A stretch of DNA of 64,000 nt. Source: Candidatus Poribacteria bacterium (GTDB lineage: Bacteria; Poribacteria; WGA-4E; WGA-3G). Shown here piece by piece: positions 1 to 64,000 of this stretch (positions are counted from its first letter, which is position 1; every line of letters starts with the position of its first letter). The stretch spans positions 4,800,001 to 4,864,000 of the forward strand of contig OZ243938.1 in the NCBI GenBank assembly GCA_965214095.1. The letters run 5' to 3'. The position numbers and the translations under genes were made by a program. Under the pieces are notes generated by a model. That model made no database searches and was not told where the DNA came from. It saw only the letters and a list, made by a program, of their open reading frames with translations.

Positions 1-76
1 TTTCTTATACATCCATAGCATCAATTTACATTGAATATTACACATAGATTTGCTATCATGATGGATATAATAAAAA

Positions 77-793
77 GTGAAGGCATTAAAGATGAACGCA
101 GATGTATCAACCATAGATACCATATTATCTCATATCCGTGAATATCTACTTCCACAGGTGGCAAATCCATCAGAATTTCAGACTGCTGTTGACTTGCAGA
201 GATTCCGCAGTCGTTTGCACAGTGTCCACAATTTCTGTTTACGCGGGCAGATGCCTGATGAAATAAATTCACAAGTTGAAATACTACTTTCAACGAGCGC
301 GAGTTTTTGGAACCTTATCAGTGAAAATGAATTTTTGATGACAAATTTGAAAGATTTTACACGTGTTCGTACTTTCTCCGCTGAAGCAGAAGGTATCACA
401 AATATTGAGGAATTGCTTTCAGGTGAAGATTCATTACGTGATGTTTTAATCAATAGTGTAGCATTCATGTTGAATTGGAAAGCGAATACTATCTGGGTCG
501 ATTCTGCTAAGAAGGCACGTACTGCTATGACGAAAAACTATATGCTTGAAATACAAGACAGGATATGGCAGTACATAAAAGAAAGTAATAAGCAAGCAGA
601 ACCGATTGATCTGGAACAGTCGGAAGAAATCCGAGATCGTGCAGAGAAATTTATGCAACTAATACAAGTCAGTGATCTAACGACAGATGCACAGGTAACG
701 TTGCTACTCCAAATATACACTATGTTACTCAGATTCCAGCTTGGACAACTTATACTCCAATTAGAAAACCTCCATGAAAATGACACCGAATAA
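77..793 (+). CDS. hypothetical helical protein
   Basis: 238-aa ORF co-oriented with and 15 nt before mazG; no motif recognised; start uncertain (GTG 77 or ATG 92). Confidence 0.7.
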   Translation: MKALKMNADVSTIDTILSHIREYLLPQVANPSEFQTAVDLQRFRSRLHSVHNFCLRGQMPDEINSQVEILLSTSASFWNLISENEFLMTNLKDFTRVRTFSAEAEGITNIEELLSGEDSLRDVLINSVAFMLNWKANTIWVDSAKKARTAMTKNYMLEIQDRIWQYIKESNKQAEPIDLEQSEEIRDRAEKFMQLIQVSDLTTDAQVTLLLQIYTMLLRFQLGQLILQLENLHENDTE

Positions 794-808
794 AGGAATA
801 GTAACTTT

Positions 809-1588
809 ATGAATGATGATTTATTTGAATCTCTCGTTGAAGTAATAGCGACATTACGAAGCGAAAACGGATGTCCTTGGGATCGAGAACAGACGCATAA
901 ATCACTGAAATCAACACTTATAGAGGAAACCTACGAAACAGTTGAAGCCATAGATTCAGAGGATCCGTCAAAACTGAGAGAGGAATTGGGAGACCTTTTA
1001 CTGAATGTAATGCTTCAAGCACAGATTGCTGCTGAAAACCAAGATTTTACAATATATGATGTGATTGAAACTTTGACTGAGAAATTAATTCGTAGACACC
1101 CACATGTATTTGGTAATGTTCAAGTTGATAATGCTGAAGATGTTGTGAATAATTGGGAGAAAATAAAGAGTCAAGAAGCAGGATATGAAGATAGAAAATC
1201 AGTACTTGACGGTATTCCAAACGCTTTGCCAGCCCTGTTAAGAGGACAGAAAATACAAAAACGTGTAGCGCGGGTTGGATTTGATTGGGATAACATCACT
1301 GATGTCGTTGACAAAGTAGATGAAGAATTAGACGAAGTGAAGGAGAGTCTGAAAGATAGTGATATTAATGCAATAGAGAATGAGATCGGCGATTTGTTTT
1401 TTTCTATAGTGAATTTGTGTCGTTTTTTGGATTTGCAAGCAGAAGAAACATTGCGAAGAACTAATCGTAAATTTATCAATCGTTTCAAAAGAATGGAAGA
1501 TGTATTAGAGAACCAAGGAAAAAGTATATCTGATCAAACACTTACCGAACTTGATGCAATTTGGGAAGAAGTGAAAAAGGATGAGTAA
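809..1588 (+). CDS. mazG: nucleoside triphosphate pyrophosphohydrolase MazG
   Basis: GCPWDREQT, EETYE, EELGDLL, KLIRRHPHVF motifs and a second MazG domain (EIGDLFF). Confidence 0.95.
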   Translation: MNDDLFESLVEVIATLRSENGCPWDREQTHKSLKSTLIEETYETVEAIDSEDPSKLREELGDLLLNVMLQAQIAAENQDFTIYDVIETLTEKLIRRHPHVFGNVQVDNAEDVVNNWEKIKSQEAGYEDRKSVLDGIPNALPALLRGQKIQKRVARVGFDWDNITDVVDKVDEELDEVKESLKDSDINAIENEIGDLFFSIVNLCRFLDLQAEETLRRTNRKFINRFKRMEDVLENQGKSISDQTLTELDAIWEEVKKDE

Positions 1589-2328
1589 TGCAATGCCTTG
1601 ACAAGTTTCACAACTATCCTGATTTTGAAGAATACTCACATCTTATCAATGAATTAAACACAAATGCCGCTCCTGAAATAGTGATTGTACATCGGTCTGC
1701 ATATCCGATAAGTGAAACCGGTGAAAAGTTAGGAATTTTCTCTGGTTCATTTAATCCTATCACTATTGCACATATCAAAATGTTTGAAGAAGCACAAGTG
1801 CGTTTCCAACTGGATGAAATGCTGCTTCTACTTGCAAAAGCAAATGTTGATAAAGATGAATGTGGGATGCCGTTAGCAGGACGAATTCTTACGTTGAAAG
1901 GTTTTGCTGAGGAAGGGAACAATGTGTCAATCGGTATCTCCAGTCATGGTCGTTATATAGATAAGATAAGTGCATTGAAAGCAGTATATCCTGAAAATAC
2001 AGAATATCACTTCATAGTTGGATATGATACATTAGTGAGAATATTTGATCCGAAGTATTATACAGAAATAAATAATGAACTAAGAGATTTATTTTCGCAA
2101 TGTAGATTTATAGTAGCAAATCGTGAGAACGTAAATACTGAAACAATAAAAGAGTTTCTTGACACCCCAATGGTTCAACCCTATAGTTCATATATATCGT
2201 GTCTGAAACTTCCCGACTTTTATGCTGATGTTTCTTCTACAAAAGTTCGTAAACGTTTAGATCAAGGTGAATCTATCTCACATTTAGTACCCGCAGTTGT
2301 AGAAGACATTTTAGTTTCGTTATCTTAG
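1588..2328 (+). CDS. nucleotidyltransferase, NadD/NMNAT-like
   Basis: GSFNPITIAH (HxGH-type motif), VGYDTLVRI, VSSTKVR; start overlaps the mazG stop (TAATG). Confidence 0.8.
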   Translation: MQCLDKFHNYPDFEEYSHLINELNTNAAPEIVIVHRSAYPISETGEKLGIFSGSFNPITIAHIKMFEEAQVRFQLDEMLLLLAKANVDKDECGMPLAGRILTLKGFAEEGNNVSIGISSHGRYIDKISALKAVYPENTEYHFIVGYDTLVRIFDPKYYTEINNELRDLFSQCRFIVANRENVNTETIKEFLDTPMVQPYSSYISCLKLPDFYADVSSTKVRKRLDQGESISHLVPAVVEDILVSLS

Positions 2329-3189
2329 TTACTGTTTATTCGTATATATTGGGTTTTCAAGGATAGATTGAACTTCATAGATTGAACCTTTTTTGTCAGA
2401 ATAAGGTTCTGGCATTCGGACAGGAGTTGATACGATTCTGGGTTGGTTTGTTGGTTCACCTTGAATAATGAAGTCGTTGAAAGTCTCCCAATCAGGAATG
2501 CCTTTGAGGGGCCAAGCATCTACAGCACAGTATTGGAACAACAACAAACGACGTGACTTCTCCGATGTATTTGGTGCAGACCCGTGCAATGTCCTAACGT
2601 GGTGTATTGTAATGCCACCAGCCGTTATTTCAATAGGCACAGCACCTTCTGGTTTGAAATTTGGATCAGTAACAGCACCAACAAACGCACCGTTCTGATG
2701 ATGATCTAAAGTAGGACCTTTGTGTGAACTTGGGATCACCATCAATGCGCCATTCTCAACAGTCATATCGTCAATTACTACACCAACTGCAAGCAGATCA
2801 TCGTTTGTATGCGGGTAAAACGCCCAATCTTGATGCCATTCAACAGGACTGCCATATTCGGGATACTTCATGTTTAGTTTATGTCCATTATACCGAAGAT
2901 CTGGTCCGATGAGTTGTGATACAATTTCAAGGATATTCTGGTGTCTTAAGGTTTGGTCGTAGACTGAATGGTATAGACATGGATTTTTGATACGTCGTAC
3001 ACGCGGGTTGGCAGGAGTATGTCCTGGTTCTAAATCAAAAACGTCGTTATGCTCAGTAACCTCTCTGGATTTTTCAACAAATTCATCAGTAACACGGCGA
3101 AGTGCTAACACCTCCTCCCCTGATAGAACTGAAGCGACAGCAATATAACCGTTTTTCTGATAAGAATCAATCTGTTCCTGTGTTAGCAT
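2329..3189 (-). CDS. phytanoyl-CoA dioxygenase (PhyH) family protein
   Basis: WHQD, ENGALMVIPSSHK and HGSAPNTS motifs of Fe/2OG PhyH enzymes. Confidence 0.9.
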   Translation of the reverse strand: MLTQEQIDSYQKNGYIAVASVLSGEEVLALRRVTDEFVEKSREVTEHNDVFDLEPGHTPANPRVRRIKNPCLYHSVYDQTLRHQNILEIVSQLIGPDLRYNGHKLNMKYPEYGSPVEWHQDWAFYPHTNDDLLAVGVVIDDMTVENGALMVIPSSHKGPTLDHHQNGAFVGAVTDPNFKPEGAVPIEITAGGITIHHVRTLHGSAPNTSEKSRRLLLFQYCAVDAWPLKGIPDWETFNDFIIQGEPTNQPRIVSTPVRMPEPYSDKKGSIYEVQSILENPIYTNKQ

Positions 3190-3264
3190 TCAAAATGCTC
3201 CTATATTCAATGAAACTATCCCATTCCCATTCAATTGTATCTCGTTCCTACATATATAAAACAA

Positions 3265-4209
3265 TCAAGATTCTTCCTGATTATTTAGTATATTCTTAAA
3301 TTCCTGAAGGTTTTCTATCCTCTGAACTGTTTTAAATAAATGCTTAAGCTGGTCTAAATCATCAATTTCATCAAGAAACGGTTTTAATTCTTGAACATTG
3401 TCATCTTGAAAACGATCAGCAAGTGATTCAAGAATAAGATCAATTACAACTAATATTTGTCCGCGTTCCATACCGCGTTCCATACCGCGTTCCATACCGC
3501 GCATTATTCCTTGTTCTAAACCACGTTCTTTTGCTTCCTGAATATATTCTTGAATTAAAGGAAAATCCAACCAAAAACTATCAGGGAAAGACTGTTTTAA
3601 ATTTTCCATATCATACACTAAACTACTAAATATGCCCATTGATGCAAACATAATACTCTTGATGTCCGTATCTACACCTGCATTAATCGTTGCATCTACA
3701 CATTCGTCCAACCATTGCGTTGGATTCATCCCTTGAGACGGTTTCATCAAAGGTGTAAGTGGGAGCAAACTTGGTATTTGAGCCTCCAATATTTGTTGTC
3801 CATCAATTTCATTCAACCTTATGACTTTATATTTTATTTTGTATTCACATCCATTACCATTATACTCATAGTATCCAGGATCATTTCTACCTGCCCGTGG
3901 ATGTAAGTAAAGGACACTTGTGTACACATTCAATTGATATTCTCTGATAAGAAAACCGTTATATCCAGCAATGCGGTAATGCATTGGTTCTTGGCTGTCG
4001 TGTGTCTGAAACTCATTATGGAGAATAGCAACTTCATCAGGAAATTGAACTCTTAAAGTACTATCCGTTACAGATGACTTCAGTGTAATTTGTTCAGTCG
4101 TCAGGTTTTCCAACACGGTTACATTTTGATAACCGAGAATCAATTCAGTAAAAGGTTTAGGATTATCTGTAGTTATAAATTTTGTTATATTATCGTAGTC
4201 TTGTCTCAT
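3265..4209 (-). CDS. Rpn/YhgA-like PD-(D/E)XK nuclease (putative transposase family)
   Basis: N-terminal YDNITK, D..L....AILHNEFQT nuclease-like core, LLPLTPLM, C-terminal ERG/EQG/GMER repeats and small helical domain. Confidence 0.8.
   Translation of the reverse strand: MRQDYDNITKFITTDNPKPFTELILGYQNVTVLENLTTEQITLKSSVTDSTLRVQFPDEVAILHNEFQTHDSQEPMHYRIAGYNGFLIREYQLNVYTSVLYLHPRAGRNDPGYYEYNGNGCEYKIKYKVIRLNEIDGQQILEAQIPSLLPLTPLMKPSQGMNPTQWLDECVDATINAGVDTDIKSIMFASMGIFSSLVYDMENLKQSFPDSFWLDFPLIQEYIQEAKERGLEQGIMRGMERGMERGMERGQILVVIDLILESLADRFQDDNVQELKPFLDEIDDLDQLKHLFKTVQRIENLQEFKNILNNQEES
3461..3501. repeat. 12-bp tandem repeat (ccgcgttccata x3 plus partial) encoding GMER repeats
   Basis: directly visible units at 3461, 3473, 3485 and a partial at 3497. 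Confidence 0.95.
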
Positions 4210-4216
4210 TACATAA

Positions 4217-4246
4217 AGTATACTGAAAAATTGAGGATTTTGTCAA
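4217..4246 (-). promoter_or_regulatory. sigma-70-type promoter of the Rpn-like gene (probably leaderless mRNA)
   Basis: minus strand TTGACA-N18-TATACT, then 7 nt to the ATG; no Shine-Dalgarno sequence. Confidence 0.7.
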
Positions 4247-4252
4247 GCAATT

Positions 4253-5356
4253 TTATTTGAAATTGTTTAGCAGTCTCAAATAAATCGTTTGCATTTTTTG
4301 GCTTTGTAAATCTATATTAAAACTCTCCTCTGCATGTTTTCTCCCCGCATTTCCCATTTTGTTGCAGAGTTCACGGTTATTAACAAATTGAACAATCTTA
4401 TTTGATATTGAGTCAATTGAGTCTAACGTCTCAACCCATCCTGTCACACCATCAACAATCATATCTGATGTACTACCGATTTGTGTCCCAATGACAGGTA
4501 ATCCCGATGCCATAGCCTCAGCAATGACACTGCCGGCTGATAAGGTTACTAATATATCCATCTCATGCAATGCACTTTGCATGTTGTTTTGATGTCCGGT
4601 AAACTGTATCACATTATCCAGATTGTATTTTCCGACCAATTCTCTCACTTCACGTTCATAAGCCTTATGTTTCGGAGTATCAAGTGATGACCCGATGATT
4701 TGAAATCTGACATTCTGACACTGGTTATATACCCTTGATGCTATCTCAACAAATTCTTTCTGTCGTTTGAATGGTTCAATTCGTCCCACCAATCCTACAA
4801 CAAAAAGATCAGACTGATTTTTCTCTGATATCTGTTTTGGTTGAAATTCTGACAAGTCAACACAGTTTAGAATAACATCTATTTTATTCGATGCGATACC
4901 GTGATCCAATAGAAATTCTTTGTACTGACTGGAAATAACAATAACTTGATCCATACGATCAAAGTCGTACTTAGCAATCTGTGTAGGATTGAGTATATTC
5001 CTTACATGTGAGATAACTGGAATGTTCAGACTTTTTCTCAATTGCCGAAGGTATGGATTGAACCATGAATCTGAAGTATGCACTACTTGGATATTGTAAT
5101 GTTTAGCAAAATCTATTAATTTTGAAGAAGATATATATCGGGATAGAATAGATTTAGTTTTTCGCCAATGTGGAATCTTAATAATTGTGGTATGAATATT
5201 GGCATTTCTCAACTGTTGTGCGAAAATACCATCATCAGGACAAATTACATAAGGATGGAATAATGTCTTGTCCAAATGCGTTACAAGGTAATAGAGTTGT
5301 TTTTCGCCCCCACCGATATTTGATCCACAATGACTAAGATAAAGTATAGGAATCAT
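4253..5356 (-). CDS. glycosyltransferase family 4 (GT-B fold)
   Basis: GGGEK N-terminal motif, VGRIEPFKRQ, EAMASGLPVIGT. Confidence 0.9.
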   Translation of the reverse strand: MIPILYLSHCGSNIGGGEKQLYYLVTHLDKTLFHPYVICPDDGIFAQQLRNANIHTTIIKIPHWRKTKSILSRYISSSKLIDFAKHYNIQVVHTSDSWFNPYLRQLRKSLNIPVISHVRNILNPTQIAKYDFDRMDQVIVISSQYKEFLLDHGIASNKIDVILNCVDLSEFQPKQISEKNQSDLFVVGLVGRIEPFKRQKEFVEIASRVYNQCQNVRFQIIGSSLDTPKHKAYEREVRELVGKYNLDNVIQFTGHQNNMQSALHEMDILVTLSAGSVIAEAMASGLPVIGTQIGSTSDMIVDGVTGWVETLDSIDSISNKIVQFVNNRELCNKMGNAGRKHAEESFNIDLQSQKMQTIYLRLLNNFK

Positions 5357-5384
5357 TTATTGTTCAGCAAGAGCGAAAACATAG

Positions 5385-6377
5385 TTACACTGCAAAATCC
5401 AGATGTTTATCACGAAAAACTTGACTCACAGACCTTTGTTGATGGACTCTTAATATAGCTTCAGCGAGCAGTGGAGCAATGGAAAGCACTTTTATTTTTC
5501 CATCAAGTTGCTTTTCAACTGGAATCGGGATTGTATCTGTTGTAACAACTTCACGAATTGATGGATGCTTCAGTCTTTCTAATGCAGGACCTACGAGAAC
5601 AGCATGTGCTATGCTCACATAGGCAGGTTCTGCACCTGCTTCAGCCAAGGCTTGTGCTTGCTGATAAATACTGCCACCCGTAGCAATTTCATCGTCAATA
5701 ATAATCGGAGTCTTGCCTTTTACATCCCCGACCAACTCAACGAATTCCACATCTTGACCATCTGCACCATTCCGTCTTTTGTGCATAATAGCTAAAGGTA
5801 GACGTAGAATTTTGGCATATTTTTCAGCGAGCTTAGCACGTCCTACATCAGGTGCAACAATGACACCGTTTTCAATATCCTTTCCACGAAAATAGTCTGC
5901 TAATGTGGTGAGTGCAGTGAGATGATCCATTGGAATATCAAAAAACCCTTGAATTTGTGGGACGTGTAGATCGATAGCAATAACACGACTCGCTCCTGCA
6001 GTAGTCAATAGATTAGCAACGAGTTTTGCACTTATAGGTTCTCTACCAGTGGTTTTGTGATCTTGTCGTGCATAGCCAAAATATGGGATAATCGCCGTGA
6101 TCTGTCGTGCAGATGCACGTTTCATAGCATCAATTGTTATAAGGAGTTCCATCAGATTTTCGTTGGCAGGTTCTGACGTTGGTTGTACGATGTAGATATC
6201 GGTTCCCCGTATACTTTCTTCAATCTGTACACGTGTTTCACTATTTGGAAACGGACCGACAGTTATTTTTCCCAGTTCGACACCTAATTTCGCAGCAATT
6301 TCTTTTGCTAAAACGGGGTTTGCGCGACCCGCAAATAGCCTGAAATCACTACGAACTTGTTCTATCAAATTGGACAT
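5385..6377 (-). CDS. prs: ribose-phosphate pyrophosphokinase
   Basis: PYFGYARQD, DLHVPQIQGFF, VAPDVG, IIDDEIATGGS. Confidence 0.96.
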   Translation of the reverse strand: MSNLIEQVRSDFRLFAGRANPVLAKEIAAKLGVELGKITVGPFPNSETRVQIEESIRGTDIYIVQPTSEPANENLMELLITIDAMKRASARQITAIIPYFGYARQDHKTTGREPISAKLVANLLTTAGASRVIAIDLHVPQIQGFFDIPMDHLTALTTLADYFRGKDIENGVIVAPDVGRAKLAEKYAKILRLPLAIMHKRRNGADGQDVEFVELVGDVKGKTPIIIDDEIATGGSIYQQAQALAEAGAEPAYVSIAHAVLVGPALERLKHPSIREVVTTDTIPIPVEKQLDGKIKVLSIAPLLAEAILRVHQQRSVSQVFRDKHLDFAV

Positions 6378-6434
6378 TCCAAAATCTCCTTAGTAATTAT
6401 AGAGACAATTTATTTGGGTATAGTTTGAACTCAT

Positions 6435-8054
6435 TCAAGTTAGGGATTCGCCTGTCATCTCAGAAGGTTGTGGTAGACCGAGAAGTTGTAGTGCTGTCGG
6501 GGCAATATCTGCCAATCTACCACCAGTTCGGAGTTGATGCTCTTTATATTTATCATTCACAACAATTAGATCAACATCATAAGTTGTGTGTGCTGTATGA
6601 ATGCCACCTGTATCCGGATCAATCATCTGCTCACAGTTGCCGTGGTCTGCAGTGACAATAAGTGATCCACCTTTTTCCAAAACTGCATTTACAATTTTTC
6701 CGACACCTTCATCCACGGCCTCAACTGCCTCAATTGCAGCCGAAAGTGAACCTGTATGTCCTACCATATCACCATTTGCATAGTTCAGAATCATCAGGTC
6801 ATATTTATCCATGGCTATTCTACGCAACATCTCATCAGTGACCCCTGGAGCTGACATTTCAGGCTTTTGGTCATAAGTAGTAACGTCGCGCGGTGAAGCG
6901 ATAATTTGACGTTCTTCTCCTATATATGGTTCATCTCGGTAATCATTGAAAAAGAATGTTACATGTGGGAACTTTTCTGTTTCTGCACAACGGAATTGCG
7001 TTAATCCATTATCACTGATATAAGCACCAAGTGTATTAGACATCTTCGGTGGTTTTATAACCGCCGCTTCAACGGGTAATCCCTGTTCATATTCAGTCAT
7101 TGTTATAAATTTAACGCTCGTTTTCGAATTCCGTTTAAAACCCATTTCGCGCTTTACACCGTCTTTTCCTTCAGCATGGTATGGGAAAGAATCTAAACAG
7201 AATGCTTTTGTAAGTTCACGGGGACGATCACCTCTAAAATTATAAAAAATAACAGCATCCCCATCAGAAATACGGGGAAGTGGTTTACCATTACTATCAA
7301 GAACTACAGAGGGGCTGATAAATTCATCACCTTTGCGATTTGCATCGTCAGGGTTTTTGTAGTAATCACTATACGCTTGTGTCGCTGTGGTTACATGTGA
7401 GCCAACACCTTCGGTTAACAGACGGTATGCAACTTCAACACGATCCCATCTGTCATCTCTGTCCATTGCATAGAAACGACCGATAACAGAGGCAATTTGT
7501 CCAATACCTATTTGTTTAGTTTTCGCTTCAATTTGTTCACAAAACTTAATGCCGAGATCAGGTTGACAATCGCGACCATCACTGAAATTGTGTAGTAAAA
7601 CTTGATTGGATTCTAACCCGTTGTTCTTGGCAAGCGAGAGTAATCCATAGAGATGTTCAAGGGAACTGTGAACACCAGCATCACTCGCCAAACCCATGAG
7701 ATGTAGATTAGTATTATTATTCTTGACATGTGCGATTGCATTTAAAAACACTTCGTTCCGCGTGAACTCACCGGAACGAATCATTGTGCTGATGCGTAGG
7801 AGTTCTTGATTGACAATCCGTCCTGCACCGATATTTTGATGTCCAACTTCACTGTTGCCGATAACTCCAGCGGGTAGTCCCACATCTTCACCTGAAGTGT
7901 GGATAAGGACATTTGGATAGTTCTGCCTTAACCAGTCATCTACAGGAGTTTTTGCAAGGTGAACAGCGTTTGATTCCTGATATTCAGGATAAGGATTCTT
8001 GCCCCATCCATCTCGTATGATGAGTACGACGGGGCGTTTCTGGTGGGTTGCCAT
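6435..8054 (-). CDS. gpmI: 2,3-bisphosphoglycerate-independent phosphoglycerate mutase
   Basis: IRDGWG, GNSEVGH, GRFYAMDRD, AETEKFPHVTFFF, DMVGHTG, TADHGN; start placed at ATG 8054 behind AAGGA. Confidence 0.95.
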   Translation of the reverse strand: MATHQKRPVVLIIRDGWGKNPYPEYQESNAVHLAKTPVDDWLRQNYPNVLIHTSGEDVGLPAGVIGNSEVGHQNIGAGRIVNQELLRISTMIRSGEFTRNEVFLNAIAHVKNNNTNLHLMGLASDAGVHSSLEHLYGLLSLAKNNGLESNQVLLHNFSDGRDCQPDLGIKFCEQIEAKTKQIGIGQIASVIGRFYAMDRDDRWDRVEVAYRLLTEGVGSHVTTATQAYSDYYKNPDDANRKGDEFISPSVVLDSNGKPLPRISDGDAVIFYNFRGDRPRELTKAFCLDSFPYHAEGKDGVKREMGFKRNSKTSVKFITMTEYEQGLPVEAAVIKPPKMSNTLGAYISDNGLTQFRCAETEKFPHVTFFFNDYRDEPYIGEERQIIASPRDVTTYDQKPEMSAPGVTDEMLRRIAMDKYDLMILNYANGDMVGHTGSLSAAIEAVEAVDEGVGKIVNAVLEKGGSLIVTADHGNCEQMIDPDTGGIHTAHTTYDVDLIVVNDKYKEHQLRTGGRLADIAPTALQLLGLPQPSEMTGESLT

Positions 8055-8065
8055 ACAGTTTCCTT

Positions 8066-8812
8066 TTATTTTTCTTTTATATCCGCCCAAGTTGTAGTAA
8101 GTTTTCCTTGCGGTTCTACATCTGCTGGTGTGTCCATGACGTTTTGGATATCCGCTTCTGTTAGGACCTTGTCATAAAGACGCACCTCATCAATTTTACC
8201 TGGAAAATGATCCGTTGGTCTGCCAAAATCGTCACCACCAATCCAAAGTTCTAAGTCTGATGGTGTAATTGGAATGTTATTCGCACCTTCTCCTTCAAGT
8301 ATACCGTTTATATAGACCTTTAGTGTTTTTCCATCAAACGTCCCTGCAAAGTGATACCATTCACCAATCTTCCAATCTGTTGTTTTGGATTCAGCAAAGT
8401 TGTTATCTGGTTTCACAAGGAAATCAATACTATCCTTAGAAGCACCGAAGTCGAAAATAACGAAGATAGAATCGTTTTTAACCATCAACCTCCTACTTGT
8501 CAGTGCTTCATTAGGACTAAACCATGCCATTAGTGTGATTTTATCAGTTAGGTCTAATGCGTCGTCATCATCCACAACAACATGATCGTCAGCACCATCG
8601 AATTCAAGGGCAGTACCAAACTTTCCTGCGACCCATTTCGGATCTCCAGCAAATTCTCCATCATGTCCATTGCCAGTTATATCTGCGGCAGTTTTTCCAT
8701 TCCCTTCATCAAAGGACCAATAGCCGACAAGTCCATCATCAGCAGGATTAGCAAGACATATACTCGGGACAACAAACGAGCATATAAATAACACCAAGAA
8801 AACTTTAGACAT
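8066..8812 (-). CDS. secreted LamG/concanavalin-like jellyroll protein
   Basis: signal peptide, LVGYWSFDEG, GKFGTALEFDG, WYHFAGTFDG, IDEVRLYD; C-terminal VEPQGKLTTTWADIK. Confidence 0.9.
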   Translation of the reverse strand: MSKVFLVLFICSFVVPSICLANPADDGLVGYWSFDEGNGKTAADITGNGHDGEFAGDPKWVAGKFGTALEFDGADDHVVVDDDDALDLTDKITLMAWFSPNEALTSRRLMVKNDSIFVIFDFGASKDSIDFLVKPDNNFAESKTTDWKIGEWYHFAGTFDGKTLKVYINGILEGEGANNIPITPSDLELWIGGDDFGRPTDHFPGKIDEVRLYDKVLTEADIQNVMDTPADVEPQGKLTTTWADIKEK

Positions 8813-8987
8813 TGTAATTTCTCCTTTATGATAGTAAAGTATGATATGTTTTTGAGCATATTAATATTATACCATGTTTTGTGAGAAGGATGGGAATTAA
8901 AATATAAGCAGTGTGTGAAGTTTTGTCAGGTATGTCCGACTATGTTAACCGAACATGGTACACGCTGAGTTGAGATTTATGTGGTAA

Positions 8988-10841
8988 CTAACGCAAGTCC
9001 CATAAAAGGATAGTACCATCTCTGCTTGCACTTGCGAGTGTAGTGCCATCCGGAGAATACGCAATACAAGTAATCCCGCTCGTATGTCCTACAAGATCAA
9101 CTTTTTGCTGGTTTGTGTGTGTATCCCACAGATGCACTTTAAACCAACCCGCACCTGCGAGTGTAGTGCCATCCGGGGAATATGCCAAAGAAGCAACTCC
9201 ACTCCTCTCCCCGGTGAGAGTGGTTTTGTACTGCCCCGTGTGTGCGTCCCACAAACGCAGCCTCCCGCCCAAATCCGCACTGATGATTGTTTTTCCATCT
9301 GGGGCAAATACAATGGAAGCAATTTCCAATCTATGCCCAGTGAGAGTGGCTTTATACTGTCCTGTGTGTGCATTCCATAAACATACTGTTCTGTCCTTGC
9401 TTCCACTTGCGAGTATAGTGCCATCCGGAGAATACTCAACACAAGTGACACGCCCCGTATGTCTCGCGGGGGTGATTTTGTATTCTCCAGTCGCAACATC
9501 CCATAAAAACACACGGTTCTCCCTACCTCCACTTGCGATTGTTTCTCCATCTGGTGAAAACGCCATGGCAGTTATAGAAGTAGCAAGTCCACTACGTACA
9601 GAGAGGATGGCTTTGTGTAGTCCGGTGACCGTATCCCATAAACGTATTTCGTCCTCACTCCCACTGGCGAGTGTAGTACCATCCGGAGAATACTCAACAA
9701 AATAGACATTCTCACTGTGACCTATGAGTGTTGTTTCATGCTGTCCTGTAGCAGTATTGAACAGACGCACTGAATGATCTAAATTTGCGCTTGCGATTGT
9801 TTTTCCATCTGGTGAAAACGCGATAGAATTGACATACTTTGAATGTCCCGTCAGGGATGCCTTGTGTCTCCCTGTGATTGCATTCCATAGATGCACCGTT
9901 TCCACACTTGCGCTTGCGATTGTTTTTCCATCTGGTGAAAACGCGATGGAACGTACAGGCCCTATATGCCCTATGAGTGTTGTTTTTTTCTCTCCAGTGT
10001 GTGCATCCCACAGAAACACCGTCTTATCCTCACTTGCGCTTGCGATTGTTTTTCCATCTGGTGAAAACGCGATGGAACGTACAGGCCCTATATGCCCTAT
10101 GAGTGTTGTTTTTTTCTCTCCAGTGTGTGCATCCCACAGAAACACCGTCTTATCCTCACTCGCACTTGCGATTGTTTTTCCATCTGGAGAATACGCTATA
10201 GAAGTAACATGTCCAGTATGCCCTACGAGGATATTTTTGTGCATACCGGTGTTGGTATCCCACAGATGCACTGTATGATCTAAACTCCCGCTCACGACAG
10301 TTGTACCATCCGGTGCATAAGCTACACAAGTGATAAAACTTGCATGTCCTATAAAAACCCTTTTATGTAAACCCGTAGATAGGTCCCACAAACGTACTAC
10401 TGCATCCTCACCTCCACTTGCAAGTGTAGTCCCATCCGGAGAAAAACCTACAACTCGGACAGCATCCGAATGTCCTATAAGAGAGGCTTTGAGCTTTCTT
10501 GTGGTCGGATCCAACAGCCGTACAGTCTCATCACTCCCAGTTGCAATTGTTTTTCCATCTGGTGAAAACGCGATGGATTGGACATACCACTTATGCTTTG
10601 TGAGTAATGCATGTTCTTTGTAGGTGTGTGCATCGTATATCCAAATACCGATTGAACTTGCTACAGCGAGTTGATTACCATCTGGGGAATATACGATATT
10701 GCCAGTTATGCTACCTTTACCCAGACGAGTTTTAGCACCTTTGGGTAAACCCCATTGACTGTAATTATTGGCAAGCACGTTTGGCAATAACAAGGCAAAA
10801 AACAGGAACAAGATGACGACAAACATGTATGTCTTTTTCAT
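8988..10841 (-). CDS. secreted WD40-repeat protein (no dockerin or C-terminal domain)
   Basis: signal peptide, LPKGAKTRLGKG leader, about 13 GH...FSPDG...LWD repeats. Confidence 0.92.
   Translation of the reverse strand: MKKTYMFVVILFLFFALLLPNVLANNYSQWGLPKGAKTRLGKGSITGNIVYSPDGNQLAVASSIGIWIYDAHTYKEHALLTKHKWYVQSIAFSPDGKTIATGSDETVRLLDPTTRKLKASLIGHSDAVRVVGFSPDGTTLASGGEDAVVRLWDLSTGLHKRVFIGHASFITCVAYAPDGTTVVSGSLDHTVHLWDTNTGMHKNILVGHTGHVTSIAYSPDGKTIASASEDKTVFLWDAHTGEKKTTLIGHIGPVRSIAFSPDGKTIASASEDKTVFLWDAHTGEKKTTLIGHIGPVRSIAFSPDGKTIASASVETVHLWNAITGRHKASLTGHSKYVNSIAFSPDGKTIASANLDHSVRLFNTATGQHETTLIGHSENVYFVEYSPDGTTLASGSEDEIRLWDTVTGLHKAILSVRSGLATSITAMAFSPDGETIASGGRENRVFLWDVATGEYKITPARHTGRVTCVEYSPDGTILASGSKDRTVCLWNAHTGQYKATLTGHRLEIASIVFAPDGKTIISADLGGRLRLWDAHTGQYKTTLTGERSGVASLAYSPDGTTLAGAGWFKVHLWDTHTNQQKVDLVGHTSGITCIAYSPDGTTLASASRDGTILLWDLR
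9905..10187. repeat. 126-bp tandem repeat: two identical WD40 units plus a partial third
   Basis: units start at 9905, 10031 and 10157 (cacttgcgcttgcgattgtttttccatctgg...). Confidence 0.92.
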
Positions 10842-10984
10842 TGGGAATATCCTCTTTTAAAGCAACAGGTTCATTACGGATAATTGTATTTTTTGATTGG
10901 TGCAAAGGGGTACTACAAATGACATCAGAAGTCAAGTTTTTGGGAGCGGGATGGTTAACGCTTAGATTCTTCATAAACGGATCT

Positions 10985-11750
10985 TATGAAGTCAACTCCT
11001 GCCTTTCCAAATCGATTGCAGATTTCATCGGCAATATCTTTATGCCCTTTCTTCGTCTTGCCTCGGATTTTAAGAGGTTGTGCAACGTTCCCTTGTTGTA
11101 CCTTGTAGGTTCTGCATTCCGAATCCAGTCCAATCTGTCAAGCAGATTAAGGTAACTCCCAACTCAATCAACTAATATAACTTCAAACTCAAGCCAGAAA
11201 CCCTGGAATTCTTCTATCCTACGTGGATCCTTCCAAGCCCCACGACGATGGACATATTTGGTGAAGTCCTTAGTGACATTTATCCACCTTTCAGCAAGTG
11301 GTGATAGTTCGTCAATTCCCAACGATTGTAGAATTGATGCTTTGTGTTTTCCTTCAATAGGTCCATACTTAATTTTTACGTTACCAGGTCTATTAATGTC
11401 AAAAGCAAAGTCACCTTTCTTCTTCTTTTTATATTGCAAGACTTCATCATCGGGTGTACTAATGGTAAACTCAAGTTCCTCTTTTATATCTTCGGACAGG
11501 ATATCCCTTAAACCCCATCAATTTCCCGTGCAATATGTGCTAATAGACTTGCCGCTGTTTCTAAACCTTCGTATTGTAAAATCCTAATCCCATCCAGATA
11601 ATAGGCAGCTATCTCAGGTCCAATAGATTTCAGGTTACGGTGAATTTCAACTTGTTGTGCGGATAACTCTACACCAAGACTTGAAGTGTCACCTGGTCCC
11701 TGCGATGAGTCATACTCATCATCAAACCCATCATTCACTTTTTCTTTCAC
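10985..11750 (-). pseudogene. degraded gene of unknown function (frameshift plus nonsense codon, truncated)
   Basis: 80-aa ORF ends ...AHIAREIDG; restoring one G in the G-run near 11515 gives DGGLRDILSEDIKEE... running into the 11164-11439 ORF; after TGA 11164 the frame continues VGSYLNLLDRLDW...LLKSEARR. Confidence 0.7.
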
Positions 11751-11885
11751 CTCTAAGTTTTAAAACTCTTTAGTCACATAATAACATACCTCAAAGCAAA
11801 TATCAACATATCTAACCATGGATATCCAAATGTGTCACTATCTGATAGACAGAAAATATGAAAACTAATACACATATCAAAATGA

Positions 11886-11914
11886 TTGACAAGGCACGAA
11901 AATCATGCTATAAT
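11886..11914 (+). promoter_or_regulatory. consensus sigma-70 promoter upstream of the rhodanese-MoeB gene
   Basis: TTGACA (11886-11891), 17-nt spacer ending in TGc, TATAAT (11909-11914). Confidence 0.85.
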
Positions 11915-12019
11915 CGTTTTAGGATTACAAAGGAATCCATAAGTTTATTTTCCACCGTTAAACACATGAAATAGTCGTAATTGACGAAAAAAGTAACCAT
12001 ATACTTTGGAGAACCATTT

Positions 12020-13207
12020 ATGAAATCGTATAGGCAAATCGTAGAGGAGGCAAAAACAGAGATTCCAGAAGTCACAGCCACAGACGTTAAAGAAGACAAG
12101 GAAAACGGAAGTGACTTTGTCCTGTTGGATGTGCGCGATGAAGATGAATACCGTGCGGGTTATATACCCGATGCTGTTCACGTAACTCGTGGGATGCTGG
12201 AATTCTCTGTTGAAGATTACATTCCGGACCGAGATCAAAAGGTAGTGGTGTATTGTGCTGCTGGATCACGTTCACTCCTCGCTGCAAAATCCCTGCGTGA
12301 GATGGGATATACAGATACCGTATCCATGGCGGGTGGATACAGAGGCTGGTCTACTGCTGGATTCCCAACTGCACAAGATAAAGAGATGTCACATGATCAA
12401 CTTGACAGATATAGTCGTCACTTCATGCTTACCGAAGTCGGTGAACGCGGACAAGCAAAGCTACTTGATGCGAAAGTGTTACTCGTCGGTGCTGGTGGGT
12501 TAGGTTCGCCTGCTGGTGTATATCTTGGTGCTGCTGGTATAGGACAGATGGGGATTATTGACTCAGATGTTGTGGAGTTGAGCAACCTACAACGTCAGAT
12601 CCTTCACCGCACAGAAGCAGTTGGCACCCCGAAAGTTCAGTCGGCAACTACAACGATAAAATCACTCAATCCAGATGTTGAGATTACACCGTATAACCTT
12701 CGACTCACTGCAGACAATGTTGAGGAGATATTCTCTGAATACGATCTGATTGTTGATGGATGCGACAACTTCGCAACGCGATTCCTTGTCAACGATGCTG
12801 CTGTGCTGATGAATAAACCGATTGTGCATGGTAGTATTTTTCAGTTTGAGGGGCAAGTATCGCTCTTTAAACCCAACGAAGGTCCCTGCTACCGATGCAT
12901 GTATCCTACGCCTCCACCACCCGGCTTGGTGCCAAGCTGAAGTGAAGCCGGTGTCCTGGGCGTGCTCCCAGGCGTAATTGGCGTGATGATGGCAACTGAA
13001 GCGATCAAGTATATTCTTGGTCTCGGTGAACCGCTTATCGGTAGGCTAATCCTTTATGATGCACTTAGTATGACTTATCGCGAAATGAAAGTCCCTCGTG
13101 ATGAAAATTGCCCACTATGCGGTGAAAATCCGAGTATAACAAAACTGATTGAAGATTACGATGCAGCAGCTGAAAATCCTGAAACCTTCGCTCCTGCCGC
13201 TGATTGA
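12020..13207 (+). CDS. moeB: rhodanese-MoeB/ThiF (MoeZ-like) sulfur-carrier adenylyltransferase, probable selenoprotein (UGA at 12938-12940)
   Basis: N-terminal rhodanese (YCAAGSRS), RYSRH, GAGGLG, SNLQRQ, CYRC and CPLC zinc motifs; ORFs 11981-12940 and 12962-13207 are in one frame and read PPPGLVPS*SEAGVLGVLPG; ATG 12020 follows GGAG. Confidence 0.88.
12947..12982 (+). promoter_or_regulatory. candidate bacterial SECIS hairpin
   Basis: CCTGGG (12955-12960) pairs with CCCAGG (12967-12972) around loop CGTGCT; lower stem closes GCC/GGC with a bulged U; loop starts about 20 nt after the UGA. Confidence 0.7.
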
Positions 13208-13230
13208 TTTTGTCTGATCTGTGGATTATA

Positions 13231-13371
13231 TTATAGCAAAAAATCATAATTACTTACACACTACGGTAGGTTCGGTTTCCTAACCGAACCGGTGTTTGTT
13301 CAGTGTTATAGATGCGGTTAGGAAACCGCATCTACCTGGGAGTGTGGACGTAATTTTACATTTCACTATAA
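13231..13371. mobile_element. MITE-like element family 1 carrying an inverted pair of GTAG REP hairpins
   Basis: ends TTATAGCAAA / TTTCACTATAA; internal GGTAGGTTCGGTTTCCTAACCGAACC and inverted GATGCGGTTAGGAAACCGCATCTACC; near-identical copies at 43123 and 51551. Confidence 0.85.
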
Positions 13372-13386
13372 GAGTTGGTGATTGGC

Positions 13387-14679
13387 ATGATTACCCATAT
13401 TCGAATGAAAAACTTCAAATCATGGAAAGATAGTGGTGAGGTCCAACTTGCACCTTTGACTGGCTTTTTCGGGACAAATAGTTCTGGGAAGAGTAGTCTG
13501 TTGCAGATGCTGCTATTGCTTAAACAGACTGCAGAGAGGAAAGATGCAGAGGAAGTTATTTTTTTTGGTGATGAAACTTCTTATGTAAATCTCAGAGATT
13601 TTCGCGAGGTGATTCATGAACATGACCCTGGAAATGAACTATATTTTATGATAGAGGCTGCAGTCAGTTCTCCGAATTTAATCAAAGATTGGGCACTTAT
13701 GCCTATATCTAGGTTTACTTTTGAGACAGAAATCATTGAGAATAGAGACAAACTATGTGTTAATTCTTTATGCTATAAAAGTCTATATAATAACACTAAA
13801 TACTCATGGCAATCGGAGCACACAGTGAATAATGATGAAAATACTTCTGACATCAATATAAAGAGCTGCTACGGTCTTACATCCTCAAAAGATATTGAAG
13901 AATCAGAAATGCTTGATACTTTTTCATCAGGATTTGAGCTACACTTTTCTCATGTATTCTATCTTGGTCCTATTCGCGCACATCCACAAAGACAGTATCA
14001 TTGGGAAGGCGATCATCCTAAAGATATTGGTAAATTGGGGGATAAAACAATTGACGCTTTACTCTCTGCACGTATTGATAGAAAAACAATTCTATACGAC
14101 GAGGGAGAAGTATCAATTGAGGAGAGAATATCTGAATGGTTACGTGAAATGAAACTTGCCAATTCTTTTATGTTAGAACGATCAAACAATCATAATGGTA
14201 AAGATTATGATGTCCGTATCCAGATGAAAGAAGATGGTCCAAAAATTGCACTTGCTGATATGGGGTATGGATTATCCCAATTTTTACCCGTTTTAGTTCT
14301 CTGCTACTATGCTCCTGAAGGTTCAACCTTGATTCTGGAACAACCAGGAATTCACCTACATCCGATGGTTCAAGCACAACTTGCTGACCTACTGATAGAA
14401 GTTGTCAACGAACGAAAATTACAAATCTTGGTGGAAAGTCATAGTGAACATCTATTGTCGCGTTTGCAGTTGCGAGTAGCAGAAGAAAAAATTGCAGCAA
14501 ATCAGACGGCACTCTATTTCTGTGAAAATGAGAATGGAACATCTAAAATCAAGTCGCTTGAGTTAGATGATCTTGGCAATATTACAAATTGGCCAAAAAA
14601 CTTTTTTGGTAATGTGAGAGGTGATCTTACGAAAATGGCACGTCTACAGATAAAGCGGCAGAAGGAAGCAGAGGGTTAA
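13387..14679 (+). CDS. ABC-type ATPase (AAA_21/AAA_15-like) with DUF3696-like C-terminus
   Basis: MKNFKSW, Walker A GTNSSGKSS, DMGYGLSQFLP, ILEQPGIHLHP, VESHSEH, C-terminal NWPKNFF. Confidence 0.88.
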   Translation: MITHIRMKNFKSWKDSGEVQLAPLTGFFGTNSSGKSSLLQMLLLLKQTAERKDAEEVIFFGDETSYVNLRDFREVIHEHDPGNELYFMIEAAVSSPNLIKDWALMPISRFTFETEIIENRDKLCVNSLCYKSLYNNTKYSWQSEHTVNNDENTSDINIKSCYGLTSSKDIEESEMLDTFSSGFELHFSHVFYLGPIRAHPQRQYHWEGDHPKDIGKLGDKTIDALLSARIDRKTILYDEGEVSIEERISEWLREMKLANSFMLERSNNHNGKDYDVRIQMKEDGPKIALADMGYGLSQFLPVLVLCYYAPEGSTLILEQPGIHLHPMVQAQLADLLIEVVNERKLQILVESHSEHLLSRLQLRVAEEKIAANQTALYFCENENGTSKIKSLELDDLGNITNWPKNFFGNVRGDLTKMARLQIKRQKEAEG

Positions 14680-15209
14680 TGTCAGCAGTTGTTATAGATA
14701 CAAATGTGATCCTTGTCGCAAAAGGTATGTCTGAACAGGCTTGGGACGAATGTGTAGTAACATGTCAGGAACGATTAGATAAGATTATTGATGGTAGCGA
14801 AAAAGTCGTAATTGATGATCAAAGGTTAATACTCGGAGAATATTTAGATTACCTTGATGAGGATGATACAACAACCAATGGACGTAATAGCGGTCACTTT
14901 TTGGAATGGTTCATAAGAAACTATCAGAATCCAGAGCAATGTATACAAGTGAATATTTCACCAACCGACCATTTGCGCGGTTTTGAAGAATTACCCGACG
15001 TATTCATAAACTTTGACTCTGACGACAAGAAGTTTATTGCAGTATCAGTCGTATATGAAAATGAATACCAGCAAAAGACTACTATTCTACAATCGGTTGA
15101 TAGCCAATGGTATGGATTAAGAAGTGTATTCATTGAGTATGGTTTGGTTATAGAATTTCTCTGCGAAGATAATATCCGTCACATTTACGAAAGACGTGAG
15201 AGTAGGTGA
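14679..15209 (+). CDS. PIN-domain-like putative nuclease
   Basis: VVIDTNV, ILGEY and FDSDDKKFIAV acidic motifs; start overlaps the ATPase stop. Confidence 0.75.
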   Translation: MSAVVIDTNVILVAKGMSEQAWDECVVTCQERLDKIIDGSEKVVIDDQRLILGEYLDYLDEDDTTTNGRNSGHFLEWFIRNYQNPEQCIQVNISPTDHLRGFEELPDVFINFDSDDKKFIAVSVVYENEYQQKTTILQSVDSQWYGLRSVFIEYGLVIEFLCEDNIRHIYERRESR

Positions 15210-15307
15210 ATCAGAACAATTCATTCAACAAATGTTGTCATGTACTTTCAAGGAAAACACCCATCTGTGGAAAATTCAAAACAATGTCTATCAATATATG
15301 ACACAAA

Positions 15308-16156
15308 ATGCCACGTAATATCCGCATCCTAATCCTACTCTCCCCCGTTATCTTCTGGCTTCTCATATTCTTCTTTCTTCCTCTCATTTCTGTATTTATC
15401 TATAGTTTCCTAAAACGCGGTACGTACGGTGGTATAGAAGCACATTTCACTTTAGAAAACTACCAACGTTTTTTTGATCCAATCTATCTACGCATCCTCT
15501 GGCGGTCAGTCTCAACGGCATTCGTTTGCACTGCCATTTGCCTACTTGTGGGCTACCCTTTTGCTTATTACCTTGCATACTACCGTCCTAAATTCCGTAA
15601 TGTCCTGTTGCTGCTTGTCGTAGTGCCATTCTGGATCAACTTTCTCATTCGCACTTATGCGTGGATACTCATACTCCGCACAGAAGGACTTCTGAACTCA
15701 TCGCTTTCAGTTCTAATTCCAGGTTTTCAACCTCTTGAACTCTTAAACACACCATTGGCTGTGCAGATAGGTCTGGTATATGGATATTTACCATTTATGA
15801 TCCTCCCACTATATGTTGCGTTAGAACAGATGGATTTATCTCTAATAGATGCAGCAAAGGATTTGGGAGCATCTGCAAGACATGCTTTCTGGCACATAAC
15901 ATTACCATTGAGTCTACCCGGTATACTTGCTGGGTCAATGTTAGTCTTTATTCCAACCGTAGGTGCATTTCTAACACCAGACATCCTTGGTGGTGGAAAA
16001 GTCAGTTTTATTGGAAATGTTATTGAACGACAATTTAAGACAGCGAGAGATTTTCCCTTTGGTGCTGCGCTCTCTTTCATACTCATGTTAATCGTGCTTA
16101 TGGGAACGGTGTTGTATTTTCGCGCCTTAAAAGGTCGTGAATCTATAGAAACTTAA
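15308..16156 (+). CDS. potB: spermidine/putrescine ABC transporter permease
   Basis: PFWINFLIRTYAW, YLPFMILPLY, DAAKDLGA EAA-type loop. Confidence 0.88.
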   Translation: MPRNIRILILLSPVIFWLLIFFFLPLISVFIYSFLKRGTYGGIEAHFTLENYQRFFDPIYLRILWRSVSTAFVCTAICLLVGYPFAYYLAYYRPKFRNVLLLLVVVPFWINFLIRTYAWILILRTEGLLNSSLSVLIPGFQPLELLNTPLAVQIGLVYGYLPFMILPLYVALEQMDLSLIDAAKDLGASARHAFWHITLPLSLPGILAGSMLVFIPTVGAFLTPDILGGGKVSFIGNVIERQFKTARDFPFGAALSFILMLIVLMGTVLYFRALKGRESIET

Positions 16157-16196
16157 AGAGACTTATGACAAACAAATACTACTGCTAAACAAAAGA

Positions 16197-16973
16197 ATGA
16201 AACGATTACTTGAAGCCAATATAATCTTAGTCTTTCTATTTCTTTATCTTCCTATTTTCGTAGTCATTGTTTTCTCGTTCAACAGTGGCAATCAGATATC
16301 AGTATGGGATGGATTTTCGTTTGCTTGGTATGGGAAACTGTTTAAGAACCCTAATGTGTGGCGTGCATGCAAGAATAGTCTGATAATTGCAGGTGTCGCA
16401 ACTTTTATCTCAACTATCATTGGAACAGCAGCAGCACTTGCGATAGAAAAATATCGGTTTCGATTTCGTGGTACACTCATTAAAGCTTTATTCCTTCCAA
16501 TGATTATTCCAGATATAGTTCTGGCTATCGCAGTGTTGACGTTCTATAGAACGGTGGTTGACTATCCATTAGGACTAACTTCAGTAATTTTTGCACATGT
16601 AGTCTTCAACATAGCCTATGTTACAATTGTTGTTCGTGCCCGTTTAGAAGGATACGATGCAACGGTAGAGGAAGCAGCACTTGACCTTGGGGCAAATGAA
16701 TGGCAAACATTTTGGCGGATAACCTTACCGCTCATCGCTCCAGGGATCATTGGTGGGGCACTACTTGCATTTACACTCTCTATAGACGATTTTGTCATCA
16801 CATTCTTCACTGCAGGTGTTGGCTATACCACCTTATCTGTCCATATATATTCAAGTATAAAATTTGGTATCACACCTGAACTAAATGCCATTTCAACAAT
16901 GTTGCTTGTGAATTCTATCGTCCTCATTTTATTGTTCCTGTGGTTTCGAGGAAGAAAAACAGAATCAATCTAA
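16197..16973 (+). CDS. potC: spermidine/putrescine ABC transporter permease
   Basis: FLYLPI..FSFN, EEAALDLGA, FTLSIDDFVITFF, GITPELNA. Confidence 0.88.
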   Translation: MKRLLEANIILVFLFLYLPIFVVIVFSFNSGNQISVWDGFSFAWYGKLFKNPNVWRACKNSLIIAGVATFISTIIGTAAALAIEKYRFRFRGTLIKALFLPMIIPDIVLAIAVLTFYRTVVDYPLGLTSVIFAHVVFNIAYVTIVVRARLEGYDATVEEAALDLGANEWQTFWRITLPLIAPGIIGGALLAFTLSIDDFVITFFTAGVGYTTLSVHIYSSIKFGITPELNAISTMLLVNSIVLILLFLWFRGRKTESI

Positions 16974-16975
16974 TC

Positions 16976-16999
16976 ATTATACCATTATAATGGTATAAT
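16976..16999. promoter_or_regulatory. perfect 24-bp palindrome containing an extended -10 element on both strands
   Basis: ATTATACCATTATAATGGTATAAT is its own reverse complement; TGGTATAAT ends 9 nt before ATG 17009. Confidence 0.6.
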
Positions 17000-17008
17000 A
17001 TAAATTAT

Positions 17009-17761
17009 ATGAAAAACAGATATATACAAATCCATATTCTACTAATCTTCGGCCTAATTTCACTCTGTGTTCTTACTGGTTGTGATATAAACGATCCACT
17101 AAGTTTAGATTCAGAGATGCTTGATGTAGATTTAGCATCCGCCTCCAATAGCATCAATATTGGAGATACCACAACTATCTCTGCTAACATAACATACTCT
17201 GGAAATACTGATGTGCTGGTCTACAAATGGAGTACAACGGGTGGAAGAATATCTGGTGAAGGTTCGAACGTTGTTTATATTGCACCTGAAACAGAAGGTT
17301 CTTACACCATTACCCTTGAAGTCTCTGATGGCACTGTAACAGAATGGGATGAACTAAGGATTACTGTCAATATTGGACCTGCCATAGTTGCCTCTCCTAA
17401 TCGCTACTGGCAAGGGAATTCGTTCACACAATCCCTAACATTTCAATTGAACGTGCAGCAAATAATCCAGGAGAACTTACGTCTAAGATACGATATTTTA
17501 CAGGACACAGCACGCACAGGTGCATTCTTAAGTATCTCAATCAACGGTGCATCCGTTGTAAGAAATCGTGCAATCGGTGAAGTCCAACCTTTAGAAATGA
17601 TTCCCATTGCCGATGAAGTAGATGTATCTTCTGTTATCCGTGAACGTGGAAACTATGAGTTGACTATGACGTTGGAAGTTGTGAATGTAATGGAAAACGC
17701 GTGGTTATTGAGAAAACTCACGTTGATCGGTGCTGAAGGAACGATATCTGAAATACGTTAA
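17009..17761 (+). CDS. putative lipoprotein with PKD/Ig-like domain
   Basis: lipobox LTGC; YKWSTTGG...[17 protein letters not shown] Ig-like segment. Confidence 0.75.
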
Positions 17762-17777
17762 TCGTATAGGAACGATT

Positions 17778-18899
17778 GTGGACCAGCAATATCATACGCA
17801 CATAGAAATTGACCTTGATGCAATCCTTCAAAACGTTGTTGCAATTAAAGAACATACGGGAAAGTCATTAATAGCAGTCCTTAAGGCAGATGCTTATGGA
17901 CATGGTGCAGTTCGTGTTGCCGATCTTTTGCGCAATAAAGTTGATATGTTTGCTGTTGCTACAGTTGAGGAAGCGAATGAACTACGTGACGCAGGAATTA
18001 CAAACAACATACTTGTTCTGTTTACACCATTATCAGCGTACAGTATTCCAATTATTTTGAATGAAATAACGACAACTGTAGATAATTTGTCTTTTGCAGA
18101 ATTGTTGAGTACGCAATTCTCACATCTAAAAAAGACAATGGGTATTTCATCAAGGGCAAAAGTTCATGTTGATATAAACACAGGAATGAATCGTAGTGGA
18201 ATACAGTACTCAGAAACAGACAATTTTCTGAACAAGTTAAAAACGCTACCTGGAATTGAGATTACAGGTATGTTCACGCATCTCGCAACTGCAGAAGAAC
18301 CAGATAAGAGTTTTTCACTTATGCAGTTAGAGCGATTCAATTCAGCAATTGAGAATGTATCAGATGATATAATATTACATGCAGCAAACAGTGCAGCTGC
18401 TTTAGCCATACCTGAATCCCATTATGATGCTGTCCGTCCCGGTTTGAGTTTATACGGTATATATCCAGGAGAAGAGAGACCGATTCCATTAAAACCTGCT
18501 CTCACATGGAAGGCATATATCAGTTGGATAGAAGACATAGAAGCGGGAGAAGGTGTAAGCTATGGACTGACCTACAAGACACAAACACAAACACGCGTTG
18601 CTGGTATAAGAGTTGGCTATGGTGATGGGTATCCTCGCGCGTTGTCAAATTGCGGTGAGATGTTGATAGGTGGGAAACGTTGTCCTATTATTGGAACAAT
18701 ATGCATGGACTTGATTATCGTCAAATTAGAACTTTCAGGTAGCTACTCAGTAGGAGATGAGGCAGTATTGATTGGCAAGCAAGGAGACGAAGAAATCAGT
18801 GTTAATGAACTGGCAGAGAAAGTAGATACGATCCCTTATGAAATATTAACCCGGATTGGAAAACGCGTCCAACGTATATATAAAGAGAGAGATTTTTAA
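17778..18899 (+). CDS. alr: alanine racemase
   Basis: AVLKADAYGHG PLP-lysine motif, TGMNRSG, VRPGLSLYG, GYGDGYPR, TIPYEI; GTG start 17778 after AGGA. Confidence 0.95.
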   Translation: MDQQYHTHIEIDLDAILQNVVAIKEHTGKSLIAVLKADAYGHGAVRVADLLRNKVDMFAVATVEEANELRDAGITNNILVLFTPLSAYSIPIILNEITTTVDNLSFAELLSTQFSHLKKTMGISSRAKVHVDINTGMNRSGIQYSETDNFLNKLKTLPGIEITGMFTHLATAEEPDKSFSLMQLERFNSAIENVSDDIILHAANSAAALAIPESHYDAVRPGLSLYGIYPGEERPIPLKPALTWKAYISWIEDIEAGEGVSYGLTYKTQTQTRVAGIRVGYGDGYPRALSNCGEMLIGGKRCPIIGTICMDLIIVKLELSGSYSVGDEAVLIGKQGDEEISVNELAEKVDTIPYEILTRIGKRVQRIYKERDF

Positions 18900-18902
18900 C
18901 AA

Positions 18903-19823
18903 ATGCTATTAGATGTAAATAACGTCTCAGTCTTTTTTGGGACAAATCCTGCTTTAGATGAATTATCTGTGAAATTAGAGAGTGGTGGCGCAATCGGACT
19001 GCTTGGTCCCAATGGTGCGGGGAAAAGCACATTGATTAAGATGCTACTCGGTTTCCTAAATCCAAGTCGTGGGAATGCGTCTGTTTTCGGTTTAGATGTG
19101 CGAATTGATAATTTATCAATTCGTCAACAGGTAGGATATATGCCAGAAGACGATTGTTTAATACCACAGATGACTGCCGTTCAACTTGTCGCTTATGCAG
19201 GTGAACTCTGTGGCATGCCAGTAAGAGATGCAATGCAACGTGCACATGAAGTGTTATATTATGTTGGTCTTGATGAAGAACGATACCGTCCTATCAGTGG
19301 ATATTCAGCGGGAATGCGGCAACGTGTGAAGTTAGCACAGGCATTGGTGCACGATCCAAAGATGTTGCTACTTGATGAACCAACAAATGGTATGGATACA
19401 ACGGGTAGAGAGGAAATGTTAACACTTGTTAAGGACATTGCTGTGGATAAAGGTATTGATGTGATTCTATCTTCCCACCTATTACCCGATGTAGAATCGA
19501 CATGTAGTTATGTAATTGCTTTATCTCACGGGAGTCTTGTCATCAGCGGAGAAATAGAGGCATTGCGAAAAAATCAGGGACAAGTTTACGATCTTAAAAT
19601 AGTTGGAGATCGTGATGCTTATGTTGCAGCATTGGATAGGCTTCCTTATGACACCGAGTTACGTTCAGATGGACGCGTCCGCGTCACATCAACAGCAAAT
19701 GAACAGACTGATGGAAGGTTCTTCTTTAATTTAGCACATGAAACTGGAGTTCAATTGCGCCAATTGCGTGAGGTAAAACATTCACTTGAAGATGTGTTTG
19801 CTGATGCTATGGAAATGGAGTAG
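18903..19823 (+). CDS. ABC-2-type transporter ATP-binding protein
   Basis: GPNGAGKST, YSAGMRQR, LLLDEPT, LSSH. Confidence 0.92.
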   Translation: MLLDVNNVSVFFGTNPALDELSVKLESGGAIGLLGPNGAGKSTLIKMLLGFLNPSRGNASVFGLDVRIDNLSIRQQVGYMPEDDCLIPQMTAVQLVAYAGELCGMPVRDAMQRAHEVLYYVGLDEERYRPISGYSAGMRQRVKLAQALVHDPKMLLLDEPTNGMDTTGREEMLTLVKDIAVDKGIDVILSSHLLPDVESTCSYVIALSHGSLVISGEIEALRKNQGQVYDLKIVGDRDAYVAALDRLPYDTELRSDGRVRVTSTANEQTDGRFFFNLAHETGVQLRQLREVKHSLEDVFADAMEME

Positions 19824-19893
19824 ATAGGAAATATTGTAATAGGATAGGTAAGCCAATTATCTGTATGAAATATAATTGTAAAGGAATTAAGTA

Positions 19894-21216
19894 ATGGCAG
19901 AAAAAGAAAATCTTTTTGAAGTTGGTGTTGCACAAATTGACATTACCCCTGAGTACCCAATCCGTCTCAACGGGTATGGCAGTCGACGAACAGTATCCGA
20001 AGGAATCATTCAACGGATATGGGCGAAGGCTCTTGTTATCGGTGGTGATGACGAAGACCCTGTCCTTATGATAACCGTTGAAAACTGCGGATTACCTGAT
20101 GAATTCACAGAGGATTTGGCAGCTCGTATTGAAGGTAAAACAGGAATTCCTCGTGAGAATTTTGTTGCATGTTTTACACACACGCACAGTGCACCCTGTC
20201 TGACTAACTCAGCAGCATTCATATTCAGTGGAGATATTTCACCTGAAGAACAGGAAACAATAGACCGTTACACTCGTGAACTTGGCAATTGGTTGGAAGC
20301 ACTTGCAATGGAAGCAATCACAAGACGAGAACCATGTCATTTAACGTGGAACATTGGTGAAGTTGGTTTTGCTAAGAACCGGCGAACAGATGGTGGACCA
20401 GTAGATCATTCGCTACCTGTAATGCAGTTTACAAATGTTGATGGAGACCTTCATGCTGTATGGGCAAGTTATGCCTGCCACTGCACAACCTTAGCAGGTT
20501 CGGATAACCATATCTGCGGTGACTGGGCAGGATTTGCACAAGAGGAGATACAGAAAGCACATCCAAATGTAACCGCATTAATTACTATCGGATGTGGGGC
20601 AGATGCAAATCCAGAATCTCGGATGCGTCCTATGCCTGAAGGAAAACAGGAAGTATTTGAAACACGTCTCGCTTATGCAAAGGAACACGGTCGTGCACTT
20701 GCTGAAGAGGTTAATCATCAACTTGAGAGAAAAGCAACTTCTCTTACCAATATACCTGTAGGTACCTTTGAAAGAGTAAATTTGCTATTTGATAAATTAC
20801 CTACTCAGGAAGAATGGAAAGAAAAAGCAGCACAAGGTGGTGCAACCGCATATCATGCCCAAAAACATCTTGAAATGATAGAAGATGGACTGGAAATCAA
20901 AACAGATATTTCATATCCAGTACAAGCATGGACTTTTGGTGAGGAGTTAGCTATCATCTTCCTTGCAAGTGAGGTAGTAGTAGATTTTTCTCTACGTCTC
21001 AAGAAAGAGTATGATGCCAAACGTCTATGGGTAGGTGCATACTCAAATGCTTTTCCCGGCTATATTCCATCTGAACGGGTGTTAGCTGAAGGCGGATATG
21101 AAGGTGGCGGTGCGATGATATATTTCGGACAACCAACGTGTTTTGCTCCCAGTGTTGAACAATTAGTAATTGATACAGTTCATAAAGTCCTACCAGAAGA
21201 ATTCCTGGTAAAATAG
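19894..21216 (+). CDS. neutral/alkaline ceramidase N-terminal domain family hydrolase
   Basis: DITP..P..L.GY, THTHSAP, YACHCT, GCGADANP, GYIP...GGYE. Confidence 0.8.
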   Translation: MAEKENLFEVGVAQIDITPEYPIRLNGYGSRRTVSEGIIQRIWAKALVIGGDDEDPVLMITVENCGLPDEFTEDLAARIEGKTGIPRENFVACFTHTHSAPCLTNSAAFIFSGDISPEEQETIDRYTRELGNWLEALAMEAITRREPCHLTWNIGEVGFAKNRRTDGGPVDHSLPVMQFTNVDGDLHAVWASYACHCTTLAGSDNHICGDWAGFAQEEIQKAHPNVTALITIGCGADANPESRMRPMPEGKQEVFETRLAYAKEHGRALAEEVNHQLERKATSLTNIPVGTFERVNLLFDKLPTQEEWKEKAAQGGATAYHAQKHLEMIEDGLEIKTDISYPVQAWTFGEELAIIFLASEVVVDFSLRLKKEYDAKRLWVGAYSNAFPGYIPSERVLAEGGYEGGGAMIYFGQPTCFAPSVEQLVIDTVHKVLPEEFLVK

Positions 21217-21238
21217 AATTATTGAAAGTGAGAATATA

Positions 21239-21994
21239 ATGGAAATTAGACCAAATAAGATTAAGCAAAAATTAGCAAATGGTGAACCTGCATACATCGT
21301 TGCAGGACTGACGAATGCAGATGACATAGATGCCTTCGGACCCAACGGTTTTGATGGTGTGTGGTTAGAAGGTGAACACGGCAGTGCAGACGCAACAAAT
21401 CTCGGTGATCTCACACGCGCTTGTGATTTATGGGGGATGACATCAGTCGTGCGGGTCAATCGTAATGACCAAGGACTAATTTACCGCACATTGGACTGCG
21501 GTGCTATGGGGATTGTCGTCCCGCATGTTAACACTAAAGCAGAGGCACAGAACGTAGTGGATGGTGGAAAGTTCGCACCTATTGGACACCGAGGAATGTT
21601 CACGAGTCGACAAGGCTATGGTGTGGACAACTATTTTGAGGTGGCAAATGAACAGTCGTTGTTAGTTGTTCTCATTGAGGATATTGAAGCAGTGAACAAC
21701 TTAGCTGAGATTCTCACTGTTGACCACATAGATGTGTTCTTTGTAGCACCATCAGATTTAGCGACCTCTATGGGACACATCGGTAATCATCAGCACCTTG
21801 ATGTGCAGAACACAATTGACAGCACCTTGTCACGTATCCAAGATGCAGGACGTATTGCTGGCACATTGGCTTTAGATGATTCCGTTGAGAAATATGTGAA
21901 AGCAGGTGTGCAGTTTCTACTCGTAGGTGTTGGTGGATGGATTTCAACTGGTGCGGCAGATTATAAACAAATGGCGACAAATGCAAGAAACTGA
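21239..21994 (+). CDS. HpcH/HpaI aldolase family protein
   Basis: LEGEHG, LDCGAMGIVVPHV, LIED, FVAPSDLA. Confidence 0.88.
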   Translation: MEIRPNKIKQKLANGEPAYIVAGLTNADDIDAFGPNGFDGVWLEGEHGSADATNLGDLTRACDLWGMTSVVRVNRNDQGLIYRTLDCGAMGIVVPHVNTKAEAQNVVDGGKFAPIGHRGMFTSRQGYGVDNYFEVANEQSLLVVLIEDIEAVNNLAEILTVDHIDVFFVAPSDLATSMGHIGNHQHLDVQNTIDSTLSRIQDAGRIAGTLALDDSVEKYVKAGVQFLLVGVGGWISTGAADYKQMATNARN

Positions 21995-22026
21995 GCATAC
22001 ATTTTGAATAGACATAAGGTGGACCT

Positions 22027-22323
22027 ATGAAAGATTTCTTGAATTTAAAAAGGATACTAATCCCAACTATCGTACCTGTTGTGTTTAGGCTTGGACTATA
22101 TGTCTGTATTTTTGTAGGTATCCGTCAAATTGTTACGAATTTACTGACTTTTGGTAGTACAAATTTGTATGAATTACCTTTCGTTCTATTTTATTGGTTT
22201 GTCTTATTTCCAGTCATATTACGTATCGTCTGTGAAGTCTTAATCATATTAGCAAGAATGAACGCCTCGTTGACAGATATAAAGGAGCAGCTAAATACAC
22301 AACAAGAGGATGAACACACATAG
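22027..22323 (+). CDS. small membrane protein (DUF4282-like)
   Basis: FLNLKRILIP N-terminus, two TM helices, RIVCEVLIIL. Confidence 0.7.
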   Translation: MKDFLNLKRILIPTIVPVVFRLGLYVCIFVGIRQIVTNLLTFGSTNLYELPFVLFYWFVLFPVILRIVCEVLIILARMNASLTDIKEQLNTQQEDEHT

Positions 22324-22450
22324 TGGAGTGTCCATTCGGACATTGTCCGTCGGGTAGAGGCACGAAAGCCGAGCTTATTGATGATAAATGGATGCATGTC
22401 GGGTTTCGTGCCTCTACCCGACCTACAAGATTAGTGTAGACAGAACAATA
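22321..22450. mobile_element. MITE-like element family 2 with GTAG REP cargo
   Basis: TAGTGGAGTGTCCA...GTAGACAGAACAATA containing inverted GTCGGGTAGAGGCACGAAA / TTTCGTGCCTCTACCCGACCTAC; shorter reverse-oriented copy at 44882-44962. Confidence 0.8.
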
Positions 22451-22472
22451 GAGAACATTGGTTTGATGCAAA

Positions 22473-23819
22473 TTATGCTAAAAACGTTATCCCTCCAGAT
22501 GTTTCTCTGCCTTGCCACACGGCACCTGTAGGATAGATATGCTTTTCCACAAAATCTGGATGCATTTCTAAACCCCATCCTGGAACTGTTGGAGCGACAT
22601 AAGCACCATCGCGCACTTGAATCAGTTCAAGAAATACACCTTCTTGTAGAAATTCAAGATATTCAACAACCTGTGTATCTGAATGTGCAGCAACAGAGAT
22701 TTGATCCCACATTGCATAGTGTTGAATCATATTGCACAAACCGATGCCACCCCCGTGTGGACATACAGGCACATCATACTTCACAGCCATCAATATCACA
22801 GCAATCACATCGTTGACTCCGCCAAGTCTTGTTGCATCAATTTGGCAGAATTGAATTGCATTACTTGTAAGAAGTTGTTTGAAGATGACAGGTGATGGAA
22901 CTTGTTCACCGGCAGCAACCCCAATATCATATTTCTCCAATGCGCGTGCGATTTTGACAAAACCGAGAACATCATCTCGCGCAGTCGGTTCTTCAATCCA
23001 AGTCGGTCGGAATTCTGTCAATGCTTCCATGTGGGTAATTGCTTCATCAACTCCCCACACCTGATTGGCATCCAACATCAATTGCGCATTGTAACCTATT
23101 GCTTTCCTAATGAAAGCAAGTCGTTTCTTATCAAAATCTAAATCTTGTCCAACTTTCATCTTGAAGCAGTCCAAACCTGATGCTTTCACCTTATTGACAG
23201 TCTCAATGATCTGTTCATCAGTCAAACCAAGCCAACCCGCAGTAGAATACGCCTTCGGTCCCTTCTGACATAGAACGTTCTCTCTTGTTTCACGTGTATC
23301 CAAGTTTGATTTCAGTATATCAACTGCTTCATCAGGTGTTAGGGCATCCCGTAGGTAACGCCAATCGATACACTGTACAATCTTGTCTGGCGGTAAATCA
23401 ACAAGCAGTTTCCACAAAGGTTTTTCAACAACTTTTGCCCAGAGATCCCACATTGCATTCACAATACAACCGATTGCCATACGATTGACACCATCTGCAA
23501 GCCACCGCAATTGATGATGATCAATGAGTAGACGGAAAAACGCACCCGGATCATCGATAAAGGTATTCAGTTCCATGTCGGTTATAAGTTGAGCAAGGTC
23601 TTTAACACCGTAAGCGATCCAGTCGTTTCCAGCACCTGCAGTGAATGCAACTGAAATTCCTTGATGTTCTGTGTTCGTTTCTATCGTTGTTAGGACAGCA
23701 GAATAGTTCGGTTTTTTGTGGAACGGGTCTGAACCGAGAAGTGTATCAGAAGTAGGCACACGCAAATCTATAACGTTGACCATTTCTATTTTACAATCTA
23801 TGTTTGGTAAATTATTCAT
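22473..23819 (-). CDS. L-fuconate dehydratase-like enolase superfamily protein
   Basis: DLRVPTS..LGSDP, FKMKVG, DANQVW, WIEEPT, AAGE, PVCPHGGGIGLC; ATG 23819 behind AGGAG. Confidence 0.85.
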   Translation of the reverse strand: MNNLPNIDCKIEMVNVIDLRVPTSDTLLGSDPFHKKPNYSAVLTTIETNTEHQGISVAFTAGAGNDWIAYGVKDLAQLITDMELNTFIDDPGAFFRLLIDHHQLRWLADGVNRMAIGCIVNAMWDLWAKVVEKPLWKLLVDLPPDKIVQCIDWRYLRDALTPDEAVDILKSNLDTRETRENVLCQKGPKAYSTAGWLGLTDEQIIETVNKVKASGLDCFKMKVGQDLDFDKKRLAFIRKAIGYNAQLMLDANQVWGVDEAITHMEALTEFRPTWIEEPTARDDVLGFVKIARALEKYDIGVAAGEQVPSPVIFKQLLTSNAIQFCQIDATRLGGVNDVIAVILMAVKYDVPVCPHGGGIGLCNMIQHYAMWDQISVAAHSDTQVVEYLEFLQEGVFLELIQVRDGAYVAPTVPGWGLEMHPDFVEKHIYPTGAVWQGRETSGGITFLA

Positions 23820-23825
23820 ATATGC

Positions 23826-23854
23826 TTGACTCCTTTCGGAACACAGTATAGAAT
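23826..23854 (+). promoter_or_regulatory. sigma-70-type promoter of the adenosyltransferase gene
   Basis: TTGACT-N17-TAGAAT, 8 nt before ATG 23863; overlaps the RBS of the divergent gene. Confidence 0.6.
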
Positions 23855-23862
23855 AAATCAAC

Positions 23863-24405
23863 ATGAAAATCTATACAAAATTTGGCGATTCTGGTGAAAC
23901 AGCACTCTACGGTGGTACACGTGTTCCTAAAGATACACTGCAGATTGAGGCATTAGGGTCTATTGACGAACTGAACGCTTACATCGGTTATGCACAGACA
24001 CTGATATATGATGCAGATTTATCTGATATGCTTACTCGCATTCAGAACCATCTGTTTTCTGTTGGAGCGGATATTGCAACACCAGAGACACATACAAAGT
24101 CTGCTGATATGCGTATCTCTTCGGATTTTACAACCGAGATGGAATCCATGATTGATACTCTCTCAGACGAGTTACCGCCACTTACAAACTTTATTCTACC
24201 GGGTGGTTGTCAGGCAGGATCAATTATACATGTGGCGCGTGCTGTCTGCCGTAGAAGTGAACGGTGTGTTGTGCGTCTTACACGAAAATCAAAAGTCAAC
24301 CCAGAAATCATCCGTTGTCTTAACCGACTTTCAGATCTATTATTTGTCTTAGCACGTGTAGTAAACTACCGAGCTCAAACAGAAGAACCGATTTGGGAAT
24401 CATAG
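23863..24405 (+). CDS. pduO: PduO-type ATP:cob(I)alamin adenosyltransferase
   Basis: KIYTKFGDSGET, GSIDELNA, FILPGG, ARAVCRRSER, LNRLSDLLF. Confidence 0.9.
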   Translation: MKIYTKFGDSGETALYGGTRVPKDTLQIEALGSIDELNAYIGYAQTLIYDADLSDMLTRIQNHLFSVGADIATPETHTKSADMRISSDFTTEMESMIDTLSDELPPLTNFILPGGCQAGSIIHVARAVCRRSERCVVRLTRKSKVNPEIIRCLNRLSDLLFVLARVVNYRAQTEEPIWES

Positions 24406-24417
24406 GGTATTGCATCA

Positions 24418-24831
24418 ATGACCAAAAAACAGGCATCCACAAATCTTGAGAGTGTTGTTGAGAGACACTATTGGCGTGGTGTCGCGTTTCTGATTATTCT
24501 CATTCTGGTTGGCACGGGGTTCTGGTGTCTACGACGTTTTAATCCCACACTATTCCTTGGTAAACCTGATTTTATTGCAGTGCCTAATGAACCTATTTCT
24601 GAACAAGAACAACAACTATCTGTTGACGAAAATCCAGACCTTCTCAATATAAACACCGCTTCTGCAGAAGAACTTCAGACACTTCCAAGTATCGGTCCTC
24701 AGACGGCACAAAAAATAATCAAATATCGTGAAGAACACGGTGATTTTACATCGGTAGATGCGCTCACTGGAGTGAAGGGTATTGGTGAAAAGACCTTAGA
24801 AAAACTGAAACCGTATATTAGCATTGAATAA
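24418..24831 (+). CDS. comEA: ComEA-family helix-hairpin-helix DNA-binding membrane protein
   Basis: TM helix, [26 protein letters not shown]. Confidence 0.8.
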
Positions 24832-27381
24832 TTATTTCCGTATCAACATTTTACGCGTTGCAGAATACTGACCGGCAGTTAACGTATAGAAATAAACGCC
24901 GCTCGCGACAGGTTCACCTATATCATTTTTGCCATTCCAATATGCCGCGTGACCCTTGGTTTGATACAGTCCAGCAGACTGTTCACCAATATCTAAAGTC
25001 TGTATTAGCTGCCCTTCAGAAGAATATATCTCTATTTTCACATCCGATGACTCTGATAACTGATACGGTATCCAGGTTTCAGGGTTGAATGGGTTTGGAT
25101 AGTTTGCAAGAAGTTGTGTCTTAGTTGGTGTCAGCGATAGTATAAGTTGCTCCAGAAATTGGATTCCTCTCTGCACTCCTAAATCTGAACTATCAAGTTC
25201 TTGTGCTTGTGTCAGCCAGCCTTGCACAATAGATTTTGTTAAAGTAAATTCCTCACTGAAATCTAATATTGTCGGGGTAGCAGCTGCATTTACAATCGCA
25301 CCTGCTACTAAAATTAGATCCGCTATGTCAACAACTCCATCTCCATTCACATCCGCATCGTTTATTCCAGTTTTCCCAAAATTTGCAGCGACGACTACTA
25401 AATCATGTATATCAACAACACCATCATTGTTGACATCTGCAGCATGGCTTGATGTGTTAAAGAATGACCCATAATCCCAAAGAAGTATTGTCCCATGTTC
25501 ATGCGATGACGCAAACGTCTTGCCATCTGGACTAAACGCTAACATATATACGCCAAGTGGCATGCGTAACATCAGTTTGAAAGCACCAGTTTCCGGATCC
25601 CAAAATTGCAACCTCCCATCTTCCCATCCACCAGCAGTTACCATGGTTTCTCCATCTGGACTGAAAAGTACTGTTTTAAATAGACCCTCATGCCCTGTGA
25701 TAAAAGTCCTTCTCTCTCCAGTATATACCTTCCATAGATGCACTTCCTGACCAACACCACCCGCAGCAATAGTGTTCCCATCAGGACTGAAAGCAATATT
25801 TGTAGTTAATGGTATAGAACCGTTGTATCTTGCAATTTGTTTCCTACCAATAACATCCCAGAGATATATGCCATCGGTATTGCCATATACGATTTTTCGT
25901 CCATCTGGACTGAATGCCATATACCCAACACCTTCCCAAGTTCCGGTGAATGTCCATAGATAATTGCCTGTGGTTGCATCCCAAAAAATCGGTTTTCTGT
26001 TAGTTGCGTAAGTCGTGAGTAACCCTCCATCCGGACTAAAGTTGACACGGTAGGTATCCCACTCATGGCCAATTATTGTTGCTATCTGAGAACCAGAGGA
26101 AACATCCCATAACCTAATCGGGTAGTCTTCAGCGAACCATCTATCACCAAATACAATTCCGCCGCTACTTGCTATAGTCCGTCCATCTGGACTAAAGTCG
26201 ACTGATATAACCGGACCTATATGTCCAACAATGGATCTTGTATTTCTACCTGTTGTAGTATCCCATAGTCTCAAGGTTTTATCACTACTTCCACTTACAA
26301 TTGTATTTCCATCTGGACTAAATGCTATCCTTGGGAAACCTGAAATATGTCCAGTGATTGTTGTTCTTTGTTCAAAATCCTTTGTATCCCACAGAATAAT
26401 AGTTCCATCCTGACTATAACTTGCAAATGTAGATCCATCAGGACTGTATGCAATACTCTTAATGTAGTCAGTATGTGCTATGATTGTAGAATTATGATCA
26501 CCTGTAGCAACATCCCACAGACAGACTGTTTTATCAAAACTGCCACTTGCAAGTGTGTTCCCATCAGGACTAAATGCAATATCGTAGACACCACCGGTAT
26601 GTCCTATCAGTGTGTTTTTTAGTGAACCACTTGCTATATCCCAAAGAAAAATATGTGCTGGCCATCTTCCGCCACAAGTTGCAATTGTGTTACCGTCTGG
26701 ACTAAATGCAATTTTAGTGTCGTATGAAAACCTATCTTCTACCAAAATGAAAGATGTATTGAGTTCATTTGTTTCAACATCCCATAATTTCATCGTAGTA
26801 ATTTCACCTTCATAACTGCTACTTGCCAGATTCGTTCCATCTGGACTGAAGGTGATGGTTTTAATACCACTATCATGAGCAATGATTGTGCTTATTAATG
26901 CCCCCGTTGAGACATCCCAAAATTTGATAGTGCCATCTTTGTAATAATTACTACATGTCGCGAACGTTTCGCCAGTGGGGTTAAATGCTATACCTGAAAT
27001 ATCTCGGCTATGTGCAGATATTGTCAGTTTGAGGTTACCAGTGTCAACATCCCATAAATAAACTTCGTTGGAATTAGTACACGCAACAGTTTTACCATTA
27101 GGACTGACTGCAAGGTTTGAGCCATAATCTAAATCGGCTGTTAGCAATTTGAGGTCTTTTCCCGTATGTCCATCATAAATCCAGACACCGACAGAACTTG
27201 CAGCTACAAGCAAGGAACTATCTGGTGAAAATGCTATTTTACCGTATATTTCTCCTTTTCCAATACGCATTTTCGCACCTTCTGGCAAACCCCACTGCAT
27301 GTAATCTTGCGAAAAAGCACTTGATAAAAAGATAGTTGAAAACAGAACAACCAGTATAATAATGTATCGTGTTGTCTTCAT
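24832..27381 (-). CDS. secreted WD40-repeat + dockerin + FlgD-Ig/T9SS-like C-terminal domain protein (type A)
   Basis: signal peptide, WD40 repeats, DVNNDGVVDIHDL/DVNGDGVVDIADL, LANYPNPFNPETWIPY...ASGVYFYTL. Confidence 0.92.
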   Translation of the reverse strand: MKTTRYIIILVVLFSTIFLSSAFSQDYMQWGLPEGAKMRIGKGEIYGKIAFSPDSSLLVAASSVGVWIYDGHTGKDLKLLTADLDYGSNLAVSPNGKTVACTNSNEVYLWDVDTGNLKLTISAHSRDISGIAFNPTGETFATCSNYYKDGTIKFWDVSTGALISTIIAHDSGIKTITFSPDGTNLASSSYEGEITTMKLWDVETNELNTSFILVEDRFSYDTKIAFSPDGNTIATCGGRWPAHIFLWDIASGSLKNTLIGHTGGVYDIAFSPDGNTLASGSFDKTVCLWDVATGDHNSTIIAHTDYIKSIAYSPDGSTFASYSQDGTIILWDTKDFEQRTTITGHISGFPRIAFSPDGNTIVSGSSDKTLRLWDTTTGRNTRSIVGHIGPVISVDFSPDGRTIASSGGIVFGDRWFAEDYPIRLWDVSSGSQIATIIGHEWDTYRVNFSPDGGLLTTYATNRKPIFWDATTGNYLWTFTGTWEGVGYMAFSPDGRKIVYGNTDGIYLWDVIGRKQIARYNGSIPLTTNIAFSPDGNTIAAGGVGQEVHLWKVYTGERRTFITGHEGLFKTVLFSPDGETMVTAGGWEDGRLQFWDPETGAFKLMLRMPLGVYMLAFSPDGKTFASSHEHGTILLWDYGSFFNTSSHAADVNNDGVVDIHDLVVVAANFGKTGINDADVNGDGVVDIADLILVAGAIVNAAATPTILDFSEEFTLTKSIVQGWLTQAQELDSSDLGVQRGIQFLEQLILSLTPTKTQLLANYPNPFNPETWIPYQLSESSDVKIEIYSSEGQLIQTLDIGEQSAGLYQTKGHAAYWNGKNDIGEPVASGVYFYTLTAGQYSATRKMLIRK

Positions 27382-27391
27382 TTCTTGCCTC

Positions 27392-29917
27392 CTATTTTCG
27401 TATGACCATTCGGCGTGTTGCTGTAAAATTCCCAGCAGTTAGTGTATAGAAATAGATGCCGCTTGCGACAGGTTCACCATGTTCATTGTTCCCGTCCCAA
27501 TATGCAGCGCGACTACGATTCTGGTATATCCCAGGGGATTGTTTACCCAATGCTATTGTCCGAATCAACTGTCCATCAGCAGAATAGATGTGTAATGTTA
27601 CATCCGTATGCACCGCCAACTGATACGGTATCCAAGTTTCAGGATTGAATGGATTTGGATAGTTAGCCAAAAGCAATGTCTTATCTGGACTCATCGCAGC
27701 TAATAGTTGCTTAAGAACTGCAATACCTATCTGGAATTTCGGTATATTCCTGTTGAGATGTTGTGCTTGAATTAACCATTGTTCAACTACTGCAGCATCT
27801 AATACTCTATCTGAATTAGTATAATTAGATGGTGCTGCATTCTCATTAGCAAGTGCAGCAGCAACTAATAGGATATCCGCGATATTGATAACGCCATCCC
27901 CATTGACATCAGCTGTATTGGAATTTCCGACTCGTCCAAATTGGGATGCAACAAAAATCAAGTCCTGAAGATTTATAATGCCATCACGATTCGCATCTTC
28001 AGCTATTTCTTGTGTTTCAACATCTTCACCAATTAACTGATTGTAATCCCAAAACAGAATAGTTCCATCTCTACTCCCACTTATTAGAGTTCTACCATCA
28101 GGACTAAAGTCAACTACGCCACCTCCATAAGTATGTGCTGTGATATTTGTAATCAATTCCGCATTAGTAACATCCCATATCTGTATGATCGAATCCTCCC
28201 AATTTCCACAGCTGACAAGTGTCTTCCCATCAATGCTAAATGTAAGTTCGTGTACCCCTTCAGTATGATTCGTCTGAATTACCTTCGCCTGCCCAGTTGC
28301 CATATCCCTTATGATAATCGTCCTATCATCACTTCCACTTGCAACAATACTGTCATCAGGACTTAATGCAATGGAATTGATTTTATCTGTATGTCCGGCG
28401 AAAGTTTCTAAATTTGTTCGGGAAGTAAAATCCCATAAACGTACTGTGCCATCATAACTACCACTAACAAGTGTGGGACTATCTCTAAAGAATGCAATTG
28501 AAGTTACCTCGTCAGTATGTCCTTTAAGCGCGTCTATATAGGTTCGTCCTTTATACCAAAAATGTATTGTATTGTCACAATGTCCAGATGCAATGTATTG
28601 TCCATCCGGACTAAAGGCAACTGAGGTATATCCGTCTGATGAAGTAGATGTACATCCCTGTCCATGTCCATGTCCAAACCACTGATAAATGGTCGTTATT
28701 TGTGTTTTGTTTGAAATATCCCAAAGGTGAATTGCCCCATAATCTATACTGGCAAGTGTGTTCCCATCGGGGCTGAAAACTAAATTAGTATGATGTGAGA
28801 GCCATCCACGTCCATATATCATCTGCTTGTATTCACCTGTGTTAGGATCCCACAAGTGGATGTTATCCCAATTTGAAGTGGCGAGGATATTACCGTTTGG
28901 ACCGATTGCTAAGCTTACAACCCCCTTTGTATGTCCAGAAATCGTTAACTTACGATCACCACTTGCTACATCCCACAGATACAGTTCATTACTCCCACCA
29001 CTTGCCAACGTTTTACCATCTGGACTAAATGCAATAGAAAAGAATCCCCACTGATGTTCACCAAATTTAGCAAGATGATTCCCTGTTTCCATGTCCCAAG
29101 AATGTAATCCTTCTTGACCACCAGTTACAAGTTTGTTTCCATCTGGACTTACAGCAAGTTTATGGAAGTCTGGAGTCCTGAAATTGAGGGTTCTTTTCCC
29201 AGCAGCAATATCCCAAAATTGGATAGAGTTTTCACTTCCACTTATAATTGTATTGCTGTCGGGAGTGAATACAAGCTCGCTAATATTGTACGCAAATCTG
29301 GACAATGTGGTTATATGTGAACCTGTAGCTACATCCCATAATTGAAAAACACAATCTTTTGAATCTTTACTAATGCTCGCAAGTTTTGTTCCATCTGGAC
29401 TCAAGACTACATCATATATCCAATCTGTTTCTAAATCAATAGAGGTCCTTAGCTCACCTGTGGTGAGATCCCACACACGTATTTCACTACCAATGTCACT
29501 TGCAAGTATATTCTCTTCAAGATTAAATCGCACATAATAGATATCAGAATTATCTCCTTGTAAAGTTGTTATGACACTACGATCTGATAAATTTCGGACA
29601 TTAACTGTATGGTCTACAGTTCTTTCTACATACATCCGTGCATCTGGACTTACGCCAATTATATTATTTGGATTCACTGGTATTAGATCCAGTTCCACAC
29701 CAGAATGTGCGTCATATATCCAATAACCAATGCTACCACCAACAATTAGTCGATTGCCATCATGTGAAAACCGTAAACTACCCACACCTCCCTTGCCAAT
29801 ACGTAACTTTGCACCTTCAGGCAAACTCCAGTTAGAATAATCTTCAGCAAAGGCACTTGAGGGAAGAAAAACAAGAATGGAAATACATAATGCGATTGAC
29901 AGTTGTAATGTTCTCAT
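27392..29917 (-). CDS. secreted WD40 + dockerin + C-terminal domain protein (type B)
   Basis: same architecture; DANRDGIINLQDL/DVNGDGVINIADI. Confidence 0.92.
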   Translation of the reverse strand: MRTLQLSIALCISILVFLPSSAFAEDYSNWSLPEGAKLRIGKGGVGSLRFSHDGNRLIVGGSIGYWIYDAHSGVELDLIPVNPNNIIGVSPDARMYVERTVDHTVNVRNLSDRSVITTLQGDNSDIYYVRFNLEENILASDIGSEIRVWDLTTGELRTSIDLETDWIYDVVLSPDGTKLASISKDSKDCVFQLWDVATGSHITTLSRFAYNISELVFTPDSNTIISGSENSIQFWDIAAGKRTLNFRTPDFHKLAVSPDGNKLVTGGQEGLHSWDMETGNHLAKFGEHQWGFFSIAFSPDGKTLASGGSNELYLWDVASGDRKLTISGHTKGVVSLAIGPNGNILATSNWDNIHLWDPNTGEYKQMIYGRGWLSHHTNLVFSPDGNTLASIDYGAIHLWDISNKTQITTIYQWFGHGHGQGCTSTSSDGYTSVAFSPDGQYIASGHCDNTIHFWYKGRTYIDALKGHTDEVTSIAFFRDSPTLVSGSYDGTVRLWDFTSRTNLETFAGHTDKINSIALSPDDSIVASGSDDRTIIIRDMATGQAKVIQTNHTEGVHELTFSIDGKTLVSCGNWEDSIIQIWDVTNAELITNITAHTYGGGVVDFSPDGRTLISGSRDGTILFWDYNQLIGEDVETQEIAEDANRDGIINLQDLIFVASQFGRVGNSNTADVNGDGVINIADILLVAAALANENAAPSNYTNSDRVLDAAVVEQWLIQAQHLNRNIPKFQIGIAVLKQLLAAMSPDKTLLLANYPNPFNPETWIPYQLAVHTDVTLHIYSADGQLIRTIALGKQSPGIYQNRSRAAYWDGNNEHGEPVASGIYFYTLTAGNFTATRRMVIRK

Positions 29918-29928
29918 AGCTATGTCTC

Positions 29929-32490
29929 CTATTTCCGTATCAACATTTTACGCGTTGCAGAATACTGACCGGCACTTAGCGTATAGAAATAAACGCCGCT
30001 CGCGACAGGTTCACCTATATCATTTTTGCCATCCCAATATGCCGCCTGCCCCTTGATTTGATACAGTCCAGCAGACCGTTCTCCAATATCTAAAGTCCGT
30101 ATCAACTGTCCTTCAGAAGAATATATCTCTATTGATACAGCCGATGACTCTGATAACTGATACGGGATCCAGGTTTCTGGATTGAATGGGTTTGGGTAAT
30201 TTGGAAGAAGTAATGTCTCTCTTGGGGTTATGGCTAATAGCATCTGTTCAAGAATGTGAATTCCTCTTCGAGATATTACATCCGTTGGGTTCAATTGTTG
30301 TGCTTGCCTCAACCAGTCTTGCAAATCGGCTTTGGTAGGTGATATGTAATAATCCCGGTTTGTTTCTATAGGAGCAGCTGCTACTTCATCCATAGCCCCC
30401 GCAACTATCAATAGATCCGCAATATCAACGATACCATCACCATTCACATCTGCTGCGTTAAAACCTGTTTGTCCAAAGTTACTTGCAACAAATACCAAAT
30501 CGGTAATGTCAACAACACCGTCACCATTCACATCAGCGTTATTTCTGTTTGGATTGATTATTGAATGATAGTTCCATATTAATATTGTTCCCCATTCGTC
30601 TAATGTTGCAAATGTGCTGCCATCTGGACTGAATTTGATTTGATGCACACCGTTGGGAATACCATGAATAGTCATTTTTTCCTTACCACTGACCACATCC
30701 CAAAATTTGATTGTTCTATCACCATCATTCCCAGTAGTGATGAGTGTTCTGCTATCTGGACCAAACACTGCATTGATTTGAGGATATCTACCAACATGTC
30801 CAGTGGCGATTGTCTTTATATCACCTGAATGAACATTCAATAAATGCACTTCATCACCACTACCACCCTTAACAATTGTTTGTCCATCTGGACTGTAGAC
30901 GACGTAGCTGTATGTCTGCCAGTAGGTAGTAAATGTCTTGATTAACCGTCTTGTTGCAATATCAAATAGATGTACTTCTGATTGATTACTCAATGCCAGA
31001 GTACTCCCATCTGGACTGAAAGCAACTCTAAAATTATCGTTCTGCTCGCCAGTTACCGTCCACAAAGAGTTACCAGTTGTAGTATCCCACAAAATGAATT
31101 TTGAACGGTCAGTACTTGCCAGTTTGTTATCTATCGGACTGAAGGTAAGACTCCCACCATAATCTCTGTGTCCAATAATAATTGACTTTTGTCTGCCAGT
31201 TTTTGCATCCCATAGCCTTATTGTATTATCACCATAATCCCATGCCCTATCAAAAGAGGTGCTTCCACTACTTGCTATCGTCAGTCCATCCCAACTGAAC
31301 GCTACAGAAACGACTTGTCCTCTGTGTCCGCGAAGTGTTGATACATTTCGTCCAGAAAAAATGTCCCATATACGAACAGTTGTATCCGAACAACCAGTAA
31401 CGATCTTCTTGCCATCAGGACTAAATGCTATACCAGCACCCCATGCAGTGTGTTCAGTAATGGTAGTTCTTTCCTTAAGACTCTCGGCATCCCACAAAAT
31501 CACAGTACCATCATAACTTGCACTTGCCAGAGTACGTCCATCAGGACTGAATTCAACACTGTTTATGGCATGTCTATGGGCAATCAAAGTTGTTTTATAT
31601 GTCCCACTGTCAACATCCCATAGACATACCGTATTATCATAACTACCACTTGAAAGTGACTTTCCATCAGCACTAAAGGAAACACTATTGACACTCTCAA
31701 CATGTCCCCTGAGAGTTGATTGCAGTGTCAATGAAGCAACATCCCAAATCTTAACTGTAGTGTCACCATAATCCCACCAACCTTGACAACTTGCGATTTT
31801 ACTTCCGTCTAGACTAAAGGCAATATCTTGAACACCCCATATCGCAGATTCTTCACTTGTTGTCAGAGTAGCTTCCAGTTCTCCGTTAGAGGAATTCCAA
31901 AATTTAATTATTGCAGTTTCATCATCTTCACCACCTGTTGCAAGTGTCTTGCCATCTGGACTGAAGACAATACAATTCACAGTATCGGTATGTGATTTAA
32001 TTGACCAAATCATTGCCCCTGTCGAGACATCCCATAACTTTGCAGTTTCGTCATATCCACCTGCAGTTACCAATGTTCTCCCATCAGGACTGAATGCAAC
32101 ATCTTCTATGTCTCCCGCATGTGCAGATATAGCAAGTTGGAGGTTTCCAGTGTCAACATCCCACAAATAGAATTCAGATTCGCTACTACATGCAACCGTT
32201 TTACCATCAGGACTAATTGCAACACTTGTAATGGGACCCGCATGATTAGTGAATAAATTGACTGCTTCACCTGTATATCCATCATATAACCATACACCGA
32301 TAGAACTTGCAACCGCAAGGAGAGAACTATCTTGAGAGAAAGAGATATTACCATAAATCGTTCCCTTACCTAAACGTTTTATCGCTCCTTCCGGTAAACT
32401 CCATTGTGAGTAATCTGCTGAAGTTGCATGATGCAAAAAGCACGTTATTGTGAGGAGGAATAAGAAAAAGGTTGACCGTAATGTTTTCAT
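29929..32490 (-). CDS. secreted WD40 + dockerin + C-terminal domain protein (type A)
   Basis: same architecture; colinear with the 24832-27381 protein. Confidence 0.92.
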   Translation of the reverse strand: MKTLRSTFFLFLLTITCFLHHATSADYSQWSLPEGAIKRLGKGTIYGNISFSQDSSLLAVASSIGVWLYDGYTGEAVNLFTNHAGPITSVAISPDGKTVACSSESEFYLWDVDTGNLQLAISAHAGDIEDVAFSPDGRTLVTAGGYDETAKLWDVSTGAMIWSIKSHTDTVNCIVFSPDGKTLATGGEDDETAIIKFWNSSNGELEATLTTSEESAIWGVQDIAFSLDGSKIASCQGWWDYGDTTVKIWDVASLTLQSTLRGHVESVNSVSFSADGKSLSSGSYDNTVCLWDVDSGTYKTTLIAHRHAINSVEFSPDGRTLASASYDGTVILWDAESLKERTTITEHTAWGAGIAFSPDGKKIVTGCSDTTVRIWDIFSGRNVSTLRGHRGQVVSVAFSWDGLTIASSGSTSFDRAWDYGDNTIRLWDAKTGRQKSIIIGHRDYGGSLTFSPIDNKLASTDRSKFILWDTTTGNSLWTVTGEQNDNFRVAFSPDGSTLALSNQSEVHLFDIATRRLIKTFTTYWQTYSYVVYSPDGQTIVKGGSGDEVHLLNVHSGDIKTIATGHVGRYPQINAVFGPDSRTLITTGNDGDRTIKFWDVVSGKEKMTIHGIPNGVHQIKFSPDGSTFATLDEWGTILIWNYHSIINPNRNNADVNGDGVVDITDLVFVASNFGQTGFNAADVNGDGIVDIADLLIVAGAMDEVAAAPIETNRDYYISPTKADLQDWLRQAQQLNPTDVISRRGIHILEQMLLAITPRETLLLPNYPNPFNPETWIPYQLSESSAVSIEIYSSEGQLIRTLDIGERSAGLYQIKGQAAYWDGKNDIGEPVASGVYFYTLSAGQYSATRKMLIRK

Positions 32491-32501
32491 GATTATATCT
32501 C

Positions 32502-35024
32502 CTATTTGCGGATTACCATTCGTCGTGTTTCTGTTAAACTACCTACTGTGAGTGTGTAATAATAGATACCACTTGCAACAGGTTCTCCAATTTCATTCTT
32601 ACCATCCCAATGTGCCGCTCTGTCAGGATTGTTATATATTCCTGCAATCTTATGACCTAATTGCAGTGTCCTAATCAACTGTCCGTTAGATGCATGAATA
32701 TAGATGTTAACTTCTGCATCTTTTGCCAACTGATAGGGCATCCATGTCTCTGGGTTAAATGGGTTTGGATAGTTAGGTAATAGTGCAGTTTCTTCTGGCA
32801 ACAACAATGTCAGTAGATGTTCAAGAACAGTCCTTCCTCTTTTATAGACAGGTAAATGACTGTTCACTTGAGAAGCATCTTTGAGCCATTGTCGCACATC
32901 AGAAGAAGAGAGTGATCGGATGGATGCTGCATATCTTGATGGGGCTCCATTATCACTTGCAAGTGCTGCAGCAACTAACAAAATATCCGCGACATCAATA
33001 ACACCATCAACGTTTACATCTGCTGGATTCCCTTCTCCTGATTGACCGAATTGGGTTGCGACAAGAATTAAATCTTCTATAGTTACAACACCATCACGGT
33101 TCACATCTTCAACACGATGTGTGATTAAATCTCCAATGTCAACAAATGAAGTTAAATCCCATATAAGTGCTGTTCCATCAGCACTACCGCTTACAAATGT
33201 CTTGCCATCAGGGGCAAAGTCTACATTAATGTTTCCTATTGAATGACCTGTAAGTGTAGTTATTTCCTCACCCGTATTCACATTCCAAAGACGGACTGTG
33301 GAGTCATCCCATCCTGCACCACTGACGAGTACCTGGCCATCCAGACTAAATGCAACACTTTTGACTTCATCAGTATGTCCAGTCAAAGTATATTTTTGAT
33401 TACCACTCTGAACATCCCATACTATCAATGACTTATCTTTACTTCCACTTGCAATATGTCGTGCATCCGGACTCAAATCTACACTGATTACTGCATCTGA
33501 GTGTCCTTCAAAGGTTGCTAAATTTGTTTCATCAACTACATCCCATAGGCGCACCGTCTTATCATAACTGCCACTTGCCAGCAAACGACCACTGTTATCA
33601 AAAGCAATTGAAGTCACACTGTTAGAATGTCCGATAAGAGTCCCCTTCTGTGTGCGTCCCCCATACCATAAATGTATTGTGGCATTGCCATTTGCAGCTG
33701 CAAGCAATTGGTCATCAGGACTGAATGCAACTGAATGATATCCTGAACGCGTGCCTTGGATTCCCTCTCCATATCCACGGACAACTGTAATCGGAACACC
33801 TGTATTTACATCCCAAAGACTTACGCCTTCCCATAATGAAGATGCAAGTACGGTCCCATCCGGACTATAGTCTAAATATAAATTATATGAATAACGAGAC
33901 CCAAAGAAAGTCGTTTTTTGCTGTCCACTAACTGTATCCCGCAAATCGATTGTGAACCAACGTCCTATTGCAAGCGTGCTATTATCAGGACTGAATGTAA
34001 TATCATTCACTGCGGAAAAATGATCTGCTATTGCCAATTTACGTGCACCACTTTCAACATCCCATAAATTCAATTCACCATATCCCCCACTCGCAATAGT
34101 TCTACCATCCGGACTAAAAGCGATTGAAGTAACACCTAACACATGTCCACTAAATGCTGTTTTGAGTTCACCAGTAGTCAAATCCCAAAGAAATAAACCA
34201 TCAAAACTACTGCTTGCTACCGTTTTCCCATCGGGACTTATGACAATGCTCCTAAAAGATGGAATTCTAAAATTACCTTTTCTACTCCCAGTGGATATAT
34301 CCCATAGTTGGATGGAGGAACTACCAGTGCTTATAAGAGTATTTCCATCAGGAGCAAATAGCAGCTCACGCATATTTTGGGCGTACCTTGTTAATGTCGT
34401 TAAAGGTGAACCTGTGTTAACATCCCATAATTCCAGCAACCGACTATCCGACTCACTTCTAAGAATTGCAAGCATCGTACCATCTGGACTCAAAATAGCC
34501 CCTCTTGACCCGTCTACATCTATAACCAAAGATGTTTTCTGATCACCAGTAGTAAGATCCCATACACGAATTTCCTTATCAAAAATACCAGCAAGGGTTT
34601 CTCTGTCAGCACTGATAGTGAATCTACGAATTCCTTCTGTATCTCCCTTCATAGACACTATAGAATTACCATCTGTAATGTCTCGCAAATGTATCGTGTT
34701 GTCGGAATCCCAACCTATATACGTCAGATCGTTAGGACCCAAAATCATACCAGGGTTAAATCGGAAACTCTCCTGCCGATTTTCGCCAATAAAATCCAGT
34801 TCCATTCCTGTACTGAAATCATACATCCAAATTCCTATGTCTGTATCAACAACCAATTGACTATTGTCAGAAGTAAACTGTAAATCGTTGATGGCACCTT
34901 TTCCAATACGTAATTTTGCCCCTTCAGGCAACTCCCATCGCATATACTCTTGAGCAAATGTAATAGATGAAAAGAGATAAAATATCAGAAAGTGTATTAT
35001 TGTAAAAACTCTTATAGTTCTCAT
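32502..35024 (-). CDS. secreted WD40 + dockerin + C-terminal domain protein (type B)
   Basis: same architecture; colinear with the 27392-29917 protein. Confidence 0.92.
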   Translation of the reverse strand: MRTIRVFTIIHFLIFYLFSSITFAQEYMRWELPEGAKLRIGKGAINDLQFTSDNSQLVVDTDIGIWMYDFSTGMELDFIGENRQESFRFNPGMILGPNDLTYIGWDSDNTIHLRDITDGNSIVSMKGDTEGIRRFTISADRETLAGIFDKEIRVWDLTTGDQKTSLVIDVDGSRGAILSPDGTMLAILRSESDSRLLELWDVNTGSPLTTLTRYAQNMRELLFAPDGNTLISTGSSSIQLWDISTGSRKGNFRIPSFRSIVISPDGKTVASSSFDGLFLWDLTTGELKTAFSGHVLGVTSIAFSPDGRTIASGGYGELNLWDVESGARKLAIADHFSAVNDITFSPDNSTLAIGRWFTIDLRDTVSGQQKTTFFGSRYSYNLYLDYSPDGTVLASSLWEGVSLWDVNTGVPITVVRGYGEGIQGTRSGYHSVAFSPDDQLLAAANGNATIHLWYGGRTQKGTLIGHSNSVTSIAFDNSGRLLASGSYDKTVRLWDVVDETNLATFEGHSDAVISVDLSPDARHIASGSKDKSLIVWDVQSGNQKYTLTGHTDEVKSVAFSLDGQVLVSGAGWDDSTVRLWNVNTGEEITTLTGHSIGNINVDFAPDGKTFVSGSADGTALIWDLTSFVDIGDLITHRVEDVNRDGVVTIEDLILVATQFGQSGEGNPADVNVDGVIDVADILLVAAALASDNGAPSRYAASIRSLSSSDVRQWLKDASQVNSHLPVYKRGRTVLEHLLTLLLPEETALLPNYPNPFNPETWMPYQLAKDAEVNIYIHASNGQLIRTLQLGHKIAGIYNNPDRAAHWDGKNEIGEPVASGIYYYTLTVGSLTETRRMVIRK

Positions 35025-35083
35025 TTTCGCTCCTCTCTTCGAATGACCATCCGACGCGTTGCAGAATAGGTTCCTGCTGAGAG
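35021..35083 (-). pseudogene. 3' stump of a deleted WD40-dockerin paralog
   Basis: translates LSAGTYSATRRMVIRREERK*, matching paralog ends LSAGQYSATRKMLIRK / LTAGNFTATRRMVIRK; no in-frame start before the upstream stop. Confidence 0.8.
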
Positions 35084-35206
35084 TTTGTTAAAGTCAGGAC
35101 TATTCGTTCTAAGGATAACCCATTATAAAATAGTATTAGGAGTTAATATCCGTTCCCTGTCAAACTTAACAATTCAACATGAACCCTTACTCTTACATAA
35201 TGTTAT

Positions 35207-35222
35207 AGCAAATCTTATGCCA
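35207..35222 (-). promoter_or_regulatory. sigma-54 (-24/-12) promoter
   Basis: minus strand TGGCATAAGATTTGCT = GG-N10-GC in TGGCA...TTGCT consensus context, facing the WD40 array. Confidence 0.8.
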
Positions 35223-35387
35223 GTTGTCATATTGCTAATACGACTGCTAATTGGGCTGCTTCTCATTAACTGAAGACACACTTGTAATCACTCAATTCAT
35301 TGCCTCTCCTACATTCTTCCCGCAGTGTGAACCAATAACCGCATTCTGAAGTCTTATTCATCAGAATTGTATTAGAAATAGTCATCC

Positions 35388-35433
35388 TGCACCAAAATGT
35401 GCATACAATTAGCATGCTGCACAGATTAGTGCA
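35388..35433. promoter_or_regulatory. tandem palindromic enhancer-like sites (bEBP/NtrC-like)
   Basis: TGCACCAAAATGTGCA (35388-35403) and TGCACAGATTAGTGCA (35418-35433), both TGCAC-N6-GTGCA, 30 bp apart. Confidence 0.65.
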
Positions 35434-35594
35434 TTTAGAAGGAATAGAACTTGAGAATATTCTGGATTTTGCAAATAGGACAGGTTCATGCCAAAGTCAG
35501 AAGGGATGATGCAATAGAAGAGGCAGGAATGCGTAAAAAAAATGGACAATGCATGATCGGATTTTCATACATTGCCCATAGATTTGAGAATTAC

Positions 35595-38483
35595 TTATTT
35601 CAAAATCAACATTTTACGCGTCGCTGTATACTTTCCAGCAGTTAGTGTATAATAATAGACACCGCTTGAAACGAATTCACCTAAGTTGTTTGTACCATCC
35701 CAATACGCTGCATTATCCTTGTGTTGATAATGTCCAGCAGATTGATTACCAATATCTAATGTACGTATCAAATGTCCATCCGTAGCATAGATATGAATAG
35801 CCACAGCTGCGGATTCAGACAATTGGTATGGAATCCAAGTTTCAGGATTGAATGGATTCGGGAAGTTTGGTAACAGGACAGTTTCTATCGGTGTTAATGC
35901 TACAAGTAGTTGTTCCAAAACTAAAATACCACGTTGGAAGGTAGGATCTGTCAATGTCAATTGTTTTGCTTCATCCAACCACGCTTGCACTTCTGATCTT
36001 GTAAAAGTATGCTCAACACCGTCCATCCATTTTGCGGGTGCAGCTGGAGTAGAAGAAGCCATTGCTGCGGCTACAATTGTCAGATCCACAATATCAACAA
36101 TACCATCACCATTGACATCTGCAAGATTGTCTCCCTCCTGTGAAAAGTTTGATGCAACTAAAGTCAAATCTTGAATGTTCACAACACCATCACCATTTAG
36201 GTCACCTTGTCGACGCATAGGTTCAGTTATCTGTGCCACACCAACACGCGCGTAATATACATTCCCTGAGATGTCGGTCAACCTAACCTTAGAAACAGTG
36301 ATCGTGGACGGCTTAAGGGAAACAACTTCAAATGTTAGGTCAGCCAAGGTACCCATCCCAAAACTCTGTCCACCAAGCGATGTCGCAGCAATCGTGACAG
36401 TATTCTCCTCAATAATAGGTGATACAGAATATGCCCCAGATGCAAGGAAATCTGAATTTGAACTACTCACATAACGTAAAGCGGATTCATCATATCTGAT
36501 GGTAGCTTGGTATCCAAAAAGACTACCTGCATTGGTTATATTAAGGTTGAATGTGAGGAGACCACCGATTGCCGGAGATTGTATGGGAGTTGGAGAAAGA
36601 CTTACAGTAGGATATGAGGTTAAGGGTGGCGTATAATTCCAAACAAGGACTGTGCCATCAGAACTTGCACTTGCAAGTGAATTGCTGTTCGGATTAAATG
36701 CAACACTAAGTACCCCACTTGTGTGTCCAGTAAGTGTCTCCAAAAGTTCCCCAGAAATAGTATCCCATAGGCGAACTGTGTTATCGTTACTTCCACTCGC
36801 AAGAATGTCACCACTACTATTAAATGCTACACTCCAGACTAAATCGGTATGTTCAGTAAGTCTTTCCAATTCAACACCGAAGATAGTATCCCACAATCGC
36901 ACAGTACCATCATCACTACCACTTGCAAGTATATTTCCATTGGGACTAAATGCAACACTTCTCACATAATTGGTATGTCCAACAAGAGATTTTATAAGTT
37001 CACCAGTACCTGCATCCCAGAGTCGTATTGTTTCATCCGTACTGCCACTTGCAATCATTTTGCCATCTGGACTGAATGCAACACTCAGTATTGAACCACC
37101 TTCTGGTTCAAGTGTCATAATGTGACCACCATAGAGAGCATCCCATAGACGTATCGTTCCATCTTCACTACCACTAACCAATCTAAATCCATCAGGACTA
37201 TATGCAACGCTCCAGATCCAATCTGTATGTCCTTCATAAGTTCTCTGATGTTCACCTGTGGAGCTATCCCACAGTCGTATTGTTCCATCATCACTGCCAC
37301 TTGCAATCGTCCTTCCATCAGGACTGTATACTACGCTCCAGATCCAATCCTCATGTCCTAACAACATCTGATTATGTTGACCTGTATTTGCATTCCACAA
37401 GTTTATTACGTTATCAGAACCACTACTGGCAATTGTGCTGCCGTCAGTACTAAATGTTGTGTCTAATATATAACCAGTATATCCTGTAAGTGCTTGTCGT
37501 TGTCCACCAAATATCGCATCCCATAGTCGGACCGTTCCATCTGCGCCGCCACTCGCAATCGTCCCACCAGTAGAATTGAAGTCAACACTAAGCACCACAT
37601 TCGTGTGGCCAGTAAGTACTTGTTGCGCTTGACCTGTTACGGAATCCCATAAAAGGACAGTGCCATCAGCACTACTACTTGCAATTGTATTCCCATTCGG
37701 ACTATATGCCACATCATATACAAAACTTTGATGTCCAATGAGTGTTTGCTTCAAAACCCCAAAGGCAGTATACCACAGGCGGATTGTTCCATCACGACTG
37801 GCACTTGCAAGGGTTGATTCAGTTGGACTAAAAGCGACACTATAAATAGAATCTTCATGACCTATAAGAATGTGTTCCTGTTCTCCTGTCGCAACATCCC
37901 ATATCTGAACAGAGGTATCTAAACTTCCGCTTGCAAGTGTCATCCCTGTAGTACTGAAAGTAAGACTGGTAACAGAATCAAAATGACCTGAAAGTGTTCT
38001 TTGATATTCTCGTGTAGAATAATTCCAAAGTCGTATAGTTGTATCACTACTACCACTCGCAAGCGTCTGACCATCCGAACTAAATGCTACACTTAAAACA
38101 GCATCTGTGTGTCCACTGAATGTATGTAAATGTGAACCTGTGGCAACATCCCACAGCCATATAGAACCATTAGCATTCCCACTCGCAAGCGTCTGACCAT
38201 CTTGACTAAAGGCAACACTATAGACTGTCTCAGTATCACCTGTTAGTAGAGCTGTTTCTGTATAAGTTTGTGTATCATAAAGCCAAATACCAATAGAACT
38301 GACAACTGCTAAATGTGAGCCGTCTGAAGAATATTCAACTTCACTTAACCTGCCTTTACCAAGACGCGCAGTAGCATCCTCAGGTAGATTTAATTGACTA
38401 GAGGTTTGAGCAAAGACGTTAGTCAGGAATAGTGGTGAAATAGTAAGTAAAATTAACAAAGAAAATAATCCGTTTGTTTTCAT
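35595..38483 (-). CDS. secreted WD40 + cohesin + dockerin + C-terminal domain protein
   Basis: ATG 38483 behind GGAG gives a signal peptide; regular WD40 repeats; cohesin-like GLLTFNLNITNAGSLFGYQATIRYDESALRYVS...GTLADLTFEV; GDLNGDGVVNIQDL dockerin; PNPFNPETW. Confidence 0.9.
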   Translation of the reverse strand: MKTNGLFSLLILLTISPLFLTNVFAQTSSQLNLPEDATARLGKGRLSEVEYSSDGSHLAVVSSIGIWLYDTQTYTETALLTGDTETVYSVAFSQDGQTLASGNANGSIWLWDVATGSHLHTFSGHTDAVLSVAFSSDGQTLASGSSDTTIRLWNYSTREYQRTLSGHFDSVTSLTFSTTGMTLASGSLDTSVQIWDVATGEQEHILIGHEDSIYSVAFSPTESTLASASRDGTIRLWYTAFGVLKQTLIGHQSFVYDVAYSPNGNTIASSSADGTVLLWDSVTGQAQQVLTGHTNVVLSVDFNSTGGTIASGGADGTVRLWDAIFGGQRQALTGYTGYILDTTFSTDGSTIASSGSDNVINLWNANTGQHNQMLLGHEDWIWSVVYSPDGRTIASGSDDGTIRLWDSSTGEHQRTYEGHTDWIWSVAYSPDGFRLVSGSEDGTIRLWDALYGGHIMTLEPEGGSILSVAFSPDGKMIASGSTDETIRLWDAGTGELIKSLVGHTNYVRSVAFSPNGNILASGSDDGTVRLWDTIFGVELERLTEHTDLVWSVAFNSSGDILASGSNDNTVRLWDTISGELLETLTGHTSGVLSVAFNPNSNSLASASSDGTVLVWNYTPPLTSYPTVSLSPTPIQSPAIGGLLTFNLNITNAGSLFGYQATIRYDESALRYVSSSNSDFLASGAYSVSPIIEENTVTIAATSLGGQSFGMGTLADLTFEVVSLKPSTITVSKVRLTDISGNVYYARVGVAQITEPMRRQGDLNGDGVVNIQDLTLVASNFSQEGDNLADVNGDGIVDIVDLTIVAAAMASSTPAAPAKWMDGVEHTFTRSEVQAWLDEAKQLTLTDPTFQRGILVLEQLLVALTPIETVLLPNFPNPFNPETWIPYQLSESAAVAIHIYATDGHLIRTLDIGNQSAGHYQHKDNAAYWDGTNNLGEFVSSGVYYYTLTAGKYTATRKMLILK

Positions 38484-38648
38484 TATGGAGTGTCTCCGTT
38501 TCTGTAATATTCCAAATAGAAATGCGGTTTGCATTTTTTAAATCCTTTCTCTTGTTTAGTGTATTTAATAGGCGTATTCAATCACGAGATAACCTCTAAG
38601 GCTTATGTAACATAATCAGTTAAAGCGTGATGTCTATACAAAGTTACC

Positions 38649-39485
38649 TTATGACCAAACATAAATTTCGTCATCGTCAGGAGAATAACCGATAAACACT
38701 GCCAAAACAATTCTGGCGCGTGTTCCTTGAACAGCAGGAACTTCGTGGATACATTGTGTATTGAAAAAGTAGAGATCCCCCTGTTTCAAATCAACTTGAC
38801 AGTTCTCTATACTATTCTCAGCAGCATATTGGTCGAATGTTTCTTCAGCAATGTAAGGTTGAACAGTTTCTGACCATAGACAACGGTGTAATATGGCTTG
38901 AGTTCCCTTCCCATTTGCATCTGCATTTTGAACACATAAAACACCTGCGAATTGGTGTTCAAAACGATAGACAGCATAATCAGTTCGTTGTTCGCGATAT
39001 TTTACACTGTCAATGTGTGGCTTGTAACTATGCGTTTCATAATGCACGCGAAAGATGGCAGGACCATAGAGAGAACCATCTTCTTCACGTGCAACCTTAA
39101 CATCCTTTCCTGGAGAAAGTGCCGCAAGTGATTCATAAATCAGGTGGACTGGATTGTCAAATCCATCAAACAGATGTTTAAAAAGATGGTGTGTGGCTTT
39201 CGCGTGTGCCAAAAAACCTTCTTTGTCATTTCCGCGATTACCAAGGCTTGTTCCAATATCAATACGCGTCCGTTTGTCTGCTGAGTTCATATCAACTTCA
39301 TCTCGCATCAATCCCATATTGGTAAAACGATTGATAAGACCGCCACATTGTTCTGCAGAATATGCATTTCGGAGAATAATAGCAGGAATCTCTGCTTGGG
39401 ATAGTGAATAGACTGGATCTTTATAGTTGGCACAAACTGTCTTGAGATCAGGCTCAGCAGGCTGCCATTTTGTTTGAGATTTCAT
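38649..39485 (-). CDS. 2OG-Fe(II) oxygenase-like protein
   Basis: PHID, LKQGDLYFFN..CIHEV, RIVLAVF double-stranded beta-helix motifs; ATG 39485 behind GGAG. Confidence 0.75.
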   Translation of the reverse strand: MKSQTKWQPAEPDLKTVCANYKDPVYSLSQAEIPAIILRNAYSAEQCGGLINRFTNMGLMRDEVDMNSADKRTRIDIGTSLGNRGNDKEGFLAHAKATHHLFKHLFDGFDNPVHLIYESLAALSPGKDVKVAREEDGSLYGPAIFRVHYETHSYKPHIDSVKYREQRTDYAVYRFEHQFAGVLCVQNADANGKGTQAILHRCLWSETVQPYIAEETFDQYAAENSIENCQVDLKQGDLYFFNTQCIHEVPAVQGTRARIVLAVFIGYSPDDDEIYVWS

Positions 39486-39574
39486 ACGCGTCTCCAAAAG
39501 TTGTGTTTCCTGACTTAAATACGAAAATTGCTGTTCAGATAGATGCCGGGAAGGTGGTTTTTGTTGCCAATTAC

Positions 39575-40399
39575 TTAAAATTTAGGATTGAAGAGATAAT
39601 CATCCAATTTCTCTTTGACAAATTCTGCATTATGATCAAGTTCACTGTTCTCAAATGCTTTTTCGCAACCAGTCTGATATTTCAACCGTCTCCTTGAACG
39701 GAGCCAATGGATACGGTGAATCATCGCGATCATGTGGCGCGGTTTGTCAGATTGGTTTGGAACACCCCTATGCCAAAGACGCATATCACGTATTAAGGCA
39801 CTCCCTTTTTTCGCATTTCCCCGAATTGGTGGTGCGGTTTCACGACGTTCAGCTTCATGGTCATCATCAATATGTCTGCCACTCACATCCAGATGCGAAC
39901 CAGGCCACAACTCTACACTCCCATTCTCCTCTGATGTATCTTGCGGTGATATATTAACAACTACCTCTGCCGTTGGATGAGCAACTTCCTGATTCTGCCA
40001 TAAATGATCACTATCTCGATGTAGCGGTTGTATACCACTACCCGGGCAGTTCGTGTTCCCATTATAAAAATTGTTGTAGACTCCATCTCCAAGCAATTCT
40101 TTTGTCACCTGTATGACATAAGGATTCGCAACAATGTCGCTAAAAATATAAGGTGCAAACGGTGGAGGTCCCTGTTGTAGATGTCCTTTGAGCATTCCTG
40201 CACCACCCCATTTTCCAGCTTCAATCAACTTTTGCGAATCGGCATCCATGCGTTCCCTCAAAATATCCAGATGTTCATCTTTAATGATGTTTTCCAGAAC
40301 AACATACCCATCAATAAGAATCGCTTCAACGGCTTGTTTGACATGTTTATCAGAAAGTGTACCCGAAGATAATTCTTTTGGTTTAACTGTTATGACCAT
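39575..40399 (-). CDS. phytanoyl-CoA dioxygenase (PhyH) family protein
   Basis: QPLHRD, ENGSVELWPGSH, RDMRLWHRG. Confidence 0.88.
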   Translation of the reverse strand: MVITVKPKELSSGTLSDKHVKQAVEAILIDGYVVLENIIKDEHLDILRERMDADSQKLIEAGKWGGAGMLKGHLQQGPPPFAPYIFSDIVANPYVIQVTKELLGDGVYNNFYNGNTNCPGSGIQPLHRDSDHLWQNQEVAHPTAEVVVNISPQDTSEENGSVELWPGSHLDVSGRHIDDDHEAERRETAPPIRGNAKKGSALIRDMRLWHRGVPNQSDKPRHMIAMIHRIHWLRSRRRLKYQTGCEKAFENSELDHNAEFVKEKLDDYLFNPKF

Positions 40400-41747
40400 C
40401 AAAAAATTCCTTGTAAAGTGCTTGAACGGCAATTTCCATATCAGATGACTTTACACCGAACATCATACTTACCTCATTCGAACCTTGGTTGATAATTTCT
40501 ATATTTACATCAGACTTTGCTAAGGCACAGGTCGCCTGCGCGGCTACGCCAACAGTATGCTGCATCCCTTCACCAACAACCATGATGAGAGATAACCCGC
40601 GTTCAACAGAGACATCTTCTGGAGCAAGTGTTTGCGTTATCTTTTCTACAACACGTTTCTCTTTCTCTAATGGTAAGTTCTGTTCGCGTATGATGACTGA
40701 CATGTTGTCAATACCTGATGGAACATGTTCAAAAGAGATGTTCTCTGCTTCCAATATCTGTAATAAACGTCTACCAAATCCTATCTGACGATTCATCAGA
40801 TATTTGCTGAGATATACACAACAGACATTGCTTATCGCTGCGATGCCAACAACTGGCGTTTCTCTTGAGTTACATTGAGGAACAATTAAAGTGCCTGCAG
40901 CTTCAGGATTATTTGTATTTCGGATATGAACAGGCACCATAGCACGATACACCGGTTCAAGTGCTTCATCGTGGAACACTGAAAAACCAGCATAAGATAA
41001 CTCGCGCATTTCACGGTAAGTAAGTTCTGATATTGGAGCGGGGTCTGAAACTATGGATGGGTTGGCAGCGAACACAGAGTCAACATCTGTGAAGTTCTCA
41101 TAGACTTCTGCACGAACAGCACTCGCAAGAATTGCACCCGTAATATCTGAACCACCACGGGAAAAGGTTACAATGTGACCATCACTTGAATAACCAAAGA
41201 ATCCGGGAAAAATCGTGATACCCGGACGTTCCCTTAAGTTACGCAAACGGTTATACGCTTCTGGCAGGACATGTGCATTTCCAGGTTCATCTGAAAGGAG
41301 TAGTCCAGCATCTTTCGGATTAACATAGTGTGCATCCACTCCATCTGACTGTAAAACCTGAGCAATCAAACGGGCACAATTATCTTCGCCTCCCGCCTTC
41401 ATCGTATCCATATATAGATCCGAATCATCTGTGTCACCTTCAAGTCGTTCTGTAAAGTCGCGTGCAATAGATTCAACTATCTCTGCGGGTAGTTCCAATT
41501 CCGCTGCAATATCCTGATAACGTTCAATCGCTTCTGCACACTCAGATGCACCAATCTTTCCCATCAAACGTTGTGATGCTGATGCAATCAGCAGATCAGT
41601 TACTTTAATGTCATTGCTGTGCCGCTTTCCGGGGGCAGATACTACGACTATCCTGCGGGCAGGGTCATCGGTAATGATATCACAGACTCGACGAACCTGC
41701 TCTCCAGTGGCGAGAGAACTCCCGCCAAACTTTGATACTTTTAACAA
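40383..41747 (-). CDS. lysC: aspartate kinase
   Basis: KFGGSSLA, VVSAPGKR, TFSRGGSDITG, TYREMRELSY, ACT domains; TTG start behind GGAGG. Confidence 0.92.
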   Translation of the reverse strand: MLKVSKFGGSSLATGEQVRRVCDIITDDPARRIVVVSAPGKRHSNDIKVTDLLIASASQRLMGKIGASECAEAIERYQDIAAELELPAEIVESIARDFTERLEGDTDDSDLYMDTMKAGGEDNCARLIAQVLQSDGVDAHYVNPKDAGLLLSDEPGNAHVLPEAYNRLRNLRERPGITIFPGFFGYSSDGHIVTFSRGGSDITGAILASAVRAEVYENFTDVDSVFAANPSIVSDPAPISELTYREMRELSYAGFSVFHDEALEPVYRAMVPVHIRNTNNPEAAGTLIVPQCNSRETPVVGIAAISNVCCVYLSKYLMNRQIGFGRRLLQILEAENISFEHVPSGIDNMSVIIREQNLPLEKEKRVVEKITQTLAPEDVSVERGLSLIMVVGEGMQHTVGVAAQATCALAKSDVNIEIINQGSNEVSMMFGVKSSDMEIAVQALYKEFFDGHNS

Positions 41748-41820
41748 TCCAAATCCTCCATAAATAAAATATGATATTAACTACAATTATACCATATTAT
41801 TTCTGAATTAGCAGGGTTAT

Positions 41821-42020
41821 TTATAGTAAAGTTTAGAATTAAGAAGACATTTCAATGCACTTGCAAGTACCACAAGTCCCGTAGGGACGCGGTTTCCTCG
41901 CCCTCTGAGGTTAAATTCCCCAAGCAGTTAGGTTCGGTTTCCTAACCTAACTGCTTGGGTTAATCACTAAGTTGACAACTATAGGTTAGGTGTCAACTAA
42001 ATCTGAGGATTCACACTATA
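41821..42020. mobile_element. MITE-like element family 3 (TTATAGTAAA...CACTATA) with REP and hairpin cargo
   Basis: outer ends resemble family 1; interior has GTAGGGACGCGGTTTCCTCGCCCT, CCCAAGCAGTTAGG...CCTAACTGCTTGGG and AGTTGACA...TGTCAACT hairpins. Confidence 0.65.
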
Positions 42021-42031
42021 TCAAATAGAGC

Positions 42032-43099
42032 TTACCTCTTTCGGGTCTGTCCTTCAAACGGAGTCCGAAGATCATACTTACCTTCTTCAAGTACAGGAAG
42101 CGTTCCATCGTTCACCATCAACTCTAATGGCAATTCTTTAGTTTCAAGCGGCATATTGACCACATCCTTAATTCGCAATGATTCATATATAGCCATCATA
42201 ATTTCAATGGTATACCGCGCTTGTTCGCCTCTTCCTCTATGCGTTGGTATTTTACCCTCTATCCATTCAATCAATTCTTGGTACTGATTCTTGGGTTCTG
42301 GTGGAGGCGTAATTGTCTGCCACCCTTTCGCATCGTTGTTCTGGAGCAGTACTGTACCGTTATCACCGTTACGAATTTGTCCCTCTGTACCGGCAACTAT
42401 CGGCATTGATACACCAGGATCCGGTAAGTCACCTTCATAAATGGCACGTGCGCCACCTTCAAAACATACTAATCCCATACATAAATCTTCACAGATTGTC
42501 CTGCGTTCCCATCGATCTGTGGTACGAGATGTTGTTCCAATTACCCACAAAGTCTCAGGATCAGACAACATAAAACGCCATCCATCTATCGCATGTGTAC
42601 CAGTATTCAACAAACCCGCGTGTGCCTTGGCACGATGGTGAAGCGTGGTCGGTTGTCCTATTGCACCAGATGCTACAAGTCGTTGAATTTCTATGCTGGC
42701 TGCACTGTATCTTCTTTGGTGACCAATGACAAGTTTTACATCGTTCTCTTCACATGCATTTAGCATTTCGTCTGCTTGACCAAGTGAAGCAGCCATCGGT
42801 TTTTCTCCCATGATACCCTTCACACCAGCTTTCGCTGCTGCAACTGTCGCTTCTGAACGTGGCCCCTGCCAAGTCGTTATGCTGACGATATCCAAATCTT
42901 CTTTCGCTAACATTTCATCAACATCTGTGTAAGTAGCTGACATACCGAATTCCTCTGCTACCTTTTTCGCAGATTCTTCATAGATATCCATCGCAGCAAC
43001 AAGTTCAACATTTTCATGTTTTTGCCATGAACGAGAATGAGACCTACCCATGCCACCACAACCGATAATTCCAATGCGATACTTCTGATTCGTTGCCAT
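42032..43099 (-). CDS. Gfo/Idh/MocA family oxidoreductase
   Basis: GIIGCGGMG, EKPMA, IGHQRRY, GTHAID; ATG 43099 behind AAGGAG. Confidence 0.9.
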   Translation of the reverse strand: MATNQKYRIGIIGCGGMGRSHSRSWQKHENVELVAAMDIYEESAKKVAEEFGMSATYTDVDEMLAKEDLDIVSITTWQGPRSEATVAAAKAGVKGIMGEKPMAASLGQADEMLNACEENDVKLVIGHQRRYSAASIEIQRLVASGAIGQPTTLHHRAKAHAGLLNTGTHAIDGWRFMLSDPETLWVIGTTSRTTDRWERRTICEDLCMGLVCFEGGARAIYEGDLPDPGVSMPIVAGTEGQIRNGDNGTVLLQNNDAKGWQTITPPPEPKNQYQELIEWIEGKIPTHRGRGEQARYTIEIMMAIYESLRIKDVVNMPLETKELPLELMVNDGTLPVLEEGKYDLRTPFEGQTRKR

Positions 43100-43122
43100 A
43101 TTCTTATACTCCTTAGATTCAG

Positions 43123-43260
43123 TTATAGTAAAAACCACAATTATTTACACACGACGGTAGGTTCGGTTTCCTAACCGAACCGGTGTTTGTTCAGTCTCAT
43201 AGATGCGGTTAGGAAACCGCATCTACCGCGGAGTGTGCACGTGTTTTTACATTTCACTAG
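43123..43260. mobile_element. MITE-like element family 1 copy
   Basis: near-identical to 13231-13371 and 51551-51689. Confidence 0.85.
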
Positions 43261-43393
43261 AAGACTTCAAAGACAGATCATTTTGTATAATGTATCAATT
43301 TCTACAGAATGCGTCAACATGTTTTCAAACACAATTCTATATTGACGGAACCACTGTTTTCTGATAAATTGATGTCAACAAGAACAAAACACA

Positions 43394-44119
43394 ATGAGTG
43401 ATTATAAAGTGACAACGTGTCTAATAGTTTTCGTTAAAAACCCAATACCAAATCAAGTTAAAACGCGCCTACTACCTGCATTATCCGCAGAACAAGCGGC
43501 AGCATTATACAGGGCATTTCTAACTGATTGGTGTGCTGCACTTAGGACACTATCCAATATTGATCTGATAATTGCATATACACCACCAGAGAGTCTGTCC
43601 GATTTAGAGAAATTGATTGGAAAACATGTAACCTACATACCTCAAAATGGAATAGATCTTGGGGAACGACTCACCAACGCAACGAAGTATGGTGTAGAAA
43701 ACGGGTATGAAAAGGTTATTATCGTCGGATCCGACAGTCCAACACTTCCCATATCATTTATATCTGATGCTGTCGTAGGTCTTGATACTCGTGATGCAGT
43801 CATCGGTCCAACTGTAGATGGTGGGTATTATCTTATCGGTTTCGCTACAAATATTCTATCTGATGCATTACCTACTATCTTTGAGGGTATTTCATGGAGT
43901 ACCGCGAAAGTAATGCAACAGACATTAAACCGTATTCAAAACATCAAAGCATCGCTCAAACTACTTCCACCGTGGTATGATATAGACACTCCTGAAGATT
44001 TAGCATTATTAGATACGCATTTACAGGCAATACGATATGCAGAGGGATCAACTCAAGCAGAAAAAACTGATAGACTTATTCAAAAATTGATAAAGGAGAA
44101 TTCACTATGGGAAAATTAG
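43394..44119 (+). CDS. DUF2064 / CofC-like transferase (TIGR04282-like)
   Basis: VFVKNP.P..VKTRL, Q.G.DLGERL, GSDSPTL, IGPTVDGGYYLIG, WYDIDTPEDL. Confidence 0.85.
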   Translation: MSDYKVTTCLIVFVKNPIPNQVKTRLLPALSAEQAAALYRAFLTDWCAALRTLSNIDLIIAYTPPESLSDLEKLIGKHVTYIPQNGIDLGERLTNATKYGVENGYEKVIIVGSDSPTLPISFISDAVVGLDTRDAVIGPTVDGGYYLIGFATNILSDALPTIFEGISWSTAKVMQQTLNRIQNIKASLKLLPPWYDIDTPEDLALLDTHLQAIRYAEGSTQAEKTDRLIQKLIKENSLWEN

Positions 44120-44838
44120 ATGGAAAAGTTGCAATTGTAACGGGTGGTAATAGAGGAATTGGCAAAGCTATCGCAAAAGGATTGGCATCCGAGGGTGCAA
44201 GCCTAACTATCGCTGCAAGAGATGCAGAACTACTCACGCAAACAGCAGATGAACTTCGCGAAAAAGGTGCAGATGTTCTTGCCGTACCAACCGATGTTAC
44301 CAAAGAGGAACAAATCAAATCTCTATTTGAAAAAGCAATGGCAGAATATAATCGCTTAGATATTCTTGTCAATAATGCAGGTGCATTTGATGGAGGTCCG
44401 ATTGACGAACTCTCAACAGAAGCATGGGATAAAGTAATAGGTGTGAACCTTCGCGCACCTTTTCTCTGCTCACGCGAGGCGATGCGGATAATGAAAGCAC
44501 AAGGTGAGGGTGGACGTATCATAAATGTTGGCAGCATCTCAGCACACCGCGTCCGACCAAATAGTGCTCCATACAGTTCAAGTAAATTTGGAATATGGGG
44601 GTTGACACAAGTAACTGCTTTGGAGGGTAGACCCCATGGAATTACTGCAAGTTGCTTACAACCCGGTAACACTTTCGTAGAAAGAATACAAAACCGTCCA
44701 GAGCCTCCATCTGAACCGATGATGAACGTTGACGACCTCGCACAGGCAGCTGTGCTTATGGCAACACTTCCACCGAATATGAATATGTTAGAAGCAACGG
44801 TGCTACCTGTTGAACAACTCTACGTCGGACGTGGTTAA
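44107..44838 (+). CDS. short-chain dehydrogenase/reductase
   Basis: TGGNRGIG, NNAG, YSSSK. Confidence 0.93.
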   Translation: MGKLDGKVAIVTGGNRGIGKAIAKGLASEGASLTIAARDAELLTQTADELREKGADVLAVPTDVTKEEQIKSLFEKAMAEYNRLDILVNNAGAFDGGPIDELSTEAWDKVIGVNLRAPFLCSREAMRIMKAQGEGGRIINVGSISAHRVRPNSAPYSSSKFGIWGLTQVTALEGRPHGITASCLQPGNTFVERIQNRPEPPSEPMMNVDDLAQAAVLMATLPPNMNMLEATVLPVEQLYVGRG

Positions 44839-44881
44839 TTTGAGATACGCTCAAGTAGAATCTTTAGACAATAAATCACAC

Positions 44882-44962
44882 TACTGTTCTGTCTACACTA
44901 ATCTTGTAGGTCGTGTAGAGGCACGAAACCCGACATGCAATGTCCGAGTGGACACTCCACTA
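44882..44962. mobile_element. MITE-like element family 2, short copy with one REP arm
   Basis: reverse complement of both ends of 22321-22450 with the middle missing. Confidence 0.8.
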
Positions 44963-45062
44963 CATCACATTTCAATTGACAATTTATTCAGTAATACGTT
45001 ACAATCTCTTTACTCACAGATTTAAATCTGAATTGCCTATCAAATAAGGAAGAACAGCACTC

Positions 45063-45548
45063 ATGCATAACACATACACAATCTTCTCTGCTGTTGTAAT
45101 TGTTGCCATAGCCATTCTAATTGGTTGTACAAATATGACAGAACAGAGAACTGACGATGGTTTGGAAGAATCAGGAACTGAACTTGCCTTAGACGAAACC
45201 TATGATAAGGTTAGAAAGGGTGCGCGCCTTATTATGAATTACGATTCCCAAAGTAACACCTTCAAAGGTTCTGTTGAAAACACGACTGATGAAGTTTTGA
45301 AGCAAGTTAGAGTTGAAGTCCACTTGTCAAATGGAAATGAACTCGGACCGACTCCCGCATTTGACCTCAAACCCGGTGAAAAAAGAAATGTCGCATTTGT
45401 CGTAACTATTAAAGATTTTGATAAATGGACTGCACACCCTGAAGTCGGTGAAGGAGAGCATACCGCAGATGGAGAACATGACGAAAATGACTCTGAACAT
45501 GGTGGAGAACACGACCGTGAAAGTGAGGAAAAAGGAGAACATGACTAA
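45063..45548 (+). CDS. lipoprotein with FxLYD-like Ig domain and His/acidic tail
   Basis: lipobox LIGC; GSVENTT..L..VRVEVHL; tail with GEH repeats. Confidence 0.75.
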   Translation: MHNTYTIFSAVVIVAIAILIGCTNMTEQRTDDGLEESGTELALDETYDKVRKGARLIMNYDSQSNTFKGSVENTTDEVLKQVRVEVHLSNGNELGPTPAFDLKPGEKRNVAFVVTIKDFDKWTAHPEVGEGEHTADGEHDENDSEHGGEHDRESEEKGEHD

Positions 45549-46179
45549 CAGAAGTTTAATTCCTATCAATCTATTCGTCCCAATGTTGCTGTTTGGATTC
45601 TTAACATTCGTTTATGCAGAGAATCCACCAGAAAATATCCTGAAAAACGGTGATTTTGACAATCAACTTGACCAGTGGCATCTTTGGACACACGCAAGTG
45701 CTAATGCCACCTTCCAAACAGAAGGCAGAAAAGCAGAACCTATTATCGGGGATAATGCTGCGTATATCAATATCGCCAAGGCAGGAGAGAATGTTGGTCA
45801 TATACAACTCTATCAGCAACCATTTTTCTTGGAAAAAGACACTATCTATACCTACGGTTTGTGGGCAAAAAGTGAAAAACCAAGAAACGCAACTATGCGT
45901 ATTATACATCAAGGGGCTCCTTGGAATATATACATATCACAGGTAATCAGTCTCACAGAAGCATGGAAAGAATTCTTTATCACTTTTACAATGCCTGAGG
46001 ATGACGTAAATTCACGTGCGGGTATCATCATGGGAACTGATAGAAATGATGTTTGGGTTGACCACGTCCGTCTATATAAGGGTCAGTATGTGCAGGATAT
46101 TGAAGGTGTAGAACCGCATCCTGTCGAACCTGTTGACAAATTAGTAACTACATGGGCAAATCTAAAACACCAAGAATAA
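45541..46179 (+). CDS. secreted carbohydrate-binding (CBM4/9-like) domain protein
   Basis: ATG 45541 behind AAGGAG, signal peptide, NILKNGDFD, IQLYQ, VWVDHVRLY; C-terminal VEPVDKLVTTWANLK. Confidence 0.8.
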   Translation: MTNRSLIPINLFVPMLLFGFLTFVYAENPPENILKNGDFDNQLDQWHLWTHASANATFQTEGRKAEPIIGDNAAYINIAKAGENVGHIQLYQQPFFLEKDTIYTYGLWAKSEKPRNATMRIIHQGAPWNIYISQVISLTEAWKEFFITFTMPEDDVNSRAGIIMGTDRNDVWVDHVRLYKGQYVQDIEGVEPHPVEPVDKLVTTWANLKHQE

Positions 46180-46216
46180 TTAGAATAATATTACTATTTC
46201 TATTATCCAATTACTA

Positions 46217-46756
46217 ATGTCAAAACTACACAAGGGTATAACACCCAAGTTAAGAGAATTTATAGAACAACAAAAAATGTTCTTTGTCGCAACTGCCACT
46301 GCAGACAGTCGGATTAATCTCTCGCCAAAAGGGATGGATTCGTTGCGCGTTGTAAACGCAAACCGTGTTGTGTGGTTAAACGTGACAGGCAGCGGTAATG
46401 AAACAGCAGCACACGTTCAAGAAAATCCACGGATGACACTGATGTTCACTGCATTTGAGGGTAACCCAATGATCTTACGCCTTTATGGCAATGCACAGGC
46501 TATCCACATGGATGATGCAGATTGGCAACTTCTTTATCCGTTATTTCCAGAGATTCCCGGTGCACGCCAAATATTTGATCTCAACATAGATCTTGTTCAA
46601 ACTTCGTGCGGTTTTGCTGTACCACTATACGATTATGTTGGTGAGAGGGAACAGTTAAACACATGGGCATCTAAGAAAGGAAAGAATGGGTTAAAGGAAT
46701 ATTGGAAAGAAAAGAACAAAGTCAGCCTTGATGGAAAACCCACTCACTTTGCTTAA
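46217..46756 (+). CDS. pyridoxamine 5'-phosphate oxidase-like FMN-binding protein
   Basis: MFFVATA, NLSPKG, GSGNETAAH, VQTSCGFAVP. Confidence 0.88.
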   Translation: MSKLHKGITPKLREFIEQQKMFFVATATADSRINLSPKGMDSLRVVNANRVVWLNVTGSGNETAAHVQENPRMTLMFTAFEGNPMILRLYGNAQAIHMDDADWQLLYPLFPEIPGARQIFDLNIDLVQTSCGFAVPLYDYVGEREQLNTWASKKGKNGLKEYWKEKNKVSLDGKPTHFA

Positions 46757-46817
46757 CAGTTACAACTACAACAATCTGGTTTACAAAAAATATCAGCAAA
46801 CGCCAAACTAACACAAA

Positions 46818-49421
46818 ATGAAATCATACCTTATTACAATCATCCTCCTTTCTATAACACTACTACCTTTAGTCCAAGCCCTTCCACCTGATGCAGAACT
46901 ACAAAGTGCAATTCAAACAGCCCGAAGTTTTAAGCCACTTAAGCCAAGGTATACTACAGATGATATTATGGAATGTGCGACCGATAGTTTTGTCACCATA
47001 GCGAAAAACTGGCACAACCTTCCTCTAAAATATCGCGAGGAACTGAAACCGATTTTCCTACGGCCAGGACTTCCCGGGAGTTTCTTTGGTGATATTGAAC
47101 TGTTAGAAAAATTCAACACGCCACACTTCAAGTTGCATTATACCCGAATCGGCCCCCATGCACCCCCACTTGAAGACTTTCACCCACGCAACGGAGTACC
47201 CGATTATATCGACCTATGTGCAGACGCTATGGAACGTGCATATCATGTCCAAATTGACTTGATGAATTTCAAAAAACCTTACATAGATTATTGGGCAGCA
47301 CAAAACGGTGGAAATCACAAAATGGATGTGTATCTCTTTACCTTCCCTGCTCTCGGAATCACAACTGCTGACTGGTTTGAAGGTCGCGTGTTGTCTACTG
47401 CTCTAACAATCGCACCATACTTCATGATCAACTCTCGCATCTACGATTACGTTGGAAAATTGGAGGGTATCCGATATCTTGAAACAACTTGTGCCCACGA
47501 ATTCCTGCACGGCATTCAGTTTGCATATAACGCATACATGCCGACATGGTTCATGGAAGCATCCGCAACGTGGATTGAAGTCATGACCTACGATGGTGGG
47601 GTTATTGATGATGGTGATAATATCCCTGACCCTGATGAACCAAACGAAACAAATTCATATAACTATTATATACATCAACTCCGCCGTTGGTTTAACATTC
47701 CAGATATTTCACTTGAAAGCCGCATCGGTGACCACGAATACGGTTCAGTTATTTGGTCTCTTTATATGGCAGAAAGGTTTGGTTACGATACCATTCGTCA
47801 ACTCTTTGCAAACGCTACCGATGGCAGCTATCGGGAATTCGGTAATTTCTATGATGTCTTTACAGACAACGGCACGACACTTGCTGAAGCGTTCAAGACC
47901 TTCACTGTATGGAATTATTTTACATACAACCGTGCTTATACTGGCACAGAAATAACAGGATATAGGAATGCAGAACGGTTTCCACCTGTTGCAATTCATC
48001 CAAATGATGTACACAACACCTACCCGGTTCGTAAAGATTTTGATTCAGAATCTATGCCTGAACATTTTTCATCAAGATATTTTGTCTTTCGTCCAACTGG
48101 AATTATGCCAGAATTTGCTATAAAGATTGACGGGGCAGACCTTGCTCCGATTGATATGAATCAACTGACAATCAGTGACCGTATAAGAATAGATAACGAA
48201 CTCAGCAGACATACTAATTTAGGTTTGCGCGGATGGGCTGCCAAATTTATCGTCAAAAAAAGTAACGGTACTACAGTAATTAAAGAGGCGTTCACTTTTC
48301 AGAAATCTCAAGAAGCACAGATGACATTCAAAGATTTCGGTGGCGATATCAAGGAGATTACGCTTGTTCTTATCAATATGCATCCCGATGTTGAACAAGT
48401 AGTTGTTCCGGGTGGAACATTCGGTGGTTCAGTCAGTTGTATGGCAGGTGTTCCACCAAAAGGTCAAATCTCTAACGCTGAAGTTAGACAAGGGAGTAGA
48501 GGTCCTATCATATCTTGGTCAATTGACGACACAACCGACATTCAGCAAGTTGTCATTGTTAGAAAACGGTATGAAATTATCACTGAAACTGACACACCAC
48601 AACCTTTTCAATCAGATGATGAGGTGCGGGCTGCTGTTGATAGCAACGGGGATGGTATAGCCGAAAATGACATCAGCATTGTTGGAAGAGTCAATATTAC
48701 ACAAACACAGTTTGAAGATACAACAGTATTCCAAGATATTGATCTTGACTTTACTGAACCGAACGACGTTCATTACTATTATGCAGTAATACCTGTAGAC
48801 GCAACAGGTATCATGGGAGCACCAAGTATTGTTCCAAACAGCATTACACCTGCTGTGGATACTGCAAACGGATCCCCATCATTCTTCATTAAGACAGAAC
48901 CTGTCCGCACAGGTCAATGGCAAGTTGACGTGCAAAGCACACACCCATTGCAAAGTGCACCACAATTAACTATAGAAAGTCCAAGTAGAAACAACTATGC
49001 CATTGTTCTGACACAAGAAACAGCAACAAAATGGAGTGGCACGTACCATACAAACGGATTTCCACAAACAGGCACCTATCTCTATCATATTAGTGGGATA
49101 ACTCCTGATGGTATAACAGGAAATCAGATATGGCAGGGAAAAATCTTCAACTATATAGCAAACAACACAAATCGCAACGTAATGGTTACGCCAAATCCTA
49201 TACATGCAGGAGATGGAAACCAACATGCTACTTTTTTACCAAACGGACTTACTATTGAAATCTACGATGTCACTGGTAACAGGATTAAGGTAATTGAAAA
49301 TGCATCAAACTGGGATTGCACAAACCAAAACGGTGAAAAAGTCTGTGCAGGATTATACTTTTACCGTGCTACCGACGGCAACGGCTTCCTATCTACCGGA
49401 AAGTTCTCTGTGGTGAAATGA
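46818..49421 (+). CDS. secreted zincin-like metallopeptidase with C-terminal sorting-like domain
   Basis: signal peptide, AHEFLHGIQ followed by WFMEASATW, C-terminal PNP...IYDVTGNRI...WD..NQNG..AGLYFY. Confidence 0.8.
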   Translation: MKSYLITIILLSITLLPLVQALPPDAELQSAIQTARSFKPLKPRYTTDDIMECATDSFVTIAKNWHNLPLKYREELKPIFLRPGLPGSFFGDIELLEKFNTPHFKLHYTRIGPHAPPLEDFHPRNGVPDYIDLCADAMERAYHVQIDLMNFKKPYIDYWAAQNGGNHKMDVYLFTFPALGITTADWFEGRVLSTALTIAPYFMINSRIYDYVGKLEGIRYLETTCAHEFLHGIQFAYNAYMPTWFMEASATWIEVMTYDGGVIDDGDNIPDPDEPNETNSYNYYIHQLRRWFNIPDISLESRIGDHEYGSVIWSLYMAERFGYDTIRQLFANATDGSYREFGNFYDVFTDNGTTLAEAFKTFTVWNYFTYNRAYTGTEITGYRNAERFPPVAIHPNDVHNTYPVRKDFDSESMPEHFSSRYFVFRPTGIMPEFAIKIDGADLAPIDMNQLTISDRIRIDNELSRHTNLGLRGWAAKFIVKKSNGTTVIKEAFTFQKSQEAQMTFKDFGGDIKEITLVLINMHPDVEQVVVPGGTFGGSVSCMAGVPPKGQISNAEVRQGSRGPIISWSIDDTTDIQQVVIVRKRYEIITETDTPQPFQSDDEVRAAVDSNGDGIAENDISIVGRVNITQTQFEDTTVFQDIDLDFTEPNDVHYYYAVIPVDATGIMGAPSIVPNSITPAVDTANGSPSFFIKTEPVRTGQWQVDVQSTHPLQSAPQLTIESPSRNNYAIVLTQETATKWSGTYHTNGFPQTGTYLYHISGITPDGITGNQIWQGKIFNYIANNTNRNVMVTPNPIHAGDGNQHATFLPNGLTIEIYDVTGNRIKVIENASNWDCTNQNGEKVCAGLYFYRATDGNGFLSTGKFSVVK

Positions 49422-50254
49422 TGAAGTATTCTTTGTTAAAAACCTTTTGCTGTGTTTCCATCATCTTACTACTGTCTATTGTAGGATGCAGCGAAGAAGG
49501 TTTGATTGACCCGCACGGTGAAACCAAACTAACACCACCTAATACATCAGGAACGTTACAAGCCATAGATTTTCCTACCGACACAGGTTCGGCATGGACA
49601 TACATAAATACCAACACTGAGAAGGAATTTACCGTTCGTGTTAGAGGGACGCGGGATATTAGTGGTACAACGCACCGTCAACTGACTATTAGCACAATTA
49701 CTCCTGTTGAACCAGATGAAGTCAACCTTGTGACAGTAGACCACTTGGCTGCAAATGCATTCTATTTCCGAACAGACACCGATTTTTTCAATGGATTCCC
49801 ATTCCCAATAATCGCAACATACATCAACAAAACACCACAAGGAATCGTTGAATCTGCCTTTGATGTATTTCTACCTATTCAAAATCCAGTGTTTCACCAA
49901 AAGCACTTTCCTGAACGGCGTTTATGGGACTTCCCGCTGGAAGTCGGTAAGGAATGGACGGTGTTTGATAAAACTGCTGGGAATCCAGTATCAGCCACTC
50001 GGTTTGTCGCTGAGAAGGATGTTATTACCGTGCCTGCTGGCACTTACAGCACTTATGTCGTCTACGAGGAAGTGATTTACGGCGACATCGAAGCACCGAC
50101 AATTCGTCTGATTAGTCCTCCTGCAGTCTATTGGGTTGCACCTTCAGTAGGTGTCGTGCAATATAGGTTCAGTCGCTATCGTGCTACGGAAACATTTCAA
50201 ACTGAGACATATCAACTCAAAAGTGTTCACCTTCCCGGTCCTTTTACAGACTGA
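49418..50254 (+). CDS. putative lipoprotein
   Basis: lipobox IVGC; FPLEVGKEW, ITVPAGTY, YWVAPSVGVV. Confidence 0.75.
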   Translation: MMKYSLLKTFCCVSIILLLSIVGCSEEGLIDPHGETKLTPPNTSGTLQAIDFPTDTGSAWTYINTNTEKEFTVRVRGTRDISGTTHRQLTISTITPVEPDEVNLVTVDHLAANAFYFRTDTDFFNGFPFPIIATYINKTPQGIVESAFDVFLPIQNPVFHQKHFPERRLWDFPLEVGKEWTVFDKTAGNPVSATRFVAEKDVITVPAGTYSTYVVYEEVIYGDIEAPTIRLISPPAVYWVAPSVGVVQYRFSRYRATETFQTETYQLKSVHLPGPFTD

Positions 50255-50261
50255 CACAGAT

Positions 50262-51482
50262 ATGAAAACACTTGCCCATCGGAATATCCCTATAACTATA
50301 ATCGGTGGTGGAATCCACGGTTGTTCAATTGCACTACGACTGCTACGGGTCATGCCTAACGCAGCACCACACATTGCAATCATTGACCAGCACCCTTTCC
50401 CACTGACTCAATGGAGAAACAAAACAGAACGTCAAGGCATGACATATCTACGATCACCTGCAGTACATCATATATCCAACGAGCCGTTAGGTATTGTTGA
50501 ATACGCAGAAAAGCATAACCGAACAAAGGAATTAGCTCCTCCATATTCACAGCCTTCAACCGAACTCTTTTGGGATTACTGTAAAGATGCACTATCAGAG
50601 ATAAGAAAACATCCTATATTCTATCAATTTGATGTGGAGAAGTTGCGATGGGACAAAGGAGCAGGTAAGTATCCTTTCCGCCTAATATCAAACGGAAATA
50701 TTGGATTTCGAAGCAGTTGTGTTATTCTGGCAATCGGTTCTGATGATTGCACCTACATACCACCAGAGTATACTGAATGGATGCTAAGTTATCCTGACAA
50801 AATTGTTCATGCATCTCAATTCTCTGTGAACTGTGAATTAAGTAAAAAAGAGGGTGAAAAGTATTTAATTGTTGGGGGTGGATTGACCACAGGAACTCTG
50901 GCAAAAAGTCTAAGTGAACGCGGACATCAGGTAGTGTTGATTGCACGAAAACAGTTGAAGACAGAACAGTTCGATTTTCCACCTATCTGGTTAGGTCCCA
51001 AAGCACTCACTGAATTTGCTAATGAACCCGATTTTCAACGGCGGTTTCAGATTATCCAAGAGAATAGAGGAGAAGGCAGCATTACTCCTGATATAATGGA
51101 GTCACTCAAGAATGCTACAAATGTTGATTTCTATCCTGAGACTTTAGTTCAAAATATCCGACAAACAGATAGTGATAATTTACAAGTTGAAACAACTCGT
51201 GAACTTATCCCAAATGTATCTCGTGTTATTCTTGCAACAGGATATAGATTCAATCTACGTAGTTACGGCTTTATGAGAACATTACTGAAGCAGTATCCGG
51301 TTGATATAATCTGTGGACTACCTAAACTGGACAAAGATTTACAATTCTATCCGATTGAAAACCTATTTGGCACAGGAACCATTGCTCAACTACAAATCGG
51401 ACCTGCTTCAGGAAACATCGCAGGTGCCAGTCTTGCTTATGAACGTTTTCGTGATAAACTATTCGCGAAATTGCCAAAGTGA
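50262..51482 (+). CDS. FAD/NAD(P)-binding oxidoreductase (flavin monooxygenase-like)
   Basis: IIGGGIHG, IVGGGLTT, ILATGY; ATG 50262. Confidence 0.82.
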   Translation: MKTLAHRNIPITIIGGGIHGCSIALRLLRVMPNAAPHIAIIDQHPFPLTQWRNKTERQGMTYLRSPAVHHISNEPLGIVEYAEKHNRTKELAPPYSQPSTELFWDYCKDALSEIRKHPIFYQFDVEKLRWDKGAGKYPFRLISNGNIGFRSSCVILAIGSDDCTYIPPEYTEWMLSYPDKIVHASQFSVNCELSKKEGEKYLIVGGGLTTGTLAKSLSERGHQVVLIARKQLKTEQFDFPPIWLGPKALTEFANEPDFQRRFQIIQENRGEGSITPDIMESLKNATNVDFYPETLVQNIRQTDSDNLQVETTRELIPNVSRVILATGYRFNLRSYGFMRTLLKQYPVDIICGLPKLDKDLQFYPIENLFGTGTIAQLQIGPASGNIAGASLAYERFRDKLFAKLPK

Positions 51483-51494
51483 TTCAAGTGTACA

Positions 51495-51689
51495 TTATAG
51501 TAAAAACCATAATTATTTACACATTACGGTAAGTTCGGTTTCCTAACCGATATAGTAAAAACCATAATTATTTACACATTACGGTAGGTTCGGTTTCCTA
51601 ACCGAACCGGTGTTTGTTCAGCCTCATAGATGCGGTTAGGAAACCGCATCTACCGGGGAGTGTGCACGTGTTTTTACATTTCACTATAA
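51495..51689. mobile_element. MITE-like element family 1 copy with its left 55 bp tandemly duplicated
   Basis: 51496-51550 equals 51551-51605 with one mismatch; full element 51551-51689. Confidence 0.85.
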
Positions 51690-51690
51690 A

Positions 51691-51717
51691 TGGAACGGTT
51701 TTGAAACCGCTCCTACC
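51691..51717 (-). repeat. GTAG REP variant
   Basis: minus strand GGTAGGAGCGGTTTCAAAACCGTTCCA hairpin next to the MITE. Confidence 0.7.
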
Positions 51718-51737
51718 GAAGAGAAACAATATAGGAA

Positions 51738-52613
51738 TTACCCTGTGATAGCATACGCAACAACATTCATACCTTGCTCAAATGCCCAACTTCGTTGCTC
51801 AATTCCACCTGGATCACATGGTCTGCCTTCCCATGCACAATTCATATCATTGGGGCAGAAGTAGACCATCACCCTATCTTCATCCATGATTGCTTGATCA
51901 TATTCATAACCCCGAATTAGTTTATCTCCACCGAGATATTCGTTATGGTCGTAGAGTGTGTGATAGATTGAATGGCTGATGTCAAGTCGTTCAAACTTCT
52001 TTTCAGGATAAATTCGTCTCATCATAATTTGGATCTGAGGCCAAAAGTTTGCATAGCGGATGTCACAATCTTCAACGTGGAGAAAACCCCCGCGTTCAAA
52101 ATATTCTCTCAATTTGCGTATATGTGTATCAGTGAGTCTCATTTGTGCGCGTCTGCCGTGGCCTGTCATAAATATAAAAGGATAAGAATATAACCAGTCA
52201 TCATCAATGTCTACATATTGCGGGTGTCTACGCAAATTTACATTGATTGAAGTATTCTCTTCAAGGACCTGTGAGAACTTAAGGTCCGATTTCCACCGAT
52301 AATGATTTACGATATTCGTCCACCAATCACCACCAGGATATTTTAGACGGACGAAGGTGAACTTTTCACCTGTTGGATCCATTCCCGGATGATTATGTTC
52401 AATTATATCACGAGTGCCGTATCTTGTAGAATAATGAATATCACGAGTAGCATCGTAAGGGATATATTCTCCAAACTGTGATTGTGCATCAGCGGAGTTG
52501 AGTAATCCACCCGCAGCAACAGCAGAGGTAGCAAGTCCAATGGAACTTTTGATAAATGCACGACGCGAGAATGTGCGGATTGTTTTGTCGGTTTGATTGC
52601 GGTCAATTGACAT
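51738..52613 (-). CDS. Tat-exported DUF4159 family protein
   Basis: SRRAFIK twin-arginine signal; FTFVRLKY, YPFIFMTGH, LREYFERGGFL. Confidence 0.82.
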   Translation of the reverse strand: MSIDRNQTDKTIRTFSRRAFIKSSIGLATSAVAAGGLLNSADAQSQFGEYIPYDATRDIHYSTRYGTRDIIEHNHPGMDPTGEKFTFVRLKYPGGDWWTNIVNHYRWKSDLKFSQVLEENTSINVNLRRHPQYVDIDDDWLYSYPFIFMTGHGRRAQMRLTDTHIRKLREYFERGGFLHVEDCDIRYANFWPQIQIMMRRIYPEKKFERLDISHSIYHTLYDHNEYLGGDKLIRGYEYDQAIMDEDRVMVYFCPNDMNCAWEGRPCDPGGIEQRSWAFEQGMNVVAYAITG

Positions 52614-52640
52614 GTCCTTGTCCTCCTAAAAATATATATC

Positions 52641-54248
52641 TTAATACGGTTTACCCAATAATTCAAATGTAACGCTTTGTGCTGCACCACCTTGCATCTT
52701 CGTAGAAGATCGAGTGCTTGCAATAGCACGAATTCTGTGGTTTTTGATACCGGCATCCTTTAGTGCCTTAGCTGCTGCTTCTGCACGTTGTGTTGCAAGA
52801 AGTTTATTTGCAGTGGGGTCACCCTCTTTACGCGTGTGTCCAACAACTCTAAGATAATACTGTGGAAACGACTTCAGTTTTGATGCAATGTCAGTCAATG
52901 CTCTTTTACTACCGGGTAGAATACGCGCATTGCCGCGACCGAATTGTATCGGTTCTATCTTCATTGCAGCGACAGGTGCAAGTGTGGTCCAATTGTCATC
53001 AGAAAGTGGATTCAATGCAACTTCTTCACGCACTTCCTCTTCTGCAACATTTGATGTGTCAACAAGAATACCCTCTAAGCCACCTGCACCATTAGGGTTC
53101 AGTACACCCGGATGAAAATCATCGGTGCGGAGTGAACGTAATATGCCTTCAAAGAAAAGATTACCATAATTCCCTGAGAATGGGTCCGACGCAATGGATT
53201 TAGTCTTGACCAGAACTTGCATTATCTTGCCAATCATAATCTCAAGTTTCTCAGAATCTTTCGCTGCATTCCCAGAGATAATGCCAAAATGTGCGTAATT
53301 CTCAACAGTGTTTCGCCATTCTATTCCTTTTACTAACTGACTCGCTTCATTGCTGTTGAGTTTATCACCATATAGTTTTGCATCAGATTCAATCAAGGAT
53401 AATAAGCCTTCTGATTGATTTGAATAGTCGTAGTTTGCGCGAAGATACGCCTGTACTATATGTGTGACAAGTTCGCGTTGTGAGTCTAAAAACTCACGTT
53501 GAACGACTAATACATCAACGATATACCCTTTCAGTTTTGAACTATCTAAGAGCAGGTGCACGCCATCAATTGCAAGTGCTTTGGTAACATAAGGCTCCCA
53601 TAAAACATAGGCAGCAGGCTGACCTGGATCAGCAGACTTAAGTTTTTTATACACATCTTCTGCACCATTTGCATCGGATGCCCAAGATGCAGGTAGACTT
53701 GGAAGACTCATCGTATTAATCATAATCCGAGCGAGAGTTTCACTCGGAGAATCTGGTGTCAACACGATACGCGCCTTCGGATTGCTCAAATTCGGGATGC
53801 TGGGTACGCCCCGTTTGTGTGCAACGATTGCATCAGCCCCTTTTGATTCATCTATGACGAGTACGATTGAACCGGGAAAGTCACCGATAACACTACCCGC
53901 TTTAAGATATGCATCAATGGTAAAGACCGCCATCTGAACTTTACCACTTTTCAGGTCGCGTGCTCTACGGACATAATCGGCTTTATCGTCTACAAAGGTG
54001 AGTTTAATCGCCTGACGACCAAGCAGATTCTTCACAGCATCAGACCGAAGTATAGCATAACCGGGAAAGGAGTCGTGTGCAACTCTAATCTCATGATCAT
54101 ATTTCTGTGTGCCGGTGTCCTGAACAAGTTTATCTCGTCTACCACCAAGACGGGGTTCAACAACAAACTTGTAGACAAGTCCTAAAATACCAATGATAAT
54201 CAGCCAACTTGCCACCATGACCATTCTGCTTTTTGTTTTCGCTTCCAT
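52641..54248 (-). CDS. membrane-anchored periplasmic-binding-protein + OmpA-like domain fusion
   Basis: N-terminal TM, DESKGADAIV, LWEPYV, IVDVLVV (NMT1/SsuA-like); C-terminal IQF..G...VVGHT...LATQRAEA. Confidence 0.82.
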   Translation of the reverse strand: MEAKTKSRMVMVASWLIIIGILGLVYKFVVEPRLGGRRDKLVQDTGTQKYDHEIRVAHDSFPGYAILRSDAVKNLLGRQAIKLTFVDDKADYVRRARDLKSGKVQMAVFTIDAYLKAGSVIGDFPGSIVLVIDESKGADAIVAHKRGVPSIPNLSNPKARIVLTPDSPSETLARIMINTMSLPSLPASWASDANGAEDVYKKLKSADPGQPAAYVLWEPYVTKALAIDGVHLLLDSSKLKGYIVDVLVVQREFLDSQRELVTHIVQAYLRANYDYSNQSEGLLSLIESDAKLYGDKLNSNEASQLVKGIEWRNTVENYAHFGIISGNAAKDSEKLEIMIGKIMQVLVKTKSIASDPFSGNYGNLFFEGILRSLRTDDFHPGVLNPNGAGGLEGILVDTSNVAEEEVREEVALNPLSDDNWTTLAPVAAMKIEPIQFGRGNARILPGSKRALTDIASKLKSFPQYYLRVVGHTRKEGDPTANKLLATQRAEAAAKALKDAGIKNHRIRAIASTRSSTKMQGGAAQSVTFELLGKPY

Positions 54249-54287
54249 CTCTATATTCCTTATCGCATTCTAAGTTGTAATGATCGA

Positions 54288-55217
54288 CTACAATTTTCCC
54301 ATACGCTTAAAAATCAAAAACCCACCAATAACGACTATGAGACCTATTAGAATCCAGATATTGTTATTACCACTGCTTTGTTGGTCAGGTTGCTGTATCG
54401 GTTGTTGAGGTGTTTGTGTTGATGGCTTTTGCGGTTGCGAGGGTGTTTTTCTTATATTAGTCGTAGTGATTGCAGTATTACTGGGTGCCATCGTAATCCG
54501 TTGAATAAGGTCCATAGCAATTTCTTCTGAGAGAGGTGCAATGTCTTCATAAGCATCTTCTCCATCAAGGTCTGTTCCAGTTCCCCCCGTTTCGGCAAGG
54601 ATCTCTGTTACTGCTGCAACGAGTTCACCCGGGTTGTCTGCTCTACGATAACTATCAGCATCTTTTGCCAACAGATGATCGGTCTGCATATCAACACCTA
54701 TCACATCAACACGAATCTGTCTGTCCAGAATTTCCGGTGTATATTGGGCAACTTTTTCCTCGTCTTGTGCCCTACCGTCTGTAACAATCAACAACCGATA
54801 ATTTCCATAGTTATACTGTTTTTCTCTCTGTTCAAGCAGTCTATTCGTCCCGATACGCATATATTGTCCCAGTGGAGTACCGCCACCTGGTTGTGGTAAT
54901 TCAATCGCCGCTAACAGTTGCTCTGTATTCTTCGGTCCAAGTGGATATACCCAATCATTCTGGACGTTACTTCCGCTGAAAACAAGTAAACCGATATGGG
55001 TATTTTCTGGAACTTTAGATAGGACTTCCTTAAGTGCTTCTTTAGCAGCGTCCATCTTTGACTTTGATTGATCTGCACGAAACTTCTCATTCATTGAACC
55101 GGATGCATCAAGAATAATGATAATATTGTCGGTATGAAGGTCAGATTCCCCATTACCAATCTGAATAATTGTGAATACCGAGAGAACAATAAGACACGAT
55201 ACGATGAAATGTTTCAC
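54288..55217 (-). CDS. VWA domain protein with signal peptide and C-terminal membrane anchor
   Basis: MIDAS DASGSM, GGTPL, IVTDG; Pro/Gln linker, TM helix and basic tail. Confidence 0.88.
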   Translation of the reverse strand: MKHFIVSCLIVLSVFTIIQIGNGESDLHTDNIIIILDASGSMNEKFRADQSKSKMDAAKEALKEVLSKVPENTHIGLLVFSGSNVQNDWVYPLGPKNTEQLLAAIELPQPGGGTPLGQYMRIGTNRLLEQREKQYNYGNYRLLIVTDGRAQDEEKVAQYTPEILDRQIRVDVIGVDMQTDHLLAKDADSYRRADNPGELVAAVTEILAETGGTGTDLDGEDAYEDIAPLSEEIAMDLIQRITMAPSNTAITTTNIRKTPSQPQKPSTQTPQQPIQQPDQQSSGNNNIWILIGLIVVIGGFLIFKRMGKL

Positions 55218-55239
55218 AATCGGCTCCTATATAAAAGGA

Positions 55240-57129
55240 CTAAAAGTCGAAATCGGATGCGGCGACAGCTTCTGCTGATACTTTGATAAGTGCAAATTCA
55301 ACGCGTCTATTTTCTGCAGCCTCTGCTGGACTTGTCGGTTTCGCAATAACTGGTTCTTTAATTCCTACACCAACAGGAACAATTTGATCTGTATCAATGC
55401 GTGCATTTTTACTACGGGCATAATCAATAATAGACTGTTTCACCGCTTCTCCACGTTGTTCGGAAAGCTTCAGAGCAGCACGCATGACTTGGTAAGGATT
55501 TTCAACATCACTGCTATCGTCAAATTTTCGTTGATCGATGAGACGAATCAATTCAGCAGTATTCTCAAGACTAAAGGGTTTACCGTTCAAGAAATATTTA
55601 TAACTGCCACGCGTTCCTGTCCGTTTCAGAAATCCTTTGGACAAACCGGTTCTTACCAGAATGCTCAAAGTTCTTGATGGGTCACTGTGTCCTTTGATAG
55701 CAATCGCAGCATTGCCATATTTTGAAGCAAGTTCTACTACTCTGTCAAATTCTGAACTATACCGAGACGCACTAAAGGTGTCCTGATTCGCATCAAATTG
55801 GATTGTAAATGAAATTAGTGTCTTTTCATCTAGAACAGCATCCTCATTGAATGATTCAATTTCTGCCCGGACAGTTTCTTTCTTAAAGCGAGTCTTCTTT
55901 AGTTGTGTCGGAGCATCAACAGTTGTCGCAAGCAGACTCTTGAATGCATTGGAATTGAAATTTAGGTCTGATGGGAGTAATGCATGTTTCTGACTTGCAA
56001 AACCCCAGTTAACTGCCATATCCAATCCAGCTTTATTAAATCCTTCAAATCCTGAGATAGTATTGCTTGGATCGTTGAAAAATGCAACATTACCGGGTTG
56101 TCCGACGAAAGTGCAATCAGCGATTAATCCGTGTGCATCCTCTTCAAGTGTTGGCAACACATCTTTTCCATAGACATTCTGCATCATTGTCAGTAGTTTG
56201 TTGTATTGTGCAGAACCACTTCTCTCATAAGCTTTCTTAAGTGAAACGACCTCTTCTGCACCTTTAAGATAACCTGCAAAGAATCGTTCAATAAAAGGTT
56301 TATATTTGTCATAGAAATCTTTACGACATGCATATACATCAGCGATTGAACGCGATAGAGTTGCTGTGCTAACAACAACGCGTGCCCCCTTTACAGTGCC
56401 TTCTGCACCTGTGCCGGTATTCTCTGGACCGCCTGTTAATCCAATCATGTCTGGTGTAATAACGAAACATCCTGCGATAGAAGAGTCATTTCTGAATCGT
56501 TCTGCCGGACCTTTTGCTCCAGTTAATTCTTCTACCCAAACTAACTGAACATTGGATTTAGAGAGACGGGCAGTTTTCAACATATCATAAAGCATCCCAA
56601 CATGAGGTCCACCCTTCTGAATAGCAATCTTTTTACCGTTAAGATCCGATATTTTGCGGATATTTGATCGTCCGACAAAATGGTCTCCTGCCGACCATGT
56701 TAGTTGTCCAAACACGACAGGTTTTGTGTTGGGATCGCGTCCAATTACTTCGCTTGCTTGTGCGATCATTCTAAACGTGCCCCGTAGTATCGGTGTCTTC
56801 CCAGAGAGATAGTCACGGACTTGTTGCTGGAAATTATCGCCAGGTACCAGTTTTAAATTGAGTCCTTGTTTTTCCATGATTGTGCCGGGTTGCGTTGTCA
56901 GACCTCCGTTTGCATGGAATAGCGCAGCTTCACCACCCCACGTAATATAAGGCACGACTAAGGGAGAAATTGAAGTGACTTCACCTACGGTAACTGGTCC
57001 AACTGCATCAGCAAAACGTTCCTGTGCATTTGCTGAAAACATAAAGCATAGAAGCATCAGACAGACTAAATTATATTTCAAGAATTGGTGTAATACTTTG
57101 CTGCTACAGAATATTGGATGCTTTTTCAT
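55240..57129 (-). CDS. secreted periplasmic-binding-protein + OmpA-like domain fusion
   Basis: signal peptide, ITWGG, LTWSAGD, IADVYACRKDF; C-terminal IQFD, IKGHSD, LSEQRGEAVK, ENRRVEF. Confidence 0.82.
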   Translation of the reverse strand: MKKHPIFCSSKVLHQFLKYNLVCLMLLCFMFSANAQERFADAVGPVTVGEVTSISPLVVPYITWGGEAALFHANGGLTTQPGTIMEKQGLNLKLVPGDNFQQQVRDYLSGKTPILRGTFRMIAQASEVIGRDPNTKPVVFGQLTWSAGDHFVGRSNIRKISDLNGKKIAIQKGGPHVGMLYDMLKTARLSKSNVQLVWVEELTGAKGPAERFRNDSSIAGCFVITPDMIGLTGGPENTGTGAEGTVKGARVVVSTATLSRSIADVYACRKDFYDKYKPFIERFFAGYLKGAEEVVSLKKAYERSGSAQYNKLLTMMQNVYGKDVLPTLEEDAHGLIADCTFVGQPGNVAFFNDPSNTISGFEGFNKAGLDMAVNWGFASQKHALLPSDLNFNSNAFKSLLATTVDAPTQLKKTRFKKETVRAEIESFNEDAVLDEKTLISFTIQFDANQDTFSASRYSSEFDRVVELASKYGNAAIAIKGHSDPSRTLSILVRTGLSKGFLKRTGTRGSYKYFLNGKPFSLENTAELIRLIDQRKFDDSSDVENPYQVMRAALKLSEQRGEAVKQSIIDYARSKNARIDTDQIVPVGVGIKEPVIAKPTSPAEAAENRRVEFALIKVSAEAVAASDFDF

Positions 57130-57247
57130 GTCTCTTTCCTCTTTTTGAGTTACACATTTTTATATTTGTTCACGTCAATGGTATTCTAACATATAAATTA
57201 GATTATTACCACAAAATTAAGATAGAATTAAATGGTTGGAAAATCAC

Positions 57248-58738
57248 CTAACGTGAATGTTTAGGTTTACGTGGGAATATTAAGATGGCATCTGATACAG
57301 GACGACCCTGAAACCTTGGCAGAGGACGAATACGACGGTTACCACGAGCAGACATCGTTCTCCTATCCATTGCCGTCTTTTCTTCAACAGGTTTGTTTTG
57401 AGTATCAGGTTCTTTACTTGCGTCTGTCTTTTTCACATCCGTTGTTTCTTTGGCTATGACATCTGCTTGTTTGTCTGGTTTCTTTACTATTTCTTTTTTG
57501 TCTGTTTGTTTTTTTGTATTATCAGGTTTCTGCTTTTCCTCTGAGTCTGGACGGGGAGGAGGTTTACGTTTTACACTTACAACTTTATCTCTTATAATCA
57601 TCATGGATGAAGAACCACCATCGAAGTTCACAGCATCGGTTGCACCCCATTTCTGAAATAGGCTTGCCAGTTTATGTAACATGACACCACGTCGCACTTT
57701 CGGATCTGCACCTGTAATTGTAACAAAGAGTAATGTACCATCAGCCTTTTTACCAACTGCAGTGCGGGGATGCCAGAAACTGTGAAATGCTGGACCAAAA
57801 CCTTCTTGTTGATAGATTTCAGATGTAGATTTGCTTCCATTCTTCAGTAACAGAGGTCCTCCACCGATAATATGTGACATACTTTCCCACAGATGACTAT
57901 CTCCCACACTCTCAGGTATTACTTTTTCTTGGATTTCAACCTTTGTATCAATAGCAATATGCTCAAGTAACAATTTACGTTTCCTGCCATTTGAAGATAG
58001 GACATATCCATCACTTGGAATTCGAGAGCTTCCTTGTCCATCATATATATCAACTATTCTGTCATTTCTTACAACCACTTCAAGACCATCATGATTCGTC
58101 AACGTGTTGGCGTGAAAGCCAGGACGATACAGTATCAATTCGTCCTTTATCCGCACACGATTGATTCCGTCAATTTCCAACCTTGCACCATTTGAGAAGA
58201 CAATCTCATGTTGAAGTAGAATACGGTCAAAATAAGTCTCAATCTTCCCATTGACAGTTCTGAAACCAACAACCCCACGCCCTTGCTCTGGCTCACTTAC
58301 CCATTCACCATCAATCTTTAATGCACCGACAGATTCACCTTGATAAGTTCCTGCCATCTCATAAAATCCACCATTAATAGCAATCGGTGCTTTCTTACGA
58401 TGTGCAATTGACTGCAAATGTTCTGAACCAATACCTGCGCCGAGTGCACGATATGGACGGATGTCTACGGCATCAGGTTTCACTGAAAGAATGTTTGTCA
58501 GAACACCATCATCCAATATCTGACGATGAACAATCCCAGGAAACACTTGCTCTGTTTTATCACTAGAGACAGGATCGGTATAAGATTTTACATAGGCGGG
58601 AACTTTTTTCAGTGGTACAACTTTGCCTACCCAAACACCTAATCCGAAAAAAATCAGAAAACCGATTATCATCCATGTGCGTGGATAGCGTTTGATGAAA
58701 CGGACAAATCTACGTCCTAAATAGATAATATCAAACAT
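57248..58738 (-). CDS. phosphodiester glycosidase (NAGPA/DUF2233) family protein
   Basis: AINGGFY, GGGPLLL, HPRTAVG, AVNFDGGSS, RPVSDAIL. Confidence 0.85.
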   Translation of the reverse strand: MFDIIYLGRRFVRFIKRYPRTWMIIGFLIFFGLGVWVGKVVPLKKVPAYVKSYTDPVSSDKTEQVFPGIVHRQILDDGVLTNILSVKPDAVDIRPYRALGAGIGSEHLQSIAHRKKAPIAINGGFYEMAGTYQGESVGALKIDGEWVSEPEQGRGVVGFRTVNGKIETYFDRILLQHEIVFSNGARLEIDGINRVRIKDELILYRPGFHANTLTNHDGLEVVVRNDRIVDIYDGQGSSRIPSDGYVLSSNGRKRKLLLEHIAIDTKVEIQEKVIPESVGDSHLWESMSHIIGGGPLLLKNGSKSTSEIYQQEGFGPAFHSFWHPRTAVGKKADGTLLFVTITGADPKVRRGVMLHKLASLFQKWGATDAVNFDGGSSSMMIIRDKVVSVKRKPPPRPDSEEKQKPDNTKKQTDKKEIVKKPDKQADVIAKETTDVKKTDASKEPDTQNKPVEEKTAMDRRTMSARGNRRIRPLPRFQGRPVSDAILIFPRKPKHSR

Positions 58739-58829
58739 CTTTGGTAAACAAGAACTTTCGTTGTTCCCAGGGGCATTTAGTCTTAAGTATTTCCCAAAAT
58801 AGAGATTTACTGAAAGTTAATCCCAAGAC

Positions 58830-58854
58830 GGTAGGTGCGGTTTCCTAACCGCAC
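58830..58854 (+). repeat. solo GTAG REP hairpin
   Basis: GGTAGGTGCGGTTTCCTAACCGCAC just downstream of purB. Confidence 0.75.
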
Positions 58855-58872
58855 AGGGTTCTAAAATGATTC

Positions 58873-60270
58873 TTAGGATAGGTTCTCTATACGGTTCTCC
58901 CATTCATCACATGTAGCATGAGTTCGTCTCACTGCTGCACCGATATAGTTAGTTGGTGCACTGAGTGCTTCACTTTGCGGTTTTGTCAACTTGTCAAGGA
59001 ACGGTCGAAAGGTCTCATCCTCCCATAGTAGTGTGGTTAGACTTTTTCCTGTTTGATGTACTTGTGCTATCAGTTTACGTGTGTGGTCATAAGCATCTGG
59101 AAACCCGTAATATGCCATCAGCAAATAGATCGGTTCTGCGATTGTGTCCTCTGCACTCATATCAAGGTTGCGTTGCATATTTTCTGCCTTAACGTCCATT
59201 TCATCTAATGCACGCCGCAATCTGTAGATTGAATAGTCAAAAGCAGTGAGTAACTCTGTCAAAAATCGGCTTGAGGCGGAATTGGTCAAATCACGTTGGT
59301 GTTCCAAAATGCTGTCCATAAAAACGGTTTGCATGCGCGGAACAAACGCTTTCCACAGACTTTTAACATTTTCATAAGCCTCGGGATTGATTTTATGTGG
59401 CATTGTGGATGAGCCGACAAGTTGTGGATTATATTTTCTGCCTACTTCAGCAATCTCTGTCCGATAGAGGTGTCGCATATCATCTGCGAAATTTGCCAGC
59501 ACAGTGTATGCTGCTGTCACATGATACGCTACATCGGAGATGAACTCCGGTTCAACACACTGTGTTGATGTATGCGTATCCGACGGTTTTAAATCAAGCA
59601 AAGCGAGAAAATCTGCTTCTATCTGTTCAGGATTCTCATGAATTAATGACAATCCGTTGAATGCGCCTACCGCTCCAGAAAACTGCCCGCGTAGATTTTG
59701 ACCTGCTTCATGTATCTTTTCAATCCGTGTACCAAGACGACTGATGTAGAGTGCTAATGCATATCCGAAGGTGGTTGGTTCAGCATGCTGTCCGTGTGTC
59801 CTACCGATTTGCGGTGTTTCTGCATGTTCACGTGCTAAGGCTATTAACTGCTTTTCCAGTTCAATCATATCTGGAACAATGACATTCTCAATCAGTGCTT
59901 TAAATCGTAATGCGGTTGCTGTGTCCAAGATGTCCGCAGAAGTTGCGAATAGGTGTACATACGGACGCGCTTCAGGACTAATTTTACTCCGAATTACATT
60001 GACAAGTGAACGAATGTTATGTCGGATCCTCTTCTGTTCTTCGTAGACCGCTTCCGCTGTTACCTGTTCTACTGCTTGTTCGACTTCATCTGCTATTTTT
60101 GAAGAGCAGACCCCATAGTTTGCCAGTGTGCGAGTCAAGGCTGCTTCCACCTTTGCCTGATAGGTGACATATCCTGCCTCAGAGACATAAGGTAAGAGCC
60201 GTTGCATAAATTTATCATCGCCGCCATAGTATCTAAAATCTAATGGACTGACGGCTTCATATAGCTGCAT
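58873..60270 (-). CDS. purB: adenylosuccinate lyase
   Basis: SPLDFRY, GRTHGQHAEPTT, GSSTMPHKINP, QRDLTNS; start ATG 60270 or TTG 60279. Confidence 0.93.
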   Translation of the reverse strand: MQLYEAVSPLDFRYYGGDDKFMQRLLPYVSEAGYVTYQAKVEAALTRTLANYGVCSSKIADEVEQAVEQVTAEAVYEEQKRIRHNIRSLVNVIRSKISPEARPYVHLFATSADILDTATALRFKALIENVIVPDMIELEKQLIALAREHAETPQIGRTHGQHAEPTTFGYALALYISRLGTRIEKIHEAGQNLRGQFSGAVGAFNGLSLIHENPEQIEADFLALLDLKPSDTHTSTQCVEPEFISDVAYHVTAAYTVLANFADDMRHLYRTEIAEVGRKYNPQLVGSSTMPHKINPEAYENVKSLWKAFVPRMQTVFMDSILEHQRDLTNSASSRFLTELLTAFDYSIYRLRRALDEMDVKAENMQRNLDMSAEDTIAEPIYLLMAYYGFPDAYDHTRKLIAQVHQTGKSLTTLLWEDETFRPFLDKLTKPQSEALSAPTNYIGAAVRRTHATCDEWENRIENLS

Positions 60271-60382
60271 AGTAGACAATTCTCCAATTTTTTGTCTTAT
60301 TGTATCCTATGCTAATATGAATGTAAAGTGTTTTTGTTTGATTGAGTGTGAAAAGTTTTTGGCAAAATATTATCAAAAAACC

Positions 60383-60632
60383 TGTAGGAACGATCTCCGA
60401 CTCGCGATAGGTCGGGAATTGGAGTTCCCTCCTACAATACCATAAGCGTCAATTTAGCATCCTTCCAAGTACCGGTAGGTTCGGTTTCCTAACCGAACCG
60501 GCTTTGTGCCAAATACCTTTATAGAGGTTCTTGCACAGGTTCCGTGCGGTTAGGAAACCGAACCTACCGGCCTAGGGAAACGCCTAATTTACACTAAATT
60601 GACGCCTATGGAGTTCCCTCCTACAATACCAT
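60383..60632. mobile_element. MITE-like element family 4 (60441-60610) nested beside a REP doublet with a 24-bp flanking duplication
   Basis: inverted ends CATAAGCGTCAATTTAG / CTAAATTGACGCCTATG; internal inverted REP pair; TGGAGTTCCCTCCTACAATACCAT at 60420-60443 and 60609-60632. Confidence 0.8.
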
Positions 60633-60701
60633 CTTGTCCAATTAATTCAAAAATCTATCATATAGAATGGAAGAGTCTTTTGCTGAGATAATGCCGTGTG
60701 T

Positions 60702-63700
60702 TTATTCCTCTGGGGTGGAATATACTCCGCGTTGTACTCTGATAATTTCGCCTTTATCAACGAGTCGTTTGAGTTCATTTTTCACTGCTTCAGGATTACC
60801 TTCAATCGCACTGACAAAATCAGCAGTCTTATTCTTTCCATCCGCAAGAAGATTTAGAATTTGTATTCGGTAAGGGACACGGAGAGGGGCACCGCCCCTT
60901 AGTTTTTGTAAAATACGGTTTGCTTGTCTTGAGGAACATCCATAAACGTGTTCAACTTCTTCTCTACTGGATTTGGCTGTAAGACAGTCCCTCTCTTTTT
61001 CATAGTCTTTTCGTTTCGCAACTACTTCCGGTAATTTGTCAAGTCCACCAGCAATTACGAAATCTTCCCAATCAAAATGGACGGTTTCAGTTCTATCTGA
61101 TATTCCAGCAAGATTTATACCGGTAAGTAAAACAACTGTCTTACCTTTCAATCTGTTGCATGTATTGCAGTTAAGTATCGGTCTTAATAGAACATCTACA
61201 TTTCGTTCATATATATTTTGTAAACGCTCATCCGTATATAGACCGTAAACTTTGTCCCTTTCATAATTCAGCGGAGTATCATCGTTTCCATATAGTATCT
61301 GTCCCTGTCGCCATATAGTACCCTGTGGTGGTTCAGGAGCACCGACAATCCAAATCACTTGCACTTTTTCAAGAATAGAGTCCAAATTATCCATATTGTC
61401 AGAGAACTTTATTAAATGGACATTGTCTCTCTTAGTGATTTCAGATAACTGTTTGATCCCTGCGACATAGGTGATAACCGCATGAGCAACATTCACATCC
61501 TTCTCAATTTCATCGATTATACCCTTGTAAAAACTTATACCAATTTGACTTATTCCAATTACATCCCAGTTCCTATCATAATCCAAAATCATTTCTCGTG
61601 GATAGAGTCCTGTCTGAATTTGAAAGATTTTGGTTTCTTTGTTACACGAAGGTAGTTCTAAATGTGCTACTTTAAATTTTTCATCAGGAAAGGCTCGATT
61701 CAAATGTTGTTCGTAGAGTGTTGTGGATTTAATGAAAAGTTGTTTAATATCTGGATGTAAAATTGGAGGAATCCAGAACTCAAGCACTTTCTTATCCCAT
61801 CTCACGCGTGCATCCTCATCTCGTGTGTAATGCTCAAAGAAACTTTTGAGTTGATGCCAAACTGTCCAATTGGAATTTGGACATACAGACTGAATATTCT
61901 GAATGTCAGTCACAGTTTCAATTTTGAATATACCCAATTGGATAGCTTGGCTCAAAGTCATTGGTATGCTAATATCTTCGTCTACAACAATAGATTGTAA
62001 GTGTAAAAATGGAAGACTTTTGTCTTTAAGAATATCAGCTGCAAGATTGTCTAAAGGAATGTATACATCAATATCATTTTCAAATTTTATAGTATATTTT
62101 GCTAAGACCTTGTCAGTTTCTGGATCAACATAAGGTTGCTCAACGATCCTACATTTTATATGTGTCTCACACATCTGTTTGATAATGACATTTTCCTGTG
62201 TCTGGAAAGCTTGGATTGCTGAACGAATACGTCTGACAGAATCACCATAAAACTTTCCTCTCAGTTGTAATGTGTTAAGTAAGAAATTTGCGAGGTTACC
62301 TAACGGTTCTCCATGCCAGTTCTGTGCCCACTCAGACAACCTCTCTATTGATAATTCACACCTGAGAAACAGATCGTGCGATTTGGGTTCATCAATAATA
62401 CAAAATCGGTAATTGTTGTCAATTGGTTCAAGTAACTCTTCAGCGAGTTTAGAATATTTTGGGTTAATTAAAAGGTCTGGATTTGATAGAAACAAGTAAT
62501 TCACTTTCTCTAAGTTTTTAGATTGTGCCAAATATCCCTGTTCTTGGCACATTTCATTAACAGGACATTGCGGACATATACTCTCTGTGGGATTACCACC
62601 TTTTTCTTCCAGAGCATCACACCTTTCTGAATCAATACATACATTACCAAGTCTGAATGGATTTGCGATTAATTCATCCTGCGATAATTCTCTTACTTGT
62701 TTCCATAGATGAGATCGTGGTTTCCACCAACCAACAGATCTCTTGTCATCTTTATTGATATATCGTTCAACTTCTGCTGATTCTGGCACTTCTGTATTGA
62801 TACATAGTCGTCTGTTATTGGGAAAAGTAGAAATCACATCATCCCATTCTACCCAATCTGAGTAAGTTCTTATTGCATATACTCTTGTTCCATCGTCATA
62901 TAATGAAGGTAATTGAATGGACTGTTGATCTAATAATTGTTTGTTTTCGTCTATGTGCGTCTGGTTTGAACGGTTATAATGCTTACGTTTGATCGCCAAT
63001 GGACTCAGTTCATTGTTTCGTATGGCGAGGATTTCCTCAGAGATCTGTATCTGGTTTTGGTGAATTGATGGAATAATCCCTGTTTCTTCCCAGACTTCTG
63101 TAATTGGTGTAGCATCAATTGGCAATTCAAGATCAGGCGAATTTGCACGTACCCACACAGTTCTATCTTGTTCCCATAGAGCAACATGCTTGTTTGAATC
63201 TTCTGCATTGTGTCTTGTCCAATGATGAATACTGTTTTTCTCACCAACATAAGTATAACCTCGACGTAGGAATTCTTCTCTGGCGAGATCAAGTCTATGT
63301 GTTCCGAGTGTGAATGGAACCCTTGATACGGGTGTACTATTCTCATTAAGTTTTAGGGATGTATTCATATCTCCGTTTTCAGGTTGATGTAAGATCTCCC
63401 GCAAGATATCAATGGGTGTAAAAAGAATTTCTTTTGAAATAATAGGAGGATCAGTTAGGTTTCCCATGAGAATTTCATAACGGGAATCCCAACAACTCAA
63501 TCCGTGTTTACCTATAATATCAAGGTACTCAACTCTGTTACCAGATTTGTTTGAATAGATATAATGCCTATCTTCATTGTTATAAGGATGAAGGTAATCA
63601 AGGATTCTAAACGATAGTCGTATCCCTCCATTTTTTGTTAATGTCAATAGTGGATTCACAACTGCATCGATAAGTGCCTGAATACATGTCAGAATTGCAT

Positions 63701-64000
63701 CCGGGGCATTACATAGAGCATCGTACTTGAAATGGATGTCATGCCACGGTGCTCCAAACTTCTGTGAGGGAATACCAGTATAAATCTGTATACCCCATGA
63801 ATTTCTCCATTGCCGTTGTAGCCAACTTCCTGTGTGTTGTGGAATTGAAAATCGACGAACCCAATTTTCATTACTAAACGTTCGCGGTCCTCTATCATTC
63901 TCAGGTGCGCATCCTATAGGCATAAAGGAAATGTTTGCTTCTTCTAAGGTATGAAGTTTCAAAGATTTGCCATCTGCATGATAAATGGTATATTCGTAAG
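60702..64000 (-). CDS. large hypothetical protein, possible degenerate primase/helicase with C-terminal HTH (5' end outside window)
   Basis: frame stays open to the window edge; Cys cluster CIDSERC...CPQCPVNEMC, FCIIDE, C-terminal wHTH-like ELKRLVDKGEIIRVQRGVY. Confidence 0.7.
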   Translation of the reverse strand, partial: YEYTIYHADGKSLKLHTLEEANISFMPIGCAPENDRGPRTFSNENWVRRFSIPQHTGSWLQRQWRNSWGIQIYTGIPSQKFGAPWHDIHFKYDALCNAPDAILTCIQALIDAVVNPLLTLTKNGGIRLSFRILDYLHPYNNEDRHYIYSNKSGNRVEYLDIIGKHGLSCWDSRYEILMGNLTDPPIISKEILFTPIDILREILHQPENGDMNTSLKLNENSTPVSRVPFTLGTHRLDLAREEFLRRGYTYVGEKNSIHHWTRHNAEDSNKHVALWEQDRTVWVRANSPDLELPIDATPITEVWEETGIIPSIHQNQIQISEEILAIRNNELSPLAIKRKHYNRSNQTHIDENKQLLDQQSIQLPSLYDDGTRVYAIRTYSDWVEWDDVISTFPNNRRLCINTEVPESAEVERYINKDDKRSVGWWKPRSHLWKQVRELSQDELIANPFRLGNVCIDSERCDALEEKGGNPTESICPQCPVNEMCQEQGYLAQSKNLEKVNYLFLSNPDLLINPKYSKLAEELLEPIDNNYRFCIIDEPKSHDLFLRCELSIERLSEWAQNWHGEPLGNLANFLLNTLQLRGKFYGDSVRRIRSAIQAFQTQENVIIKQMCETHIKCRIVEQPYVDPETDKVLAKYTIKFENDIDVYIPLDNLAADILKDKSLPFLHLQSIVVDEDISIPMTLSQAIQLGIFKIETVTDIQNIQSVCPNSNWTVWHQLKSFFEHYTRDEDARVRWDKKVLEFWIPPILHPDIKQLFIKSTTLYEQHLNRAFPDEKFKVAHLELPSCNKETKIFQIQTGLYPREMILDYDRNWDVIGISQIGISFYKGIIDEIEKDVNVAHAVITYVAGIKQLSEITKRDNVHLIKFSDNMDNLDSILEKVQVIWIVGAPEPPQGTIWRQGQILYGNDDTPLNYERDKVYGLYTDERLQNIYERNVDVLLRPILNCNTCNRLKGKTVVLLTGINLAGISDRTETVHFDWEDFVIAGGLDKLPEVVAKRKDYEKERDCLTAKSSREEVEHVYGCSSRQANRILQKLRGGAPLRVPYRIQILNLLADGKNKTADFVSAIEGNPEAVKNELKRLVDKGEIIRVQRGVYSTPEE

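Follow-up and report, generated by a model that had tools for sequence, protein, structure and literature searches.

Whether an in-frame UGA at the E1 cysteine position of a rhodanese-MoeB gene terminates translation or specifies selenocysteine (Sec), and what Sec would contribute to the enzyme if it is inserted there, is the question raised by a locus of Candidatus Poribacteria, a sponge symbiont. The locus lies at 12020-13207 of the 64,000-nucleotide stretch of DNA analysed here (the window), where one reading frame has TGA 12938-12940 as its sole interruption. An earlier note, made from the sequence of this DNA, had proposed a Sec-containing E1-like enzyme that is normally mis-annotated, and had suspected that the family might already be known. 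That suspicion was justified: in the available text of the respective sources, Sec-MoeB is listed as a selenoprotein family in the Sargasso Sea survey of 2005 (11 sequences; PMC1088965), in the GOS survey of 2008 (19 sequences; PMC2398784), and in two reviews, with MBT7809913.1 as the representative (PMC9312934, PMC13188914).

Like the surveyed Sec-MoeB sequences, the Poribacteria gene belongs to the ThiF/MoeB family, contains a single in-frame UGA that is followed by a stem-loop, and has numerous homologues with Cys. The available portions of the survey texts give neither the position of Sec nor the domain architecture, and the searched literature does not name Poribacteria for the Sec-MoeB family. 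Here, we describe a computational analysis of the locus and its relatives. We present comparative evidence that this is very probably a true Sec-encoding rhodanese-MoeB gene, and we weigh two possible roles for the predicted Sec residue.

Results

A single reading frame with one internal TGA

The frame begins at ATG 12020 and ends at the terminal TGA 13205-13207, and is otherwise open; the two same-frame ORFs described in the earlier note are indeed split only by TGA 12938-12940, the junction reading PPPGLVPS-TGA-SEAGVLGVLPGVIG. The first 306 codons (12020-12937, + strand) encode a rhodanese domain and most of a ThiF/MoeB domain, while the last 88 codons and the terminal stop (12941-13207, +) include the second zinc CxxC, and the read-through product of the whole frame is a rhodanese-ThiF/MoeB protein of 395 residues. 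The 88 codons after the TGA are under coding constraint, with 52-83% amino-acid identity and many synonymous differences.

A putative sigma-70-type promoter, TTGACA-17 nt-TATAAT, is located ahead of the gene at 11886-11914 (+), with a TG before the -10 element; it matches the consensus at 12 of 12 positions, and the promoter had been rightly called perfect. Of 76 orthologous loci, 64 have a perfect TTGACA-N16-18-TATAAT in the 200 nt ahead of the gene. A Shine-Dalgarno-like GGAGAA, read from the sequence at 12008-12013 (+), stands 6 nt before the ATG, and GGAGAA or GGAGAT precedes the ATG in 25 orthologue upstream sequences, those listed. On the 3' side of the gene, a terminator-like hairpin (13269-13290, +), consisting of a 9-bp stem and a T-rich tail, belongs to a palindromic repeat dispersed over the genome, with 366 matches on both strands at no more than two mismatches. 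An Rfam scan of 11000-13500 (E <= 1) returned zero matches, and thus neither a known riboswitch for the leader of approximately 105 nt nor a SECIS element.

Neighbouring genes rarely recur across 80 orthologous loci with 3-kb flanks. AAA_15 was found at 18 of these loci, a 176-aa ORF at 16, an ABC permease at 13, LamG at 6, two small ORFs at 3 each, and WD40 at 1, and synteny over these flanks yielded no clue to a pathway.

If TGA 12938-12940 were a true stop, the locus would be a pseudogene or would comprise two genes, encoding 306 and about 81 residues. Gene callers do give 306-aa products, which account for 29 of the best 120 database matches and bear out the proposed mis-annotation. Against termination, the downstream ORF lacks a start codon at the junction and could begin no earlier than GTG 12962; both the ThiF profile and the zinc site continue across the TGA; and the codons downstream have changed synonymously while the frame was conserved. 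Moreover, four families of an order all have the TGA at this one column, and a nonsense mutation would leave the downstream synonymous sites unfrozen, in contrast to the pattern described below. Taken together, these observations make a true stop extremely improbable.

The TGA occupies a cysteine column

The in-frame UGA at 12938-12940 (+), predicted to encode selenocysteine U307, is conserved as TGA in 121 of 121 orthologues (100 distinct), as checked locus by locus in three sets (30/30, 11/11 and 80/80 orthologous loci). The TGA is found at the same column in all 41 related genomes compared, which are 60-100% identical and represent 8 genera and 4 families, and in a scan of 176 genomes of the phylum exactly one TGA was recorded in 150 of 150 orthologue rows among those listed. 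A private nonsense mutation, which the earlier note had named as a possible refutation, is ruled out by the fixed column in all 121 Poribacteria orthologues read.

Outside the phylum, the column holds Cys in 90 of the 91 nearest full-length database homologues. Cys (TGC or TGT) is also encoded at this column in a paralogue from the same genome and in 19 further paralogues (20/20; a motif search counted 19, and visual inspection of L147 showed PNCQEAGV). TGA also ends the gene itself and 19 of 98 orthologues and is therefore a terminator in these genes, indicating that the genetic code is unaltered.

The assignment of the TGA to the E1 cysteine position also held in alignments with characterised enzymes, in which U307 falls on E. 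coli MoeB C187, on ThiF C184, and on Cys at index 200 of the Uba4 chain 6yub_A. The latter residue, C202 of Uba4, is described in the available text of PMC7527816 as the crossover-loop residue that forms the thioester with Urm1; its yeast Uba4 equivalent is given as C225 in the available text of PMC6007339.

A conserved hairpin follows the UGA

A SECIS-like apical hairpin is predicted at 12955-12972 (+) from its fold and from the freezing of synonymous sites. It consists of a 6-bp stem, CCUGGG/CCCAGG (12955-12960 and 12967-12972), closed by the 6-nt loop CGUGCU (12961-12966); the stem begins 14 nt and the loop 20 nt after the UGA. As worded in PMC1088965, the bacterial SECIS element is a stem-loop that closely follows the UGA and whose small apical loop includes a G, and the 6-bp stem and CGUGCU loop found here agree with that wording. 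The GC-rich hairpin with a G-containing loop that had been noticed in this sequence is thus present, and it is conserved in relatives. The accompanying "bulged U" below the stem was not seen as such; in the predicted fold, an internal loop separates the apical stem from a weak stem beneath it.

Conservation of the hairpin at the nucleotide level was assessed from synonymous codon entropy, which over codons 312-318 is 0.53, 0.14, 0, 0, 0.16, 0.37 and 0.76 bits, compared with a mean of 1.60 bits over the 161 conserved 4/6-fold degenerate codons of the gene. These codons and Ser306 have the lowest synonymous diversity of the 161, save for Ser272 (0.50), which ranks between Pro317 and Val312. As a control, the corresponding GV[FL]GVLPG of the Cys paralogues is encoded with wobble bases that vary freely.

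Within Poribacteria the hairpin is invariant, which is conservation without covariation. In other Sec-MoeB lineages, a hairpin is present at the same distance from the UGA with 93.7% of cells paired, and for the full structure 82.9% of cells pair, compared with 30-55% when the partners are slid. The evidence of covariation is one base pair and comes from these lineages outside Poribacteria: two wobble positions make up the outer pair, which in 58 sequences reads CG in 28, GC in 14, AU in 2 and GU in 1, and the remaining 13 are unpaired there. The folding energy of 12930-13000 is ordinary (z = -0.55; 56 of 200 shuffles fold as well), and the support for the hairpin therefore comes from conservation rather than thermodynamics.

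A possible lower helix, GCCGGU (12947-12952) with AUUGGC (12977-12982), was predicted by the fold at 12947-12982 (+) but is weakly supported: in relatives, 70% of cells are paired, with zero compensatory changes.

The genome carries a selenocysteine system

All four genes sought for Sec synthesis and insertion are present in the genome: selA, selB, the gene for tRNA-Sec(UCA) (selC), and selD, with each protein match above its curated cut-off. The selB gene adjoins that for tRNA-Sec(UCA), and selD is of the Sec type, with an in-frame TGA of its own. Past the UGA of selD, the RNA has a minimum-free-energy fold unlike the 12955-12972 hairpin, and this comparison thus gives no support to a SelB recognition motif common to the two genes.

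Low-level near-cognate read-through of UGA occurs in bacteria. Decoding of UGA 12938-12940 by a standard tRNA (Trp or Cys), or its use as a sense codon, would give a full-length product lacking selenium. Nothing in the present data favors this, and several observations make it very unlikely: UGA is the stop codon of this very gene and of the orthologues counted above, the genome has a complete Sec system that includes tRNA-Sec, the homologues align Cys, the usual partner of Sec, with the UGA, and a conserved RNA hairpin is positioned just past the codon. We favor, instead, the decoding of this UGA as Sec.

Metagenomic Sec forms

A metagenome scan identified at least 120 further genes with UGA at the U307 column. 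Among the metagenome matches that have UGA there, 80 of 80 are homologous to MoeB; they come from marine contigs, including those of the TARA ocean data, and from soil contigs. These genes are most simply members of the published Sec-MoeB family, where the identity of the column with that of the published sequences would have to be assumed. Every complete Sec form found is fused to rhodanese, at one terminus or the other, in a search whose pattern favored these subfamilies, and a second set of metagenomic Sec forms has a C-terminal rhodanese in the manner of Uba4. At least three to six swaps between Sec and Cys have taken place within the family.

Domain organization and comparison with characterised enzymes

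The 395-residue product has the organization that had been foreseen, an E1-like enzyme with an N-terminal rhodanese that retains its Cys. The rhodanese domain (residues 20-112; 12077-12355, +; Pfam PF00581, E 9.8e-20) has the active-site loop CAAGSRS, and its Cys79 (codon 12254-12256) is kept in 100 of 100 distinct orthologues. The ThiF/MoeB adenylation domain (residues 131-365; 12410-13114, +; Pfam PF00899, E 3e-85) spans the TGA and matches its profile with 285.6 bits (cut-off 28.1) over positions 1-237 of 238; its glycine-rich nucleotide-binding loop, GAGGLGSPAG, aligns with the loops of MoeB and ThiF. The first CxxC of the zinc site, CYRC (C290 and C293; 12887-12898, +), lies upstream of the TGA, is present in 100 of 100 orthologues, and has its counterpart in the CYRC to which it aligns in E. 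coli MoeB (1jw9_B). The second, CPLC, was located downstream of the TGA at 13109-13120 (+), as had been reported, with C364 at 13109-13111 and C367 at 13118-13120, and is present in 98 of 100 orthologues. A product that stopped at residue 306 would be without C364 and C367, two of the four conserved zinc cysteines.

NCBIfam NF006444 (PRK08762, rhodanese-N plus MoeB, "molybdopterin-synthase adenylyltransferase MoeB") has the same domain order and matches the protein over its full length (537.1 bits, cut-off 449; positions 4-383 of 387). The closest Cys homologues are of this type, 58-65% identical and approximately 396 aa long, whereas the Poribacteria protein has Sec instead of Cys at 307; the family name implies a role in molybdenum cofactor synthesis, with specific adenylation of MoaD, which for the Poribacteria protein is putative. 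E. coli MoeB (1jw9) and ThiF (1zud) align over the whole ThiF domain with approximately 200 bits, including the four zinc cysteines, but neither has a rhodanese domain.

Adenylation and rhodanese domains in one chain are also found in Uba4/MOCS3/MoeZ (PDB 6yub, 6z6s). In those proteins the rhodanese is C-terminal, whereas the order here is rhodanese-ThiF with no C-terminal rhodanese, and the reactive residue is Cys there and predicted Sec here. Because its rhodanese is N-terminal, the protein is not filed as MoeZ/Uba4, and that family serves only as a working model, albeit a likely one by analogy; the domain geometry of Uba4 may not carry over to an enzyme with its rhodanese at the opposite terminus. 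The acyl intermediate on the crossover-loop Cys of the Uba4/MOCS3/MoeZ type corresponds, in the Poribacteria enzyme, to the positional equivalence of U307 only.

Besides a plain MoeB paralogue with Cys, the genome encodes four carriers of the ThiS family, at contig positions 3757097, 593039, 1027489 and 1567147. The carrier genes are arranged as moaD-moaE, as thiS-thiG, beside a PAPS-reductase-like gene, and beside a molybdenum hydroxylase gene, and the rhodanese-MoeB gene adjoins none of the four.

Discussion

Possible roles of U307

The findings are best explained by reading 12020-13207 as one gene, monocistronic, whose product is a selenoprotein of 395 residues; UGA 12938-12940 would be decoded as U307 by way of the 12955-12972 hairpin and the SelA/SelB/tRNA-Sec/SelD system. 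By analogy with Uba4, the ThiF domain would adenylate a sulfur carrier of the ThiS/MoaD type at its C-terminal glycine, and U307, on a flexible crossover loop, would attack the acyl-adenylate, forming a selenoester where Uba4 forms a thioester. The acyl group would then pass to the persulfide of rhodanese Cys79, and the carrier would be released as a thiocarboxylate. In the covalent step, both nucleophile and leaving group would be selenium instead of sulfur. We give this relay through U307 and Cys79 about an even chance of being correct.

Alternatively, Sec may be inserted at this position and act as a resolving or protective redox residue rather than as the acyl-accepting nucleophile, a role that we regard as possible, if on the unlikely side. 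Here, the main chemistry would be adenylation followed by direct persulfide attack, as in E. coli MoeB, and U307 would either cleave an acyl-disulfide that links the carrier to rhodanese or react with the thiocarboxylate of the carrier to give a mixed Se-S adduct of the ThiF type. ThiF C184, which reportedly forms an acyl-disulfide with ThiS, is an equally good alignment partner of U307. In addition, the available text of PMC6007339 describes the MoeB/MoaD system as thioester-free, with E. coli MoeB working without a thioester, and thus the Cys aligned to U307 is not catalytic in every family member. Speaking against a purely redox role, the complete Sec forms found are all rhodanese fusions, within a search that favored these, and the same text states that in the E1-rhodanese fusion, the arrangement of Uba4, the thioester is needed for transfer between domains.

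Returning to the relay through a U307 selenoester, a further proposition is that Sec at the E1 crossover loop is specific to rhodanese-fused carrier activators and possibly alters the chemistry of the relay, which at present we consider improbable. If it were correct, a selenoester followed by a Se-S resolved intermediate may speed thiocarboxylation or make that reaction oxygen-tolerant in an aerobic sponge symbiont; in the boldest form, the enzyme might load selenium rather than sulfur, yielding a carrier selenocarboxylate for selenium trafficking. The retention of the Sec form across an entire order of Poribacteria beside a Cys paralogue, together with the repeated swaps between Sec and Cys, argues that the choice of residue is functionally relevant. 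The searched open-access literature names the Sec-MoeB family without discussing Sec versus Cys at the E1 active site, and a natural Sec/Cys pair at this site in the same cell offers a ready system for probing what the covalent step contributes.

Annotation and RNA libraries

In at least 153 Poribacteria genomes the enzyme is present and stored as a 306-residue fragment without half of its zinc site, and pathway reconstructions for these sponge symbionts consequently miss or misjudge it. The reconstructions affected are those of the molybdenum cofactor, thiamin, and thiolated tRNA or cysteine made via carrier proteins. Selenium use is also sparsely documented in Poribacteria, and this gene extends that record.

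Metatranscriptome contigs from three runs of one study (X1-X3), representing a strain approximately 94% alike, cover both halves of the gene; among those listed, none extends by at least 31 letters to either side of the TGA at once. The depth of the X1 contigs is 108-115 before the TGA and 74 after it. Assembled contigs are uninformative on transcription and read-through, and such libraries may also contain DNA. The X1-X3 contigs end or begin at 12946-12964, within a stretch that is invariant between strains.

The gene and its interrupting UGA

Comparative evidence makes it very probable that the rhodanese-MoeB gene with a UGA-encoded selenocysteine (Sec) is a real feature, as an earlier note on this DNA had proposed. 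What that note described as two same-frame ORFs is a single frame on the forward strand, running from the ATG at 12020, with GGAGAA read 6 nt 5' of it, to the TGA at 13205-13207, and its sole interruption is the TGA at 12938-12940, in the context PPPGLVPS-TGA-SEAGVLGVLPGVIG. The read-through product has the claimed 395 residues and N-terminal rhodanese domain (Pfam Rhodanese, residues 20-112), followed by a ThiF domain (residues 131-365; profile positions 1-237 of 238) that spans the TGA uninterrupted, and it matches the NCBIfam rhodanese-N and MoeB model NF006444 at 537 bits (cut-off 449 bits) over profile positions 4-383 of 387. The TGA separates the first zinc CxxC (C290, C293), on its 5' side, from the second (C364, C367), which lies 3' of it as the note had stated, so that a 306-residue product would be without half of the zinc site.

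Mis-annotation of the gene had also been anticipated, and 29 of the 120 best database hits are fragments of 306-307 residues ending in ...VPS or ...VPG, evidently the Poribacteria gene truncated at its in-frame TGA; the sole fragment entry named by NCBI bears the title "ThiF family adenylyltransferase". The remaining hits, 91 in number, are full-length proteins with 50-65% identity, whose names include Nitrospinota, Binatia and Margulisiibacteriota MAGs, and 90 of them carry Cys at the UGA column, the remaining one falling outside the motif. Every genome also possesses a shorter MoeB paralogue, about 62% identical and lacking the rhodanese domain, with TGC or TGT at this column in 20/20 fetched copies (19 obtained via motif search and one, L147, by eye). 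The predicted TGA/Cys correspondence is thus borne out in both sets.

Conservation of the UGA in Poribacteria

The best match in each of 41 related genomes (8 genera in 4 families of a single order; identity 60-100%) contains exactly one stop, a TGA. Direct reading of the column gave TGA in 30/30 and 11/11 related-genome loci and in 80/80 species-representative loci, that is, in all 121 orthologue sequences read, which, as the two sources overlap, comprise 100 distinct ones. The TGA is preceded by Ser or Gly and followed by Ser or Asn-Glu-Ala-Gly. A phylum-wide scan covering all 176 genomes recovered a full-length orthologue in 153 of the 159 that belong to the window's order, with one TGA in all 150 orthologues among the matches listed. 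Only the paralogue was matched in six genomes of the order (G097, G124, G146, G058, G062 and G070; completeness 73-95%), and the 17 genomes of other orders and classes gave a paralogue-level match only (7) or no match at E <= 1e-100 (10). The 88 codons 3' of the TGA retain 52-83% amino-acid identity to the window copy and differ from it by 27-35 synonymous codons per comparison, the pattern of a translated segment. Judged from these alignments, the TGA is fixed, and is neither a mutation nor an error. Where the preceding codon (12935-12937) encodes Ser, 92 of 93 orthologues use AGC (entropy 0.09 bits), which suggests that the sequence just 5' of the Sec codon may be constrained too.

Genetic code and Sec machinery

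The genetic code is standard, because TGA ends the gene itself and 19 of 98 orthologues (TAA, 63; TAG, 16). The genome assembly (5.25 Mb, 4 contigs, 41% G+C) holds the full set of selA, selB, selC and selD for which the note had called: selA (539 bits; C1:340361) lies far from selB (355 bits; C1:4987445-4989340, locus L003), which is directly followed, after a gap of ~155 nt, by tRNA-Sec(UCA) at C1:4989496-4989589, and selD (361 bits; C1:1272212-1273138, locus L011) is a selenoprotein gene itself, with one in-frame TGA in the context VKCAG-TGA-ASKLAPGEL. The selB and tRNA-Sec pair (C1:4987445-4989589) is situated ~125 kb past the window's end. One paper names Poribacteria among the phyla having Sec-type group 4 hydrogenases. 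With 64% G+C, contig C2 (32,066 bases) differs from the chromosome contig (41%); it carries no tRNA and may be foreign or mis-binned.

A SECIS-like hairpin

The hairpin CCUGGG-CGUGCU-CCCAGG, reported earlier as SECIS-like, occupies 12955-12972 (+) and starts 14 nt after the UGA. Its fold energy is unremarkable (z = -0.55), and its support as a putative SECIS is evolutionary, not energetic. Across the 100 distinct orthologues, mean codon entropy is 1.60 bits over 161 conserved four- and six-fold degenerate codons, whereas the hairpin codons V312 to G318 score 0.53, 0.14, 0, 0, 0.16, 0.37 and 0.76 bits; together with Ser306 these are the lowest values in the gene, only Ser272 (0.50) falling among them. 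The few stem changes in Poribacteria are mostly C-to-U or A-to-G, which keep a wobble pair. Unlike these near-invariant synonymous sites, the Cys paralogue, serving as a control, encodes GV[FL]GVLPG with GGT/GGC, GTG/GTC/GTA/GTT, TTA/CTC/CTG/TTG and CCC/CCT/CCG/CCA all in use.

Sec forms beyond Poribacteria

A metagenome scan with the degenerate pattern P-x-UGA-x-E-x-G-V-x-G-x-L-P-G, excluding the Poribacteria-specific CTC codon, matched at least 120 stretches, and all 80 loci retrieved proved to be MoeB homologues, similar both before and after the TGA (L158 being only a short end fragment). Pfam confirmed two architectures on examples: rhodanese-ThiF, like the window gene (51-65% identical), from soil and other samples, and ThiF-rhodanese, like MoeZ and Uba4, TARA ocean contigs included. 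The scan shows the predicted Sec form to be widespread and gives no frequency for it, the pattern being biased toward GVxGxLPG subfamilies and away from CTC.

Most of these forms have a hairpin at the same place, its letters changed and its register shifted (as in CCUGGG-AGUUUUG-CCCGGG and GCUGGG-GGUCUUG-CCCGGC); one clade has a different stem, further upstream. When 58 distinct sequences are aligned without gaps, the apical helix is paired in 93.7% of cells, and its outer pair, to which Val312 and Gly318 each contribute their wobble base, is CG in 28, GC in 14, AU in 2, GU in 1 and unpaired in 13. The lower helix is weak (70% paired), and the whole structure is paired in 82.9% of cells versus 30-55% with the 3' partners slid by 1-3 columns.

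A FastTree phylogeny of 145 rows (9 Poribacteria, 46 metagenomic Sec and 90 Cys sequences), in which the Sec column was coded X (treated as a gap) for Sec rows and C for Cys rows, resolved Poribacteria as one all-Sec clade (SH-like support 100). It implies at least 6 Sec/Cys changes overall, at least 3 of them forced by well-supported branches, within the limits of a quick method, seven fragmentary rows and several long branches. One Sec clade is nested within Cys proteins on branch lengths of ~0.02.

A possible role for U307

The note had assigned the UGA to the E1 cysteine of MoeB, ThiF and Uba4, and HMMER alignments to solved structures uphold this: U307 aligns with C187 of E. coli MoeB (1jw9_B), C184 of E. 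coli ThiF (1zud_1) and the Cys in TSCGEAG of Chaetomium Uba4 (index 200, chain 6yub_A), residue numbers being counted from the printed alignment. According to published work, Uba4 C202, in the "crossover loop", forms a thioester with Urm1 that the rhodanese persulfide (C397) then displaces to give the thiocarboxylate, and is also assigned a role in resolving reactive intermediates (PMC7527816); the yeast C225 thioester is indispensable for transfer between the two domains, and MoeB/MoaD uses no thioester (PMC6007339). All complete Sec forms found have a rhodanese domain fused to them, and the rhodanese loop CAAGSRS has an invariant Cys79; we therefore favour a Uba4-type relay in which U307 would form a selenoester.

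The genome's four ThiS-family genes lie beside moaE, thiO/thiG, a PAPS-reductase-like gene and a molybdenum hydroxylase, none of them near the Sec-MoeB gene. One (C1:593039-593299, locus L275) directly follows the PAPS-reductase-domain gene. Together the two may act as a carrier-dependent pair in sulfur assimilation or thiolation, and the carrier might be a client of one or other MoeB-type enzyme.

Relation to known selenoproteins

Sec-MoeB is a known kind, since surveys and reviews already list it, as the note had suggested: "Molybdopterin biosynthesis MoeB protein" was a new selenoprotein family of the Sargasso Sea (11 sequences; PMC1088965), recurred in the GOS selenoproteome (19 sequences; PMC2398784) and appears in two reviews with MBT7809913.1 as representative (PMC9312934, PMC13188914). 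The consulted text of these four papers gives no Sec position, domain order or mechanism. Among the listed papers that mention both selenocysteine and MoeZ, none seems relevant by title, and we found no paper combining selenoprotein, adenylyltransferase, rhodanese and sulfur carrier. Added here are the order-wide Poribacteria clade, the N-terminal-rhodanese form, the apparent equivalence of the Sec position to the Uba4 thioester cysteine, and paralogue-controlled evidence for a putative SECIS. The gene is a solid case, helpful for annotation and no surprise to a selenoprotein specialist; its mechanistic angle is putative.

Promoter, leader and flanking elements

The perfect sigma-70 promoter claimed before the gene is present as a promoter-like TTGACA-17-TATAAT at 11886-11914 (+; 12/12 consensus match), and a perfect consensus recurs in 64 of 76 orthologues (loci L043-L122). 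Beyond it lies a leader, some 105 nt long or longer, that varies in sequence by subclade (11886-12019 and orthologous loci), has no Rfam match and, in the window, bears a small hairpin, GGATT-ACAAAGG-AATCC, 3' of the -10; leader regulation is possible.

Two palindromic repeat units, GGTTCGGTTTCCTAACCGAACC and GATGCGGTTAGGAAACCGCATCTA, lie right after the gene (13258-13335) and include a terminator-like hairpin at 13269-13290 (+). They have 366 and 148 genome matches, respectively (both strands, <=2 mismatches), each copy probably being counted twice since the units are palindromes. In three metatranscriptome runs (X1-X3) the summed contig depth over 13258-13311 is 3554-4840, versus ~100 for the gene. 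The stretch looks like a REP-like dispersed element doubling as a terminator-like hairpin.

Neighbours of the Sec-MoeB gene show no conservation among orthologous loci. A 617-aa protein consisting almost entirely of WD40 repeats (13 repeat matches; 8988-10841, -) adjoins it in 1 of 80 loci only. Downstream, a two-gene module (13375-15209) resembles HEC-03, a candidate anti-phage system: in PADLOC, a 434-aa AAA_15/AAA_21/DUF3696 ATPase matches HEC-03B (E 7e-111), and a 176-aa ORF that overlaps it matches HEC-03A (E 4e-23). Of 80 orthologous loci, only 18 have the ATPase and 16 the ORF beside the gene, and the module is therefore a variable insertion.
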